This document shows, piece after piece, positions 1 to 64,000 of a DNA stretch of 64,000 nucleotides (its first letter is position 1; the number at the start of each line of letters is the position of its first letter). Both the position numbers and the translations under genes were made by a program. The notes below the pieces were generated by a model. The model searched no databases and was not told the DNA's origin. It saw only the letters and a list, made by a program, of their open reading frames with translations. Source of the DNA: Candidatus Multivoradales bacterium. GTDB lineage: Bacteria > Acidobacteriota > Thermoanaerobaculia > Multivoradales > Multivoraceae. Location: assembly GCA_965223325.1 (NCBI GenBank), contig CBDCWI010000002.1, positions 2,464,001 to 2,528,000 of the forward strand. Reading direction: 5' to 3'.

Positions 1-3000
1 CGCACCTGGTCGCGCACATTCTTCTCGAGTCGATCGACTTCGGCGTCTTCGATCTCCTTGGCGCGCGAGTCTTTCTCGACGCCCTTGCGGGAGAAGATCT
101 TGACGTCGACGACGGTGCCGTCGATTCCTGGGGGCGCCTTGAGACTGGCATCGCGCACGTCGCCGGCCTTCTCACCGAAAATCGCACGCAGGAGCTTCTC
201 CTCCGGCGTCAGCTGCGTCTCGCCCTTGGGCGTGACCTTGCCCACCAGGATGTCGCCCGAGGCGACCTTCGCACCGATTCGAATGATGCCGCTCTCGTCG
301 AGATCTTTGAGCGCCGCCTCGGAGACGTTGGGGATGTCGCGGGTGATCTCTTCGGGGCCGAGCTTGGTGTCACGCGCTTCGAGCTCGAACTCCTCGATGT
401 GAATCGAGGTGTAGGCGTCGTCCTTGACCAGCTTCTCGGAAACGACGATCGCATCCTCGAAGTTGTAGCCGCGCCAGGGCATGAAGGCCACCAAGACATT
501 CTTGCCAAGCGCCAGCTCGCCGTCTTCAGTGGACGCGCCGTCTGCCAACACGTCGCCCTTCCTGAGACGCTGCCCCTCGTGGACCAGCGGACGCTGATGG
601 ACGCAGGTGTTCTGATTCGAGCGTCGGAACTTGATCAGCTGGTAGATGTCGGCGCCAAACTCGCGCTGCTCGCCGGTCTCGCGATCTTCGCTGCCAACCC
701 GCACGATGATGCGGTCGGCGTCAACGGAATCGACCACGCCGTCGCGCTGGCAGAGCACGACCGAACCCGAGTCGCGCGCCACGATTCCTTCGAGGCCGGT
801 GCCGACGATCGGAGAGTCGGCACGCAGGAGCGGTACCGCCTGGCGCTGCATGTTCGAGCCCATCAACGCACGGTTGGCATCGTCGTTCTCGAGGAACGGG
901 ATCAGTGCCGCCGCAACCGAGACCAGCTGTTTGGGACTGATGTCCATGTAGTCAACGCGCTCACGCTCAACGGTGACGAAGTCACCACCAGCGCGCGCGA
1001 TCGGCCGCTCGTTGACCAGGAGACCCTTCTCGTCGATGCGCGCATTGGCCTGGGCGATGATGTACTTCTCTTCCTCCCAAGCGGTGAGGTAGAAGGCGAA
1101 CGGCTCGCCGGCAATGATCGTCTTGCCGGCCTTCTGAAGCTTGCGGTTCTCAGCGGCGAGCTCGTCTTCGGTGACCACCTGGCCGAGCGAGAACGGGCCT
1201 TCGCCGACCTTGACGACCTTGAAGTGGTTGAGAACGCGACCGTTCTCGACCCGCTTGTAGGGGCTCTCGATGAAACCGTAGTCGTTGATGCGGGCGTAGG
1301 TCGCCAACGATGAAATCAGGCCGATGTTGGGCCCTTCAGGAGTCTCGATCGGGCAGATGCGGCCGTAGTGGGAGGTGTGAACATCGCGCACCTCGAAACC
1401 CGCCCGCTCGCGCGACAGGCCGCCCGGCCCCAGGGCCGAGAGACGACGCTTGTGGGTGACCTCAGACAGCGGATTCGTCTGGTCCATGAACTGGCTGAGT
1501 TGCGACGAGCCAAAGAACTCTTTGATCGCCGCAATGACCGGCTTCGAATTGATGAGGTCGTGCGGCATCGCCGAGTCGATGTCTTGATGCACCGACATCT
1601 TCTCTTTGATCGCCCGCTCCATCCGCACCAGGCCAACGCGGAACTGGTTCTCGAGTAGCTCCCCAACCGCACGCACGCGGCGGTTGCCGAGGTTGTCGAT
1701 GTCGTCGACACGACCAACGTCTTTCTGGAGACGCAGAAGGTAGGCGATGACCTTGAAGAAGTCCTCCGCAGTCATCGTCTTCTGGTCGACTGAGGCATCG
1801 CTGTCGAGCTTGATGTTGAATTTGAACCGCCCAACACGCGAGAAGTCGTAACGCTTGGGGTCGAAGAACATGCCGTAGAAGAGCGAACGGGCACTCTCGA
1901 GCGTCGGAGGATCTCCAGGGCGCATGCGACGATAGATCTCGATCAGGGCCTCGCGAGTGTCGAGGGTCGAGTCCTTGGCAAGCGTGTTGGAAAGAGTCGC
2001 ACCGGTCAGTTCCCAGTCCGGGAAGAAGACTTCGATCTCGTTGTAGTTGCGACCCTTCAAACGCTCCTCGAGGTCGTCTGGGACCTGGTCGTTGGCCTCG
2101 AGAATGATCTCGCCGGTCTCGAGGTCGACGACATCGTGAATCAAGAAGGCGCGCTCGAGATCCTGGAGGCCGACCTCGGCTTCGACCGCACCACCCTCGT
2201 CGAGGGCGGCGACCGCATCTTCGCTGAGCGTGAGGCCGGCGAAGATGTTGAAGGTGTTGCGCTGCGCACGACGCGACTGCTCGCGCTGGCGCTCTTTGTC
2301 GAGCACGTCTTTGCCGAGTGTCAGCGTCATCTTGCCCTTGCCCTCGAGCGCCAAGGCGATCGGGGTGTAGAACATGCGCAGAATCTGCTCGTCGGTCTCG
2401 AGACCGAGCGCGCGCAGGAAGACGGTGCCGTGAAACTTGCGCTTGCGATCGATGCGAACCGAAAGGATGTCCTTCTGGTCGTACTCGAACTCGACCCAGG
2501 AACCACGGTAGGGAATGATCTTGGCGAGGAAACCGCGCGGGCCCTGGCGAGTGAAGAAGACGCCCGGGCTGCGGTGTAGCTGGCTGACGATGACGCGCTC
2601 GGTACCGTTGATGACGAAGGTGCCGTTGTCTGTCATCAGTGGGATTTCGCCGAAGTAGACCTCTTCTTCCTTGGCGTCGCGCATCATGCGCGTCCCAGTC
2701 TCCGGGTCTTTGTCATAGACAAAGAGCCGGAAAGTCACCTTGAGCGGCACGGCGAACGTCATGCCGCGCTCCTGGCACTCGGAAATCGTGTACTTGAGCT
2801 GCAACTCGACGGGACCGCCGCAGGTGTCGCACTTGGTGACGCGATTCTTCTCTTCCGAGCCACAGGTTTGACAGGTAACGGTGTCCTCGTTGGGGTGGTC
2901 CGTCATGATCTTGGCACCGCAGTTGGTGCAGGTCATGCGCAGGAACTCGAGCCCCTTCAGCGTGCCGCACTTACACTGCCAGTCACCGATCGAGTACTTG

Positions 3001-3251
3001 ACGAAGTCGAGCTGGCAGGTTTCGCGAAAGTCGGCGAACGGAAAGATGCCCTTGAAGACTGAGTGCAGGCCGTGCATGGTGCGCTCTTCGGGCAGGAGGG
3101 CCATCTGCAGGAAACGCTCGTAGGACTTCCGCTGAACGTCGATCAGGTCGGGGATCGGCAGCGTGGTCACAATGCTCGAGAAGTTCACCCGTTCGGCCAG
3201 GGCGACTCCATTGCCGTTGCCGTTGCCATTGCCGTTTCCGTTTGTTGTCAT
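1..3251 (-). CDS. rpoB: RNA polymerase beta subunit (3' part runs off the window)
   Basis: Read manually: ATG at 3251 after GAGGAAG; MTTNGNG...ERVNFS...[12 protein letters not shown]; later motifs [55 protein letters not shown]. Absent from the ORF track because the stop lies outside the window. Confidence 0.98.
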
Positions 3252-3906
3252 CGCTTCCTCGTTCCGCTGGGTGAGAAGTGCTGTGCTGGATCACTAAATC
3301 TGGATGGTGGATCGGTACTGTTCTGGAGACTCAGTATCGAAGCGCTGTAGGTGGAGGGAACCGCATCGCGCTAAAACCAAGAGGCAAAGCTCCCGGCGGC
3401 TCGCCGGAAGGTGCGCCCTTCGATCGTTGAAACTCAGAACGGTGTCGTCTCTCCGAATGGAGAAACTTCCACCGGTCGGCCCATCCCTGGCGAATGGAGC
3501 CGCGTTGAAACCTGCTGTCGTCTGTTGCGCCGTAGGTGGGCAAGAGCAAGAGAACGTCGACACGTCGTGCGACGCGACCAACCGCTGAACGAGCCATGCC
3601 CCTCGGAGCAGGAAACACTCCGAGAGAAACCCCATCGCATGACGCCTCGGTCGAGACGCAATAGAACAAGCCTGTTGGTCAAAAAATTTCCACCAGACAA
3701 CCCGCCGCCGCCGCCTTGTGCGCACGCACCGAGCCCGGCTCGCGCGCAGCAAACGGAATCGACCGACCGGCCGCCCGTACCCGTCGTCTTAGCGCCATCC
3801 TACCCCCAAGATCAAGTCGAGGCGTAGAAAAGGCGGAAAGACGATGAAGGGAAGGCACGAACGGCGTCCTCACCGCCGCGCCAGCTCTGTCGCTACAGAC
3901 CGGCAG

Positions 3907-4293
3907 CTATTTGACCTCGACCTGTGCGCCCGCTTCTTCGAACTTGGCCTTGATCTCGTCGGCCTCTTCTTTCGAGAGACCTTCCTTGATCACAGCCGGA
4001 GCCGATTCGACGAGATCCTTTGCTTCCTTGAGGCCCATCGCGGTGACCTCGCGGACGACCTTGATGACGCCGACCTTCTTGTCGCCGAAAGACGACAGAT
4101 GGACAGCGAACTCGGTCTGCTCGTCGGCAGCGCCGGCGTCGCCACCCGCGCCACCACCGGCGACCATCATCGGCACGCCCGCCGCGGCAGCGGAGACGTC
4201 GAAGTGCTCTTCGAAAGCTTTGACCAGCTCGTTGAGCTGGAGCACGGTCATGCCCTCGACTTCCTTGATGAATTCTTCGTTACTCAGAGACAT
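3907..4293 (-). CDS. rplL: 50S ribosomal protein L7/L12
   Basis: [24 protein letters not shown]; position between rplJ and rpoB. Confidence 0.98.
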
Positions 4294-4408
4294 TGTTTCT
4301 TTCCTTCCAAGACCCGTTGGCCGCTAGCGGCGTTCGGGAGTTCTGCAAAGCCGGAGCTTTCTCCGACGTTCAAGATCTAGCAGGATTGCCTGATGGTGTC
4401 AGGCGCCC

Positions 4409-4936
4409 TCAGCCCTCTTCCTTCTTCTGTCTGATCTGATCCAAAACCGTGACGAAACGAGTCGGCATGGCACCCAGCCCACGCGCCAGTCGCGCGATCG
4501 GTGACTGCAGGAGGTACGCCAGCTTGGCCAGCAGTTCCTCACGGCTCGGCAGGTTGGCGATGTCCTTGATCTGCGCCCCGTCGACTGCCGTACCGGCCAG
4601 GAGCCCGGCCTTGAACTCGACGACGGGCACTTCCTTGGCGAAATCGGTGAGTGCCTTCGCCAGCGCCACCGGGTCGTCGTTCGAATAGGCCACAGCCGTT
4701 GGGCCGACAAAGTGTTCTTCGAGGTCGGCCAGGGGAGTCCCCGCAATCGCGCGCTTGACCACCCGGTTCTTGACCACGGCGTAGCTTCCACCCGACTCGC
4801 GCACCTTGCTTCGCAGCTCAGTGTCCTGGTTGACGGTAATGCCTTGGAAGCTCACCAGGAAGGCGTGCGGCGCTGCCGCCAGCCCTTCGCTGTAGCGCGC
4901 CTCGATGCTTTCTTTCGCAGCTCTTGTCAGTGCCAT
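4409..4936 (-). CDS. rplJ: 50S ribosomal protein L10
   Basis: VVKNRVVKRA, GPTAVAY, LPSREELLAKL; synteny. Confidence 0.97.
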   Translation of the reverse strand: MALTRAAKESIEARYSEGLAAAPHAFLVSFQGITVNQDTELRSKVRESGGSYAVVKNRVVKRAIAGTPLADLEEHFVGPTAVAYSNDDPVALAKALTDFAKEVPVVEFKAGLLAGTAVDGAQIKDIANLPSREELLAKLAYLLQSPIARLARGLGAMPTRFVTVLDQIRQKKEEG

Positions 4937-4940
4937 TTTC

Positions 4941-5642
4941 TTACTCCGAAGCCGCGGTGAGGAACGGCGTTTCGTCGACCTTGACCCCAGGCCCCATGGT
5001 GGAGCTCAGGTGAATACCCTTGACGTAGCGCCCCTTGGCGGCAGCAGGACGGTGCTGCACGACGGCGCCGATCAGGGCGCGGGCGTTCTCGTTGATCTTC
5101 TCGGAACCAAAGGAGACTTTTCCAACTGGAGCGTGGATGTTGCCCGCCTTGTCGACGCGGAACTCGACCTTGCCACCCTTGATCTCTTCGACGGCCTTGG
5201 CGACGTCGAACGTCACGGTGCCGGTCTTCGGGTTGGGCATCAGGCCGCGCGGGCCGAGCACCCGGCCAAGACCGCCGACGACCCGCATCATGTCGGGCGT
5301 AGCGACCACGGCGTCAAACTCCATCCAACCGCCCTGGACCTTTTCGGCGAGCTCTTCGCCACCGACTACGTCGGCGCCCGCAGCTTCGGCTTCCTGAGCC
5401 TTCTCGCCCGAGGCGAAGACCGCGACCCGGGCACTCCGGCCGGTGCCGTGCGGCAGAACGACGGTGCCACGCACCATCTGATCAGCGTGCTTCGGATCGA
5501 CGTTGAGGCGCATCGAAACTTCGACGGTCTCATCGAACTTGGCGTACGACGTTTCCTGAATCTTGTCGACAGCCTCATCGAGACCGTAGGGACGGTCCTC
5601 GACCTTGGCGATCGCGTTCTTGTAGTTCTTACCTTTGGCCAC
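4941..5642 (-). CDS. rplA: 50S ribosomal protein L1
   Basis: [38 protein letters not shown]; GTG start at 5642 preceded by AAGGAG. Confidence 0.97.
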
Positions 5643-5686
5643 TTCTAGCTCCTTAGCCTCTTTCTCCAGCGCGGGCTCACCCACTC

Positions 5687-6109
5687 TCAGGCGACTTCGA
5701 TCCCCATCGAGCGCGCAGTACCTTCGATGATGCGCATGGCGGCCTCGATGCTTCCGGCGTTGAGATCGGGCATCTTCGTCTTGGCGATTTCCTCGACCTG
5801 CGCCTGGGTAACTGTGCCGACCTTGTTCAGGTTCGGCTCGCCAGAACCCTTCTGAAGGCCTGCGGCCTTCTTGAGCAGCACGGCGGCCGGCGGAGTCTTG
5901 GTGATGAACGAGTAACTGCGATCGACGTAGACCGTGATCACGACGGGAATGATGAGCCCTGCATCCTGCTGCGTCCGGGCGTTGAACGCCTTGCAGAAGT
6001 CCATGATGTTGACCCCAGCCTGACCGAGCGCCGGACCGACGGGCGGCGCCGGGGTCGCCTGACCGGCAGGAATCTGAAGCTTGACGAATCCTTGGACTTT
6101 CTTAGCCAT
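5687..6109 (-). CDS. rplK: 50S ribosomal protein L11
   Basis: [29 protein letters not shown]. Confidence 0.99.
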
Positions 6110-6178
6110 TTCTTATCTCGTTTGCGGGCTGGTGATCGGTTGTTTGAACTGAGACCTGACCTGAGTCGCGATCCCGAA

Positions 6179-6799
6179 CTACAGCTTCTGAACCTGTAGG
6201 AACTCGAGCTCGACCGGAGTCTGGCGACCGAAGATGGTGACCATGACCTTGACCGTGTTGCGATCGAGGTTGATCTCTTCGACCAGGCCGGTGAAGTTGT
6301 TGAACGGACCGTCGATGATCTTGATCTGTTCGCCCTTCTCGAAAACGTACTTGGGCTTCGGCTTCTCTTTCGCCGTGGTGACCTGCTGAACGATCTGGTC
6401 GACCTCGTGCTGCTCGAGAGGCGTCGGGTTGCGGCCGGTGCCAACGAAGCCAGTGACCTTGGGTGTGTTCTTGACCACGTGCCAGGCGGCGTCGGTCATT
6501 TCCATCTCGACCAGGATGTAGCCCGGGAAGAACTTGCGCTCGGTCTCGCGCTTCTTGCCGGCCTTCATCTCGACGATCGTTTCCTTGGGGATGCGAATCT
6601 CGCCAAACAGATGACCCATATCGTGCGCATCTGCGCGCTGTCGCAGGCTCTCCTTCACCCGCTCCTCGAAACCCGAGTAGGTGTGCACGATGTACCACTT
6701 GCAGTTGGCCGACTTCGCGGGCGAAGCCTCCTCCGGCGCGTCGGGTGTGTCCGACCCGGGCAAGTCGCTGGCAGTGCTCTCTGTACTTTCGTTAGCCAA
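6179..6799 (-). CDS. nusG: Transcription termination/antitermination factor NusG with acidic N-terminal extension
   Basis: WYIVHTYSGFE, FPGYILVEM, KOW motif IIDGPFNNFTG, IFGRQTPVEL. Confidence 0.98.
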   Translation of the reverse strand: MANESTESTASDLPGSDTPDAPEEASPAKSANCKWYIVHTYSGFEERVKESLRQRADAHDMGHLFGEIRIPKETIVEMKAGKKRETERKFFPGYILVEMEMTDAAWHVVKNTPKVTGFVGTGRNPTPLEQHEVDQIVQQVTTAKEKPKPKYVFEKGEQIKIIDGPFNNFTGLVEEINLDRNTVKVMVTIFGRQTPVELEFLQVQKL

Positions 6800-6892
6800 G
6801 GTGGCCTCCGGTTCGGTCAGCGGGATCTGGAAGTGTGGGGGTGCACGACGATCGGCGGGCTCAGACCCTTGGTTGTGAGGGCCCGCCGATCG

Positions 6893-7096
6893 TCAGGCCC
6901 CGAGGGTCTGATTGAAGAGTTGATAGAGCTTCACGATCACCTGATCGGACGCATACAGAAAGATCGCAAAGATGATGCTAGCCACGATCACCACCAGGGT
7001 CGTGTTGATGACCTCTTCCCGTGAAGGAAAGGACACCTTCTCCATCTCGAAGTAGACCTCCCGGAGGAAGGTGCGTGCTCTTGTGATGTAGCTCAT
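6893..7096 (-). CDS. secE: Preprotein translocase subunit SecE
   Basis: FLREVYFEMEKVSFPSREE plus one TM helix; lies between tRNA-Trp and nusG. Confidence 0.95.
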   Translation of the reverse strand: MSYITRARTFLREVYFEMEKVSFPSREEVINTTLVVIVASIIFAIFLYASDQVIVKLYQLFNQTLGA

Positions 7097-7168
7097 GATC
7101 GTTGTTTCTCAGAGTGCGTCTTTGGAAGCGTCCTGGAGGCTCGAAGGCTGCGGCCGGTCTGACTCGAG

Positions 7169-7244
7169 TGGCAGGGCAGGAGGGAATCGAACCCCCAACC
7201 GCCGGTTTTGGAGACCGGTGCTCTGCCAATTGAGCTACTGCCCT
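7169..7244 (-). tRNA. tRNA-Trp (CCA)
   Basis: AGGGCAGTAGCTCAATTGG...CTCCAAA...GGTTCGATTCCCTCCTGCCCTGCCA; cloverleaf with encoded CCA. Confidence 0.97.
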
Positions 7245-7297
7245 CTATCGATTTCGGACCGGCATCGCGATGCCATTCGACAACTGCTAGTTGCCCC

Positions 7298-8485
7298 CTA
7301 CTCGTGAATCTCGGTGACGGTTCCGGCCCCGACGGTGCGGCCGCCTTCGCGAATCGCAAAGCGCACACCCTTCTCCATGGCGATCGGAGCGATCAGCTCC
7401 ACGTCGAGCGACACGTTGTCGCCAGGCATCACCATCTCGGTGCCCTCAGGAAGCTCCGCGATACCCGTCACATCGGTGGTGCGGAAGTAGAACTGTGGAC
7501 GGTAGCCCTTGAAGAACGGAGTGTGGCGACCACCCTCCTCCTTCGTCAGGATGTAGACCTCGCCCTTGAACTTCGTATGCGGAGTGATCGAACCGGGCTT
7601 CGCCAGGCACTGACCACGCTCGACCTCGTCCTTCTTCGTGCCACGAAGAAGAACACCGACGTTGTCACCCGCCTCACCGCGATCGAGAAGCTTGCGGAAC
7701 ATCTCGACACCCGTCACCGTCGTCTTCGACGTGTCACGAATGCCAACGATCTCGACCTCGTCACCGACGTTGACCACGCCACGCTCCACGCGGCCGGTCA
7801 CGACCGTGCCGCGACCCTGGATCGTGAAAATGTCCTCGATCGGCATCAGGAAGTCCTTGTCCACGTCGCGCGTCGGGTTCGGAACGTAAGAGTCCACCGA
7901 GTCCATCAACTCCACGACCTTCTCGGCCCACTCCGAAGCCGGGTCCTCGAGAGCCTTCAAGGCCGAACCGCGAATGATCGGGATGTCGTCGCCAGGGAAC
8001 TCGTAGTACGTCAAAAGCTCACGAAGCTCGAGCTCGACCAGGTCGAGAAGCTCTTCGTCGTCGACCGTGTCGCACTTGTTCATGAAAACGACGATGTATG
8101 GAACACCGACCTGCCGAGCCAACAGAATGTGCTCACGCGTCTGAGGCATCGGACCATCAGCAGCCGACACCACCAGGATCGCGCCGTCCATCTGCGCGGC
8201 GCCCGTGATCATGTTCTTGACGTAGTCAGCATGGCCGGGGCAGTCGACGTGAGCGTAGTGACGGTTCTCCGTCTCGTACTCGACGTGAGCGGTCGCGATC
8301 GTGATGCCGCGCTCGCGCTCCTCAGGCGCCTTGTCGATCTGGTCGAAGGCGACCGCCTCGGCGCCACCCTTCGCGGCCAGAACCGCTGTGATCGCTGCCG
8401 TCAACGTCGTCTTACCGTGATCGACGTGACCAATCGTCCCCACGTTCAGGTGGGGTTTGGTGCGTTCAAACTTTTCCTTGGCCAT
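7298..8485 (-). CDS. tuf: Elongation factor Tu
   Basis: [36 protein letters not shown]. Confidence 0.99.
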
Positions 8486-8911
8486 AGCCCTGCACTGCCT
8501 CCTGGCGTCGTTTGCCTCCGGTGCGTCAAGAGAAGAGCGAACACTTCGCTCGCCTGACGTGGCAGGACCTCGAGGTTCGACACAGCAAGCGTCGCTGTGC
8601 CTTCTGAGGAACTACCGTGTGGGGAAACCTGTTGTTTGGGATTCGTTACTGAATCGTTGGTCTGTTCGGGACTGTTCTGATCAGATCGCGCTCGCGCACG
8701 AAAACCGCGTCTTCGGATTCGCCGGAGACCTCGAAAGGTCACAGGCCTTAGAGCAATGTGTCAACCAAAAGCATTTCGACTGGCACCGCGGGTTCATGGT
8801 CCGACCAAAGCTTCGGTGCTCGATGCCGCGGCCGTGGACCATGGCGAGTACCGCACCTCTCTGGGCTTTGATCGGGGATCCTGCGGGCCTTCCTCGAGCG
8901 CCATCGGCTGA

Positions 8912-8986
8912 TGGAGCCCACGACCGGAATTGAACCGGTGACCCCTTCCTTACCAAGGAAGTGCTCTACCTCTGAGCCACGTGGGC
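8912..8986 (-). tRNA. tRNA-Thr (GGT)
   Basis: GCCCACGTGGCTCAGAGGTAGAGC...TTGGTAA...GGTTCAATTCCGGTCGTGGGCTCCA. Confidence 0.96.
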
Positions 8987-9151
8987 CGAAGACACGACAA
9001 TCCCCGGCCTGCCACCGTCAATCTCGGTAGCACGCTGGCGGAGAAACCAGGATCCTAGCCGCTGTCGAGGCCAAGGTAAACCCCTCGGTTGCCAAAAACT
9101 CGATTTCGAGCACTCTGGCCCGGTTGCCAGGGCCCGAAAACGCGGCTCTCC

Positions 9152-9592
9152 TCAGCCCGCGCCACCCGCAATGTCCTGCCCGCTACGCTGGCCGTGGCCG
9201 AGCTCGAAGCCCGGCTCCACCAGTTGTTCCAGGGCTTCGGCGAGCTCCTCCTGGAAGAAAGGCTTGTGGAGAAAGCGGGTACGACGGCCCGACGAGATGA
9301 CGCCCTCGGTATGGGCTGAGAAGAAGAGAACCGGCAGTTCGGGGAGAAAGGCGCGGGTGCGGGCGGCCAGTTCGACCCCACTCACCCCCGGCATGACGAC
9401 ATCCGTCATCAGGAGCGCGATGTCTTCCTGATGGTCCTCGAGAAGACCCAGCGCATCGTGGTGATTGGTGGCTCGCAGGACGCGACAGCCAAGGTCCTCG
9501 AGCAGGACAGCCGACACGTGCAGGACCGCCGGGTCATCTTCGACCAGCAGGACCAGGAGCTCATTACCGTGACACCTGGAGTTCTGACGCAT
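9152..9592 (-). CDS. Single-domain response regulator (receiver)
   Basis: LLVEDD, LLMTDVVMPGVSGVELA, FLHKPF; start codon uncertain. Confidence 0.85.
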   Translation of the reverse strand: MRQNSRCHGNELLVLLVEDDPAVLHVSAVLLEDLGCRVLRATNHHDALGLLEDHQEDIALLMTDVVMPGVSGVELAARTRAFLPELPVLFFSAHTEGVISSGRRTRFLHKPFFQEELAEALEQLVEPGFELGHGQRSGQDIAGGAG

Positions 9593-9876
9593 TGAACGCT
9601 CACTTTTCCACAGAGGGTGGGACAGATCGCTTCGGTCGCAGCGCGCGACACTATCGACGAAAAGCACGGAATCTAAGGATCGTCGAGCCCTAAAGGGCTC
9701 TCTGTAATCTCCGATAGAGCACTATTCAGAGAAAGCATCCGCAGGTTTTCCACAGACAGTATCCACCGCAACGAGGAAAACGTCAAACCCGTCGTTCAGG
9801 GGCGCGCCAACAAAACGCTAATCTCCAACCGAGCCAAGCCCCTGTCACCACACACCAGAGAAAGGACCACTCTCTG

Positions 9877-10731
9877 ATGACGACCCCGCCCACCCCACCT
9901 CCACCGCCAGCCGCACCCGCTTCCCCACCACCGGTGCAACAGGCACCGCCGTCACGCCGCGGAATCCCCTGGTGGGGTTGGCTGGCGATGGGCTGCGGCG
10001 CGCTGGTTCTGGTGTCGCTCGTCGTGTTGGTAGGCGCTGGCTACTTCGTCGCCAAGAAGGCCAGCGAAGTCGCCGAAGACTTCGATGCCAACCCAGCGAT
10101 GACCGCGGCCAAGCTGATCGTGCGCGCCAGCCCCGAGCTCGAGCTCATCGATTCCGACGACGAAGACGGCACGTTGACGATTCGCAACAGCGAAACCGGC
10201 GAGGTGGTGACCGTCGACATCGAGGATCTCAACCAAGGCCGGATCTCGTGGGAAACCGACGACGGCCCCGGCGGCATCTCGATCTCCGAAGACGAAGGCA
10301 TCGTCATCGAAGGCACCGACGACGACGGCCAGCGCAACACGATGACCATCGGCGCCGACGAGGAAGGCATCGTGATGACCAGCCCCGACGGCACCGCCCG
10401 CATTGGAGGAGGAGGCGCCGACTACCCGAGCTGGGTACCCGTTCCGTCGGGGATCTCACCCGAGTCCAACTTCTCAGCCAGCCAGACCGGCGGCCGCGTC
10501 GGCATGTTCAGCTTCGAACCCACCGGCTCGATCGACGAGGCGATCGCGTTCTACAAGCGCGAGCTCGAGAGCGCCGGCTACACCCTCGAGACCGCATCGA
10601 TCAACGCCTCGGGGAGCCGCCAGGAGACGATCGCCGCCACCAACGCGAGCGAGAGCCGCACCATCAACGTCATGGCCAACGAAAGCGCTGGCAAGCGCCA
10701 GGTCGTCATTCAGTATGAGGACAAGCGTTAG
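9877..10731 (+). CDS. Membrane-anchored hypothetical protein (Pro-rich N-terminus, one TM helix, acidic beta-rich extracytoplasmic part)
   Basis: AAAGGA RBS, genome-typical codon use, hydrophobic stretch WWGWLAMGCGALVLVSLVVLVGAGYF. Confidence 0.85.
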   Translation: MTTPPTPPPPPAAPASPPPVQQAPPSRRGIPWWGWLAMGCGALVLVSLVVLVGAGYFVAKKASEVAEDFDANPAMTAAKLIVRASPELELIDSDDEDGTLTIRNSETGEVVTVDIEDLNQGRISWETDDGPGGISISEDEGIVIEGTDDDGQRNTMTIGADEEGIVMTSPDGTARIGGGGADYPSWVPVPSGISPESNFSASQTGGRVGMFSFEPTGSIDEAIAFYKRELESAGYTLETASINASGSRQETIAATNASESRTINVMANESAGKRQVVIQYEDKR

Positions 10732-10848
10732 GCGAGACCGCTAGCGAGTCGCATGGTGGCATCAAGTCTCATCTCGAGCGCCGACTCAGCCGCCACGAAA
10801 CAGCCTTCGGCCGAGCCCCGCGCTGGAGCCCTCAAATCACGTTGGAAA

Positions 10849-11106
10849 TCAGAGGCCATGCTCCTCGGGATCCCAGCCGAAGACCTCGATCATCGTCGCC
10901 CGGTCGAGCCGCAGGGCAGCAAGCCGCAGCTCGAGTTCTCGAGGTTCCAGGGGCCCGTATAGCCTCTGGAGCCGCAGCGTCGCCATCGCCTCAGCCGTTC
11001 GGTTCAGGTCAACCACTCGCCCGAGCTTTTCGATGGGCGTTATCGTTCGGTAGCGCTCGATCAGGACGTCCTCGATCGCGCGCTCTGTGTCGAGGGTCAG
11101 GACCAT
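10849..11106 (-). CDS. Small conserved hypothetical protein, 85 aa (possible antitoxin-like partner of nucleotidyltransferases)
   Basis: DT...E.VLIERYR.ITP.EKL..V..L...RLAALRL......VFGWDP pattern recalled from small genes beside nucleotidyltransferase genes. Confidence 0.6.
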   Translation of the reverse strand: MVLTLDTERAIEDVLIERYRTITPIEKLGRVVDLNRTAEAMATLRLQRLYGPLEPRELELRLAALRLDRATMIEVFGWDPEEHGL

Positions 11107-11174
11107 ACGTCACTCTACCGAACCTGAGGGAGGGTGATGCGAGTTCCAAGCGCCCGAACCACTAGCATGGAGTC

Positions 11175-12461
11175 GTGACCTCGAGGCAGATCTATCCGTC
11201 CGTGATTCTCATCCTACTCGGCTGCCAGCCGGCAACCGAGCAGTCCGAGAGAACCGCGCGCCAAGAGCGCAGCGTTCGACTCGCCCAGGTCATCGAACAG
11301 TACGACGCCCAGGGCATTCACCGCACCGGCACCACCGTCGACGAGAAGAGCGCTCACTGGCTGGCCGACTGGGTGCACCGGGCTGGCTTCGAACCAACTC
11401 TTCAAGCCATCCCGTTCCACCGCGTCGACACGATCAACGCCTTCCTCGAGGTCGGGTCACCCAACGGCGAGAGTAAACGCTTCCTAGGCATTCCACTCAC
11501 CGACTCCGCGACCTACACCGATGCCACCGGCATCGAGGGACCCCTCGGCGAGCTGGGTGCCGAGGCACGAATCGCAGTCGTGCGCTGGCCTCCCACAGCG
11601 CAGCACCTGCCCGGCTTCCAGGCCGCCCGCACCGCCGGCGCCCACCATGGACTCGTCATCGTCACCGGCGGCTCGGAGCACGACCTGCCTCCCGGAACGC
11701 CATCCCGACCCGCAGCTCCCGGCTACGCCCTGATCAACGCTGACCGCTACTCCGATCCCTACGGGAAACCCGTCCTTCAACTCCCAAGCGAGACCGGACC
11801 AGCCCTGGTAGCAGCCCGAGCCCGCAAGGCAACTGGTCGCCTAGTCGTCCAGGTCGAGAAGACGCCGGTAGAGATCTGGAACGTAACCACGAAAGTTCCA
11901 GGCAAAGACAAAGAAGCCGCCCCGATCGTCGTCATGACCCCCAGAAGCGGCTGGTGGCAAGTAGCCTCCGAACGCGGCGGCGGCCTGGCGCTCTGGGTAG
12001 AGCTCCTCTACGCCCTCAAGGCCACCCCACCGCAAAGAACGGTCCACTTCGTCGCCTCCACCGGCCACGAGCTAGGCCACATCGGTCTCGACCACTACCT
12101 AGAGCGACACCAAGACCTGATCGCCAACGCCCATCTATGGCTCCATCTCGGCGCCAACTTCGCCGCCGCCCAGGGTGCCAACATCCGCCTTCAGGCCTCG
12201 AGCCAGGAACTCCTGGACCGAGCCACAGAGGCAATGGCAGAGAACAACCAGTCCCCAGGCGTCATCACCCCACTCGACCAACGCCCCTACGGCGAAGCCC
12301 GAAACATCCACGACGGTGGCGGACGCTACATCTCGCTACTGGGAAGCAACGGCCACTTCCACTCCCCAATGGACCGCTGGCCAGACTCAGTAGACATGGA
12401 AACACTCGAAGACCTGACCGAAGCGTTCATAGGCCTGGTGCAAGAGCTGGCCAACGAGTAG
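11175..12461 (+). CDS. Lipoprotein, M28/Zn-exopeptidase-like fold with PA-like insert
   Basis: Lipobox LLGC; GIHRTGT; ASERGGGLALW; VHFVASTGHELGHIG; C-terminal FHSPMDRW. Confidence 0.7.
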   Translation: MTSRQIYPSVILILLGCQPATEQSERTARQERSVRLAQVIEQYDAQGIHRTGTTVDEKSAHWLADWVHRAGFEPTLQAIPFHRVDTINAFLEVGSPNGESKRFLGIPLTDSATYTDATGIEGPLGELGAEARIAVVRWPPTAQHLPGFQAARTAGAHHGLVIVTGGSEHDLPPGTPSRPAAPGYALINADRYSDPYGKPVLQLPSETGPALVAARARKATGRLVVQVEKTPVEIWNVTTKVPGKDKEAAPIVVMTPRSGWWQVASERGGGLALWVELLYALKATPPQRTVHFVASTGHELGHIGLDHYLERHQDLIANAHLWLHLGANFAAAQGANIRLQASSQELLDRATEAMAENNQSPGVITPLDQRPYGEARNIHDGGGRYISLLGSNGHFHSPMDRWPDSVDMETLEDLTEAFIGLVQELANE

Positions 12462-12463
12462 CC

Positions 12464-12651
12464 CCAGCAAGCGCCAAAGGCGCGAGCAAGACCATCAGCC
12501 ATCCCAGCAAGCGCCAAAGGCGCGAGCAGAACCATCAGCCATCCGGGCAAGCGCCGAAGGCGCAAGCAAAACCAACCCATCCGGGCAAGCGCCGAAAGGC
12601 GCGAGCAAAACCATCAACCATCCGGGCAAGCGCCGAAGGCGCAAGCAAAAA
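12464..12651. repeat. Five tandem ~40-bp units, each with a GCGCC-loop-GGCGC hairpin
   Basis: Hairpins start at 12471, 12511, 12551, 12589 and 12630; loops AAA, AAA, GAA, GAAA, GAA. Confidence 0.95.
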
Positions 12652-12661
12652 CAGCGTGCCG

Positions 12662-12710
12662 GTGGGAGGGAGACGGGATTCGAACCCGCGACCAACAGCT
12701 TGGAAGCTGT
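12662..12710 (-). repeat. Displaced 3' half of tRNA-Gly (att-like direct repeat)
   Basis: 12668-12706 is identical over 39 bp to 16380-16418 (T-arm through the anticodon loop). Confidence 0.92.
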
Positions 12711-13177
12711 GTGTCGATGCTGAAGTGCCTCTTCACGCCCTAGCTAAAGCCGATTCTCCCCAAGGTGCTGGTAGCGCCTGTGCACTTGGGGTCAGCCATG
12801 GCTTTCAATCCCAAACGGCGGGGAGGTTGCTTCCATTGTTGCTCGGACGGGCAGGAGACTCCGCCCGCTGAATCTCGCGAGAAACTACCTAGATCCGCAT
12901 GGTGCGGCATCTCGAGGTCAGAACTGTCCCACAAGGGTTGCTCTACCCGGCGGCGTGGCTAGGCAGCGGCGACCAGCTCGTATGCCCCGATCCGGCAGCA
13001 CTCGTCTGTCGCTTCGGAGCGCTCACCCCTTCGGCGGATCGCCCTTAGGCTTCAGCATCGCCCGTTTGATGAATCCGTCGAGCCCGGTCTGCTTGAAGGT
13101 GAACAGTTTGCCGGCTACCCACCCCATCGCCGCGGCTCGGGTCTCCAGAGCCCACTGCCGAAACGCCGATCGCTTCG

Positions 13178-15379
13178 TCACGAAGCTTCTTCCATCAGCT
13201 CATCGAACAGCGCCGGCCTCTCGGTCCTGACCAGGCGCCCGGGGTAGCCCTTGAAGTGGGGGATGCCCTGCTCGTGGTCGAGGAACTCGTCGTCATCGGA
13301 GCAGAGCACCGCGTCGCTCGAGAGGAAGGCGCCGCCCAGCTCCACTTTGCCGCGGAGCTCCGGGTACCACCAGCCGTGGGGCACCCGCAGGTGGCCGGGC
13401 TTCATGCTCTCCTGCACGGCGAGCTGCGCGGTGACGTGGCCATACCTCGTCTCGAGCTTCACCCAGTCGCCATCCGTGAGGCCTTCCTTCTGTGCATCTT
13501 CGGGGTGGACAAAGATGCTCGGGAGCGGGCAGCGCTTGCGCAGCTCCTCGATATTGCGCTGGCCGGTCTGGAAGAACGGGTCTTCACGCACGCCGGAGAA
13601 CACTGCGTAGGGATAGTCCGCTGTGGGTCGTGGTCCTTCGCGGTGGTAGGGCACAGGATCGAAGCCCAGATCTTCGAGCACAGACGACGACAGCTCCACT
13701 TTACCGGAGGGTGTCGCAAAGCCGGTCTTCCGATATTTGAGGAACTCTGGAGTGGGCATTTCCATGAAGCTCTGTGCCTCGAACTCGGCAAAGGTCCTTC
13801 CCGAGCGGGAAAGACGGTGGTCCAAAAGCTCCTCGAGCGTGTTCCACGGGAAGTGATCCTCGAAGCCGAACCGGAGTGCGAGGTCACGCCAGAACTGAAA
13901 GGTGCTGCTGGCTTCCTCCGGTGGCTCGACGACCTTCTGCGAGAGCGTGAGTCGAGCTGTCCAGCTCCAGCTGTCGGCGATGTGATTGCGCTCGCTGAAC
14001 ACGTCACCGGGCAGAACGTAGTCGGACAACATGGCGGTGGGCGTCATGAAGATCTCGTGAGTGACGATCAGATCCTGGTTCATCATGCCCTTCAGAATCT
14101 GGTGCTGGTTCGGGTAGCTCATGAGCGCGTTATTGCCGAGCACGAAGAAGGCCTTCACGGGGTACGGGTCTTCAGTGGCCATCGCGCGGAAGATCTCGGA
14201 GGGGTTGGCCATGTGACAACCCATGACGAGGTCGGCATAAGGGAAGCCCCAGACCTTCTCGGTGGGCTCCTTGAGCATCTCCGCGGTGCGATAGGTGTAG
14301 GCCGGGTGATTGGTGAAGCCGAGCTGCTTGGCCTTTTGTTCCGGGGCGAGCACCTCGTGCAGGCCCAGCTCCGACTCGGGGATGTAGTCCGGGTTGAAGC
14401 CACCGAAGGTCTCGCCGCCCACCACATCCAGATTGCCCGTCACTGCGCGCAGGATCGAATGGAGCCGAATGGCAGAGGTGCTGGAGATCTGCATGTCGGT
14501 GATCGGCGTCCAGGGGATGATGGCGCCGTCGGCGTTCGCGTACATGCGGGCAGCCTCGGCGATCAGCTCGCGGTCCACTCCCGTGATCTCCTCCACCCGT
14601 TCCAGCGGGTACTCGTCCACGCGGGCCTTGAGCTCCTCGAACCCGGTGCACCAGTCGCGTACGAAGTCTTTGTCGTAGAGCTCTTCGTCGAAGATGACCT
14701 TGAGCCAGCCGAGGCACATGGCCGCGTCGGTGCCAGCACGGAGCTGCAGGTGCAGGTCGGCAGCTTCGGCCTGACCGGACACCCTCGGATCGAGCACGAT
14801 GAGCTTCGCACCGCGGGCCTGTGCGTCTTTGATCCAGTGGTAGACCGGTGTCCAGGAGTGCTTGCGCGGGTTGTGGCCAAAGAGCACGATGCAGTTGGTG
14901 TTGTCGAAGTCGCCCAAGGGGAACCAGCCGTAGGTGAGCCGGTTCACCGCGGCGGTGTTGCCGGCGCATAGCGCGACGCCACTCGTCCAGTTGGGTGCGC
15001 CGAGCAGGTTCATGAACCGCCGGTCCATGGCGTGCGTGGTCTGGGTGTTCCAGCCCGAGGTCGAGACGGCGAACGCCTCCGGGCCGTGCTGGTCCACGAC
15101 CTTCTTCAGCCGCGCGGCGATCTCGTCCATTGCCTGTTCGTAGCTGATCTCTTCCCACTGGTCGGCACCACGCTCGCCCACGCGCTTGAGGGGCTTCGTA
15201 AGGCGGTCCGCATGGTTGTGGATCCTTGGCGCTGCAACGCCCTTGAAGCAAATGTTCTTGGCCAGCATCGGGTTGTCGTGCGCGAGCACACGCGTGACCT
15301 TGCCGTCGTCGGCTACGGTGCGCAGCTGGCAGTTGATGTCGCAGATCGTGCACACGGAGTACCTGGTGGTCGTGGTCAT
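13178..15379 (-). CDS. Mo/W-bis-PGD enzyme of the DMSO reductase family, acetylene hydratase-like (733 aa)
   Basis: CTICDINC...ICFKG [4Fe-4S] motif; RRFMNLLGAPNWTS..LCAGNT; IPWTPITDMQ; ATPSGKVEL; PHGWW; LDHEQGIP; no signal peptide; ATG at 15379 after GGGGAG. Confidence 0.9.
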   Translation of the reverse strand: MTTTTRYSVCTICDINCQLRTVADDGKVTRVLAHDNPMLAKNICFKGVAAPRIHNHADRLTKPLKRVGERGADQWEEISYEQAMDEIAARLKKVVDQHGPEAFAVSTSGWNTQTTHAMDRRFMNLLGAPNWTSGVALCAGNTAAVNRLTYGWFPLGDFDNTNCIVLFGHNPRKHSWTPVYHWIKDAQARGAKLIVLDPRVSGQAEAADLHLQLRAGTDAAMCLGWLKVIFDEELYDKDFVRDWCTGFEELKARVDEYPLERVEEITGVDRELIAEAARMYANADGAIIPWTPITDMQISSTSAIRLHSILRAVTGNLDVVGGETFGGFNPDYIPESELGLHEVLAPEQKAKQLGFTNHPAYTYRTAEMLKEPTEKVWGFPYADLVMGCHMANPSEIFRAMATEDPYPVKAFFVLGNNALMSYPNQHQILKGMMNQDLIVTHEIFMTPTAMLSDYVLPGDVFSERNHIADSWSWTARLTLSQKVVEPPEEASSTFQFWRDLALRFGFEDHFPWNTLEELLDHRLSRSGRTFAEFEAQSFMEMPTPEFLKYRKTGFATPSGKVELSSSVLEDLGFDPVPYHREGPRPTADYPYAVFSGVREDPFFQTGQRNIEELRKRCPLPSIFVHPEDAQKEGLTDGDWVKLETRYGHVTAQLAVQESMKPGHLRVPHGWWYPELRGKVELGGAFLSSDAVLCSDDDEFLDHEQGIPHFKGYPGRLVRTERPALFDELMEEAS

Positions 15380-15416
15380 CGCTTGTCTCCCCGCTGGATG
15401 GTCGTCGTACCCTGCA

Positions 15417-15473
15417 GTTGCATAATGAAACTTGTACCTCTCCAGTGTAGGGGATACGGTTGCATCGTGCAAC
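15417..15473. promoter_or_regulatory. Two palindromic operator-like sites in the divergent intergenic region
   Basis: GTTGCA-TCG-TGCAAC (15459-15473, perfect) and GTTGCA-TAA-TGAAAC (15417-15431, one mismatch). Confidence 0.7.
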
Positions 15474-15489
15474 TTCAAGGAGATCCTCC

Positions 15490-15993
15490 GTGTCCAGAAC
15501 CCGTTTCGACCAGATGAACTGTGGCGTTGCGCAGGCGCTCGAGCAGATCGGCGAGTGGTGGACGCTGCTCATCGTGCGCGACGCGTTCTTCGAGCGGAAG
15601 CGCTTCTCAGAGTTCGAGGAGAGCCTCGGGATCGCCAAGAACATCCTGAGCGATCGCCTGCGAAAGCTCGTGCAGAACGGCATCTTCGAGCGCGAGCGGA
15701 TCCCGGGCCCTGGACAGCGGTACGAGTACACGCTCACCAAGAAGGGACGCGATCTCTGGCTCATGCTCACGGCCATGCGTCTCTGGTCGGACAAGTGGGT
15801 CTTCGGCGAAGACAAGGTACCGGCCCTCATGCGCGAGCGCGACACGGGGCGTGAGGTCGCGGCACTGCTCGCAGTGGCTGCTGACGGCGAGCCCGTCGAC
15901 GCCAGCCAGCTCGAATGGGTCAAGGGGCCAGGCTTCACCGAAGGAACCCCGATCGGCCCCCCGGCCTCTCGTCCGCGGCCGTCGGACTCCTGA
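15490..15993 (+). CDS. HxlR-family winged-helix transcriptional regulator
   Basis: MNCGVAQALEQIGEWWTLLIVRDAF..RFSEF...LGIAKNILSDRL...YEYTLTKKGRDL; GTG after AAGGAG. Confidence 0.93.
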   Translation: MSRTRFDQMNCGVAQALEQIGEWWTLLIVRDAFFERKRFSEFEESLGIAKNILSDRLRKLVQNGIFERERIPGPGQRYEYTLTKKGRDLWLMLTAMRLWSDKWVFGEDKVPALMRERDTGREVAALLAVAADGEPVDASQLEWVKGPGFTEGTPIGPPASRPRPSDS

Positions 15994-16265
15994 GGAGCAG
16001 CGATCTCTCCGGAGTTCTTCCAGCTGTCGAGGGAACATCGACCGCCAGGTTCTGGCATGACTCTCTCGAACAAGAGCTTCTTGCCTCAGCAGCTACAGCA
16101 GCTCGTAGAGGACAATCCTCCTTTCGTGTGCGGTCGCGACCTCGCGACCCGAGACCCCTCCCCGCCGCTGTAACCAGATGGTTGCTCAGTGGTTGCCTCG
16201 CGGAATCGGCAGCTCGCCGCGAGAAGCGCCAGGACCAGTAAGTCCTTCTAAGAGTACGGCTTAGG

Positions 16266-16373
16266 TGGAGCGGGAGACGGGATTCGCACCCTGTTGCGGG
16301 CGCCTCCGGCGCACGCAACAGTGAACCGCAATCCCGACTCACGCTCCATAACGCCGCGCTCCGCGCGGCTAAA
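16266..16373. repeat. 108-bp tRNA-linked unit: duplicate of the tRNA-Gly 3' end, hairpin, inverted copy, hairpin
   Basis: 16266-16286 equals 16374-16394; inverted copy at 16330-16348 (17/19); hairpins CTGTTGCG..GCGCC-TCC-GGCGC..CGCAACAG and GCCGCGC-TCC-GCGCGGC. Confidence 0.9.
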
Positions 16374-16448
16374 TGGAGCGGGAGACGGGATTCGAACCCG
16401 CGACCAACAGCTTGGAAGGCTGTGACTCTACCCCTGAGTTACTCCCGC
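16374..16448 (-). tRNA. tRNA-Gly (TCC)
   Basis: GCGGGAGTAACTCAGGGGTAGAGT...CTTCCAA...GGTTCGAATCCCGTCTCCCGCTCCA. Confidence 0.97.
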
Positions 16449-16492
16449 CCGTGGAGCTCGCTAAATCATCGCCAGGCAGCTCGAGAGAAGAT

Positions 16493-16578
16493 TGGTGGAG
16501 GTGGATGGATTTGAACCACCGTAGGGATAACCCGACAGATTTACAGTCTGTTGCCTTTGACCACTCGGCCACACCTCC
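16493..16578 (-). tRNA. tRNA-Tyr (GTA)
   Basis: GGAGGTGTGGCCGAGTGG...CTGTAAA...long variable arm...GGTTCAAATCCATCCACCTCCACCA. Confidence 0.97.
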
Positions 16579-16626
16579 GTCTTCACTTCAACCAACGCTG
16601 GGCGCAATCGGCGCTCTCAGCGTTCC

Positions 16627-16702
16627 TGGAGCCGGCACCCGGATTTGAACCGAGGACCTACTGCTTACAAGGCAGTTGCTCTACCAACTGAGCTATGCCG
16701 GC
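16627..16702 (-). tRNA. tRNA-Thr (TGT)
   Basis: GCCGGCATAGCTCAGTTGGTAGAGC...TTGTAA...GGTTCAAATCCGGGTGCCGGCTCCA. Confidence 0.97.
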
Positions 16703-16768
16703 ACTGGGTCCCGGATCGCACCCTCTTGACCCAGCGGGTCGGCTGCGGCTTCCGAAAGACGACGAGAG

Positions 16769-16797
16769 AGTGTAGTTCGTTCCCATGCGGCAATCAA
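16769..16797 (-). promoter_or_regulatory. Putative sigma70 promoter of the tRNA operon
   Basis: TTGATT-17 bp-TACACT upstream of tRNA-Thr(TGT). Confidence 0.55.
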
Positions 16798-16816
16798 CCT
16801 CCGATCTCATGGGACC

Positions 16817-17587
16817 CTACTTCGTTCGCTGACGCACCGCCTCATAGAGCACCGCAGCGGCCGCCGTCGCCAGGTTGAGAGACTCGATCTTGCCGCGCAT
16901 CGGCAAACCAATCATCGCGTCGCAGAGGCCTCGGGTGCGCTGACGCAGGCCCTTCTCCTCGCCACCGATACAGATCACGATAGGCCCGGTGAGATCGATC
17001 TCCCACGGGGGCTGCCCCATCGCGTCGGTGCCGTACACCCAGTAGCCCTCCTTCTTGAGCGCACCGAGAGCGTTACCGGTGTTTCCGATGCGCTCGATCT
17101 CTACCCACTGCGAGGCTCCAGCCGAAGTCTTCTCGGCGGCCGGCGTGATCGGCGATGAACCACGATCACGAAGGAGGACACGGCCGACTCCGGCGCCTTC
17201 GCAGACCCGGAGTAGCGCACCGAGGTTGCGTGGGTCCTGAACGTCTTCAGCCAGGAGGAGGAACTGGCCGTCGGTCGATTCGCTGCCTTCGGGAGTGTCA
17301 GTGGCCTCTCGCAGGACGGCAACGAAGCCTTGGTGCTGACCGCGTGCAAGGTTGCCCAGCTCAGCCGCTTCAGCGTCGCGCACCTCGATGCGATGGCGAA
17401 GGGCCAGCTCATCGAGTTCGTCGCGCCGTTTCCCGGTGCGACCACTGGCGATCAGGATCTGCTGAATGCGGTGCGGCTGCCTCCGCAGCAGCTCGCGCAC
17501 CGGATGGAAGCCGTAGACGATGGTGCCGCCGCTCTTCGTGTGTTCCTTACCGCCGCGGGCCGCACGGTTCTCTTCGGGGTCCTTCAA
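16817..17587 (-). CDS. rlmB: 23S rRNA (G2251) 2'-O-methyltransferase, SpoU family
   Basis: VYGFHPVRELL, HQGFVA, DVQDPRNLGALLR, GGEEKGLR, IESLNLATAA. Confidence 0.92.
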   Translation of the reverse strand: MKDPEENRAARGGKEHTKSGGTIVYGFHPVRELLRRQPHRIQQILIASGRTGKRRDELDELALRHRIEVRDAEAAELGNLARGQHQGFVAVLREATDTPEGSESTDGQFLLLAEDVQDPRNLGALLRVCEGAGVGRVLLRDRGSSPITPAAEKTSAGASQWVEIERIGNTGNALGALKKEGYWVYGTDAMGQPPWEIDLTGPIVICIGGEEKGLRQRTRGLCDAMIGLPMRGKIESLNLATAAAAVLYEAVRQRTK

Positions 17588-18138
17588 ACCTCGAGGATGT
17601 CCTTCTCCTTGGACTCGGTCGAAGTGTTGATCAGCCCGATGTAGTGATCGTGGAGCTTCTGCATCTCCGCTTCGCCGCGACGCTCGTCGTCTTCGGAGAT
17701 CTCTTTCTCTTTCTCCATCTTCTTGACCCGTTCGTTGCCTTCGCGACGCGCCTGACGCACCGAGTTGCGCGACTTCTCTGCCATGTCGTGAGCGATCTTG
17801 ACCAGCTCTTTGCGCCGCTCTTCGGTCAGCATCGGCACCGGAATGCGCACCAGCTTGCCATCGTTCGACGGGTTCAGACCGAGATCGGACATCTGGATGG
17901 CCTTCTCGATCGCCGGAATCGACGATGGGTCATAGGGCTGCGCAACCAGGAGGGTGGCGTCAGACACAGTGACGTTGGCGACCTGCTTGAGAGGTGTCTC
18001 GGTACCGTAGTAGTCGACCATCACACCATCGAGCATCGCAGCGTTCGCGCGACCCGTACGCAGGGTCTGGAACTCCTCGCTCAGATGATCCGAGGCCGCC
18101 TTCATTTTGAGTTCGATTTCTTGAAACAGTTCCAACAT
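17584..18138 (-). CDS. frr: Ribosome recycling factor
   Basis: LRTGRAN, SDLGLNPSNDG, LTEERRKELVK. Confidence 0.98.
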   Translation of the reverse strand: MLELFQEIELKMKAASDHLSEEFQTLRTGRANAAMLDGVMVDYYGTETPLKQVANVTVSDATLLVAQPYDPSSIPAIEKAIQMSDLGLNPSNDGKLVRIPVPMLTEERRKELVKIAHDMAEKSRNSVRQARREGNERVKKMEKEKEISEDDERRGEAEMQKLHDHYIGLINTSTESKEKDILEV

Positions 18139-18205
18139 TCTCGTCTCTCCTTCTAGCGTTCCTGCGGCCAAGCGCAGCCACCTGCGCGCCTCGGTTCTAG
18201 CGCCC

Positions 18206-18964
18206 TCAGCTCGGTACGCCCGAATCTGCTCGTGCAGCTGCTGGCAGTTCGTCTAAAACCATCGAACCGATTTCTTCACCGCACACCATGCGACGAATGT
18301 TGCCGTTGGTGAGCAAATCGAAGACACCGATCGGCAGGCCGTTCTCGCGGCACAGACTGATGGCAGCCGCATCCATCACCTTGAGGTTGCGCGCCAGCAC
18401 CTGGTAGTAGGTGACGACCGGCAGACGCTCCGCACCCGGCTCCTTGGCTGGATCCGCGCTATAGATGCCGTCGACCTGCGTTGCTTTGAGCAGCACGTCG
18501 GCGTGAATCTCGTTGGCGCGCAGTGCCGCCGCGCTATCGGTTGTGAAGAACGGATTGCCAGTCCCCGCACCGAAGATGACCACGCGCCCCTTTTCGAGAT
18601 GACGAATCGCGCGACGCACGATGAATGGCTCGGCGACCTCGCGGATGTCGATCGCGGTTTGCACCCGGGTTTCGATCCCGCGTTGCTGGAGAGCGTCCTG
18701 AAGGGCGAGCGCATTGATGACCGTGCCCAGCATTCCCATGTGGTCGCCGGTCACCCGATCGATGCCCCAGTTACTGGCCGAAACGCCGCGAATGATGTTT
18801 CCACCGCCCACGACGACTCCAATCTGCACCCCAAGACCGACAACGTCGCCGATCTCGTCGGCGATCCTTCCCAGCACTTCGTGATCGAGACCAAAGTCAC
18901 GTTTGCCCATCAGGGCCTCGCCCGACAGCTTGAGCAGGATGCGCCGGTAGACCGGTTGGGTCAT
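18206..18964 (-). CDS. pyrH: Uridylate kinase
   Basis: [36 protein letters not shown]. Confidence 0.98.
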
Positions 18965-19125
18965 GCAGGATCTCCGATACGGGGCCGCTGGGCGCACACG
19001 AAGGCCAGGCAGCGTTTCAGGTTGGAGCGGGGACGCCCTAAGAGGGTCCTGCGATCATAACCGAGCCGCCTCGTCGATATGAGGGACCCCGCGCCTGGCC
19101 TTGAAGATCCGGCTGAGGGTAGCGG

Positions 19126-19719
<594 letters not shown>

Positions 19720-19999
19720 TGCTCTCTCCCTGTTTACTTTTCGGCGGCACAGCCCGTGGGGCATCGCCGCATCACTTTCGAGTGTTCAGTCGATCAGTTG
19801 TAGGTTAAAACTTGTTCGTTCGAGAGTGCGCCCGCCGGAATCCTCTTGGGCAAGGGACCACGCTGCGGCGCTTTTCCGCGCCAGGGCGCGGCCTTATTCG
19901 GCCGTTCAAACGCTCGAGCTCGAACAACCAGTCGGATCTCTTCGAGGACAGGGCCTCTCGGGAAAGGGGGCTTTCGAGGGACACGCCCTCGTCAGACCT

Positions 20000-20926
20000 C
20001 TACTCTTCTTCTTCGGAAGCCGCAGGCGCCTCCGGAGCGGCAGCCTCTTCTGAGCCCGCCTCTTCCGGCGCACTCTCTTCTGCGGGCGCACCCTCGGCCG
20101 CGGCCTCGGGAGCAGCGTCTTCCGCGGCTGCCTCAGCAGAAGCTGCCTCAGGCGCAGCCTCTTCTGCGGCAGGTGCGGCGGCCTCTGTGGCCGCGGCAGC
20201 CTCGACCTCGATCGCCGCAGTGGTCTCGTCGGACTGGGACTTGGCGAAACCGCCCATGCCCTCGCCGTAGGCCTCGGCGATCTTCGAGGCGAACAACCGA
20301 ATGGTGCGGATCGCGTCGTCATTGCCGGGGATCGGGTAGTCGATCAGATCGGGGTCGCAGTTGGTGTCGACGATCGCAATCACAGGAATGCCGAGCTTGT
20401 TGGCCTCCGCGATCGCGATGTGCTCGCGTTTGGGATCGACAACGAACAAGGCATCGGGCAGACCGGTCATCTTGCGGATGCCTTCGAGGTTGCGCATCAA
20501 CTTCTCGCGCTCGCGGTCGAGGCGCAGGCGCTCCTTCTTGATCAAGACGCCGTGCTCGTCTTCGAGGCGCTTCTCGATGTCCTCGAGGCGATCGACTGAC
20601 GTTCTGATGGTGACGAAGTTGGTCAGCATCCCGCCCAGCCAGCGGCTGGTGACCCAGAACTGACCGCAGCGTGCGGCCTCTTCCTGGACGACCTTCTGCG
20701 CCTGGCGCTTGGTGCCCACGAAGAGCACCTTGCGGTTGCTGCGCGCCAGGCCTTCGACGAAGCTCGCTGCTCGGCTGAACATCTCCTGCGTTTGCTGCAG
20801 ATCGATGATGTAGATGCCGTTGCGGCGTCCGAAGATATACGGACGCATCTTGGGGTTCCAGCGGCGGGTCTGATGCCCAAAATGGACACCCGCCTCGAGC
20901 AGTTCGCGCATTTGTACTTCGACCAC
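20000..20926 (-). CDS. rpsB: 30S ribosomal protein S2 with long Ala/Glu/Pro C-terminal tail
   Basis: [35 protein letters not shown]. Confidence 0.98.
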
Positions 20927-20935
20927 TGTTCTCTC

Positions 20936-21325
20936 CTAGCGCTTGCTGAACTGAAAGCGGGCGCGGGCGCCCTTTTGGCCGTACTTCTTGCGTTCCTTCT
21001 TGCGAGGATCGCGAGTGATGAAGCCGGCCGCCTTGAGGGCCGGCCTGAGCGAGTCATCCTGAGCGATGAGGGCGCGGGTCAAGCCGTGACGCACCGCACC
21101 CGCCTGACCACTCTTGCCGCCGCCCTGGACCGTCACCACGAAATCGTAGGCGTCGACCTTCTCGGCAACCTCGAGAGGTGCGCGAATGATCATTTTCAGG
21201 ACATCGTTGGGAAAGTACTCGTCAAGGCTGCGGCCGTTGACTTTCCAGGTTCCACTTCCCGGTTGCATGAACACACGGGCGGTCGATGTCTTCCGGCGCC
21301 CAGTGCCGTATGCGGTATGGCTCAC
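20936..21325 (-). CDS. rpsI: 30S ribosomal protein S9
   Basis: [33 protein letters not shown]. Confidence 0.99.
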
Positions 21326-21413
21326 GTTTCGCTCCGCTCTATCTCAAGGTAAGAATTGGTTTGGGTAATCGGTTCTCTGTTCAGTTCGACGGTCTGACTC
21401 AGCGCCTTACCGC

Positions 21414-21863
21414 TCAGCGCACGTTGGCGAGGTCGAGTTCGGCCGGCTTCTGCGCCGCGTGTGGGTGATCGGAGCCGGCGTAGACCTTCAGCTTGCGGAG
21501 CTGCGCACGACCGAGGCGCGTCTTGGGCAACATGCCGCGCACCGCGAGCTCGACCAGGCGCGTCGGGCGCCGCGAGCGCAAGCGCGCCGCAGTTTCCTCG
21601 CGCAGGTTGCCGGGCTTGCCGGAGTGGCGACGATAGAGCTTCTGCTCCTCTTTGTTGCCGGTCAAAACGGCCTTGTCGGCATTGGTCACGATGACGAAAT
21701 CGCCCGTGTCGTGGTGAGGAGTCCAGGTTGGCTTGTGCTTGCCGGTCAACACCTGCGCAATGATCGACGACAGGCGCCCGAGGGTCTTGCCCTCGGCGTC
21801 CACCACGAACCAGCTGCGCTCCACCTCGCCAGCTTTGGGGGTCCATGTCTTCTGCGTGCTCAT
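21414..21863 (-). CDS. rplM: 50S ribosomal protein L13
   Basis: [42 protein letters not shown]. Confidence 0.98.
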
Positions 21864-22327
21864 CTGCGGTCTTCTCCGTTCATACCTTCCCGACACTCAC
21901 GGCGGGGAAACTTCCGGTCGCCCATTCGAGGCGGCCACCGGAAGCAGTGGGAAATCGTTTGCCCTTCTCGGGACTGTCAAGTGGTTACCCCGATCGCTCT
22001 CGGCTGGGGACCGGCCGCTGCGCGCCAACCGCATTTCGAGGTTGACAGCAACGGTCGGCTGATCGGTCGGCGTGACCACAGCGTGTCTGGACGCTCGAGA
22101 GAATCGGCCCGGCCTCGTGATCGAGAGTGACCGCTTGGTTCACCCACGCGCACGGAACCCAGACGCGCCAGCACGCAAAGAACGAGCAGTCTAGGCCCCC
22201 GAAAGGCCCCTGTCAAGAAGGCTGAGGGCCTCGTGAGGGGTCTGTTGCAGCCACGCGAGGGTCGCGCGACACGGTATATTGCGGGCCCGCCCCTCAGGCA
22301 TCCCGAGTAACTGAAGGACCTCACAAC

Positions 22328-23281
22328 GTGAAGAGCGAAGTCCTCGACGGCAAGAAACTGGCCGCAGCCCTCCGTCAAGAGGTCCAGGAACACGTCAGCA
22401 AAGCGGTCGCCGCCGGTCACCGTCCCCCCGGCCTCGCCGCCATCCTGGTCGGCGAAGACCCGGCCTCAGCGGTCTACGTGCGCAGCAAGACCCGCGACTG
22501 TCAAGAGGTCGGCATCGAAGGGCGGGCGATTCATCTCGACGCCAGCATCGACCAGGACACCCTGGTCGCTCGAATCGACGAACTCAACGCGGACCCGACG
22601 ATCGACGGCATCCTGGTGCAACTGCCGTTACCCGACGGTCTCGATGTCGAAGCCATCCAGGAGCGAGTGCTGCCCGAGAAAGACGTCGACGGCTTCCACT
22701 CCGAAAACGTCGGCCGCCTGTGGCTGGGACGGTCGGGCTTCGTCCCCTGCACCCCCGCCGGAGTGATTGAACTGCTGCGGCGCTACGACATCGAGATGTC
22801 GGGCAAGCATGCCGTGATCCTGGGCCGGAGCAACATTGTTGGCAAGCCCATGGCCGCGCTGCTCCTGCGCGAGAACTGCACCGTGACGGTCTGCCATTCG
22901 CGCACCACCGACCTGCCGTCGATCTGCCGTCAGGCCGACATCCTGGTTGCGGCCGTCGGTCGCACTGCGATGGTCGAAGCACAGTGGATCAAACCCGGTG
23001 CAGTGGTCATCGACGTGGGAATGAACCGCATCACAGATCCCGAAGAGCTCGAGCGCCTGTTTCCCGGCAACAAACGTCGCCGTCGCACTTTCGAGAAACG
23101 CGGCGCCGTACTGACCGGCGACGTCGACCAGGTCGCAGTCGCCAAGAAGGCCTCGGCGCTCACCCCGGTTCCTGGCGGAGTCGGACCGCTGACGCGCGCC
23201 TTGCTGCTCGTCAACACGCTGGCCTCCTGGCGCCGCACCCTCGGTATCGCAGAAGCCGAAGAGAAGGCGGCGGCCTCATGA
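22328..23281 (+). CDS. folD: Methylenetetrahydrofolate dehydrogenase/cyclohydrolase
   Basis: DGILVQLPLP, KDVDGFH, PCTPAGV, GRSNIVGKP, TPVPGGVGP. Confidence 0.97.
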   Translation: MKSEVLDGKKLAAALRQEVQEHVSKAVAAGHRPPGLAAILVGEDPASAVYVRSKTRDCQEVGIEGRAIHLDASIDQDTLVARIDELNADPTIDGILVQLPLPDGLDVEAIQERVLPEKDVDGFHSENVGRLWLGRSGFVPCTPAGVIELLRRYDIEMSGKHAVILGRSNIVGKPMAALLLRENCTVTVCHSRTTDLPSICRQADILVAAVGRTAMVEAQWIKPGAVVIDVGMNRITDPEELERLFPGNKRRRRTFEKRGAVLTGDVDQVAVAKKASALTPVPGGVGPLTRALLLVNTLASWRRTLGIAEAEEKAAAS

Positions 23282-23928
23282 CGCTACCGGTCGCCGACAT
23301 CGCCGGCACAGGGAAACGCACACTGCTCGTCGGGCTCACCGGTGGCATCGCGAGCGGCAAGTCGACCGTCGCCCGGTTGATGCGTGAACTGGGCTGCATC
23401 GTGACCGATGCCGATCGCCTGGTCGCCGAGCTCTACCAGCCCGGCCGTGAAGGTGCACAAGCGGTACGCGACCTCTTCGGCGCCGAGTTTCTCGCCCCCG
23501 ACGGTTCGGTCGACAAGCCAGCCCTCGCGCGGGTGGTGTTCTCAGATACCGAGCAACGTTCGCGGCTCGAGGCAGCAATCCACCCGCTGGTCGGCAAGGC
23601 CTTCGCTGGCCTGGTTGCCGACAGCGAAGGTGTCGTGGTGTTCGAAGCCACCTTGCTTGCCGAGACCGGCGGCTTCCGCAACTACGACATCGTGGTTACC
23701 GTCGAGGCCGATCCCGCCGAACGGATTCGGCGCGCCGTAGCCCGCGGCCTCGACCGCGCCGAGGCCGAAGCGCGGATGAAGGCGCAGGCACTGCCGGCGC
23801 AGCGCATGTCGGTGGCCGACTACGTCATTCATAACGACGGTAGCGAAGAAGATCTGGCCGAGAAGGTCGAACGGCTGGTCGAGGACTTGCGCGGCCGCGT
23901 CGCCTCCGACGGCGTCGTGCGCGGCTAG
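23278..23928 (+). CDS. coaE: Dephospho-CoA kinase
   Basis: VGLTGGIASGKSTV, LEAAIHPLV; ATGA overlap with folD. Confidence 0.95.
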   Translation: MTLPVADIAGTGKRTLLVGLTGGIASGKSTVARLMRELGCIVTDADRLVAELYQPGREGAQAVRDLFGAEFLAPDGSVDKPALARVVFSDTEQRSRLEAAIHPLVGKAFAGLVADSEGVVVFEATLLAETGGFRNYDIVVTVEADPAERIRRAVARGLDRAEAEARMKAQALPAQRMSVADYVIHNDGSEEDLAEKVERLVEDLRGRVASDGVVRG

Positions 23929-23931
23929 CCC

Positions 23932-24522
23932 CTACCCTCCCAACTCGATCGCGCGTTCTCGCCGCAGCGCCTCACAGAGCGCGCGCCACGCACGACCTCG
24001 GTGTGCCACCCGGTCTTTGGCTTCTCCGGCAAGCTGCGCCGAAGTCTCGTTCTCTCCCTCGGCAACGAAGAACGGGTCCCAACCGAACCCGCCTCCACCA
24101 CGCCCCGGCAACACCAGACGTCCCGGACTCACCCCCACACCCAGAACATCGCCCTCGCCGTCGCGGTAGAGCAGCATGCATCGCGCCACCACCCGCGGGT
24201 CGCCGAGCTCGATGGCCGTGCGCGCCACACCCTCGGGACCCATGCGCTTGAGCATCCACTTCACCAGCGGGCCGGGGAAGCCACCCATGGCGTCTAGCTC
24301 GAGACCAGTCTCCTCGACCACCAGCGGTCCACCGACCCGATTCCAGGCCTCGCCGGCCTTCGCCTGGAGTACCTCGTGAAGGTCGTCCGATTGAATCTCC
24401 GGTAGGTCGAGGTCGACGGCTTCGATGCGGCAGCCCAGGATCCGTTCGGCCTCGCGGCGCTTGTCACGGTTGCCGGTCACCAGAACGAACGGCGGCTTTA
24501 GGCCCCCCCTAGCTGGGCTCAT
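23932..24522 (-). CDS. Non-canonical purine NTP pyrophosphatase (Ham1/ITPase family)
   Basis: VTGNRDK, LPEIQ, GFPGPLVKW, GFGWDPFF, HRGRA. Confidence 0.9.
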   Translation of the reverse strand: MSPARGGLKPPFVLVTGNRDKRREAERILGCRIEAVDLDLPEIQSDDLHEVLQAKAGEAWNRVGGPLVVEETGLELDAMGGFPGPLVKWMLKRMGPEGVARTAIELGDPRVVARCMLLYRDGEGDVLGVGVSPGRLVLPGRGGGGFGWDPFFVAEGENETSAQLAGEAKDRVAHRGRAWRALCEALRRERAIELGG

Positions 24523-26092
24523 CGCGCAACTCCTCCGGCGAAGGGAGCACCCGAAACGCCTCGATGCGCTGCTCGAGGCCGCGCAGAGAGAGCTCGCCCA
24601 GGGCCTGGACCTCGTAGTGTTGGGCAATCGCCTTACGAGTCGGGCTCCCGACGACGATCCAACCCGGCTGGGCCACGGTCGACTCGAGTCGAGCGGCGAC
24701 GTTTACGGTGTTGCCGAGCACCGTGTAGTCGACGCGCTGCTCCGACCCCACGTCGCCGACCACCACCGGCCCACTGTAGATGCCGACCCGACACTCGACC
24801 TCTGGAAGGTGCGCCTCGCGACGCTCATCGTTCCAGCGGTGCATCGCGCGCTGAATCGCGACCGCAGCTCGCACACCTCGGAGGGCGTGATCGTCCTGGG
24901 CGACCGGGGCGCCGAAAAAGGCCATGACGCAGTCACCGATGAACTTATCGAGCGTCCCTCCATGCTCGAAGACGCAAGCAACGGCGAGGTTGCAGTATTC
25001 GGCGAGGATCGAGGCAACCTGCTCGGGCGTCGCACGCTCGGAGTAGGCGGTAAACCCGACCAGGTCTGCAAACAGCACCGTCACGTCGGCGGAACGGATG
25101 GTTGAGGTCTCGCCTTCCTCGCGGTCACGCAGGACCTCTTCGACGACTCGCGGAGAGTGGTAGCGCTCGAGTCGGTTTCGACGCACCCGCTCTCGCAGGC
25201 GCCCCACCGCTACCGCCGCGTAGTTCGCCAGCGCGATCAGATAGTCGAGATCTTCGGCCTCGAACTCGCCGCTGAGACGTCGCGAGTCAACCTGGATGAA
25301 GCCACTGATTCCGCCGTCGGTCCAAAGCGGCGCGCACATTGCCGCTTCGATCCCATGAATGCGGATCGACTCACCCCCGCCAACGAGACGTTCGTCGCCC
25401 TCGGCATTGAAGGTCAAAAGCGCCACCTGCTCGCGCATGACGGCTTCGAGAATCGCGCGCGACACGGGAACCTGCTCCATCGGCGGGCGGTGGGTGATCT
25501 CACTGCCGACCCGCACGAGGGCGGGGCGCGCCTCACCCGGCGCGCCGAGCAGAATCATCCCGCGCTCGACACCGAGGGTGTCGAATGCCTCGTCGAGTAC
25601 CGCCTCGAGCACCCCGTCGATCGACTGCTGATCGATGAACCGCCGACCCAGTCGACTGAGCGAACGCAGGTAGTTGCGCTCGCGCCGGATCTCGGCCGAG
25701 GCGTCGTCGATCGGAACCTCTGCCACCAGGCTGTCTTCGATCTCTGACCACGACCCCAGCGACTCGATCGGGCGAATCAACCGGGCGTCGCGCAACGCCG
25801 GGAAGCGCTCCTCCGGCGTCGGCACGACGGTCAGCTGGAAGACGCCGAGCTTGATTCGGTCGCCACGCTCGAGAAGATGGGCGCGTACCCTCTCACCGTT
25901 GACTTCGACACCGTTGGTGCTGCCGATATCGTGAATGACGAATCCGCTGCTCTCGTTGCGAATCTCGGCGTGGCGGCGCGACACAGAGAAGTCGGGCAGC
26001 ACGACGTCGTTGTCGCTGCCGCGACCGATCCGCAGGATCTGGGTGAGGTCGACCGTTCTCAGAAGGTCATCGACGGTGTAGCGCAGGCGCAC
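24509..26092 (-). CDS. FHA-GAF-class III adenylate/guanylate cyclase
   Basis: FHA IGRGSDND..VSRRHA..STNG; GAF MCAPLW; cyclase VLFADLVGFT, LDKFIGDCVMA, YTVLGNTVNVAARLE. Confidence 0.93.
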   Translation of the reverse strand: MRLRYTVDDLLRTVDLTQILRIGRGSDNDVVLPDFSVSRRHAEIRNESSGFVIHDIGSTNGVEVNGERVRAHLLERGDRIKLGVFQLTVVPTPEERFPALRDARLIRPIESLGSWSEIEDSLVAEVPIDDASAEIRRERNYLRSLSRLGRRFIDQQSIDGVLEAVLDEAFDTLGVERGMILLGAPGEARPALVRVGSEITHRPPMEQVPVSRAILEAVMREQVALLTFNAEGDERLVGGGESIRIHGIEAAMCAPLWTDGGISGFIQVDSRRLSGEFEAEDLDYLIALANYAAVAVGRLRERVRRNRLERYHSPRVVEEVLRDREEGETSTIRSADVTVLFADLVGFTAYSERATPEQVASILAEYCNLAVACVFEHGGTLDKFIGDCVMAFFGAPVAQDDHALRGVRAAVAIQRAMHRWNDERREAHLPEVECRVGIYSGPVVVGDVGSEQRVDYTVLGNTVNVAARLESTVAQPGWIVVGSPTRKAIAQHYEVQALGELSLRGLEQRIEAFRVLPSPEELRDEPS

Positions 26093-26378
26093 TAGTACCC
26101 CGTACCAACGGAACGGATAGTGGCTGAGTGGATGATCGTGCTCGGTATCAAGGCGTCACGACGCAGGCATATCGGTGATCTGTCGAGGAGTCACAACGCA
26201 GAGATCGAGTGCGAGGAACGCTCAGACTCTCCCGCCGAGGCCACTCGGCGCAGCTCGCTGTGCGGTTCAATGGTACGGGGCACAAGGCGATCCTAACCCC
26301 GATGAGGTCGCCGGCTGGTTTGGCGGCTGCCGGTGAATATTCATCGTAGTTGTCGAGACATGGCACCATACGCCCCTC

Positions 26379-27290
26379 ATGCCAAAGCATCTGATTTCCC
26401 TGACCGAGACCAGCCGGGACACCCAGGCGGAACTGCTGGAGCTCGCCCTGGCGATGAAGGCCAACCCGAGCGACTGGCGCAACGCGCTCAGAGGTCGCGC
26501 GCTGGCGATGATCTTCGAGAAGAGCTCGACGCGGACCAGGGTGAGCTTCGAGATCGGCATCAACCAGCTCGGCGGACATGCAGTCTTCCTATCGAGCGAC
26601 GACTCGCAGATCGGGCGCGGCGAAAGCGCTGCCGACACGGCGCGCGTCTTGTCGCGCTACGTCGACATCATCATGGCGCGGGTCAACCGCCACGAAACCC
26701 TGCTCGAGTTGGCCGAACACTCGACCATCCCGGTGATCAACGCGCTGACCGACACCCGCCACCCCTGCCAGGGTCTGGCCGATGCCATGACGTTTCGCGA
26801 GGTCTTCGGGGGCGACACCAAGGGCCGCAAGGTCGCCTGGGTCGGAGACGGCAACAACGTCGCAGCGTCTTTTGTCCTGGCGATGGCTGCCCTCGGCCTC
26901 GACATCGCCATCGCCACGCCACCGGGGTACGAGGTCGACGACGAAGTCATCGCCAGCGCCGAGGCGCTCGGTGGAACTCTGGAAGTGAGCCATGCTCCCG
27001 AGGAAGCAGTCGTCGGCGCGTCGGCAGTGTCGACCGACGTGTGGATCTCGATGGGCCAGGAAGGCGAACGAGAAGCCCGCCAAAAAGACTTTGCCGACTT
27101 CACCGTCAACGACGCGCTGATGGCGCGGGCGCTTCCCGAGGCGACCTTCATGCACTGCCTGCCGGCCCATCGCGGCGAAGAGGTGAGCGCTGCGGTACTG
27201 GACGGCCCGCGAAGCGTCGCACTCGACCAGGCTGAGAATCGCCTCCACGTGCAGAAGGCGGTGATGGTCAAGCTCTCGGGCGACAGTTGA
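26379..27290 (+). CDS. argF: Ornithine carbamoyltransferase
   Basis: FEKSSTRTRVSF, HPCQGLAD, TDVWISMGQE, FMHCLPAHRG. Confidence 0.97.
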   Translation: MPKHLISLTETSRDTQAELLELALAMKANPSDWRNALRGRALAMIFEKSSTRTRVSFEIGINQLGGHAVFLSSDDSQIGRGESAADTARVLSRYVDIIMARVNRHETLLELAEHSTIPVINALTDTRHPCQGLADAMTFREVFGGDTKGRKVAWVGDGNNVAASFVLAMAALGLDIAIATPPGYEVDDEVIASAEALGGTLEVSHAPEEAVVGASAVSTDVWISMGQEGEREARQKDFADFTVNDALMARALPEATFMHCLPAHRGEEVSAAVLDGPRSVALDQAENRLHVQKAVMVKLSGDS

Positions 27291-27301
27291 ACCCCAGCCG
27301 T

Positions 27302-28936
27302 CTACTCGAAGGCGGTGCCGGTCCAGAAGCTCAGATCGGCGGACTCGAAGTTGTCCGACGATAGGCGCTCGACGTCTCCGAGGTGGACCGCCAGCGCCAC
27401 CTCATCGTAGAACGCACGGTCATCGGCGAGCCGCGTGTAGAAGTACAGAAGCGCCAGTCGCTGCCCGGCGAGAAACTTCGTCGGCAGGTCGATTTCCACC
27501 AGCACGTCCTCGCTGGCGGCGATCCCGACGATGAAGGCGGCGTAGTCGTCACCCTCGAGGTCATACAGTTTTCCGTCGACCGACAGTCTGACCTCGTCGA
27601 GTCGCGCCGCGGTTGGCATGAGCTTGGCGGCCGTCTCGAGGACGAGTGGCGTGGTCGCCCCGCGCGTCGCCGGAGCCACACTTCGACCGGCGCGCCGCCG
27701 CAGTCGGCAGGGCACGCACGGTGTACTGCCCGGGTTGGGCAGATTCGTCTCGCGCATGAGCTCCTGGCGACTGAGTGGGCGAATCGCAGACGACGGAAGA
27801 CTTGAGATCGTGAGCTGATGGGTCGCGTCGGGGTATTGCTGGCCAGCAAAGGCCTCGGGATCAACTCCAAAGGTCGCGTCGAGCATCTTGTCGACGCCTT
27901 CGACCCGACTGTCCTCGAAGGGCTTGCCATCCGCCGCCAGGTAGTAGCCGCCGTCGTTGCCCCAGCGCAACGACAGAAGGCCGTCGGCCGCTACCAGCTC
28001 CTGGAGAGCGCCCGGGCTCTGGTCTTCCCAGGCCGCCAGCCAGCCCGACAGGAAGGCGCTGGCAAACGACGAGCCCGGCGCATAGACCAGCGGCGTCGGC
28101 GGAATCGACTCCCGGTTCCACGTCACCAGACCGGTTCCGGGGATCAACGCGTCGTAGCCGTCTGGAGTCCCGGGGGCCGGTCGGATCGTGTTGCCTTCGG
28201 GTGCGAACTCGGCGCTGTCGAGCATGCCGACGGCGATGGTCGAAGGCTCCGAGGCGGGAAAGAGGAGCTGCTCGTGGTTCCCAGCAGCCGCCACCAGGAC
28301 CACCCCTACCTCCTCACGCATATGGGTCAGGAGCCGCGAGATTTCACACGGCACGGAGGACGGGTCGTCGCAAGGCGGGCCGTCGAGTAGGCGACCGAAG
28401 CTCATGTTGACGACTTTGGGAATCCACTCCGGGTACTCGATCGTGTGGCATAGCGCCTCGAGCACGTGCAGGTCGCTGACGTGGCCCAGCTGTTGGATCT
28501 CCTGGATCGAAGACGACTCGAGCATCCGCAGGCGCACGCCGGCCGTCGACGCTTCATGGGTCACCCGCGACACCCAGACACCGTGGCTGCTCCAGAAATC
28601 GATCACGCTCGGCTGGCCGTACTCAGGCCAGCGCGCGCCTTCCGAGGGCTGCGGCCCGCGGACCTGTTCCTCGGTTTCAACGTCGGCAGCCAGAAGCAGC
28701 GGCTCTGCTACTCCGGAGGCTTCGGGGGTACAGCCCGCCCCACGGGTCGCCTGACCAAAGAGGTATTCGCCAAACGTCCCGCAGTTGAGAACCTGCTGGG
28801 CGCGACCCGTACAGCCAGGCTCGACCCGGCTCCAGGCAACCGTGTCCTCGGCCTGGAGAGAAACCGGCGAGAGCGACAGAGACCAAGCCATGACGATGAC
28901 CGCCAGGGCCCGGCGCGCAGGTGAGAAGAGCTTCAT
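27302..28936 (-). CDS. Secreted divergent subtilase (S8-like)
   Basis: Signal peptide; SHGVWVS, VVNMSFG, VAAAGN, GSSFASAFLSG; C-terminal LSSDNFESADLSFW. Confidence 0.75.
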   Translation of the reverse strand: MKLFSPARRALAVIVMAWSLSLSPVSLQAEDTVAWSRVEPGCTGRAQQVLNCGTFGEYLFGQATRGAGCTPEASGVAEPLLLAADVETEEQVRGPQPSEGARWPEYGQPSVIDFWSSHGVWVSRVTHEASTAGVRLRMLESSSIQEIQQLGHVSDLHVLEALCHTIEYPEWIPKVVNMSFGRLLDGPPCDDPSSVPCEISRLLTHMREEVGVVLVAAAGNHEQLLFPASEPSTIAVGMLDSAEFAPEGNTIRPAPGTPDGYDALIPGTGLVTWNRESIPPTPLVYAPGSSFASAFLSGWLAAWEDQSPGALQELVAADGLLSLRWGNDGGYYLAADGKPFEDSRVEGVDKMLDATFGVDPEAFAGQQYPDATHQLTISSLPSSAIRPLSRQELMRETNLPNPGSTPCVPCRLRRRAGRSVAPATRGATTPLVLETAAKLMPTAARLDEVRLSVDGKLYDLEGDDYAAFIVGIAASEDVLVEIDLPTKFLAGQRLALLYFYTRLADDRAFYDEVALAVHLGDVERLSSDNFESADLSFWTGTAFE

Positions 28937-29179
28937 GGGGCTTTCTAGAGGATAAGAGAACAAGGCTACCCCACTGAAAGCGGGCAACAAGCCATCTTAA
29001 CATAGTAATAGCCAATAGGCTATATATCACCTCACGGGGCCGCCCTCCGGGCGGATCGGCCCTCCGACGGAACGCGACTGCCCGTCGATGGCGTGTGCCT
29101 TGAATGTTGGCCCTCCTGTAGGATTTGCGGCCTGCCCAGCAAGACTTTCTCGTCTCGAGAGACCGACCCGGAACCTCCC

Positions 29180-30595
29180 ATGCAGCCCCAGAATCCTCTT
29201 CACGAGCGCTACGCCAGTCGCGACATGTCGCGGCTTTTTACGCCCCAACATCGCTACGGCACCTGGCGGCGCATCTGGATTGCACTGGCACGCGCCGAAC
29301 GCGAGCTGGGCCTGCCGATTTCAGCCGAACAGATCGCGGACCTCGAACGCGTTCGGGGGGATCTCGACCTCGCAAAGGTCGCCGAGCTCGAGCGCCAGAC
29401 CCGCCACGACGTCGTCGCCCATCTGCGGCACTACGCCGAGCAAGCCGGCGACGCTGGGGGCATTCTCCACCTGGGGGCGACGTCAGCGTTTCTGACCGAC
29501 AACACCGACGCGCTGATCATCGGTGAGGCGCTCGATCTTCTCGCCCAGCGCCTGGCCGCCGTCATGGACGAGCTCGCCGGTTTCGCCCAGAAACACCGCG
29601 ACACGCCCTGCCTGGCCTACACCCACTTCCAGCCGGCCCAGCTCACCACCGTCGGCAAACGCGCCTGCCTGTGGCTGCAGGACTTCGCCACCGACTACGA
29701 AGACCTGACCCAGAGGCGGGCCCGGCTGCGCTGTCGCGGCGTCAAGGGCACCACCGGTACCCAGGCGAGTTACTTGACGCTCCTCGAGGGCGACCACGAT
29801 AAGGTGCGCGCGCTCGATCGCAAGATCGCCACTCAGCTGGGCTTCGAGGAGAGCTGGGCGATCACCGGTCAGACCTACCCTCGCAAACAGGACTCGCAGG
29901 TTCTGGCGCTCCTCTCTGGACTCGCCGAGAGCTGTCACAAACTGGGCACCGACCTTCGCCTGTTGCAGGGCGTGGGAGAACTCGGAGAACCGTTCGACGA
30001 ACACCAGGTCGGCAGCTCCGCCATGGCCTACAAGCGAAACCCCGTGCGCGCGGAGCGTATGTGCGCCCTGTCGCGACGGTTGATGACCGACGCCCTCAAC
30101 GGCCCGCTCAACGCCGGCACCCAGTGGCTCGAACGCTCGCTCGACGACTCGGCGAACCGGCGCCTGGTTCTCCAGGACAGCTTCCTGGCTGCCGACGCCG
30201 TCTTGAGCCTCGCTTCCGGCATCGCAGCGGGTCTCACCGTGCGCGAGAGCGCCGTGGCCGCGCGGGTCGAGCGCGAGCTTCCGTTCATGGCGACCGAGAC
30301 CTTCCTCATGGAGGCTGCCCTACGCGGCGGCGATCGGCAGGAGCTGCACGAGCGCATTCGTCAGTACAGTCTCGACGCCTACGAGCGGGTCAGCCAGGGC
30401 GAAGCCAACCCGCTGGTTGAGAGCATCGCCAGAGACAGCGACTTTGGCCTCGAGCGCAGTGAGCTCGAGGCGATGCTCGACGCGACCGCCTTTACCGGGC
30501 GTTCCGCACAACAGGTGACCGAGTTCCTCGGCGAGGTCGTCGAACCCCTCCTGGCGAACGCCGAACGGGCGGCGGTCGAAGCACCGCGGATATGA
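29180..30595 (+). CDS. purB: Adenylosuccinate lyase
   Basis: TRHDVVAH, LHLGATS, THFQPAQLTTVGKR, GSSAMAYKRNP. Confidence 0.96.
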   Translation: MQPQNPLHERYASRDMSRLFTPQHRYGTWRRIWIALARAERELGLPISAEQIADLERVRGDLDLAKVAELERQTRHDVVAHLRHYAEQAGDAGGILHLGATSAFLTDNTDALIIGEALDLLAQRLAAVMDELAGFAQKHRDTPCLAYTHFQPAQLTTVGKRACLWLQDFATDYEDLTQRRARLRCRGVKGTTGTQASYLTLLEGDHDKVRALDRKIATQLGFEESWAITGQTYPRKQDSQVLALLSGLAESCHKLGTDLRLLQGVGELGEPFDEHQVGSSAMAYKRNPVRAERMCALSRRLMTDALNGPLNAGTQWLERSLDDSANRRLVLQDSFLAADAVLSLASGIAAGLTVRESAVAARVERELPFMATETFLMEAALRGGDRQELHERIRQYSLDAYERVSQGEANPLVESIARDSDFGLERSELEAMLDATAFTGRSAQQVTEFLGEVVEPLLANAERAAVEAPRI

Positions 30596-31221
30596 GGGTC
30601 ATGAAGGCGCGGGTGCGATTGGTGGCTCTGGTGGTTGCCGTTGCGGCCGTGGCTGCGGCCGCGTCCTGCGGCGCCTCGGGTGCCAGTCTCGGGCCCGGCG
30701 ACCGCGAACGCGGCAAGGCGTCGTGGTACGGCGAGCCTTTTCATGGCCGGCCGACTGCCAACGGCGAGATCTACGACATGCACGCGATCTCGGCCGCTCA
30801 CCGCACACTGCCGCTGGGCACCAGGCTCGCGGTTCGAAACCTCGAGAATGGGCGATCGATCGAGGTGCGCATCAACGATCGGGGTCCGTTCGTAGGCCAA
30901 CGCATCCTCGACCTGTCGCGCGCTGCGGCCTCCGAACTCGGCATGTTGCAACGCGGTGTCGCCGAGGTCGAAATCACAGTCCTCGAAGTTCCCCCACGGC
31001 ACACCTGGCGCGTCCAGGTCGGTGCCTTCAGGAGCCCTGCCAATGCTGAGCTCACGCACGGGCGAGCGCAAAGGATAGAGCCTGAGATGAGACTCTGGAC
31101 CGAGGGGGAACTCCACCGGGTTCAGCGTCGCGGCATCACCAGTCATGGTGAAGCGCGTCGCCTCCGCAAGAAGCTACGGCGCGCCGGCTTCGACGCTGTC
31201 ATTCTGCGCGAACGCCGCTAG
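30592..31221 (+). CDS. rlpA: Septal ring lytic transglycosylase RlpA family lipoprotein with SPOR domain
   Basis: GKASWYG..FHGRPTANGE, AAHRTLPLG, INDRGPF, VQVGAF. Confidence 0.93.
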   Translation: MRVMKARVRLVALVVAVAAVAAAASCGASGASLGPGDRERGKASWYGEPFHGRPTANGEIYDMHAISAAHRTLPLGTRLAVRNLENGRSIEVRINDRGPFVGQRILDLSRAAASELGMLQRGVAEVEITVLEVPPRHTWRVQVGAFRSPANAELTHGRAQRIEPEMRLWTEGELHRVQRRGITSHGEARRLRKKLRRAGFDAVILRERR

Positions 31222-31237
31222 GGTCTCGCTCCTCCGC

Positions 31238-32833
31238 TCAGGCGCTCGTTTCGACCAGCTCCGCTGCAAGGACCTCTTCGAGCGCACGAACAGCGGCCAG
31301 GAGGTCGGCGCCAGGATCCGCATCGAGTCGCAAGACCGCCAGAGCCTCGGGTGTGCCCTCACCGGCCCGCTGGCGCGAGAGATGAATGTCGGCGATGTTG
31401 ATTCCCGCTTCGCCGATCAAGGTGCCAAGACGACCGACGACTCCCGGCACGTCGCGGTTGCGCACCACCAGCAGGCGCCCCTTGGGGCGGAACTCGAGCT
31501 GAAAACCCTGGAAGCTAACGACCCTGGGATCCCCTTCGCCAAACAGGGTCCCTGCGCAGTGGATCTCCCGGCCACTGCCATGAAGGGTCACGGACACCAG
31601 CTGTGAGAACTCACCCGAGCCGCTGTGGGTCGAGCGCACGAGTTGAATGCCGCGGTCGGTGGCCTGCTGTTCGGCATTGACGTAGTTGACGGCCTCGCCC
31701 AGATGCGGAGTGAGTGCACCCTTCAGAGCAGCAACACCCACCGGCACGTGCAGCGACTCCTCGACTCCGAGAAGACCGATCTCGACCTTGTCGATGCCTT
31801 CACCGAGGACCGCGCTGGCGAGGCCGCCGAGGCTCTCGGCGAGCAACAGGAAGGGCTCACCGCGACTACCAGACGGCCGGAAGGGCAGGTTGAGCGCTGA
31901 AACCGAGAGCGAGCCTGAGAGTGCAAGAAGGACATCGCGCGCCGTGTCGGTCGCCACGCGCTCCTGGGCCTCGCGGGTCGAAGCGCCAAGATGAGGTGTC
32001 GCCACGACCTTCGGATGGTCAGCCAGTGACCACGTCTCGGGTGGCTCCTTCGACCACACATCGATGCCCGCACCACTGAGTTTCCCTGACTCGAGCGCCC
32101 GGAGCAGTGCCGGCTCGTCGATGACGCCGCCGCGCCCGCAATTGATGACCACCGCTCCGTCCTTCATGCCGGCAATCGCCTTCTCGTTCAGCATGCCGCG
32201 CGTTTGATCGGTGAGCGGAGTGTGGAAGGTGACGACGTCGGCTTCGGCAAGCAACTCGGCGAGCTCGAGAGCTTCGACGTCGTGGGAGCGGGCGACCTCG
32301 GCGTTCAGAAACGGATCGCTGGCGATCACCCTCATACCGAACGCCGCCGCGCGCGTCGCGACGCCCTGGCCGATCTTGCCGAAGCCAATGACTCCCAGGG
32401 TCTTGCCTTCCAGTTCCTGGCCGACGAAGGTCTTCCGGTCCCAGGTCTGGTGCTTCATGGCGGCGTCGGCCGGCGGAACCTTGCGTGCCACCGCGAGCAT
32501 CAGGGCGAAGGTGTGCTCCATCGCCGAGAGAAGGTTCGAGGTCGGGGCATTGATCACCAGAACGCCACGGCGAGTCGCCGCCGGAATGTCGATGTTGTCG
32601 ACGCCAACGCCGGCCCGCGCTACGACCTTGAGACCGCTCGCAGATGCCAGTAGCGCATCATCGACCTGGGTGGCACTCCGCACCACCAGGGCGTCGTAGG
32701 TGCCGATGATCTCGTGGAGACGCGGCCTGGTTTCGTCATCGAGCAGGTCGACCTCGGCGCCGGCCTCGCGCAGGACGTCGATGCCCGCCTGATTGAGCGA
32801 GTCGGCGATCAGAATACGGTGGCTGGAAGACAT
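31238..32833 (-). CDS. serA: D-3-phosphoglycerate dehydrogenase with ACT domain
   Basis: RAGVGVDNID, GVIGFGKIG, TPHLGASTREAQ, NRDVPGVVG. Confidence 0.95.
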   Translation of the reverse strand: MSSSHRILIADSLNQAGIDVLREAGAEVDLLDDETRPRLHEIIGTYDALVVRSATQVDDALLASASGLKVVARAGVGVDNIDIPAATRRGVLVINAPTSNLLSAMEHTFALMLAVARKVPPADAAMKHQTWDRKTFVGQELEGKTLGVIGFGKIGQGVATRAAAFGMRVIASDPFLNAEVARSHDVEALELAELLAEADVVTFHTPLTDQTRGMLNEKAIAGMKDGAVVINCGRGGVIDEPALLRALESGKLSGAGIDVWSKEPPETWSLADHPKVVATPHLGASTREAQERVATDTARDVLLALSGSLSVSALNLPFRPSGSRGEPFLLLAESLGGLASAVLGEGIDKVEIGLLGVEESLHVPVGVAALKGALTPHLGEAVNYVNAEQQATDRGIQLVRSTHSGSGEFSQLVSVTLHGSGREIHCAGTLFGEGDPRVVSFQGFQLEFRPKGRLLVVRNRDVPGVVGRLGTLIGEAGINIADIHLSRQRAGEGTPEALAVLRLDADPGADLLAAVRALEEVLAAELVETSA

Positions 32834-32921
32834 GACGAGGGCTCCAAGAAGGCGGTGGGCGCGGGCGTTTTCGAGCTCGGCGAGGAGCGCGCATCATAGC
32901 GCCTGAAGAGCGTCTCAAGAG

Positions 32922-34124
32922 TCAGTAGAGCAGGTAGCTCCCAGAGTCCTCACGAAACAGTGTCTGGTCTGCCTTCCAGCTCTCGACCCAGGTGACCAGG
33001 GCTCGATCGTCACCGGCCTCGAGGGCGCGGCGTGGCTCTTCGGTGCCCAGCAGCAGATCGAGCGCCGGGCGGTCGACACGGAACTCGTAGGGCTCGGCGC
33101 GCCAACCGAAAGCCTCGGGCTCGGCTCGAAAGAGCGCCCGCAACATCTCGAGCCCGAAGCGGGTACCCCGAACCTCCGACGGTTCTTCGACCAGCACCTC
33201 GACCCCGCCACACACTTCGCCCGCGTGCTTCTGGAACTGCGGCCTGAAATACACCGGCACGAAACGCAAGCCACGCAATGAGTCCTCGAGGACTGGTCGT
33301 TCGAGCTCCGCCAGGAGCGCCCGCGGGTCGATCCACGGGGCGCCAACCAGACGAAACGGCCGCGTGGTACCGCGCCCTTCCGAGAGCGTCGTGGCCTCGA
33401 GCAGGCAGCCACCGGGATAGACCGCCGCAGTGTCGAAGTCCGGCATGTTGGGCGAGGGAGCCATCCACGTGCGACCGCTGTCGGGCCACATCGACCTTCT
33501 CGACCAACCATCGAGCTCGTAGACCGAAAGGCCTTCGAGATCGTGACCGGAGCGTGCGAGCTCGAGTCGCGCCAGCTCCGCCAGCGTGAGCCCGTGACGA
33601 ACCGGGGTCTGAAACGCCCCGACAAATGACTCGAAACCGTCACACGGGATGTTGCCCTCGACGATCGCACCTCCCAACGGATTGGGCCGATCGAGAATCC
33701 ACACTTCCTTGCCGAGCTCGAGAGCGACTTCGGCGGCCCAGATCGCTGTCGCCACGAAGGTGTAGTAGCGGCTGCCGACGTCCTGAAGGTCGACGATCAG
33801 GAGATCGAGCTCGTCGAACGCCTCAGGACGAGGGCGGAGGGACGCTTCGTTCTCGCCGTAGAGCGACACCACCGGGATCTCGGTGAGCGGATCGCGCGTC
33901 TCGAGCGCCGCCACCATGTCTTGTTCGACGCCGTAGAAGCCGTGCTCGGGCGCAAACAGTCGCCGCGGCGGATTGGCGGTGTCGGCCAGGGCCAGGTGCA
34001 CCAGCCGGCCGTCGGCGAGGAGCGCCGCCTGATGACTCAGGACGCCGTAGTGGCGCCCGCGCAGGGGCGCCGGGTCGTCGAGCAGCCGGTCCGCACCGAC
34101 ACGCAGTCGCCGACGCGCGCTCAC
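32922..34124 (-). CDS. DUF1343 / NamZ-like exo-beta-N-acetylmuramidase
   Basis: LFAPEHG, VSLYG, DLQDVGSRYYTF, LDRPNPLGG, PSPNMP, SEGRGTTRPF; GTG overlapping the moaC stop. Confidence 0.9.
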   Translation of the reverse strand: MSARRRLRVGADRLLDDPAPLRGRHYGVLSHQAALLADGRLVHLALADTANPPRRLFAPEHGFYGVEQDMVAALETRDPLTEIPVVSLYGENEASLRPRPEAFDELDLLIVDLQDVGSRYYTFVATAIWAAEVALELGKEVWILDRPNPLGGAIVEGNIPCDGFESFVGAFQTPVRHGLTLAELARLELARSGHDLEGLSVYELDGWSRRSMWPDSGRTWMAPSPNMPDFDTAAVYPGGCLLEATTLSEGRGTTRPFRLVGAPWIDPRALLAELERPVLEDSLRGLRFVPVYFRPQFQKHAGEVCGGVEVLVEEPSEVRGTRFGLEMLRALFRAEPEAFGWRAEPYEFRVDRPALDLLLGTEEPRRALEAGDDRALVTWVESWKADQTLFREDSGSYLLY

Positions 34125-34663
34125 CCGGACTCGCCGTCCGCTGCACTCCCAGTCGGGCCAGCGGAGTTGCGCACCCAGTCCCCGCTGCGGCCGCCGCTCT
34201 TGGCTTCGAGCTGGAGATCGGTCACCACTGCTCCGCGCTCGACCGCCTTGACCATGTCGTAGAGCGCCAGCGCCGCCGCCGAACAGGCCACCAAGGCCTC
34301 CATCTCGGCACCAGTACGCCCCGTGACCACGATGCGGCTCGACACCCGCACCCCGCCAGGGGCCTCTTCGATCGCCACTTCGACCTGATCGAGTGGCAGG
34401 GTGTGCGCGAGCGGAATCCACTCGTCGGTTCGTTTGGCGGCCTGGATACCGGCCAGGCGAGCGACGGTCCGTGCGTCGCCCTTTGGCAAGCGGTCGAGTC
34501 GGGCCACGGTCAGAGGCGAGAGCAGTACCCGGCACGAAGCCGCTGCCACCCGCCGGGTGATCGCCTTCTCAGAGACGTCGACCATCTGCGCGCGCCCGGT
34601 CTCATCGAGATGGCTGAAGCCTGTCCCGGCTGCGTCGGGTCCCTGTTCGTCGGAACTGCTCAT
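34121..34663 (-). CDS. moaC: Cyclic pyranopterin monophosphate synthase
   Basis: SHLDETGRAQMVDVSEK, KGD, AAKRT..IPL.H, EMEAL, YDMVKAV, KSGGRSG. Confidence 0.96.
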   Translation of the reverse strand: MSSSDEQGPDAAGTGFSHLDETGRAQMVDVSEKAITRRVAAASCRVLLSPLTVARLDRLPKGDARTVARLAGIQAAKRTDEWIPLAHTLPLDQVEVAIEEAPGGVRVSSRIVVTGRTGAEMEALVACSAAALALYDMVKAVERGAVVTDLQLEAKSGGRSGDWVRNSAGPTGSAADGESG

Positions 34664-34728
34664 GATCTCCCTCTTCTCACTACGCCCCGGAGTGTATGCC
34701 CCCGGAAGGCGGTTGGTACGGTGAACGA

Positions 34729-35412
34729 GTGTCCAAGTTCGCGATCGTCATCCCGACTCTCGAGGAACAGCCCGCTCTCGAGGACCTCTTGCCTCATGCT
34801 CTGGCCGAGGCGGACCTGGTCGTGGTTGCTGACGGCGGCAGCACCGATGAAACCGTGACAACGGCTGCCGCCCGCGGAGCGATCGTCGTCAAGAGCCGGC
34901 CAGGACGCGGGCGGCAGCTCGATCGAGGCGCCCGCCGGGCGGTGACAGAGGGGGCCGACGCGTTGCTCTTTCTCCATGCCGACACGCGTCTTCCCGCGGG
35001 TTTTCGCGCCTCCATCGAATCCTGTCTCGCCGCCGGCGCCGTCGGTGGCGGCTGTCTGATCGAGTATCCCCACGCTCGCGGCCTCTTGCGTTTGGCAGCG
35101 CCCCTGGTGAATTGGCGAACCCGTCAGTTCAAGCGGCCTCTCGGCGACCAGGGACAGTTCGCCACGGCAGCCTCCTGGCAGGCCGTGGGTGGCTTCGGTG
35201 CGCACCCCATCCTCGAGGACCTCGACTTCATCAGGCGCCTCGCACGCTATGGCCGACTGGCCATCGCCGAGCTCTACCTGCAACCAAGCGCCCGACGATT
35301 CCGTCAGCAGGGCGTTGTGACGACGGTGCTCGGCAACTGGCTGATCTTCACCCTCTATCGCCTCGGGGTGTCACCGCGGCGCCTCGCCCGCCTCTATCGC
35401 CACGTCCGCTGA
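34729..35412 (+). CDS. GT2 glycosyltransferase (TIGR04283-like)
   Basis: IVIPTLEE, ADGGSTDET, GRGRQL, LFLHADT, GDQGQF, LEDLDF, SARRF. Confidence 0.88.
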   Translation: MSKFAIVIPTLEEQPALEDLLPHALAEADLVVVADGGSTDETVTTAAARGAIVVKSRPGRGRQLDRGARRAVTEGADALLFLHADTRLPAGFRASIESCLAAGAVGGGCLIEYPHARGLLRLAAPLVNWRTRQFKRPLGDQGQFATAASWQAVGGFGAHPILEDLDFIRRLARYGRLAIAELYLQPSARRFRQQGVVTTVLGNWLIFTLYRLGVSPRRLARLYRHVR

Positions 35413-35416
35413 ACCG

Positions 35417-36496
35417 TCAGTCGTCCTTGCTGCTGCCACTCACCCCGCTGCTGGCATCTTCGGCTTCGAGCAACCGCGCCCCCTTGAGCATGCCGCGCAT
35501 TGCGTAGTTCCCCTCGTGGCAGGCGTACTCGTAGAGCGGCCCCTCTGAGGCGCGCAGCGGGATGGCCACCGTGAACGGAGTCTCGAACGTCTGCGGGTCG
35601 CTCAAGGTGTACTCATAGAGCAGCCGCTTGTCACCCTGGCGAGTGAAGCGCTCGATGAGGGTCATGTTGCGGGCGCTGCCGACGGCTCCGGACTCCATAC
35701 CGTCTTCGAAGTCTGCCGGAAGCTGGAAGGTCGGCACCTTGTCGCTGAAGTTCGTCGTTTCAACGACCAGGGTGTCGCCCTCCCACTGCCCCCGTGAATC
35801 ACCCGACCAGCGCTCGATATCAGACGCCAGGTGAGGCCGGCCGTCCATCGGGATGATCCGGGCGTCGTGGATCATTTCGGTCAACAGCACGATGTACTTC
35901 GGGGTCTGCAGGATGCGCAGGTTGTTGTTGTAGGCGCTCGGCGCGATCGGCGGCCCGGCATTGAACCCCTTGAGACAGCGTTCCGAAAGGCCAACCGACT
36001 CGGGCCCCTCAGGACGAAATCGCTGCGGATCGGCGCTGTAGGAGAAGAGGTCGCGAACCGGCGGCGTCCGGAGCCGGTTCTGCTCCGCCATGCGCTCTCT
36101 GGCAGCGGGAGTGAGCGGCGGTAACCGGCCATTGGAAGGATCGACAATCAACGAGGTGCGCAGATCCTCGGTGAGCTCAGTGCCCCAGTCCCACCAGAAT
36201 GAGTTGTAGGCACCTTCGACATCGAGAGCCGAGTCGCCGACCCGATTGTCGACGTCGAGCAGGGCCAGCGCCTGATCGAGAAACACCTTGGCCTCTTCCG
36301 GGGTGAGGGTCGCCTTCTCGGCCAGTTCCGGCGGTCGCTCGAGAGGGGTGATGACCCGAAAGTCCCAAACTCCCCCGATGTCGGGCGTGCCCCAGGAAGT
36401 GCGCGGCAGCTCGTTGTCGGTTCCCTCCAGGGACGTGCCAGGAACAACGAAGACCAAGGCTAGACAGATCGTGGGAACGAGAGGAAAGCGCTTCAT
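35417..36496 (-). CDS. Exported conserved hypothetical protein
   Basis: Signal peptide; PRTSWGTPDIGGVW, GDSRGQWEGDTLVVETTNF, YEYACHEGN. Confidence 0.85.
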   Translation of the reverse strand: MKRFPLVPTICLALVFVVPGTSLEGTDNELPRTSWGTPDIGGVWDFRVITPLERPPELAEKATLTPEEAKVFLDQALALLDVDNRVGDSALDVEGAYNSFWWDWGTELTEDLRTSLIVDPSNGRLPPLTPAARERMAEQNRLRTPPVRDLFSYSADPQRFRPEGPESVGLSERCLKGFNAGPPIAPSAYNNNLRILQTPKYIVLLTEMIHDARIIPMDGRPHLASDIERWSGDSRGQWEGDTLVVETTNFSDKVPTFQLPADFEDGMESGAVGSARNMTLIERFTRQGDKRLLYEYTLSDPQTFETPFTVAIPLRASEGPLYEYACHEGNYAMRGMLKGARLLEAEDASSGVSGSSKDD

Positions 36497-36585
36497 GGCC
36501 CGAGTTCCTTTCTGGTCGGCTTTGGTGCTGTGTCTTGGCTAGCGGTGAGGAAAGACTATCAGGGGCCCTCGACGCCAGCCGTACA

Positions 36586-36626
36586 ACAAAAACCCCGCCT
36601 ACCCATTGGCGGGTGGCGGGGCTTTG
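36586..36626 (-). terminator. Intrinsic terminator downstream of HU
   Basis: CCCCGCC.ACCC / GGGTGGCGGGG hairpin followed by TTTTTGTT on the minus strand. Confidence 0.8.
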
Positions 36627-36671
36627 CGTGCGATTGCACCAGACGTCGGTCGACGTCCCTGATTTCGGGCC

Positions 36672-36956
36672 CTACATCATGGGGTTGACGGCGCCCTTGA
36701 GCTCTTTGCCCATCTTGAAACGGACACTGTTGCTTGCCTTGATCTGGATCGCCTCGCCGGTGGCAGGGTTACGCCCAGTGCGCGCCTTGCGGTGCGAGAT
36801 CGAGAAACTCCCGAAGCCTGGTACCTGCACGCGCTCTTCGCGACGGAGGTGGCCCGTGATCGCTTCGATGGCGGCATCGAACGCATCCGCGGCCTGCTTC
36901 TTTGAAAGACCGGCCTGGTCCGCAATGCGATCGACAATGTCAGCTTTTCCAGCCAT
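36672..36956 (-). CDS. hup: DNA-binding protein HU
   Basis: KADIVDRIA, VPGFGSF, RKARTGRNPATGEAIQI. Confidence 0.96.
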   Translation of the reverse strand: MAGKADIVDRIADQAGLSKKQAADAFDAAIEAITGHLRREERVQVPGFGSFSISHRKARTGRNPATGEAIQIKASNSVRFKMGKELKGAVNPMM

Positions 36957-37041
36957 CACTTCTCCTTGAATTTTTTTGGGGGATTTGGAGCGGGAAACCC
37001 CTGAAAATAAAGGCGTCTGCCCGCACCCGGTGTGTGATTTC

Positions 37042-37070
37042 AACTTACGGGAGTTTCTATATCGTGTCAA
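37042..37070 (-). promoter_or_regulatory. Putative sigma70 promoter of HU
   Basis: TTGACA-17 bp-TAAGTT in AT-rich intergenic DNA. Confidence 0.7.
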
Positions 37071-37147
37071 CGAGATAGCATGATATGTTTGGGGGTTTCG
37101 AAGGAATCTCGACGAGTTTTTCTAGAATTTCTGCCTCAACACTGGAT

Positions 37148-38551
37148 CTAACCCCGCTTTCGCAGGGCGTGAACGGTGAAGCCGTCGTGATCGGCTCCCG
37201 GCAGAAGCCTCCAGAAGCCGTCCGCCAGGTCGCCGAGTTCGGCGCGGCAAGGCATCATTTCGGCCCTGGGAACCGGTTTCAGCTCAGGACGCTTCGCCCG
37301 CAGTGAAGCAACAACGTCCTCGTTCTCCTCGCGCTCGAGTGAGCAGGTGATGGCACATAGGAGACCACCTGGTCTCACCCGCTCGGTCGCCCGTTCCAGC
37401 ATGGCCAGTCCAGCAGTTGCAAGACGATCAATATCTTCGGGACTCGAGCGCCACTTGAGCTCGGGGTTCTTTCGAAAGGTACCGGTTCCGGAGCACGGTA
37501 GGTCAGCGACGACACGGTCGAAGAGGCCGCTGACCGTAGGCCGCACCGCGTCGCCGAGAACGATCGGCATCGGGCGGTCCAACCGCCGAAGGTTCTGGCG
37601 TACCAACAGCAACCGCGCCATCGAAGCGTCGTGCAGCACCGGTCGAACGCTCGGTCGGAACGCGAGCAGCGAGAGGCTCTTGCCGCCCGGCGCTGCCATC
37701 AGGTCGAGCACCGTCTCACCCTCGGCCGGCGGCGGAATGAGGGCCGCCAACTGACTGGCTTCGTCCTGGACGTAGAAATCACCGCCCCGGAAAGCATTGG
37801 TCGCCAAGGCATCACCGCCCCTCACCTTGAGTCCGAAGGGCGCTAGGCGCGATGGCTCGACGTTGATGCCTTCGTCGATCAGCTTCTCGGCGAGCAGTTC
37901 ACGACCGGAACGGTCGCGGAAGGCCAGCAGGTGAAGCGGCTTGGGGCGGTTGTTGGCGTTCAGGAGGCGCGTCGTCGCGGCGAGCCCGAAGCGCTCGAGC
38001 CAGCGCTTGACCAGAAAGCGAGGGTGACTGAGCTCGATCGCCAGGGTCTCGACCTCGGTCTCGGCCTCGACCGGCCAGGCGTCGAGACTGGGACTCTTGG
38101 CGAGCCGTCTCAAGACGGCGTTGACGAAGCCGCCACCGCCGCGATGGGTGACGCGCGTCGCGTGCTCGACGGCCTCGTGCACGATGGCGTGGTCAGGCAC
38201 CCGATCGAGAAAAAAGAGCTGGTAGACGGCAATGCGGAGCGGCCCGAGCAGGTCGGGTTCGATGTCGTGCAAAGGGCGATCCGAAGCCTGGCTGATCAGG
38301 TGATCGAGCCGTCGTTTCCAGCGCAGGGTTCCATAGACCAGCTCGTGCAGCAGGGCGTGATCGCGGGCATCACATCGATCGAGAGCCGGCGCCAGGAAGG
38401 CGTCGACGATCGACCCGGTTTGAAGCGTGCGCTGAACCACGAAAGACGCCGCCTCGCGCACGTTGCCGTGTGCCGAACGGGCCCCACCGTCGCGACGCGA
38501 CCCACTGTGGAGTTGACGAATCGCCCGACCCGGTTTGCGCCGCTTGCTCAC
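37148..38551 (-). CDS. rsmB: 16S rRNA m5C967 methyltransferase (NusB-like domain plus Sun/RsmB)
   Basis: ELVYGTLR, FVNAVLR, SHP, YVQDEAS, AAPGGKS, PCSGTG, TCSLEREEN. Confidence 0.93.
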   Translation of the reverse strand: MSKRRKPGRAIRQLHSGSRRDGGARSAHGNVREAASFVVQRTLQTGSIVDAFLAPALDRCDARDHALLHELVYGTLRWKRRLDHLISQASDRPLHDIEPDLLGPLRIAVYQLFFLDRVPDHAIVHEAVEHATRVTHRGGGGFVNAVLRRLAKSPSLDAWPVEAETEVETLAIELSHPRFLVKRWLERFGLAATTRLLNANNRPKPLHLLAFRDRSGRELLAEKLIDEGINVEPSRLAPFGLKVRGGDALATNAFRGGDFYVQDEASQLAALIPPPAEGETVLDLMAAPGGKSLSLLAFRPSVRPVLHDASMARLLLVRQNLRRLDRPMPIVLGDAVRPTVSGLFDRVVADLPCSGTGTFRKNPELKWRSSPEDIDRLATAGLAMLERATERVRPGGLLCAITCSLEREENEDVVASLRAKRPELKPVPRAEMMPCRAELGDLADGFWRLLPGADHDGFTVHALRKRG

Positions 38552-39576
38552 GGTTCGCCTTCGGCGGGGGCCTCGGGGGTGCCCTCGGCAGGATGCTTCG
38601 CTGGCGCGGCGCCGAGCGTTTCACCGACTCGCGGCTGCTCACCGTTGATCCAGTCGCGGGCCGCAAGCGCCCGTCGACCCGGTCGCTGAACCTCGAGCAA
38701 CTCGAGGGCAGCGCCGTCGCCACAAGCGACGGTTACCGCGTCGCGATCGACCGCCACGATCTGGCCAGGCTCTGTCTCTCCGGTGGTCTCACCGCCCTCT
38801 CGCTCACCGTCAATCACCCGCAGCGCCAAGAGACGTAGTGGCTTCCCGCGCAGCTCGGTCTCGAGCCCGGGCCAGGGGGTGTAGGCGCGCAGTAGGCGTT
38901 CAATCACTTCGGCCGGTTGCTGCCAGTCGACGATGCCAGCAGACTTCTCGAGCCGCGGAGCGTAGGTCGCACGGGTGTCGTCCTGTGGCTGCGGCGCGAG
39001 AGTCCCTTCTTCGAGGCACTGGAGGGTGTCGAGGAGAACCCGCGCCCCGAGTTCGGCCAGTTTCACCTCGAGGGTCTCGGTCGTATCATCGGGGGCGATC
39101 GCCAGCGAACGGCACAAGAGCGACGGGCCGGTGTCGAGGCCCTCTTCCATCACCATCGTGCACACGCCGGTCTCGGAATCGCCGGCGGCGATCGCCGCCG
39201 CCACCGGTGCGGCTCCACGGTGACGCGGCAGCAGGCTGGCGTGCACGTTGATACAGCCGTGCGTCGGAATCTCGAGCAATGCCTTGGGAAAGATCTGACC
39301 GAAGGCGATCACCACCGCCAGGTCGATCTCGAGCTCGCGAAACATCGCCAGGAAGGTCTTACTGCGTACCTTCGCTGGCTGCTCGAGAGCCAGGCCGTGC
39401 TGGTTGGCAAACCTCGCGACCGGCGGCAGGGCGAGCTTGCGACCTCGCCCCTGGCGACGCGACGGCTGGCTGACCACCAAGACCGGTTCGTAGCCAGCCT
39501 CGCAGAGTGCTGCCAGCGACGGCACCGAGAACTCGGGCGTGCCAAAGAACGCGATTCGCATCTCGCTCGCCGCCAC
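38548..39576 (-). CDS. fmt: Methionyl-tRNA formyltransferase
   Basis: FFGTPEFS, CINVHASLLPRHRGAAP, GLDTG, ATYAPRL. Confidence 0.97.
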   Translation of the reverse strand: MAASEMRIAFFGTPEFSVPSLAALCEAGYEPVLVVSQPSRRQGRGRKLALPPVARFANQHGLALEQPAKVRSKTFLAMFRELEIDLAVVIAFGQIFPKALLEIPTHGCINVHASLLPRHRGAAPVAAAIAAGDSETGVCTMVMEEGLDTGPSLLCRSLAIAPDDTTETLEVKLAELGARVLLDTLQCLEEGTLAPQPQDDTRATYAPRLEKSAGIVDWQQPAEVIERLLRAYTPWPGLETELRGKPLRLLALRVIDGEREGGETTGETEPGQIVAVDRDAVTVACGDGAALELLEVQRPGRRALAARDWINGEQPRVGETLGAAPAKHPAEGTPEAPAEGEP

Positions 39577-39580
39577 CGTG

Positions 39581-42016
39581 CTACTCGTGCTGGTCGATTT
39601 CTGCGAAGTAGTCGGGCGCCACGAGAATCTCTCGCGACTTGCTGCCCTGTGAAGGTCCGAGCAGGCCGTCGAGCTCCATCATGTCGATCAGCCGCGCAGC
39701 GCGCGAGAAGCCGATCCGCATGCGTCGCTGCAGGAAACTGGCAGACGCCTTGCCCTCAGCGACCACCAGGCGCGCCGCGTCGTCATAGAGCTCGTCGTCT
39801 GGCTCGCCACCGGCCTTACCTTCACTGCGCTCTTCGACCGGAGCTTCGAGCACCGACGGGTCGAGTTCGGGCTTGCCCTGCTTGCGCAGCCAACGAATGA
39901 CACCGGCTGTCTCCTGCTCGCTGACATACGCACCGTGTAGACGCATGACGCGGGAGCTTCCCGGCGGCATGAACAAGGCGTCACCCTTGCCGAGCAGCTT
40001 TTCGGCACCAATCTCGTCGAGAATCGTGCGCGAGTCGTGTCGCGAAGCGGTGGCAAATGCCAGCCGACAAGGAAAGTTCGCCTTGATCATGCCGGTCAGG
40101 ACGTCGACCGACGGTCGCTGCGTGGCGACAATCAAGTGGATTCCAACGGCTCGCGCCATCTGCGCCAGACGCGCGATCGAGTGCTCGACGTCGGCGCTCG
40201 ACACCATCATCAGGTCGGCGAGCTCATCGATCACGATGACGTAGTACGGCAGTGGCTGTAGATCCGACGACGCGACCTCGACCTCGTCGTCTTCCTCTTC
40301 CTTCAACCGCAGACGCTTCTGGACCTCAGGATCCTGGATCGCGTGGTTGTAGAAGTCGATCGACCGCACGTGCACCTCGGCAAGCAGGCGGTAGCGGCGT
40401 TCCATTTCAGCCACTGCCCAACGCAGTGCGTTGGAAGCCTTCTTGGGGTCGACGACCACTTCGGCTTTGAGGTGGGGGATGTTCTTGTAGACGCCCAGTT
40501 CGATGCGCTTGGGGTCGATGAAGATGAACTGGACCTGATCGCGCGTCGCCTTGTAGAGAATCGACGAGATCATCGCCTGCAGACCCACACTCTTACCGGC
40601 ACCTGTCGCACCGGCGACGAGAAGATGCGGCATGGTTGCCAGGTCGACGTAGTAGGGATCACCATGCAACGTCTGACCGAGCGCCAGGGTCAGTGGCGAC
40701 CGCGACTTCTTGAAGGTCTCATCGGCCAGCATCGGTCCCAGGCGAATGATCGACCGCGACGGATTCGGCACCTCGATGCCGAGTGTCGAGCGCCCGGGAA
40801 TGCGATCGATGCGAATCGCCTCGGCCTTCAGCGACAGTGCCAGATCGTCTTGCAGACTGACGACCTTCGAGACCTTGACCCCCGCCGCCGGTTGAAACTC
40901 GAACACAGTGATGACCGGACCAGGGGTAATGCCCTCGATCGAGCCATCGACACCAAACTCCGCACAACGCTCGCGAATCACCTCGCCGAGGCGCACCAAC
41001 TCATCTTCGTCAAAGCTCGGCCGGGTCTTCTCGAGGTCGAGGAGGTTGATCGGCGGAAGCGCACTGCCGCGCTTACCCTTGGGAAAGGCGATCTTGGCCT
41101 GCCCCTTCTTCGCCGGCGGTTTCTCGGCTGCTGGCGGAGCCGTCTTGCGACGACGCTTGGGGCGAACCACGGCGACGCTCTCGAGCCGGTGACCAGCTTC
41201 GGCCTCCGTGACTTGCTCCGGCTTTCCGTGCCGCCTGCGCACCCGAATCGGGGGTGCCGATTCGGTCTGTTGAGCCGCAACGCGCGCCGACACCAGATCC
41301 TTTTTGCCGGCCTTCTTCTCGCGGGCCCGCTCGAGGTGCTTGGCTACCACCCGCCGACGCGAACGGTCCTTCTCGCGGCGCTCACGACGTCGATGCAAAC
41401 CAAGGAGCGCAGTTTCACTGACACCGCGCGCGCGACCGACTCCACCAGCGAGAACCTCATCAAGACTCGACTGCAGAGCCAACGCCAGGCCAATCACCAG
41501 CGCACTCACCAGAACGAGCAGAGTGCCTACGAAAGCCAGGCGCGTCTCGAGAGAGCGCACGACCAGAAAGCCGAATAATCCCCCGGCATGCAGCGAAACA
41601 CCCCGCCAGGTTACCTCGCGCACCAGCAGTTGAAACAACGGCGGCAGCGAAAGGACCAGAAGACCCGCGCCGAAGCCGCGCCCGGTGACCTTCTCACCGG
41701 TACCCTGGCGCAACCGCCGCCAGCCAGCAGCAAAAAGCGCAATCGGTAGCGCAAAGGCCGGCAGACCCATGAGCCGGTAGCAGAGCTCGGCGATCTCGGC
41801 GCCCGCTCGACCGATCCAATTGGCGGTCTCCGGCTCGCCGGCCCCACGATAGAAGAGGCTGGGATCTTCGGGTCGATAGCTCACCAGGGCAAGCAACAGG
41901 ATCAGAGACACAAAAAACAGCAGCAACCCCAGGACCTCGCGGGTCTTGCGGGATGGCAGGCGGTCCGGCTGGCGACGCGCAGGCGGCCGTCGGGTCTCTG
42001 AGCGGGCAACACTCAC
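39581..42016 (-). CDS. ftsK: DNA translocase FtsK
   Basis: N-terminal TM helices; PHLLVAGATGAGKSV, IDELADLMM, ATQRPSVDV; gamma domain SFLQRRMRIGFSRAAR. Confidence 0.97.
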   Translation of the reverse strand: MSVARSETRRPPARRQPDRLPSRKTREVLGLLLFFVSLILLLALVSYRPEDPSLFYRGAGEPETANWIGRAGAEIAELCYRLMGLPAFALPIALFAAGWRRLRQGTGEKVTGRGFGAGLLVLSLPPLFQLLVREVTWRGVSLHAGGLFGFLVVRSLETRLAFVGTLLVLVSALVIGLALALQSSLDEVLAGGVGRARGVSETALLGLHRRRERREKDRSRRRVVAKHLERAREKKAGKKDLVSARVAAQQTESAPPIRVRRRHGKPEQVTEAEAGHRLESVAVVRPKRRRKTAPPAAEKPPAKKGQAKIAFPKGKRGSALPPINLLDLEKTRPSFDEDELVRLGEVIRERCAEFGVDGSIEGITPGPVITVFEFQPAAGVKVSKVVSLQDDLALSLKAEAIRIDRIPGRSTLGIEVPNPSRSIIRLGPMLADETFKKSRSPLTLALGQTLHGDPYYVDLATMPHLLVAGATGAGKSVGLQAMISSILYKATRDQVQFIFIDPKRIELGVYKNIPHLKAEVVVDPKKASNALRWAVAEMERRYRLLAEVHVRSIDFYNHAIQDPEVQKRLRLKEEEDDEVEVASSDLQPLPYYVIVIDELADLMMVSSADVEHSIARLAQMARAVGIHLIVATQRPSVDVLTGMIKANFPCRLAFATASRHDSRTILDEIGAEKLLGKGDALFMPPGSSRVMRLHGAYVSEQETAGVIRWLRKQGKPELDPSVLEAPVEERSEGKAGGEPDDELYDDAARLVVAEGKASASFLQRRMRIGFSRAARLIDMMELDGLLGPSQGSKSREILVAPDYFAEIDQHE

Positions 42017-42026
42017 AAAACGCAGT

Positions 42027-42860
42027 CTAACGGGCTAGCGAAGGGAATGTTGACCGCTTGTTCTGCCACAAACCCTCGATCTCGACCAACGAAAGGGTCT
42101 CGGCACGACGGCGAGAGTCGAGAGGAGCTCCAGTCGGCGGCACCGGCAACGCCAAGAGGGCGCTGGCTGCCGGCTTTCCAAAGCGCGCCACCAGATTGTT
42201 ACGAATGGTCTTGCGCCGGTGGGCGAAGAGCGCGAAGACGAAGCGTTCGAACGACGGCCAATCGTCGAGCGCGATGCTGTCGGGACGCCGTTCGAGGCCA
42301 ACGAAAGCGCTGTCGACTTTCGGCGGTGGATTGAACGCCCCCGGCGGCACGCGGGCCAGGCGGCGCACCTTCGCACGCGCCTGGATCAAGACCGACAGGG
42401 CCCCCCGGGCAGGTTCTCCAGGCGCAGCCGTCAGGCGCTCGGCGACCTCCAGCTGGATGAGGAACGCCGCTCGTGGGGACCTGAGGGCCGAGGCGGCCCA
42501 GGCCCGCATGAGCGGCGTCGCCACGTTGTAGGGAAGGTTCCCGGCCACCAGGGTGGCCGCCGGAAGCCTCTGCCAGCGGAACTCAGTCGCATCGGCGACG
42601 GCGACTCTGAGGCACGCTCCGCGGTGTTGCTCCTGCAGCCGAAAGGCCCAGGCCGGGTCGAGTTCGAGCGCCCAGACACAGGCCTTGGCAGCCATCAGGG
42701 CACCCGTCAATACGCCGCCGCCGGGCCCGATCTCGAGGACCTGGCGGCCGCCGAGCGGGCTGAGAAAGTCGATCAGGGGCCGACAACTGGCGGCCCGGGT
42801 GAGGTGGTGTTGCCCAAGATCACGGCGTAAATGGGGCGATTCGGGAGCATTCACGGTCAC
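42027..42860 (-). CDS. rsmA: 16S rRNA dimethyladenosine transferase
   Basis: LGQH, VLEIGPGGGVLT, GNLPYNVATP, FNPPPKVDSA. Confidence 0.93.
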   Translation of the reverse strand: MTVNAPESPHLRRDLGQHHLTRAASCRPLIDFLSPLGGRQVLEIGPGGGVLTGALMAAKACVWALELDPAWAFRLQEQHRGACLRVAVADATEFRWQRLPAATLVAGNLPYNVATPLMRAWAASALRSPRAAFLIQLEVAERLTAAPGEPARGALSVLIQARAKVRRLARVPPGAFNPPPKVDSAFVGLERRPDSIALDDWPSFERFVFALFAHRRKTIRNNLVARFGKPAASALLALPVPPTGAPLDSRRRAETLSLVEIEGLWQNKRSTFPSLAR

Positions 42861-43000
42861 AACCGTATCCTGCCGGGCCTCAGGCCGAGGCTCGACGAAC
42901 CGCCTGAAATCCCGGAAAACCGGAGCAACTAGCCGAGAAACATCATCTTTCTGGTATCCTCAGGAGCTACGCCCTCGCGGCGAGATTTCTTGGAAGAACG

Positions 43001-44179
43001 ATGAATCACCAGATTCAATGCCTGAGCCCCGGTCGCCTCGAGCAATTCCTCGAGCGTCGGCGCCGTGATTTTGACGACACTCTGGCGGCCGAGAGCTCGC
43101 TGGCCGAGAACCTCGTCGAGATCTTGCGACGCGCCAACGAATTCGTGCCTTCTGACGCGGGTTCGATCCTTCTCGACGACCCGACGGTCAAGGTCGCCGA
43201 CCGGTCGGAGAACAAGCTCACCTTCCTGGCGGCGTTTGGCGACAAGGTGGAAGATCTGGCCGGCCGCGAGATCGGCGCGAGCAAAGGCATCGCTGGCCGC
43301 GTCTACCTCACCGGCGAGCCCTACCGTGCCGACGAGGCGTCGACGGACCGGTTCTTCCACGACAAGATCGACGAGGCCATCGAGTTCAAGACCCGGGCTC
43401 TGGTCGCCGTCCCGATTCGTCTTGGTGACGAAGTGTGTGGAGTTCTCGAGCTCATTCGCGAACGGCCCTACACCGAAACCGAAGCCAACCTGCTGCACAT
43501 CTTTGCTGGCTACCTATCGGTTTCGATTCAAAACGTTCTCGACACCCGACACGCCCTCAAGATCGCCAAGCGCGACGGCCTGACCGGGCTGTTCAACGAC
43601 CGCTACCTACACATCGCGATCGCCGACCTGCTCGATGAGTGCGATGCCCAGAACAGCGACTTGAACGTCATGTTCCTCGACCTCGACTACTTCAAGTCGG
43701 TCAACGACCGCCACGGTCACCTGGCCGGCAGTCAGGTGCTGAACGAGGTCGGCGAGCTGCTCGAAGAAGCCAGTCAGGGGCGAGGCGCCGTGCCCTGCCG
43801 CTACGGTGGCGATGAGTTCGTCGTTCTCCTTCCGCATGCCGAACTGGCCAGCACCGAGGTCCTGGGCGAAGAAGTTCGCACCATGATCGGTCAAATGGTG
43901 TTCTGCGACAAACCCGGCAAGATCCAGCGCGATCCGCTGCACCTCACCGGGCTCTCGGCCTCGATCGGAATCGCCTCCTGGCGCCAGCATCTGAAGGGCA
44001 AGACCGCCGAGCAGGCGCGTACTGCCCTGCTTCACATCGCCGACGCAGCGATGTACATCGCCAAGGAAAGTGGGCGCAACAAGGTGGTGGTCGCCGACTC
44101 GTCGAGCATTCTCACGACCGGAAGCGCCCTGGCGACCGGACCGATTCGAATCGTCTCGAGCCCGCCGCGCGGCAGCTGA
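43001..44179 (+). CDS. GAF-domain diguanylate cyclase
   Basis: DGLTGLFN, DLDYFKSVND..GHLAGS, RYGGDEF, AMYIAKESGRN. Confidence 0.93.
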   Translation: MNHQIQCLSPGRLEQFLERRRRDFDDTLAAESSLAENLVEILRRANEFVPSDAGSILLDDPTVKVADRSENKLTFLAAFGDKVEDLAGREIGASKGIAGRVYLTGEPYRADEASTDRFFHDKIDEAIEFKTRALVAVPIRLGDEVCGVLELIRERPYTETEANLLHIFAGYLSVSIQNVLDTRHALKIAKRDGLTGLFNDRYLHIAIADLLDECDAQNSDLNVMFLDLDYFKSVNDRHGHLAGSQVLNEVGELLEEASQGRGAVPCRYGGDEFVVLLPHAELASTEVLGEEVRTMIGQMVFCDKPGKIQRDPLHLTGLSASIGIASWRQHLKGKTAEQARTALLHIADAAMYIAKESGRNKVVVADSSSILTTGSALATGPIRIVSSPPRGS

Positions 44180-44348
44180 GCTGCGGCCGGTGTCCGCGCC
44201 GGCCTCCCTGGCGCCGCACCCAGCGCCACTGATCGCGGAATTCGCGACCTGGCCCCCCCCGGCGCTCAGATCCCGAGTACCATCGAAGGATCGCGCGCGA
44301 CAAGAGAGACTCCACCCAAAAAGACCCTTTCTCGACGAGATCGATGCC

Positions 44349-45704
44349 ATGACAGCTGACGCCAAAACGAAACGCACCGGCCGCCTCAAATCGACTCCGG
44401 AGACAGTTCATGAACTGCTCCGGCGCCACATGCTCGTCGACGGATACTCCCTGGTTCTCGACCTGGAGGGCAGCCATGGGGTCTACCTTCGCGACGCCCG
44501 CAGCGGCAAAGAACTCCTCGACATGTTCGGCAGCTTCTCGACCGTGCCGCTGGGCTACAACCACCCGGGAATGGAAGACGAGGGGTTCAAGGACAAGATC
44601 ATGCGAGCGGCGATCAACAAGCCCGCCAACTCCGATCTCTACACCCAGGAAATGGCCGACTTCGTCGCTACGTTCGCGGCGACGATTCCCGAGAGTCTCA
44701 ACAGCCACTTGTTCTTCATCTCTGGGGGCGCCCTGGCGATCGAGAACGCGCTCAAGGCGGCCTTCGACTGGAAAACGCGCAAGAACCACGAGGCCGGGCG
44801 AGCAGAAGCCGGCGACCTCATTGTGCACTTCGAAGAGGCGTTTCACGGTCGCAGCGGTTACACGCTCTCGCTGACCAACACCGATCCAACCAAGACGCTC
44901 TACTTCCCCAAGTTCGACGAATGGCCGCGCATCACCAACCCGCACCTGCGCTTCCCGATCACCGAAGGAATCGTACGCGACGTCGAGACCAAGGAAGCCC
45001 AGGCCGTCGCACAGATCGAGCGCGCAGTAAGACGGTTTGGCCATCGCGTCGCGGGCTTGATCATCGAACCGATTCAGGGTGAGGGCGGCGACAACCACTT
45101 CCGCCCCGAGTTCCTCGTCCAGCTGCGTACCCTGGCCGACGAGCACGAGTTCCTGTTGATCTTCGACGAGGTCCAGACCGGCTTCGGCACCACCGGCAAG
45201 TGGTGGTGTTTCGAGCACATGGGTGTCGAGCCCGACATTTTCGCGTTCGGCAAGAAGACCCAGGTCTGCGGAATCGCCGCCTCGACCCGCCTCGACGAAA
45301 TCGATTCGGTGTTCAAGGTCTCGAGCCGCATCAACTCGACCTGGGGTGGCAACCTGGTCGACATGATCCGATGTCAGCGCATTACCGAGATCGTCAAGGA
45401 GGAAGGGCTCCTCGAGCGCGCCCTCGGCACAGGAGCTTTTGTCCTCGAAACGTTGCGTGACCTCGAGCGGTCGTTCGAGGGTCGCCTGACGAACAGTCGC
45501 GGCCTCGGACTTTTCCTCGCCGTCGACCTCCCCGACACCGAAACCCGCAACGCCACCCTCGCAGCTTCCCTCGACGAAGGGCTGCTCGGCCTGGCCTCCG
45601 GGCCGGCATCGATTCGCTTTCGCCCACCGCTCGTCTTGACTGAAGACGAAGCAGCTGAGGGTTTGAGGCGCTTCGAGCAGGCGCTCCGGCGAGTCCTGGA
45701 CTAG
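44349..45704 (+). CDS. lat: L-lysine 6-transaminase (class III PLP aminotransferase)
   Basis: HMLVDG, NKPANSDLY, ENALKAAFDWK, FHGRSGYTLSLTNT, DEVQTG, FGKKTQV, SSRINSTWGG. Confidence 0.9.
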   Translation: MTADAKTKRTGRLKSTPETVHELLRRHMLVDGYSLVLDLEGSHGVYLRDARSGKELLDMFGSFSTVPLGYNHPGMEDEGFKDKIMRAAINKPANSDLYTQEMADFVATFAATIPESLNSHLFFISGGALAIENALKAAFDWKTRKNHEAGRAEAGDLIVHFEEAFHGRSGYTLSLTNTDPTKTLYFPKFDEWPRITNPHLRFPITEGIVRDVETKEAQAVAQIERAVRRFGHRVAGLIIEPIQGEGGDNHFRPEFLVQLRTLADEHEFLLIFDEVQTGFGTTGKWWCFEHMGVEPDIFAFGKKTQVCGIAASTRLDEIDSVFKVSSRINSTWGGNLVDMIRCQRITEIVKEEGLLERALGTGAFVLETLRDLERSFEGRLTNSRGLGLFLAVDLPDTETRNATLAASLDEGLLGLASGPASIRFRPPLVLTEDEAAEGLRRFEQALRRVLD

Positions 45705-45728
45705 GAACGCCGTTGGCCTCGGGCCCCG

Positions 45729-47843
45729 TCACCCTCCCGTCCACGGAGATCCGGGACAGGCGACTGGAAAGGTACCGGCTGCCACATCAGGCAACCGCGC
45801 GGCCGACGGCAGCTCATCGACCAGCACGAGAAGGCGGCGGTCGATCGCTACGACCGCGATCTCGGCCCGCCAGCGAGAACGCCTGAAGGCGTGGAGGGAG
45901 AATGCAGTCGAGTCGGCCGCATCCAGGGTCTGGGCGAGTCCCGAGTCGAGCTCCGGGCCGGGGGCCACTCCCAACGACGCGGCCGCGTCAATGGTTCGTA
46001 GAAGCTCGAGCACCCAGCCGGTGGGTAGGCCATCGACTTGCTCGAGCAGGGCTCTGACTTCTCGGCGCTCGCTCTCGCCGGCCAGGGCCTCGTGGGCAGC
46101 GGGCGATGCCAAGAGACGCGGCTCGGCTGCCAGCGCACGTGCCAGGAGACCGATTCTCCGGGTGTGAGCCTTTTGGTCGCCATCGTCGTTGGCTGGCTGG
46201 CGCGCGGCCAGGAACGGAGCCAGGGCGCCGAGTGGATCGAGCGCGCAGGCACGCTCGAGAGCCTGGGTCGCGCGGGCGTCGCGCGAGTCGGCGGCGATCG
46301 CTCCGGCCTGCAACCAGAGCGGTGCCAAGCCAACACCCCGCTCGGCTGCCAGGAAGGCTTCCTCGAGCGCCGTCGCGCGATCGGCTCCGTGGTTCGCCTC
46401 GTGCAACAAGCGGGCGTAGTGGAAGCGGTAGAGCGGGTGGTTGGGATCGTGTGTCGAGGCCTTGGCGAGTGCTGCGAGCGCTTCCTCGGGCGATTGTGCC
46501 GAGCGCGCAAGGTCCCAATGCCGCGTCGCGAGAAGGAACGGTGGAAGCACCACCACCGCGCCGACGATGAGAGCCAGAGCGAGCACCGAACCTACCCGAG
46601 ACCGAAGCGACGCGCTGCGCCGCCCGCGTGCGTGGATCGACTGGCGAGCACCAAGCAGGAAGCAAAGCGTGACGGGAACTGCCGGCACCGCCAAAGGAGC
46701 GCCCGCGAGAGCGACGACGGCCCACCCCACCAGGCCCGCGTCGAGCACTCTCGTCTGCCAGTGCTCCTGGGAGTCCATTGCCGCCAACTCGCGATACCGC
46801 GTCCTGATCCAGAGGGCGACGAGCCCGAAGGAGACCAGAATGCCGGGCAGGCCGAGTTCGAAAAGAAGCAGGAGCGGCAGGGAGTGCGGGTCACTCACCA
46901 CTTCGCCGGGAGGATTCACTCCCGGCACCGGCCGCCAGGTGTCGGCGAGCAACCACATCGAAGCACCCGGGCCATGGCCGCGGAGCGGTTGAGCGACGAA
47001 ACCGTCGAATGCTGCCTCGGCGTACACGCCGCGGGCACTGGCGGAGGCGTCGTCCCCACTGACGACTTGAACCAACCTTGCACCGAAGAGAGCTGCGACG
47101 AGGAGCCCGACGACCGCAACGGCCGCGAGCGGCGAACGCGATGCACCCGATCGACGCTCCTGGCGACCGCTCCGAGCGAGGAAGGCCGCCGCACAGAGGA
47201 GGCCGAGTGCGCCGCTCAGAGAACCCGTCAAGACCAATGCCACCAGGCCACTGATTGCCGAGACGATCCCGAGCAGGCGCCAACTGCCTCCGGCCTGCCA
47301 GGCGAGAAGCGGCAATGGAAGGAGCGCCACGAGAACGAGCGCCAGGAGGTTGTGGTGTCCGAGTGGCATCGACGCTCGCGCCTCGCCGAACACAACCATC
47401 GACACCAGCGCCCAGGCCCCGAAGAGGCCCGGGAGGAGTGCTGTGATCAACAGTCCCAGGTGACGTGGACCCGGCTCGCACCAGGCTCGCTCGATGGCGG
47501 AAGGTAGAAGCATGAAGAAGGGCAAGAGAATCACCGCGCTCGCGCCAGCACGCGAAACGTCGGAGGTCCACCAGCTCACGGTCACCGTCGTGACCAGGAG
47601 GACGGGCAAAACGAGGCCAAAACGATCCAGCCGGAAGGGGTCGAGGACCGAGCCAGATGCCAGGGCGGCGACGGCCAGACCGGCGAGGACCAGTGAACCC
47701 GCTGCCAGCGCATGGTCGACCCATGAGACTGCGGGCAGTGTTCCAAACCAGCCCAGGTAGGAAAGGAGCAAGACGGCCGGTAAGAGCGCCGCGGTCGAGC
47801 GGCCGTTCCGCGAGGAATCAGATAGGGAGAACGACACGGTGAC
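45729..47843 (-). CDS. O-antigen ligase-like membrane protein with C-terminal TPR-like region (start uncertain)
   Basis: Many TM helices; GHHNLLA, TGSLSG, G.GPG, DPHSLPL..LFELGLPG. Confidence 0.75.
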   Translation of the reverse strand, partial: VTVSFSLSDSSRNGRSTAALLPAVLLLSYLGWFGTLPAVSWVDHALAAGSLVLAGLAVAALASGSVLDPFRLDRFGLVLPVLLVTTVTVSWWTSDVSRAGASAVILLPFFMLLPSAIERAWCEPGPRHLGLLITALLPGLFGAWALVSMVVFGEARASMPLGHHNLLALVLVALLPLPLLAWQAGGSWRLLGIVSAISGLVALVLTGSLSGALGLLCAAAFLARSGRQERRSGASRSPLAAVAVVGLLVAALFGARLVQVVSGDDASASARGVYAEAAFDGFVAQPLRGHGPGASMWLLADTWRPVPGVNPPGEVVSDPHSLPLLLLFELGLPGILVSFGLVALWIRTRYRELAAMDSQEHWQTRVLDAGLVGWAVVALAGAPLAVPAVPVTLCFLLGARQSIHARGRRSASLRSRVGSVLALALIVGAVVVLPPFLLATRHWDLARSAQSPEEALAALAKASTHDPNHPLYRFHYARLLHEANHGADRATALEEAFLAAERGVGLAPLWLQAGAIAADSRDARATQALERACALDPLGALAPFLAARQPANDDGDQKAHTRRIGLLARALAAEPRLLASPAAHEALAGESERREVRALLEQVDGLPTGWVLELLRTIDAAASLGVAPGPELDSGLAQTLDAADSTAFSLHAFRRSRWRAEIAVVAIDRRLLVLVDELPSAARLPDVAAGTFPVACPGSPWTGG

Positions 47844-48132
47844 GCCTCGCAAGGAGAGAGGGGGGAAGCGCAAGGACCTGGCGCCTTCGATATGCTGCCG
47901 ATTGATCCTACGTGACCACCGCGTCATGACACCCTCCACCGGGCCGCCCTACCGGTCGCCGTTGCGCGCGATTCGACACGACGGAACACCGGGCCGAGAG
48001 GAACCCAAACGCCAACGCCATAGCACCCACTCTGCCTGCGCTGCCGGGGGAGGCGGGCGCTCGACCTTCGCGCGCGTTCGCGCACACCAAATCACCCTTT
48101 GACCAACGCTTGTTTGACGCGCAGGAGCTGAC

Positions 48133-49668
48133 ATGAGCCGCCAGGACACTGTAAGAAAAACCCTCGACGCCCTGGGGATCGAATCCTCGAACTCGGGCGC
48201 CTTCGCCGACAGCTGGCTCGACACGAAGGGCGAAGAAGTCGCCTCGATCGATCCGACGACTGGCGAGACCCTGGCAACGGTCCGGCTGGCTTCGGTCGAC
48301 GACTACGAGAAGGTCGCTCTGACCTCGGTCGACGCGTTCAAGGCCTGGCGAAAACTACCCGCCCCGCAACGTGGCGAAGTCGTCCGCGCGCTCGGAAACG
48401 CACTACGCGATCACAAAGACGATCTCGGGCGGCTAGTGTCACTCGAAGTCGGCAAGGTCACCAGCGAAGGGCTCGGCGAAGTCCAGGAGATGATCGACAT
48501 GTGCGACCTTGCCGTCGGCATGTCGCGCCAACTGTTCGGCAAGACCATGCACTCCGAACGCCCCGAGCACCGCATGTACGAACAGTGGCACCCTCTCGGT
48601 CCGGTCGGAATCATCACCGCCTTCAACTTCCCCGTCGCGGTGTGGTGTTGGAACGCCGCGGTCGCGGCGGTGTGTGGCGACAGCATGATCTGGAAGCCGT
48701 CGCTCAAGGCGCCACTGACTTCGATCGCGGTATCGAAGATCGCCGCTCGCGTACTCGCCGATCATGACGCCCCCGCGATCATGGGACTCATCATCGGCAG
48801 CGACCGAGAGGTCGGCGAAACTCTCATCCGTGACCATCGTCTGCCGCTCATCTCGGCAACCGGCTCGGTGCGTATGGGTCGTCACGTCGGCACCGTGGTT
48901 GCCGAACGACTGGGCCGCTCACTGCTCGAGCTGGGTGGCAACAACGCGATGATCATCATGGACGACGCCGACCTCGACCTGGCGCTCCGCGCGGTGCTTT
49001 TCGGTGCGGTGGGAACTGCGGGGCAGCGCTGCACGACGACCCGCCGCCTCTTCATGCAAAAGGGCATCGCCAAGCGCCTGCGCGAGCAGCTGGTCGCGGC
49101 CTACAGTTCGATTCCGGTCAACGACCCCTTGGCCTCCGGCACACTGCTCGGCCCACTCATCGACCAGGACGCTGTCGACGGAATGCTAGAGGCGCTCCAG
49201 GAAGCCAAGACGCAAGGTGGCGAAGTCCTCTGCGGCGGCAGCCAGGTCGATCGCCCGGGCTACTTCGTCGAGCCCACCATGGTGGCGGCAACGGCCGACA
49301 TGGCGATCACCCACGAGGAGACTTTCGCGCCCGTCCTCTACGCCATCGAGTTCGACGACCTCGACGAGGTCATCGAGATTCACAACTCTGTGCCTCAGGG
49401 GCTCTCTTCGGCCATCTTCACCGACAGCATCAGAAGCGCCGAACGCTTCCTCGCCGCAACCGGCAGCGATTGCGGTATCGCCAACGTCAACATCGGCACC
49501 TCAGGTGCCGAGATCGGCGGCGCCTTCGGTGGTGAGAAGGAAACCGGCGGCGGTCGCGAAGCCGGCTCGGACGCCTGGAAGCTCTATATGCGGCGCCAGA
49601 CCTGCACCATCAACTGGGGTGAGGAGTTGCCGTTGGCGCAGGGAGTGACGTTCGACCTACCGGGTTAA
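48133..49668 (+). CDS. pcd: Aldehyde dehydrogenase family 7 (alpha-aminoadipate semialdehyde / P6C dehydrogenase)
   Basis: GEVQEMIDMCD, SERPEHRMYEQWHPLG, AFNFPVAVW, LELGGNNA, GTAGQRCTT, GGEKETGGGREAGSD. Confidence 0.9.
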   Translation: MSRQDTVRKTLDALGIESSNSGAFADSWLDTKGEEVASIDPTTGETLATVRLASVDDYEKVALTSVDAFKAWRKLPAPQRGEVVRALGNALRDHKDDLGRLVSLEVGKVTSEGLGEVQEMIDMCDLAVGMSRQLFGKTMHSERPEHRMYEQWHPLGPVGIITAFNFPVAVWCWNAAVAAVCGDSMIWKPSLKAPLTSIAVSKIAARVLADHDAPAIMGLIIGSDREVGETLIRDHRLPLISATGSVRMGRHVGTVVAERLGRSLLELGGNNAMIIMDDADLDLALRAVLFGAVGTAGQRCTTTRRLFMQKGIAKRLREQLVAAYSSIPVNDPLASGTLLGPLIDQDAVDGMLEALQEAKTQGGEVLCGGSQVDRPGYFVEPTMVAATADMAITHEETFAPVLYAIEFDDLDEVIEIHNSVPQGLSSAIFTDSIRSAERFLAATGSDCGIANVNIGTSGAEIGGAFGGEKETGGGREAGSDAWKLYMRRQTCTINWGEELPLAQGVTFDLPG

Positions 49669-49749
49669 GGGCGGCACCGTCGCCGCGTGCTCGACCCCCA
49701 TTTCGGGACTGGGGGGGAAGACGGGGCTCGAAAGGCCCGCCGTTCGCTT

Positions 49750-51078
49750 TCAGCGCTCCAACCGAACATCGAAGGGTAGCGAAAGCACGTCGCGTGGAGA
49801 GCTGCCACGAGCCAACGGTAGCGACCGCGTGGCGCCGGGAAGCCCGGCGGTAGAAACCTCGAAGAGACGATGCGGGGAATTCCCCGCCAGGTCTTCGATG
49901 TCGACCCGAGCCACCACCACGTAACCGCCTTCCAGCCAGGGTTCGTCAGGCACCAACGACCACGACATGCCATCGGGAGACGCGGCCGGCGTTCCAGAGA
50001 CCTGCCGTCCGCCTTCGGTCGCAACGAACCCGAAGGAAAGCAACTGCTCCCGATCAAGGACCTCGTCGAAACGCACCGTCACAGGCTCGCGTGGCCCGTG
50101 CGGCGCCAGAACCTGCCAGGCCCCCGGTTCTGGAGCCTGACGATCGGCGTCATTGACCTCATAACGCTGTTCGAACGCTTCGCCCATTGCCACTCCGAAG
50201 CGCGACTCGACTGAACCATCCACTCGCAGTGAGAACGCACTACCCGATCGAAGGGCGAGTCCCAACTCTTCGTGCGGGCCGACACCGCGCTTGATCCTCC
50301 CGGGGTGGAGAAAGAGCGTCAAGCGCTTGGTCTCCGTGTCCCAAAGACCCTCCGGCACCTGAACGAAGGCGTCGGGAATCACTTCTCCGCTCTCGTCGAT
50401 GAGGAACACCCGTGAAGCGATTGCCCGAGGACTCATGGGTTGGCTGAAGTGCACGTACATGCGCAGCAGGTTCTCGGGAACCAAACCCGCAGGTGGCCAG
50501 GCAGTGACTACTGTCGGCGGGCCGGGTGAGGGCCCGCCGCCTGCTACTTCGAACGTCGTGATCAGAGCCGAGCTACCCGTATCGAAGTCGCCGAGGCCAG
50601 GCATCGTTCGCGCGAGTCGCGCGAGATCGGCACAGGCCTGGTACACCGAACCCGCTGAGAGCGGGAAGCGAGGTTCGAAAGCGAGATACCGCGCAGCGAG
50701 TCGGAAGCGACCGAGGAGAGGCGGGTGTTCCGAGGGAGCGACGCAGCCCTCGCTCAGGGCTACTTCACCCTTCCAGACCGAGAGCGCCCGCCCGAGATCA
50801 GGTTCTCCGAGCTCGACGGCATTGTCGAGACGGCTCGGAAACGGGCCGAGGAGAACCGCACCGAACGTCGCGCTCTCAGCACGATCGTCGAGACGGAGGG
50901 CGATCGGCTCCGTATGCCGGGGGGTACACCCCCCCACCAACACCAGGATGAACCCCAGAAGCGATAGCCGCCCGAAACAGCCGCCCGTCAGCCGACCCAA
51001 CCGACGGACAACGTCGAGCCCTCGCGCCAGGCGCTCAGCCGCGACGGAGCGGAAGCGCACCCAGATCGAGCGACCCAC
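49750..51078 (-). CDS. Hypothetical lipoprotein-like protein with Ig-like repeats (start uncertain)
   Basis: LVLVGGC lipobox-like; VPENLLRMYVHFSQPM, LW....RLTLFLHPGRIKRG, IEDLAGN. Confidence 0.7.
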   Translation of the reverse strand: MGRSIWVRFRSVAAERLARGLDVVRRLGRLTGGCFGRLSLLGFILVLVGGCTPRHTEPIALRLDDRAESATFGAVLLGPFPSRLDNAVELGEPDLGRALSVWKGEVALSEGCVAPSEHPPLLGRFRLAARYLAFEPRFPLSAGSVYQACADLARLARTMPGLGDFDTGSSALITTFEVAGGGPSPGPPTVVTAWPPAGLVPENLLRMYVHFSQPMSPRAIASRVFLIDESGEVIPDAFVQVPEGLWDTETKRLTLFLHPGRIKRGVGPHEELGLALRSGSAFSLRVDGSVESRFGVAMGEAFEQRYEVNDADRQAPEPGAWQVLAPHGPREPVTVRFDEVLDREQLLSFGFVATEGGRQVSGTPAASPDGMSWSLVPDEPWLEGGYVVVARVDIEDLAGNSPHRLFEVSTAGLPGATRSLPLARGSSPRDVLSLPFDVRLER

Positions 51079-52204
51079 TCGGCGTTCTCTGCAAGGTCAC
51101 CAGGTGAGTGTTCGACAGCAGATCAAGCTGCTGGATTCCGGTTCCCGAACGCTTGATGTGCTCGACACCGGCCGAGTAGGCCTCGGGGCGCTCGATGATC
51201 TCGCCGTCGAAGGCCGCGATGTCTTCGGTGTCGACGACGATCAACGGCAGGTTGCTGTTGGCAATGAACACGCGATCACCATCTGGACCCTCGACCACCA
51301 CCATGTCGAGCGGATAGTTGCCAGATCCGAATTCAGCGATTGTCCGACCCTTGAGGTGGCCCTTGGTTTCGAGGTCCTTGACCTTGAACAAGGACAGAGG
51401 GGTGCACAGGTAGGCCGCCAGAATCTGCTGCTCGCCGCCGAACTCGTAGGGCACAAACGTGCGGATCGGGGCGTGCGTCTCATAGGCGCCATGCGCTCCG
51501 TGGTAGATCTCGAGCGTGGTGGCACTCGCACCGTCCTCGAACGGCAACGGCACCCGCCACAGCGCCGACGCGAACTCTTCGTTCGACAGGCCAGCGACAA
51601 AGAGCGTGCCTTCGGTGTAGGCCATGTCGGTGATCGTGTCGGTGCGCAGACTCACATCTTTCATGAAGGAATGGCTCTTCTCAGCCGATATCGGATTGGG
51701 GAGATCGACGCGCGCGAAGCGAACGTCTTCGAGCGAGAACTCGTCGATCGAACCCTCCGCGTCTACGGTGAGCAGAATCTCGGCGTCGGCGACATGGTTG
51801 GGGAGCTTCCACATCAAGTCCCACTGTGCGCGCCCGCGCGAGACCGCCAGAAAGACCTCGTGGGTGAGCGGATGGACTGCGAGATCGTGGACCAACACGT
51901 CGGCCGCATCGATCCCCAGGCGGGCAGCGATCTTTCCTTCAATGTCGGTCACTTGCACCGGTCTGGGCTCGGCTTTCTCGCCCCTCGTCTCAACGGCGAA
52001 CACCGCCCCACCCTTGCTGTCTCCAAGGAAGAGTGTTCCGTCAGGCGCAAAGGTCAGCACGCTGATTGACTGGGGCGCCGCGGTTCCACGGCGCATCGAG
52101 TCGGAGAGCTCCGAGTCGGAGGAGCTCGCCGGGCGGAAGCCCACGAGGAGGATGGCCAGGCCGCACCCGAGGAGCGCGGCTGCCAGGGCACTGATTCGTT
52201 TCAT
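51035..52204 (-). CDS. Secreted conserved hypothetical protein (beta-propeller-like)
   Basis: AAGGAG RBS, signal peptide; FAPDGTLFLGDS, LFVAGLSNEEFAS, YHGAHGAYETHAPIRTF, YLCTPL. Confidence 0.85.
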   Translation of the reverse strand: MKRISALAAALLGCGLAILLVGFRPASSSDSELSDSMRRGTAAPQSISVLTFAPDGTLFLGDSKGGAVFAVETRGEKAEPRPVQVTDIEGKIAARLGIDAADVLVHDLAVHPLTHEVFLAVSRGRAQWDLMWKLPNHVADAEILLTVDAEGSIDEFSLEDVRFARVDLPNPISAEKSHSFMKDVSLRTDTITDMAYTEGTLFVAGLSNEEFASALWRVPLPFEDGASATTLEIYHGAHGAYETHAPIRTFVPYEFGGEQQILAAYLCTPLSLFKVKDLETKGHLKGRTIAEFGSGNYPLDMVVVEGPDGDRVFIANSNLPLIVVDTEDIAAFDGEIIERPEAYSAGVEHIKRSGTGIQQLDLLSNTHLVTLQRTPSGSLDLGALPLRRG

Positions 52205-52338
52205 GGCAATCTCCTTGTTCTTTTCGTCGGTCTTGCAGCTTCTCTCAAAGTACTTCTTCACAGTACTACGAGCGCGACAGGGACCACTCCGGGACGCTTC
52301 GAGGCGAAGTGCAGCTCGAGCGCTACGATGACGGGGCA

Positions 52339-52767
52339 ATGCGAATCAACGGCAGATGCCATTGCGGCAACATCTCTTTCTCTCTCTTGCGAGATTCTCC
52401 CGCGCCGGAGGTGCCGGCTCGGGCTTGCGGCTGCTCGTTCTGTCAGAAGCATGGCGGAGTCTGGACTTCGCTGCCAGACGCTCGACTCGAGGTCTCGATT
52501 GCCGAGCGCGCAGACGTTATGGACTACGCTTTCGGCTCCAGGACGGCGGCCTTCCTTGTCTGCCGACGCTGTGGTGTCGTCCCGGTCGTCACCAGTGAGA
52601 TCGACGGGCAAACCTACGCGGTGGTCAACGTGAACTGCTTCGAGGGTGTCGACCCCGCGGTGCTCGCGCGGTCGGCGACCTCGTTCGACGGCGAAGAAAC
52701 GGCCGACAGACTCGCCCGCCGCCAGGCCAATTGGATCGGTAACGTCGTTGTGTCGGCCTCCTCTTGA
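52339..52767 (+). CDS. GFA/CENP-V family Zn-binding protein
   Basis: GRCHCGN, ACGCSFCQKHG, VCRRCGV, AVVNV. Confidence 0.88.
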   Translation: MRINGRCHCGNISFSLLRDSPAPEVPARACGCSFCQKHGGVWTSLPDARLEVSIAERADVMDYAFGSRTAAFLVCRRCGVVPVVTSEIDGQTYAVVNVNCFEGVDPAVLARSATSFDGEETADRLARRQANWIGNVVVSASS

Positions 52768-53336
52768 CCAGCTCCGATCCGCCGATCTTTCTGCTCTCTC
52801 CCGCCAATCTCAACGGGGTCCGTGGGACACGCCTCTTGGAGGAGAAGGCCTGTTCGGAGCTGGCCGCTCGCCTGCGGTCAGTTGACGGCGCGACGATTGG
52901 TGAGATCTACACTCACATCAGCACGCTCTACTTCCGCGGCAAGCTCGCCTATGGGCTCCACTTCGGTGGCGAGGCTGCGACCCGGGTGGTCGTACCAGGC
53001 TACGGTCTCGAGTTGCCGTCGTGGCAAGTCGACCTCAGCCGCGCGCGGGAGATCTGCGCCTGTCCTGTCGACCCACAGAACGCGGGCTATCGCGAGCCTT
53101 TCGCACGCGATGTCGAGGCTCTCGCCGCGTCGAGCGACGGTCCTGTCGTTTTCCTGGGCAGTCTGGCGACTCGCAAGTATCTCGACGTTCTGGTTCCCAT
53201 CCTTGGAAAGCGACTCCACCACCCGGTCGACTTTCTCGGCTGCGGCGAGATGCGCCGCGGCTCACTGCTGCTCCGGGCTGTCGACGCGGATGCGGAGCTC
53301 GAGATGACCGTGTGGCGAGAGCCGTCCCGCTGTTGA
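52764..53336 (+). CDS. Conserved hypothetical protein
   Basis: 4-nt overlap with the GFA gene; IFLLSPAN, SxLYFRGKLAY, FLGSLATRKY, G.M.RG.LLLR. Confidence 0.7.
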   Translation: MTSSDPPIFLLSPANLNGVRGTRLLEEKACSELAARLRSVDGATIGEIYTHISTLYFRGKLAYGLHFGGEAATRVVVPGYGLELPSWQVDLSRAREICACPVDPQNAGYREPFARDVEALAASSDGPVVFLGSLATRKYLDVLVPILGKRLHHPVDFLGCGEMRRGSLLLRAVDADAELEMTVWREPSRC

Positions 53337-53367
53337 CTGCCGTCGGGCTTCCTGGCGGCGCAGCGTC

Positions 53368-54660
53368 TCAGCTCCCGAGAGCTGTCGGCACCTTCTTCTT
53401 GCGCCTCATGAGATCAGGCGCTTCCTTGAAGCAGACCCACAGAATGCGCAGCGACTCGAGGAAGGCACGCAAGCCCGTCTTCTCGATCTCGGCCGGTTGG
53501 TCGGCGATCTCGGGGTAGCCCTTCTCGTCTGGCTGCGCCTTCTCCCAACCGCGGAACAGCCGGCCCCAGTCACTCTCGAGGACCTTCTTCATCTGCTTCT
53601 TGGCTTTGAAGGGGTACCAGAAGGTGTCGTGGTACAGGACGCTGGCGATGTACGCCCAGGGCGCGAGTACGGTCTTGAGTGACCACTCGATCGGCTTCTT
53701 GAGCGGGCCCCAGTAGATCTTGTGCTGCATGCGTGAGGCGAAGGTCATTTCCTTGAACGGGCCAACGAACGGCCAGCGTTCAGCGGCGGCCTCCTCGTCG
53801 CCAACGATCTCGACGTTCCTGAGGTCGCCGCAGCCCAGGCCACGCTCGTGGGCGAGGCGAATGAACTCGAGCTCCATGGGATCGAAACCCATCAGGCGTG
53901 CTGCCACCGCATCGATGGCGGTCTGGTCGGAACTCGCCAGGATGATGTCCTTGGTATGCGGGATCATGCAGCGCGGACCAGGACCGTCGCCGGCGAACGT
54001 GCCGTCCATGACCGCGAAGACACCGGGGTGGATCTTCTTCTGGATCATCAAGAGGTCGACGAGCGTTTCGTGAATGACCGGGTGGGTCCAGTGACGGTGC
54101 TCGTTCAAGAGCCCGCCGAAGGCGTTCTTCATCGCCCCAGTGGTCGTCGTGAAGACATGAGTCTTCACGGTCGGCATGTGGATGATGTTCTCGCCAATGA
54201 AGCGCCGAGGAATGTGAAAGCCCTTGGGGTACACCTCGTTGAGGCACAGAAAGTCCTTGGCCAGGTCACCCACAGCCTCGCGCACATCGATCCAGTCTTC
54301 GCCCTCGTAGAGGTGCACGTTGCGCAGGCCGTGGTCTTCGAGCACGTTGATGTGTTTGTTCTCGCGCTCACCAAGCCGTGCGTCAATGACGACGGTGCGG
54401 TTATGGCAGCCGTGGATCAGATCGGGGTCGTAGCCATCCTTCTTCATCGCTCGAATCACTCCTTCGAGCTGCCAGGGCGTCGTCGAGCTGCCGGGGTAGA
54501 AGAAGTGCCAGGAGATATTGATCTTGAGCGCCGTATCGACATCTTTGGCCAGAGTCTCCTGATAACCGGCAAGGTTCAAGAGGCGGTGATAGTCCTCGAG
54601 AACGGTGGCTGGCGTGGTACGGAGAACCGCGACGCGGCTGTGGGAGGGACGGTCGGTCAT
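53368..54660 (-). CDS. DUF362 domain protein
   Basis: LKINISW, IHMPTVKTH, TGAMKNAFGG, MDGTFAGDGPGP, AIDAVAARLMGFDP. Confidence 0.85.
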   Translation of the reverse strand: MTDRPSHSRVAVLRTTPATVLEDYHRLLNLAGYQETLAKDVDTALKINISWHFFYPGSSTTPWQLEGVIRAMKKDGYDPDLIHGCHNRTVVIDARLGERENKHINVLEDHGLRNVHLYEGEDWIDVREAVGDLAKDFLCLNEVYPKGFHIPRRFIGENIIHMPTVKTHVFTTTTGAMKNAFGGLLNEHRHWTHPVIHETLVDLLMIQKKIHPGVFAVMDGTFAGDGPGPRCMIPHTKDIILASSDQTAIDAVAARLMGFDPMELEFIRLAHERGLGCGDLRNVEIVGDEEAAAERWPFVGPFKEMTFASRMQHKIYWGPLKKPIEWSLKTVLAPWAYIASVLYHDTFWYPFKAKKQMKKVLESDWGRLFRGWEKAQPDEKGYPEIADQPAEIEKTGLRAFLESLRILWVCFKEAPDLMRRKKKVPTALGS

Positions 54661-54747
54661 AGAGAGTTCCTGTTTGAGAGCGCCGCGCTTGATGCGAGCA
54701 GCGGTGCGGGCGAAGGCTATCCGAAGCCAGGAGGCCCCGTCGTGCCA

Positions 54748-55542
54748 TCAGCTGTCAAGGTAGCGAATCTCCGGCGGCTCGCCGCTTTCGCCTGTGGCTG
54801 TGGTCAACAGACGAAGGACACCGTCACGTTCGCGCTCGCCGAGTACGTAGCGCAGCTGCTCGGCGAGGTAGCGTTTCGTGCGGTTGATGCGCACGCCACG
54901 CCCGGCCCCGGTCTCTCGACACAGGGTGTCGATCGATGCGAGACCGTAGCGCAAGCTGCTCTTGAAGTAGAACGCAAGATCCGGAAGCGCGACGCCCTCA
55001 CGAACTGCCCACAGGGAGAGCACCAGGGGCAAGGCGGTCAACCGCTGCCATTCCGCTGTCAGATCGAGAGTGGTCGGAGCTTCCCAGGGCTGGGTCAGGG
55101 CCTCCTCGCCTTCCATGAGGTAGCCGTCGAAACCTTCGGGAATCGAGCCGCCGGCTGCCCGAGTGACTTCAATCGTCGGGCACCGATCGTGGAGCTCACG
55201 CAGGATGGCCTCGAGCACCACAGGGAAGAAGCCTTCCGACTTGCCGACCCCGATGCGCGCAATGTCTTCGAGCTCGGCGGTGCGCAGTTGCAAAAGCGCT
55301 GCGTGCGACGGACCATCGACGCAAACGCAGAGATCGGGCACGACGCTCACATTGCTCGCCGTCGCCAGATCGAGGGGTGAAACCAGTCCCCCGTCGAGGT
55401 CACCGTTCGACAACATCGGCGCGATGCGTTCACCGGGAAGCAGCATGGGCTCGAAGAGATCGTTGTGATGCCCCTTGAGAAAACCCCACGCCAGAGGGCG
55501 GGCGTCGAGACGGTCGGCAATGCCGAGGCGGAAACTCGCCAA
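54748..55542 (-). CDS. mqnA: MqnA/MqnD-family protein, probable chorismate dehydratase (futalosine pathway)
   Basis: LDARPLAWG, GDLDGGLVS, VVPDLCV..DG, G.EAL, DLTAEWQRLTALPLVLSLWA. Confidence 0.7.
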   Translation of the reverse strand: MASFRLGIADRLDARPLAWGFLKGHHNDLFEPMLLPGERIAPMLSNGDLDGGLVSPLDLATASNVSVVPDLCVCVDGPSHAALLQLRTAELEDIARIGVGKSEGFFPVVLEAILRELHDRCPTIEVTRAAGGSIPEGFDGYLMEGEEALTQPWEAPTTLDLTAEWQRLTALPLVLSLWAVREGVALPDLAFYFKSSLRYGLASIDTLCRETGAGRGVRINRTKRYLAEQLRYVLGERERDGVLRLLTTATGESGEPPEIRYLDS

Positions 55543-55591
55543 GACTCTTCTTCCTCGCAGTCGCCAGTGAGAAACCTACGCTTCCCGCCTG

Positions 55592-56899
<1,308 letters not shown>

Positions 56900-57482
56900 T
56901 GCGGCTCCTACGGGGGGTGGGGGGCGCTTCGCCGATTTCACGGTCGAGCCATCGCCAGAGCTCTGGCAGCCCTTCGCCGGTCTTCGATGAAACGGGAATG
57001 AGAGGAGTGTCGGAAGGGAGTTGGAGGAACTCCCTGAAGGATCGGAGTTTGCGGGACCGCTTGCTCCGTGGGACGCGATCGATCTTGGTTGGGGTGACGC
57101 AGAGGCGCGCCCCAAGATCAAGGAAGTACTCGACAGCCTGCACGTCGAGAGGAGACCCGTCGATCTTAGCATCGATCAGCAGGATCGTCGGCATTCCCGG
57201 CCCGTAGCGCTCAAAGAAGGCTCCGATCACCCGGTCCCACTTCTCGCGCTCGGCATGACTCACCCGGGCATAGCCATAACCCGGCAGGTCGACCACCCAC
57301 ACCTTCTCGTCGATCAGAAAGTAGTTCACCGCCCGCGTCCGGCCCGGAGTCCCGCTCGTGCGAGCCAGCCCCTTCTTCTTCAGCATCTTGTTGATAAGAC
57401 TCGACTTACCAACATTCGATCGGCCCGCAAACGCGACCTTGGGCCGATCATCCCGCACCAGGTCCCCCGGCATGACGGCACT

Positions 57483-58251
57483 GCGCACGAACTCGACATG
57501 CTTGAACCTCATGGAACCCGCCCCACCCGTCGAGTTCGTGCTGCGAGCCCCGAAGGGGCGGGAAAAACAGCGCCCGGGAGCATCCGAAACAATCGCCCAG
57601 CGATCGGATGCGGAGGGCGCACGAACTCGACATGCTTGAACCTCATAGAACCCGCCCCACCCGTCGAGTTCGTGCTGCGAGCCCCGAAGGGGCGGGAAAA
57701 ACAGCGCCCGGGAGCATCCGAAACAATCGCCCAGCGATCGGATGCGGAGGGCGCACGAACTCGACATGCTTGAACCTCATAGAACCCGCCCCACCCGTCG
57801 AGTTCGTGCTGCGAGCCCCGAAGGGGCGGGAAAAACAGCGCCCGGGAGCATCCGAAACAATCGCCCAGCGATCGGATGCGGAGGGCGCACGAACTCGACG
57901 TTCTTGAACTTCATGGCCTTAGCCCACCGATTCCCGTCGAGTTCGTGCTGCGAGCCCCGAAGGGGCGGGAAAAACGGCGCCCGGGAACATCAAAAAAAAA
58001 TCGCCCCGCGATTGGATGTGGAGGGCGCACGAACTCGACGTTCTTGAACTTCATGGCCTTAGCCCACCGATTCCCGTCGAGTTCGTGCTGCGAGCCCCGA
58101 AGGGGCGGGAAAAACGGCGCCCGGGAACATCAAAAAAAAATCGCCCCGCGATTGGATGTGGAGGGCGCACGAACTCGACGTTCTTGAACTTCATGGCCTT
58201 AGCCCACCGATTCCCGTCGAGTTCGTGCTGCGAGCCCCGAAGGGGCGGGAA
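57483..58251. repeat. Tandem array of 134-bp (x3) and 140-bp (x2 plus partial) units, each containing the first 10 codons of yihA and a 13-bp inverted repeat
   Basis: Units start at 57483, 57617, 57751, 57885, 58025 and 58165; GCACGAACTCGAC / GTCGAGTTCGTGC; GCCCC-GAA-GGGGC hairpin in every unit. Confidence 0.97.
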
Positions 58252-58286
58252 GGTACTGCACTGCCGGCTGACGGGCAGGGCCCCGA

Positions 58287-60692
<2,406 letters not shown>

Positions 60693-60950
60693 GGGCAGAC
60701 GGGCTTCCTTTCAGGAAAACGATACCAGGCAGGAGATTGGGGGTGTGGGGGGAGGGGAGAGTGGCGCCGGCAGCTGGACGGCCGACTGCTCGAACCAGGC
60801 TGAGAGGGGCCGTACCTCAGGAGGGGTACTGTCGGAAGGAACTGGAAGCTGCAGTTGTGGAGTTGTCGTGAGAGTGCGCCTTGTGGTGTTCAAAAGACAT
60901 CGCGCGGACCCGTGAGAGAAAACACGTTTCCCTCGCCAGGAGATTCCGCT

Positions 60951-62189
60951 CTAGCCTGCCTTCTTGTACACCTCGATGGGCTTGCTCCGGCTGAGCACGA
61001 CCTCCTCGTTGATGACGCATTCCTCGATGTCAGCCTGCGACGGAATGTTGTACATGAGGTCGAGCATCAACTCTTCGAGGATGATGCGCAGGCCGCGCGC
61101 ACCGACCTTTCGCTTGACGGCCTGGCGAGCAACCGCCTTGAGCGCATCTTCGGTGAACTTGAGCTTGACGTCCTCGAACTCGAACATCGCTTCGTACTGA
61201 CGCACAAGGCTGTTCTTGGGCTCGGTGAGGATGCGCACCAGGGCGTCCTCGTCGAGCTGCTCGAGAGTCGCGACCACCGGCAGGCGACCGACGAACTCGG
61301 GGATCAAGCCGTAGCGAATGAGATCTTCCGGCAGAGTGTGGCGCAGCAGCTCTCCCTGCATGCGATCCTCTTTGCCCTTGATGTCGGCACCGAAGCCCAT
61401 CACCTTCTTGTTCAAGCGATGCTCGATCTGCTCTTCGAGACCAACGAAGGCACCGCCGCAAATGAAGAGAATGTTGGTGGTGTCGATCTGCAGGAACTCC
61501 TGGTGTGGGTGCTTGCGGCCGCCCTGTGGCGGCACGTTGCACTGGGTGCCCTCGAGAATCTTGAGCAGCGCCTGTTGAACACCTTCGCCTGAGACGTCGC
61601 GCGTGATCGAAGGGTTGTCGCTCTTGCGGCAGATCTTGTCGACCTCGTCGATGTAGACAATGCCGCGCTGGGTCTTGTCCTTGTCGTTTCCGGAGGCCTG
61701 GTAGAGCTTGAGAATGATGTTCTCGACATCTTCGCCGACGTAGCCCGCCTCGGTCAGGGTGGTGGCATCCGCAATGGTGAACGGCACCTGCAGAAGGCGG
61801 GCGAGGGTTTGCGCGAGGAGGGTCTTGCCGGTCCCGGTCGGGCCGACCAGCATGATGTTCGACTTCTGCAGCTCGACCTCGCTGCGGGACGACTCCGAGA
61901 AATCGATGCGCTTGTAGTGGTTGTAGACCGCCACCGCGAGCTTCTTCTTGGCCTGCTCCTGCCCAATGACGTAGTCGTCGAGGAGTCGCTTGATCTCCTT
62001 CGGCTTCGGCAGGCTCGTGTCTTGCTGCTGCTCGAGCATGCGGTCTTCCGCGATGATGTCGAGGCAGATATCGACACACTCGTCACAGATGAAGACCGTC
62101 GGACCAGCGATGAGCTTCTTGACCTCTCGCTGGCTCTTGTTACAGAAGGAGCACCTCAGGGCTTCGTCGCCGGATTCCTTCTTGGGCAT
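60951..62189 (-). CDS. clpX: ATP-dependent Clp protease ATPase ClpX
   Basis: CSFCNK Zn finger, [24 protein letters not shown]. Confidence 0.99.
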
Positions 62190-62302
62190 TGATTTCTCCC
62201 GCTAGCTGCGCCCAGAAGGGACGCAAGAAACCTGGCCTACCCCGAAGGCGAGTCAGGTTGTCGGCAGGTACCCCGAGATCACGGGTTCCCATACCGAAAG
62301 TG

Positions 62303-62331
62303 ATGTTAGGCAGGGCCTACCAGAGTGTCAA
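62303..62331 (-). promoter_or_regulatory. Putative sigma70 promoter for clpX-lon
   Basis: TTGACA-17 bp-TAACAT within the clpP-clpX intergenic region. Confidence 0.7.
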
Positions 62332-62620
62332 TCGGCATGACCGGAACTTGAGGACTACTGCAAAAACTGGCTTTCTGCCAACTCAGCAGCTGCCAACAAT
62401 CGATGCGATCTATGTCAACCGCCCCGACAAATATCGACAACCTCGAGGAAGAACCGGCGAATTCCAGGCTGCTAGAGCCGCTGCTCCCGTCACCGCCCTG
62501 GACTTCATCCACAACTAGAGCAAGAACCTTGCCCGATTCTTGTAATTCTAGCCCAGTTTTGGCCGCAGCGCGGCCTCTTCGCGAGCCCTCGCCCCCGCTG
62601 GTCCCCTTCTGGGAGCCGTC

Positions 62621-63244
62621 CTAGTCCGAGGCCGGCGTGCCGGAACTTCCCTGGGTGGGCCGCGCAGACCGGGTCATGACCTTGTCGACCAGGCCGTAGG
62701 CCACCGCCTCCTCGGCTTCGAGAATCTTGTCGCGCTCGGAGTCACGGTGGATCTCTTCTTTCGACTTACCGGTGTGAAAGGCGAGAACTTCGTCGATCTG
62801 GTCGCGTGTTCGGAGGAGGTCTTGTGCATGGATTTCGATGTCGCTTTGCTGGCCACCCATCGACTGGACGAGCGGCTGATGAATCAGAACGCGACTGTTG
62901 GGCAGCACGTGACGCTTGCCGGGCGCGCCACCGGCCAGGAGAACGGCGCCAAAAGACGCCGCCTGCCCCACGCACACCGTCATCACGTCGGGCTTGACGT
63001 GCTGCATGGCGTCGTAGATGGCAAACCCAGCGGTCACCGAACCGCCGGGCGAGTTGATGTAGAGCGCGATGTCCTTCTCCGGGTTCTCGACCTCGAGAAA
63101 GAGCATCTGCGCAACGATCAGATTGGCAACGTAGTCGTTGATCGGCTGACCGAGGAAGATGATGTTGTCTTTGAGCAAGCGCGACCAGATGTCGTAGGAC
63201 CGCTCACCGCGGTTGGTCTGCTCGATGACGAAGGGAACGTGCAT
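62621..63244 (-). CDS. clpP: Clp protease proteolytic subunit
   Basis: [33 protein letters not shown]. Confidence 0.98.
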
Positions 63245-63420
63245 GGTCGGTATCCTCGGACGGCTTTAGGAAGGTTGGTAGGCGCGCTTCGGAATGCACA
63301 GGTCCAGGGCAGGGCGGCGCGCTTCCAGCGGGTCTGGCGGGCCCGAGGACCGGGCCTGCGTGGGAGCGCAACACTAACATTTGCGCCTGGCATCTGCCGG
63401 AGCCCCGGCACGATCCTCGG

Positions 63421-64000
63421 CTACTCGCTCGCCGACTCGTCGTCGCCCTCTTCGGCTTCCGGTGGCAACAAGCTGGTGTCCTCGCCAAGCAACTTCAGCA
63501 CCGCCTTCTCACGCTGCATGCGGCCGCGAAGTTCGTCGAGACGACCGTCCTGGCCGAGCGCAGCGCGAACGGCCGCGGGTTGCTGACGCTCCGAAGCTGC
63601 GATCGACTGAATGGCCGACTCGAGCTCGACCTCTGTCACCTCGAGGTCGCCTTCGGCGGCAACCGCATCGAGCAGCAGGCGCGCCGCAACACGCCGCTCG
63701 GCGACCGGCCGGAACTGCTCACGCATCTCGTTCCAGTCGATACCGGCGTTCTCGAGATCCGCCCCGCGACGGACGAGGTCCTCGGCCCACTCGCGCAGCA
63801 TGTTCTCGACCTCGTGGTCGACCACCCCCACGGGTAGATCGACCGGATTGCGCTCGCGCAGCTGCTGGAGCATCGCGTTCTCACGTTCCTGGCGATTGCG
63901 CTGCGCGCGATCGCGCTTCATCCCAGAGCGGATATTGTCGCGCAAAGCGTCGAGATCTTCGAAGGGCCCTGCCTTCTTGGCCAACTCGTCGTCGATCGGC
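63421..64000 (-). CDS. tig: Trigger factor, C-terminal part (5' end outside the window)
   Basis: IDDELAK..G....L..LR, LP...VDHE, AERRV...LLL..VA; upstream of clpP. Confidence 0.9.
   Translation of the reverse strand, partial: PIDDELAKKAGPFEDLDALRDNIRSGMKRDRAQRNRQERENAMLQQLRERNPVDLPVGVVDHEVENMLREWAEDLVRRGADLENAGIDWNEMREQFRPVAERRVAARLLLDAVAAEGDLEVTEVELESAIQSIAASERQQPAAVRAALGQDGRLDELRGRMQREKAVLKLLGEDTSLLPPEAEEGDDESASE

Follow-up and report, generated by a model that had tools for sequence, protein, structure and literature searches.

A tandem array of the lon-yihA junction in an acidobacterial genome, probably a locus-specific minisatellite

Introduction

In the genome of a Candidatus Multivoradales bacterium (Acidobacteriota), the gene for the essential GTPase YihA (EngB) is preceded by a series of copies of its own start, which raises the question of how such an array arose and how it can stand in front of an essential gene. 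The locus lies in a 64-kb stretch of the chromosome that was analyzed as a whole (the window). A sequence-only reading of this DNA had proposed that the copies belong to an element carrying the reverse complement of its own chromosomal target, pointing to insertion or amplification guided by base pairing, as carried out by HUH enzymes. From the comparisons described here, the array is a real minisatellite confined to one locus and not a guided mobile element. It probably originated as a tandem duplication of the junction between the lon terminator and the yihA start, which was expanded later.

Results

The lon-yihA junction, the first ten codons of yihA, and a hairpin around the start codon are present in six head-to-tail copies (Table 1). 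Read 5' to 3' on the minus strand, the array opens with a partial type-B unit, followed by two type-B units of 140 bp and three type-A units of 134 bp, the last of which continues into yihA. TRF reported an array at 57526-58251 with a period of 134, 5.3 copies, and 96% matches, and a repeat search identified three copies spaced by 134 and three spaced by 140. The whole amounts to five full periods and a distal sixth piece of 85 to 87 nt that lacks the long linker hairpin (H), or approximately 5.6 units. The type-B copies are identical to one another, and the type-A copies differ by a single base at position -2 of the real yihA start. The array begins 36 nt past the lon stop, and the last seven coding bases of lon (GCCCTCC) also open every linker. 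Counting from this 7-mer would make six whole units; the remainder aligns no better than shuffled sequences. When the end of lon and the 35-nt spacer were compared with H as a diverged first copy of it, 1436 and 762 of 2000 shuffles scored at least as high, and only the shared 7-mer favors that relationship.

Table 1. Coordinates of features at the lon-yihA locus, numbered along the window
Feature	Coordinates	Strand	Details
yihA/engB coding sequence	56850-57512	-	220 aa plus stop; ORF list, Pfam MMR_HSR1
Tandem array	57483-58251	-	Between lon and yihA
Coding arm a, real start	57485-57497	-	Codons 6-10; repeat and 13-mer search
Identical copies of arm a	57619-57631, 57753-57765, 57887-57899, 58027-58039, 58167-58179	-
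Upstream arm a'	57529-57541	-	Reverse complement of a; with a encloses leader and ATG
Identical copies of arm a'	57663-57675, 57797-57809, 57936-57948, 58076-58088, 58216-58228	-
Small hairpin T1	57547-57559	-	GCCCC-UUC-GGGGC on mRNA; 35-47 nt before ATG
Copies of T1	57681-57693, 57815-57827, 57954-57966, 58094-58106, 58234-58246	-
Long imperfect linker hairpin H, type A	57568-57620	-	Fold, -29.2 kcal/mol
Other type-A copies of H	57702-57754, 57836-57888	-	Fold
Type-B copies of H	57975-58028, 58115-58168	-	-19.8 kcal/mol; inner stem, then nine U
Terminator-like sites	57588-57573, 57722-57707, 57856-57841, 58013-57999, 58153-58139	-	Hairpin and U-run
Pseudo-start ORF next to yihA	57509-57646	-	45 aa; TGA overlaps real yihA ATG (ATGA)
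Chained pseudo-start ORFs	57643-57780, 57777-57914, 57911-58054, 58051-58194	-	45, 45, 47, and 47 aa
Unique spacer	58252-58286	-	35 nt; lon stop to first repeated base
lon protease gene	58287-60692	-	801 aa; ORF list

The genome assembly comprises 2 contigs with 98.2% completeness. Short-read unitigs from four runs (one study, three samples) matched both flanks of the array with 0 differences. A 93-nt unitig covering 57870-57962 (0 differences, two runs) runs from a type-A linker into a type-B cassette, a 157-nt piece at 58086-58242 is longer than one 140-nt unit, and array unitigs had approximately 1.3 to 3.7 times the depth of the flanks in all four runs. No single read-derived record spans the array, and the count of six copies is that of the assembly alone.

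The real yihA ATG is at 57512, and the YihA N terminus aligns with those of relatives at M1; homologs at 54% identity or less carry the source names YihA/YsxC. Five extra ATGs lie at 57646, 57780, 57914, 58054, and 58194. The six cassettes and two alleles described in the sequence-only reading were found as reported: the three distal cassettes read MKFKNVEFVR, whereas the three proximal ones share another 10-residue start. Judged by alignment, both are plausible EngB N termini. Of 95 aligned N termini, the query among them, 78 have K and 14 have R at position 2, and MKFKN is the more consensus-like of the two alleles, whereas the functional proximal start is the less so. The suggestion that the distal cassettes represent an earlier functional start is partly supported, as they look like an older or alternative one, but the evidence for it is thin because the residue at position 5, N or H, is rare in either case. 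The coding arm encodes VEFVR, corresponding to the (A/V)-E-F-V motif conserved in the N termini of relatives, and from this match it is native EngB sequence.

The 13-mer GTCGAGTTCGTGC has 12 exact occurrences in the window, six per strand and all inside the array, where an inverted copy precedes every start as had been claimed; shuffled sequences gave 0.24 matches at up to 1 mismatch. The hairpin closed by these arms had been described as a 13-bp stem with a loop of 31 or 36 nt. The loops between the 13-mer arms are indeed 31 nt in type A and 36 nt in type B, with the small correction that in the distal units the stem extends to 14 bp around a loop of 34 nt. Folded alone, the start hairpin has a predicted energy of -28.1 kcal/mol in type A and -30.2 kcal/mol in type B. 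The loops of the two types have the same orientation when compared, and an inversion of the spacer between them was discarded. Start-enclosing perfect hairpins are also not a habit of this genome: a census of perfect inverted repeats (stem of at least 13, loop of 20 to 60) returned only 29, six of which belong to this array, against a rough chance expectation of approximately 11 by our own arithmetic. The heat-shock operators CIRCE and HAIR differ from the hairpin in spacing and sequence and were rejected as its identity, and no covariance model of Rfam 15 matched at an E value of 1 or less over 56800-58800 on both strands.

Both linker hairpins that had been noted were recovered in sequence and in predicted folds. 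The small hairpin T1 is identical across all six units, and the type-A copy of H is followed on the mRNA strand by UGUUUUU. Five terminator-like sites were predicted on the minus strand, compared with 1.7 +/- 1.4 in shuffles. The differences between unit types are distributed very unevenly. Across the two arms, GCCCTCC, and T1 together with its flanks, none of 59 positions differ, whereas the leader, codons 1 to 5, and the remainder of H differ at 23 of 82 positions (28%; Fisher P = 1e-6). Two of the differences within H are compensatory, replacing A-U with G-C.

All five pseudo-start ORFs (45 to 47 codons) end in a TGA that overlaps the next ATG. Both periods, 134 and 140, leave a remainder of 2 when divided by 3, although the 5-nt and 1-nt indels that separate the types sit at different places. 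The peptides of the two types diverge after residue 18, with the phase alone being kept. ORFs overlap the following start between units and at yihA, while the first pseudo-start lies 92 nt past the lon stop. Of shuffled linkers, 57% stay open, and each unit type has a one-in-three chance of falling in the required phase; by our estimate, the whole ATGA chain would arise without selection with a probability of roughly 5% and could be due to chance. A scan for sigma-70 promoters at 57200-58500 identified 0 sites, and the organism may use other promoter types.

Distribution of the unit and its genomic setting

A blastn-short search of the whole 6.69-Mb genome with both unit types recovered the array only, the best other match being 16 nt. 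Among 40 relatives, the array was present in none, and the sole match was a 65-nt stretch of yihA coding sequence in a single genome. Searches of plasmids and phages with the array returned 0 matches, as did searches of viral contigs with a 23-nt linker motif and scans of genome_contigs and metagenome_contigs for the hairpin pattern; the latter scans required exact arms and would miss diverged relatives. The closest non-self YihA among 5.8 billion proteins is 59 to 65% identical. Close YihA relatives were absent from metagenome_contigs, and genome_contigs held three matches at the paralog level (29 to 30%).

The gene lon is directly upstream of yihA in 27 of the 29 relatives' loci, with gaps of 27 to 382 nt, in comparison with 774 nt here; the first unit by itself would leave a gap of approximately 92 nt. 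The start-enclosing hairpin is not conserved in these 29 loci, where the best stems are 5 to 9 nt and mostly at chance level, so that the term native regulatory hairpin would apply to this lineage only. Two of these stems, one of 9 nt at locus L008 and one of 8 nt at locus L006, also involve the F-V codons, and they were reached by 7 and 35 of 200 shuffles, approximately chance for 29 loci. A sister species of the same genus carries TGTTTTTCCCC and a GCCC-TTC-GGGC hairpin that ends 33 nt before the start; T1 ends 34 nt ahead of its ATG, and the U-run and the UUC hairpin thus match the sister species in position. The best local alignment between the unit and the sister species' gap is 14 nt, matched by 2 of 200 shuffles, and two further alignments were matched by 26 and 81 of 200. 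Homology of the unit to this gap accordingly appears weak.

The array lies among genes for DUF362, menaquinone biosynthesis, rho, lon, and clpX in a genome that is rich in repeats. There are 63 intergenic arrays with a period of at least 80 bp, i.e., 62 besides this one, and of the 126 flanks of these arrays, 86 are the 3' ends of genes, 42 of which lie within 30 nt of the stop codon. The lon-yihA unit is a singleton among the 63 and does not form part of a dispersed family, and it shares sequence neither with the large array family nor with palindromes that have a CGTGGT core. These palindromes form 40 related arrays. In 37 of 45 elements, the outer arms contain the local stop codon and 2 to 5 coding bases, which are mirrored in the far arm; the element at the gyrB stop is one of them. 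The palindrome pattern occurs 29 times in this genome and 0 times in 40 relatives, and the family is lineage specific. The genome also encodes 28 matches to PF01797 (Y1), 25 of them above the cutoff, including one RAYT-like protein of 272 aa. The other arrays, the stop-codon palindromes, and the Y1 set are more unusual than the lon-yihA array itself, and this array-rich acidobacterial genome makes the organism a good one in which to study the origin and amplification of hairpin repeats.

Origin of the array

The unit is absent elsewhere and its coding arm is native, as would be the case for contiguous native sequence duplicated in tandem, and we consider a locus-specific minisatellite of this origin likely. 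The terminator-like hairpin in each linker, the lon-yihA adjacency in relatives, the stems conserved between types, and the many other arrays near gene 3' ends in this genome also fit such an origin. A native chromosomal block of approximately 134 bp would have been duplicated head to tail. This block would have spanned the lon terminator region, the yihA leader, and yihA as far as codon 10, possibly beginning within the last codons of lon. In that case, the three hairpins of each unit would belong to the native junction and would have been duplicated with it, rather than marking the termini of a mobile element. The long hairpin H with its U-run is predicted to be the lon terminator, T1 is the small hairpin with the UUC loop, and the 13-bp stem would pair the leader with codons 6 to 10, enclosing the start codon. 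An old split would have separated the gene-proximal type A from the distal type B, and each type would later have expanded to three near-identical copies, probably through unequal recombination or replication slippage. We judge these expansions to be recent because the B copies are identical and the A copies differ by 1 nt. Such an array may be tolerated before an essential gene because each unit supplies a full start region. As the pseudo-start frames stop on the next start, ribosomes could pass along the array to yihA.

The locus is a clean example of a gene junction that has been multiplied before an essential gene and is yet tolerated, and its two old unit types provide a natural experiment in which three stems have stayed perfect while the loops have changed by 28%. 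This contrast points to structural selection or to correction of the arms by template switching, even in copies that do not serve as the start, and these two are our candidates for what keeps the stems perfect. Template switching has been proposed to correct the arms of inverted repeats (PMC5941160, PMC8604942).

Several observations speak against a tandem duplication. Simple duplication of one block should give whole units, whereas the array has approximately 5.6. The start in use, the proximal one, carries the allele further from the consensus, contrary to what plain drift of dead copies would lead one to expect. With five such terminators in a row ahead of it, yihA should be starved if H is an efficient one, and no sigma-70-like promoter was identified in the unit. 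The shuffle-level alignment of H with the end of lon, the weak homology to the sister species' gap, the start hairpin that relatives lack, and an ATGA chain that could be due to chance weigh on the same side.

Alternative explanations

The sequence would also fit an adaptive expression device, in which six hairpin-gated starts relay ribosomes through the ATGA overlaps to yihA. Such a relay would keep the 774-nt spacer translated and shield it from Rho, and the copy number would set the amount of EngB relative to Lon. This reading concerns function and is compatible with an origin by duplication. In its favor are the five open pseudo-ORFs that end in ATGA, the two unit lengths that keep the same phase (2 mod 3) although their indels are independent, and the arms and T1 that stay perfect in nonfunctional copies while the loops have diverged. 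The gaps of 27 to 30 nt in relatives suggest that lon and yihA normally form one operon, and the ends of MIRU ORFs overlap the flanking genes of a polycistronic mRNA (PMC3184786). Nevertheless, the estimated chance of the chain is not compelling, the peptides are not maintained between types, and the first pseudo-start, which is far from the lon stop and itself locked in a hairpin, offers no obvious entry to the relay. An expression device is therefore rather unlikely on present evidence.

A broader proposal would be that this lineage actively builds inverted copies of gene termini and amplifies hairpin units, possibly with Y1/HUH enzymes, and that the yihA array acts as an ATGA relay. We regard this as a long shot. 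If it were true, the start-mirroring lon-yihA array and the stop-mirroring CGTGGT palindromes would be two products of one process, and the former would in addition control how much of an essential GTPase is made, as a hairpin-gated relay coupled through ATGA.

A variant of the tandem duplication concerns the origin of type B only. A diverged lon-yihA junction, incoming from another strain, would have recombined unequally with the resident one to give a tandem pair that was later expanded. The very uneven divergence between types, with a switch placed within a conserved 20-nt island (arm a and GCCCTCC), and the more consensus-like distal allele would agree with this. However, donor-like sequence was absent from all collections searched, the pattern is equally explained if an array of two units is old and its stems were under selection, and local expansion yields runs of identical units whichever account is right. 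Two strains are thus an improbable source of the two types.

For the guided element of the sequence-only reading, an HUH/Y1 enzyme (IS200/IS605 or RAYT type) or a similar one would locate the yihA start by means of the inverted 13-mer and add cassettes on the gene-proximal side. The Y1 complement of the genome, with its RAYT-like member, and the stop-codon-mirroring palindromes would be in keeping with such a process, but nothing ties the Y1 proteins to this locus. As that reading had stated, no HUH enzyme is encoded in the window; the nearest PF01797 match is approximately 109 kb before its start, and no Y1 gene or recombinase is found among the immediate neighbors. A 10-mer that flanks the RAYT-like gene also occurs in the type-B linker; with 77 occurrences genome-wide and approximately 48 expected, it is at chance frequency and uninformative as a link. 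The unit, linker included, is confined to a single locus, an outcome that the reading itself had set against insertion, and it shares no sequence with the dispersed families. The supposed target is the native coding sequence of the (A/V)EFV motif, the linker resembles a native terminator region, and there is no target-site duplication. An ordinary MITE, for which the 13-nt arms could pass as the ends of a 103-bp block, likewise finds neither a flanking direct repeat nor a second locus. Guided insertion is very improbable as the source of the array.

An assembly artefact, or two strains collapsed into one chimeric array, is scarcely credible: no single record crosses the array and one run has low-depth variants with three other letters each at 58072-58139 and 58160-58240, but the 93-nt unitig links type-A-specific linker bases to a type-B loop in two runs, the 157-nt piece exceeds one type-B unit, and the exactly matched flanks, the raised array depth, and the near-complete two-contig assembly all argue for a genuine array.

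Comparison with known systems

IS200/IS605 elements have guides of 4 to 5 nt, occur dispersed, and either encode TnpA or depend on it. What connects the lon-yihA array with them is the idea of an element that pairs with its target through a short complement at the foot of a hairpin; in contrast, the mirror here is a perfect 13 nt of coding sequence, at one locus and with no associated enzyme. REPs, too, are scattered over the genome, with tens to hundreds of copies, and are not known to be derived from the start of a gene. REP/BIME and REPIN-RAYT systems share with this genome intergenic hairpin units near gene 3' ends and a RAYT-like Y1 protein, but the lon-yihA unit is restricted to a single locus and is not similar to the genome's own dispersed repeat family. 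CRISPR repeats of approximately 23 to 55 nt are separated by unique spacers, whereas the "repeat" in this array would be 103 nt and its six "spacers" are two sequences, both of them copies of the yihA start, which bears out the earlier exclusion of a CRISPR array. An integron cassette array, which has an adjacent integrase and ORF-carrying cassettes with attC sites, is not matched by units without an independent gene in the neighborhood described above.

Hairpins that sequester a start codon and are opened by upstream translation are known from translational coupling, e.g., in the RNA phage MS2. Similarly, a stable stem covers the ribosome-binding region and AUG of each lon-yihA unit, and an upstream ORF ends on the start (ATGA). 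The present hairpin differs in being unconserved in relatives and known from sequence, and the coupled ORFs would be by-products of duplication.

Tandem segmental amplification in Salmonella and Escherichia coli proceeds by an illegitimate join followed by unequal homologous recombination. The array likewise consists of head-to-tail native sequence unique to its locus, its identical blocks point to recent expansion, and a microhomology of 2 to 7 nt (GC or GCCCTCC) may have existed at the join. It differs in its tiny scale (134 bp), its two anciently diverged unit types, its perfect stems, and a copy number that is not whole. The persistence of perfect arms while the spacer diverges is reminiscent of template-switch correction (PMC5941160, PMC8604942).

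The MIRU-VNTR loci of Mycobacterium, as PMC3184786 relates after Supply et al. 1997, consist of intergenic head-to-tail units inside an operon, and the 134- and 140-bp units here are similarly located between the co-directional genes lon and yihA. MIRUs constitute a dispersed family with approximately 40 to 50 loci and units of 40 to 100 bp, according to the same account (PMC3184786). MIRU units are GC-rich, contain internal inverted repeats, carry small ORFs whose ends overlap the neighboring gene, and are transcribed within a polycistronic mRNA (PMC3184786). The lon-yihA units are likewise GC-rich with internal inverted repeats, and their ORFs overlap the next start on the downstream side, whereas on the lon side the first pseudo-start lies 92 nt away. 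The lon-yihA unit stands apart from the MIRUs described there in its length of 134 to 140 bp, in its single locus, and in its composition from a local junction that includes ten codons of the downstream gene.

Structure of the lon-yihA array and its support in the reads

On the minus strand of the window, the genes run clpX, lon, yihA (engB), and rho, and the 774-nt gap between lon and yihA is a tandem array over nearly its full length. A repeat search resolved it into three copies at 134-bp spacing (type A, gene proximal) and three at 140-bp spacing (type B, distal). In the gene direction, a unique 35-nt spacer follows the lon stop, with the array beginning 36 nt past that stop; then come a partial type-B unit (the small UUC-loop hairpin T1, the upstream arm, a 36-nt loop, and the coding arm), two complete type-B units of 140 bp, and three type-A units of 134 bp, the third of which runs into yihA. 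Each cassette carries an ATG and nine more codons, reading MKFKNVEFVR in type B and a different decapeptide in type A, and the exact reverse complement of the 13-mer of codons 6 to 10 lies upstream by 31 nt (type A) or 36 nt (type B); the type-B start stem is 14 bp. This 13-mer has 12 exact occurrences in the window, all within the array, against 0.24 expected at no more than one mismatch. Both T1 and a long imperfect hairpin, H, are present in every linker. The sequence-only reading had described these cassettes, alleles, inverted 13-mers, and hairpins correctly.

The 7-mer GCAGTGC occurs just beyond both ends of the repeat region; the odds of coincidence are roughly 10% by a rough estimate, and the pair does not agree with the observed unit join. 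The yihA frame stays open for 85 codons further upstream into the array, from which gene callers could annotate a 305-aa YihA; the start that aligns with relatives gives 220 aa.

Read evidence consisted of short unitigs from four runs of one study, covering three samples. The unitigs showed 0 differences from both array flanks, and their depth within the array was about 1.3 to 3.7 times that of the flanks. A 93-nt unitig found in two runs joins type-A-specific linker bases to a type-B loop, and a 157-nt unitig piece exceeds one type-B unit in length. No record among the unitigs of the four runs spans the whole array; thus, the unit order and the multicopy state are supported by the unitigs, and the count of six comes from the assembly. 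Low- and medium-depth unitigs of run X1 inside the type-B units carry three other letters each, including one difference pair, and could reflect either a third subtype of the unit or the presence of a second strain in the sample.

Coordinates of the features discussed (bare numbers are window positions; C1 and C2 are the two contigs of the host genome)
Feature	Position	Strand	Details
lon-yihA array (TRF)	57526-58251		period 134, 5.3 copies, 96% matches
yihA start aligning with relatives	57512	-	ATG
Extended yihA frame	56850-57767	-	in-frame ATG at 57767
GCAGTGC, post-lon spacer	58263-58269	-
GCAGTGC, yihA codons 10-13	57476-57482	-
Unitig joining types A and B	57870-57962		93 nt
Run X1 variant unitigs	58072-58139; 58160-58240		difference pair at 58106 and 58109
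Second tandem repeat	12467-12650 (C2:2476467-2476650)		period 79, 2.3 copies, 89% matches
Large-unit arrays (examples)	C1:774474-775750; C1:1806696-1807982; C2:2720440-2722172; C2:4069494-4070713; C2:2101804-2103178
CGTGGT-core palindromes (examples)	C1:1559009-1559047; C1:1610908-1610947; C2:130565-130605; C2:3512400-3512438; C1:1806685-1806800; C2:2722071-2722182		C2:3512400-3512438 at gyrB stop
PF01797 loci	C1:1305966-1306784		about 25 more
PF01797 clusters	C2:4.455-4.487 Mb; C1:2.126-2.144 Mb

Origin of the unit

The unit was confined to this locus. In a blastn-short search of the complete 6.69-Mb genome, both unit types matched only here, the best other match being 16 nt; of 40 relatives, one genome alone matched the array, over 65 nt of the coding sequence of yihA. 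Exact matches to the hairpin pattern numbered 0 in both genome_contigs and metagenome_contigs, and there was no match of the array to plasmids, phages, or Rfam, or of a 23-nt linker motif to viral contigs. Base-pairing-guided insertion or amplification had been suggested from the sequence alone, with absence of the unit from any other place taken as the mark of simple duplication; that absence is what was found, which argues against a guided element.

The N-termini in 29 relatives' loci and in the best 120 database homologues follow M/V/L-K-(I/V)-x-x-A-E-F-V, and on this sequence comparison the coding arm is native. In 27 of the 29 loci lon lies directly upstream of yihA, with gaps of 27 to 382 nt; with the first unit alone, the gap here would be about 92 nt. 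A genome of the same genus, whose YihA is only about 60% identical, has in this gap TGTTTTTCCCC and a GCCC-TTC-GGGC hairpin ending 33 nt before the start, and the array unit has TGTTTTTCCC and T1 ending 34 nt before the ATG. Taken as a whole the two gaps align weakly, so the likeness of U-run and hairpin is counted only as positional support for a native origin. In the direction of lon, H with the U-run after it resembles a terminator (5 sites versus 1.7 ± 1.4 in shuffles), making H a putative lon terminator. The heptamer GCCCTCC opens every linker and also forms the final seven coding bases of lon; a duplicated block starting there would make the array six whole units. The remainder of that first "unit" aligned with H no better than shuffles did.

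Tandem arrays and palindromes across the genome

TRF on the whole genome returned 183 rows, of which 120 had periods of 40 or more. Arrays were classed as intergenic when less than half covered by an open reading frame from a crude GC3-based caller, and merging left 63 with periods of at least 80 bp, 2 to 7 copies, and mostly 93 to 99% identity. The genome, acidobacterial to judge by what its closest protein homologues are called, is unusually rich in such large-unit arrays. Forty of them belong to one sequence family with 96- to 386-bp units; the lon-yihA array is a singleton. Gaps between convergent genes are filled by 29 of the 63, and gene 3' ends make up 86 of the 126 flanks, 42 of these lying within 30 nt of the stop. 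Given that gene 3' ends are where most arrays lie and that the lon-yihA array begins 36 nt from the lon stop, it fits the picture of a terminator-region array which, the gap being short, also took in the start of the next gene. A second small tandem repeat in the window begins 6 nt beyond the stop of a plus-strand open reading frame.

The genome also carries a palindromic family of 45 sites, with 18-nt arms composed of a locus-specific 12-mer and then a conserved CGTGGT core, around loops of 60 to 82 nt (long forms) or 3 to 4 nt (short forms). The 12-mers vary among copies, and the two arms of each copy covary. In 37 of the 45, the stop codon of a called open reading frame, mostly TAG, lies within the outer arm, so that the far arm mirrors the stop codon and 2 to 5 coding bases. 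A search for the long-form pattern gave 29 matches in this genome, against 0 in 40 relatives and 0 for a reversed control. It is in these palindromes that the genome shows true target mirroring, and they merit separate study. The Y1 transposase family PF01797 has 28 matches in the genome, 25 above the cutoff. A RAYT-like 272-aa Y1 protein has the same 11-bp tandem-repeat block on both sides, and other matches include multicopy open frames of 316 to 412 aa clustered near contig ends.

Divergence of the two unit types

The type-B copies are identical to each other, and the type-A copies differ by one base. Divergence between the types is uneven: both arms, T1 with its flanks, and GCCCTCC differ at 0 of 59 positions, versus 23 of 82 elsewhere (rest of H, 9/45; leader, 11/22; codons 1 to 5, 3/15; Fisher P = 1e-6). 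Within H, two of the differences are compensatory, and the three stems have survived unbroken in copies that have ceased to serve as gene starts. This conservation is compatible with structural selection, acting on RNA or on single-stranded DNA, and also with template-switch correction of inverted-repeat arms of the kind proposed in PMC5941160 and PMC8604942. The suggestion that the distal cassettes are older starts displaced by newer ones is weakly favored at position 2, where K (78) outnumbers R (14) among 95 aligned N-termini, query included, and the distal allele is closer to the consensus, but N and H are both rare at position 5.

Possible role of the start hairpins and reading frames

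Folded alone, the start hairpin is predicted at -28.1 kcal/mol (type A) or -30.2 kcal/mol (type B), enclosing the leader and AUG; this hairpin is not conserved among the relatives. A scan of the unit gave no promoter-like site. Each of the five ATGs upstream of the real yihA start opens a frame of 45 to 47 codons whose TGA overlaps the next ATG, that of yihA included. Both periods, 134 and 140, leave a remainder of 2 on division by 3, even though the 5-nt and 1-nt indels fall at separate places within the unit. The encoded peptides diverge between types beyond residue 18, so it is the phase alone, not the peptide, that is conserved. Through such an ATGA chain, ribosomes would be passed on to yihA and translation of the spacer would be maintained. 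We estimate that the chain would arise without selection about 5% of the time (57% of shuffled linkers are open, multiplied by the phase odds), and we therefore regard a ribosome relay as a plausible reason for the array's tolerance.

Comparison with known systems

Among described structures, MIRU-type minisatellites and small tandem segmental duplications come closest. MIRU units are described in PMC3184786 as containing open reading frames that overlap, at their ends, the genes on either side in a polycistronic mRNA. The array frames resemble them in overlapping the next start, including the real one; the first of the frames opens 92 nt past the lon stop. Unlike MIRU, REP/REPIN, and MITEs, the lon-yihA unit is not a dispersed family, and the defining features of CRISPR arrays, and likewise those of integron arrays, are absent. 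Two traits of the array are unusual: a perfect start-enclosing hairpin in six copies and two ancient unit types with their stems conserved.
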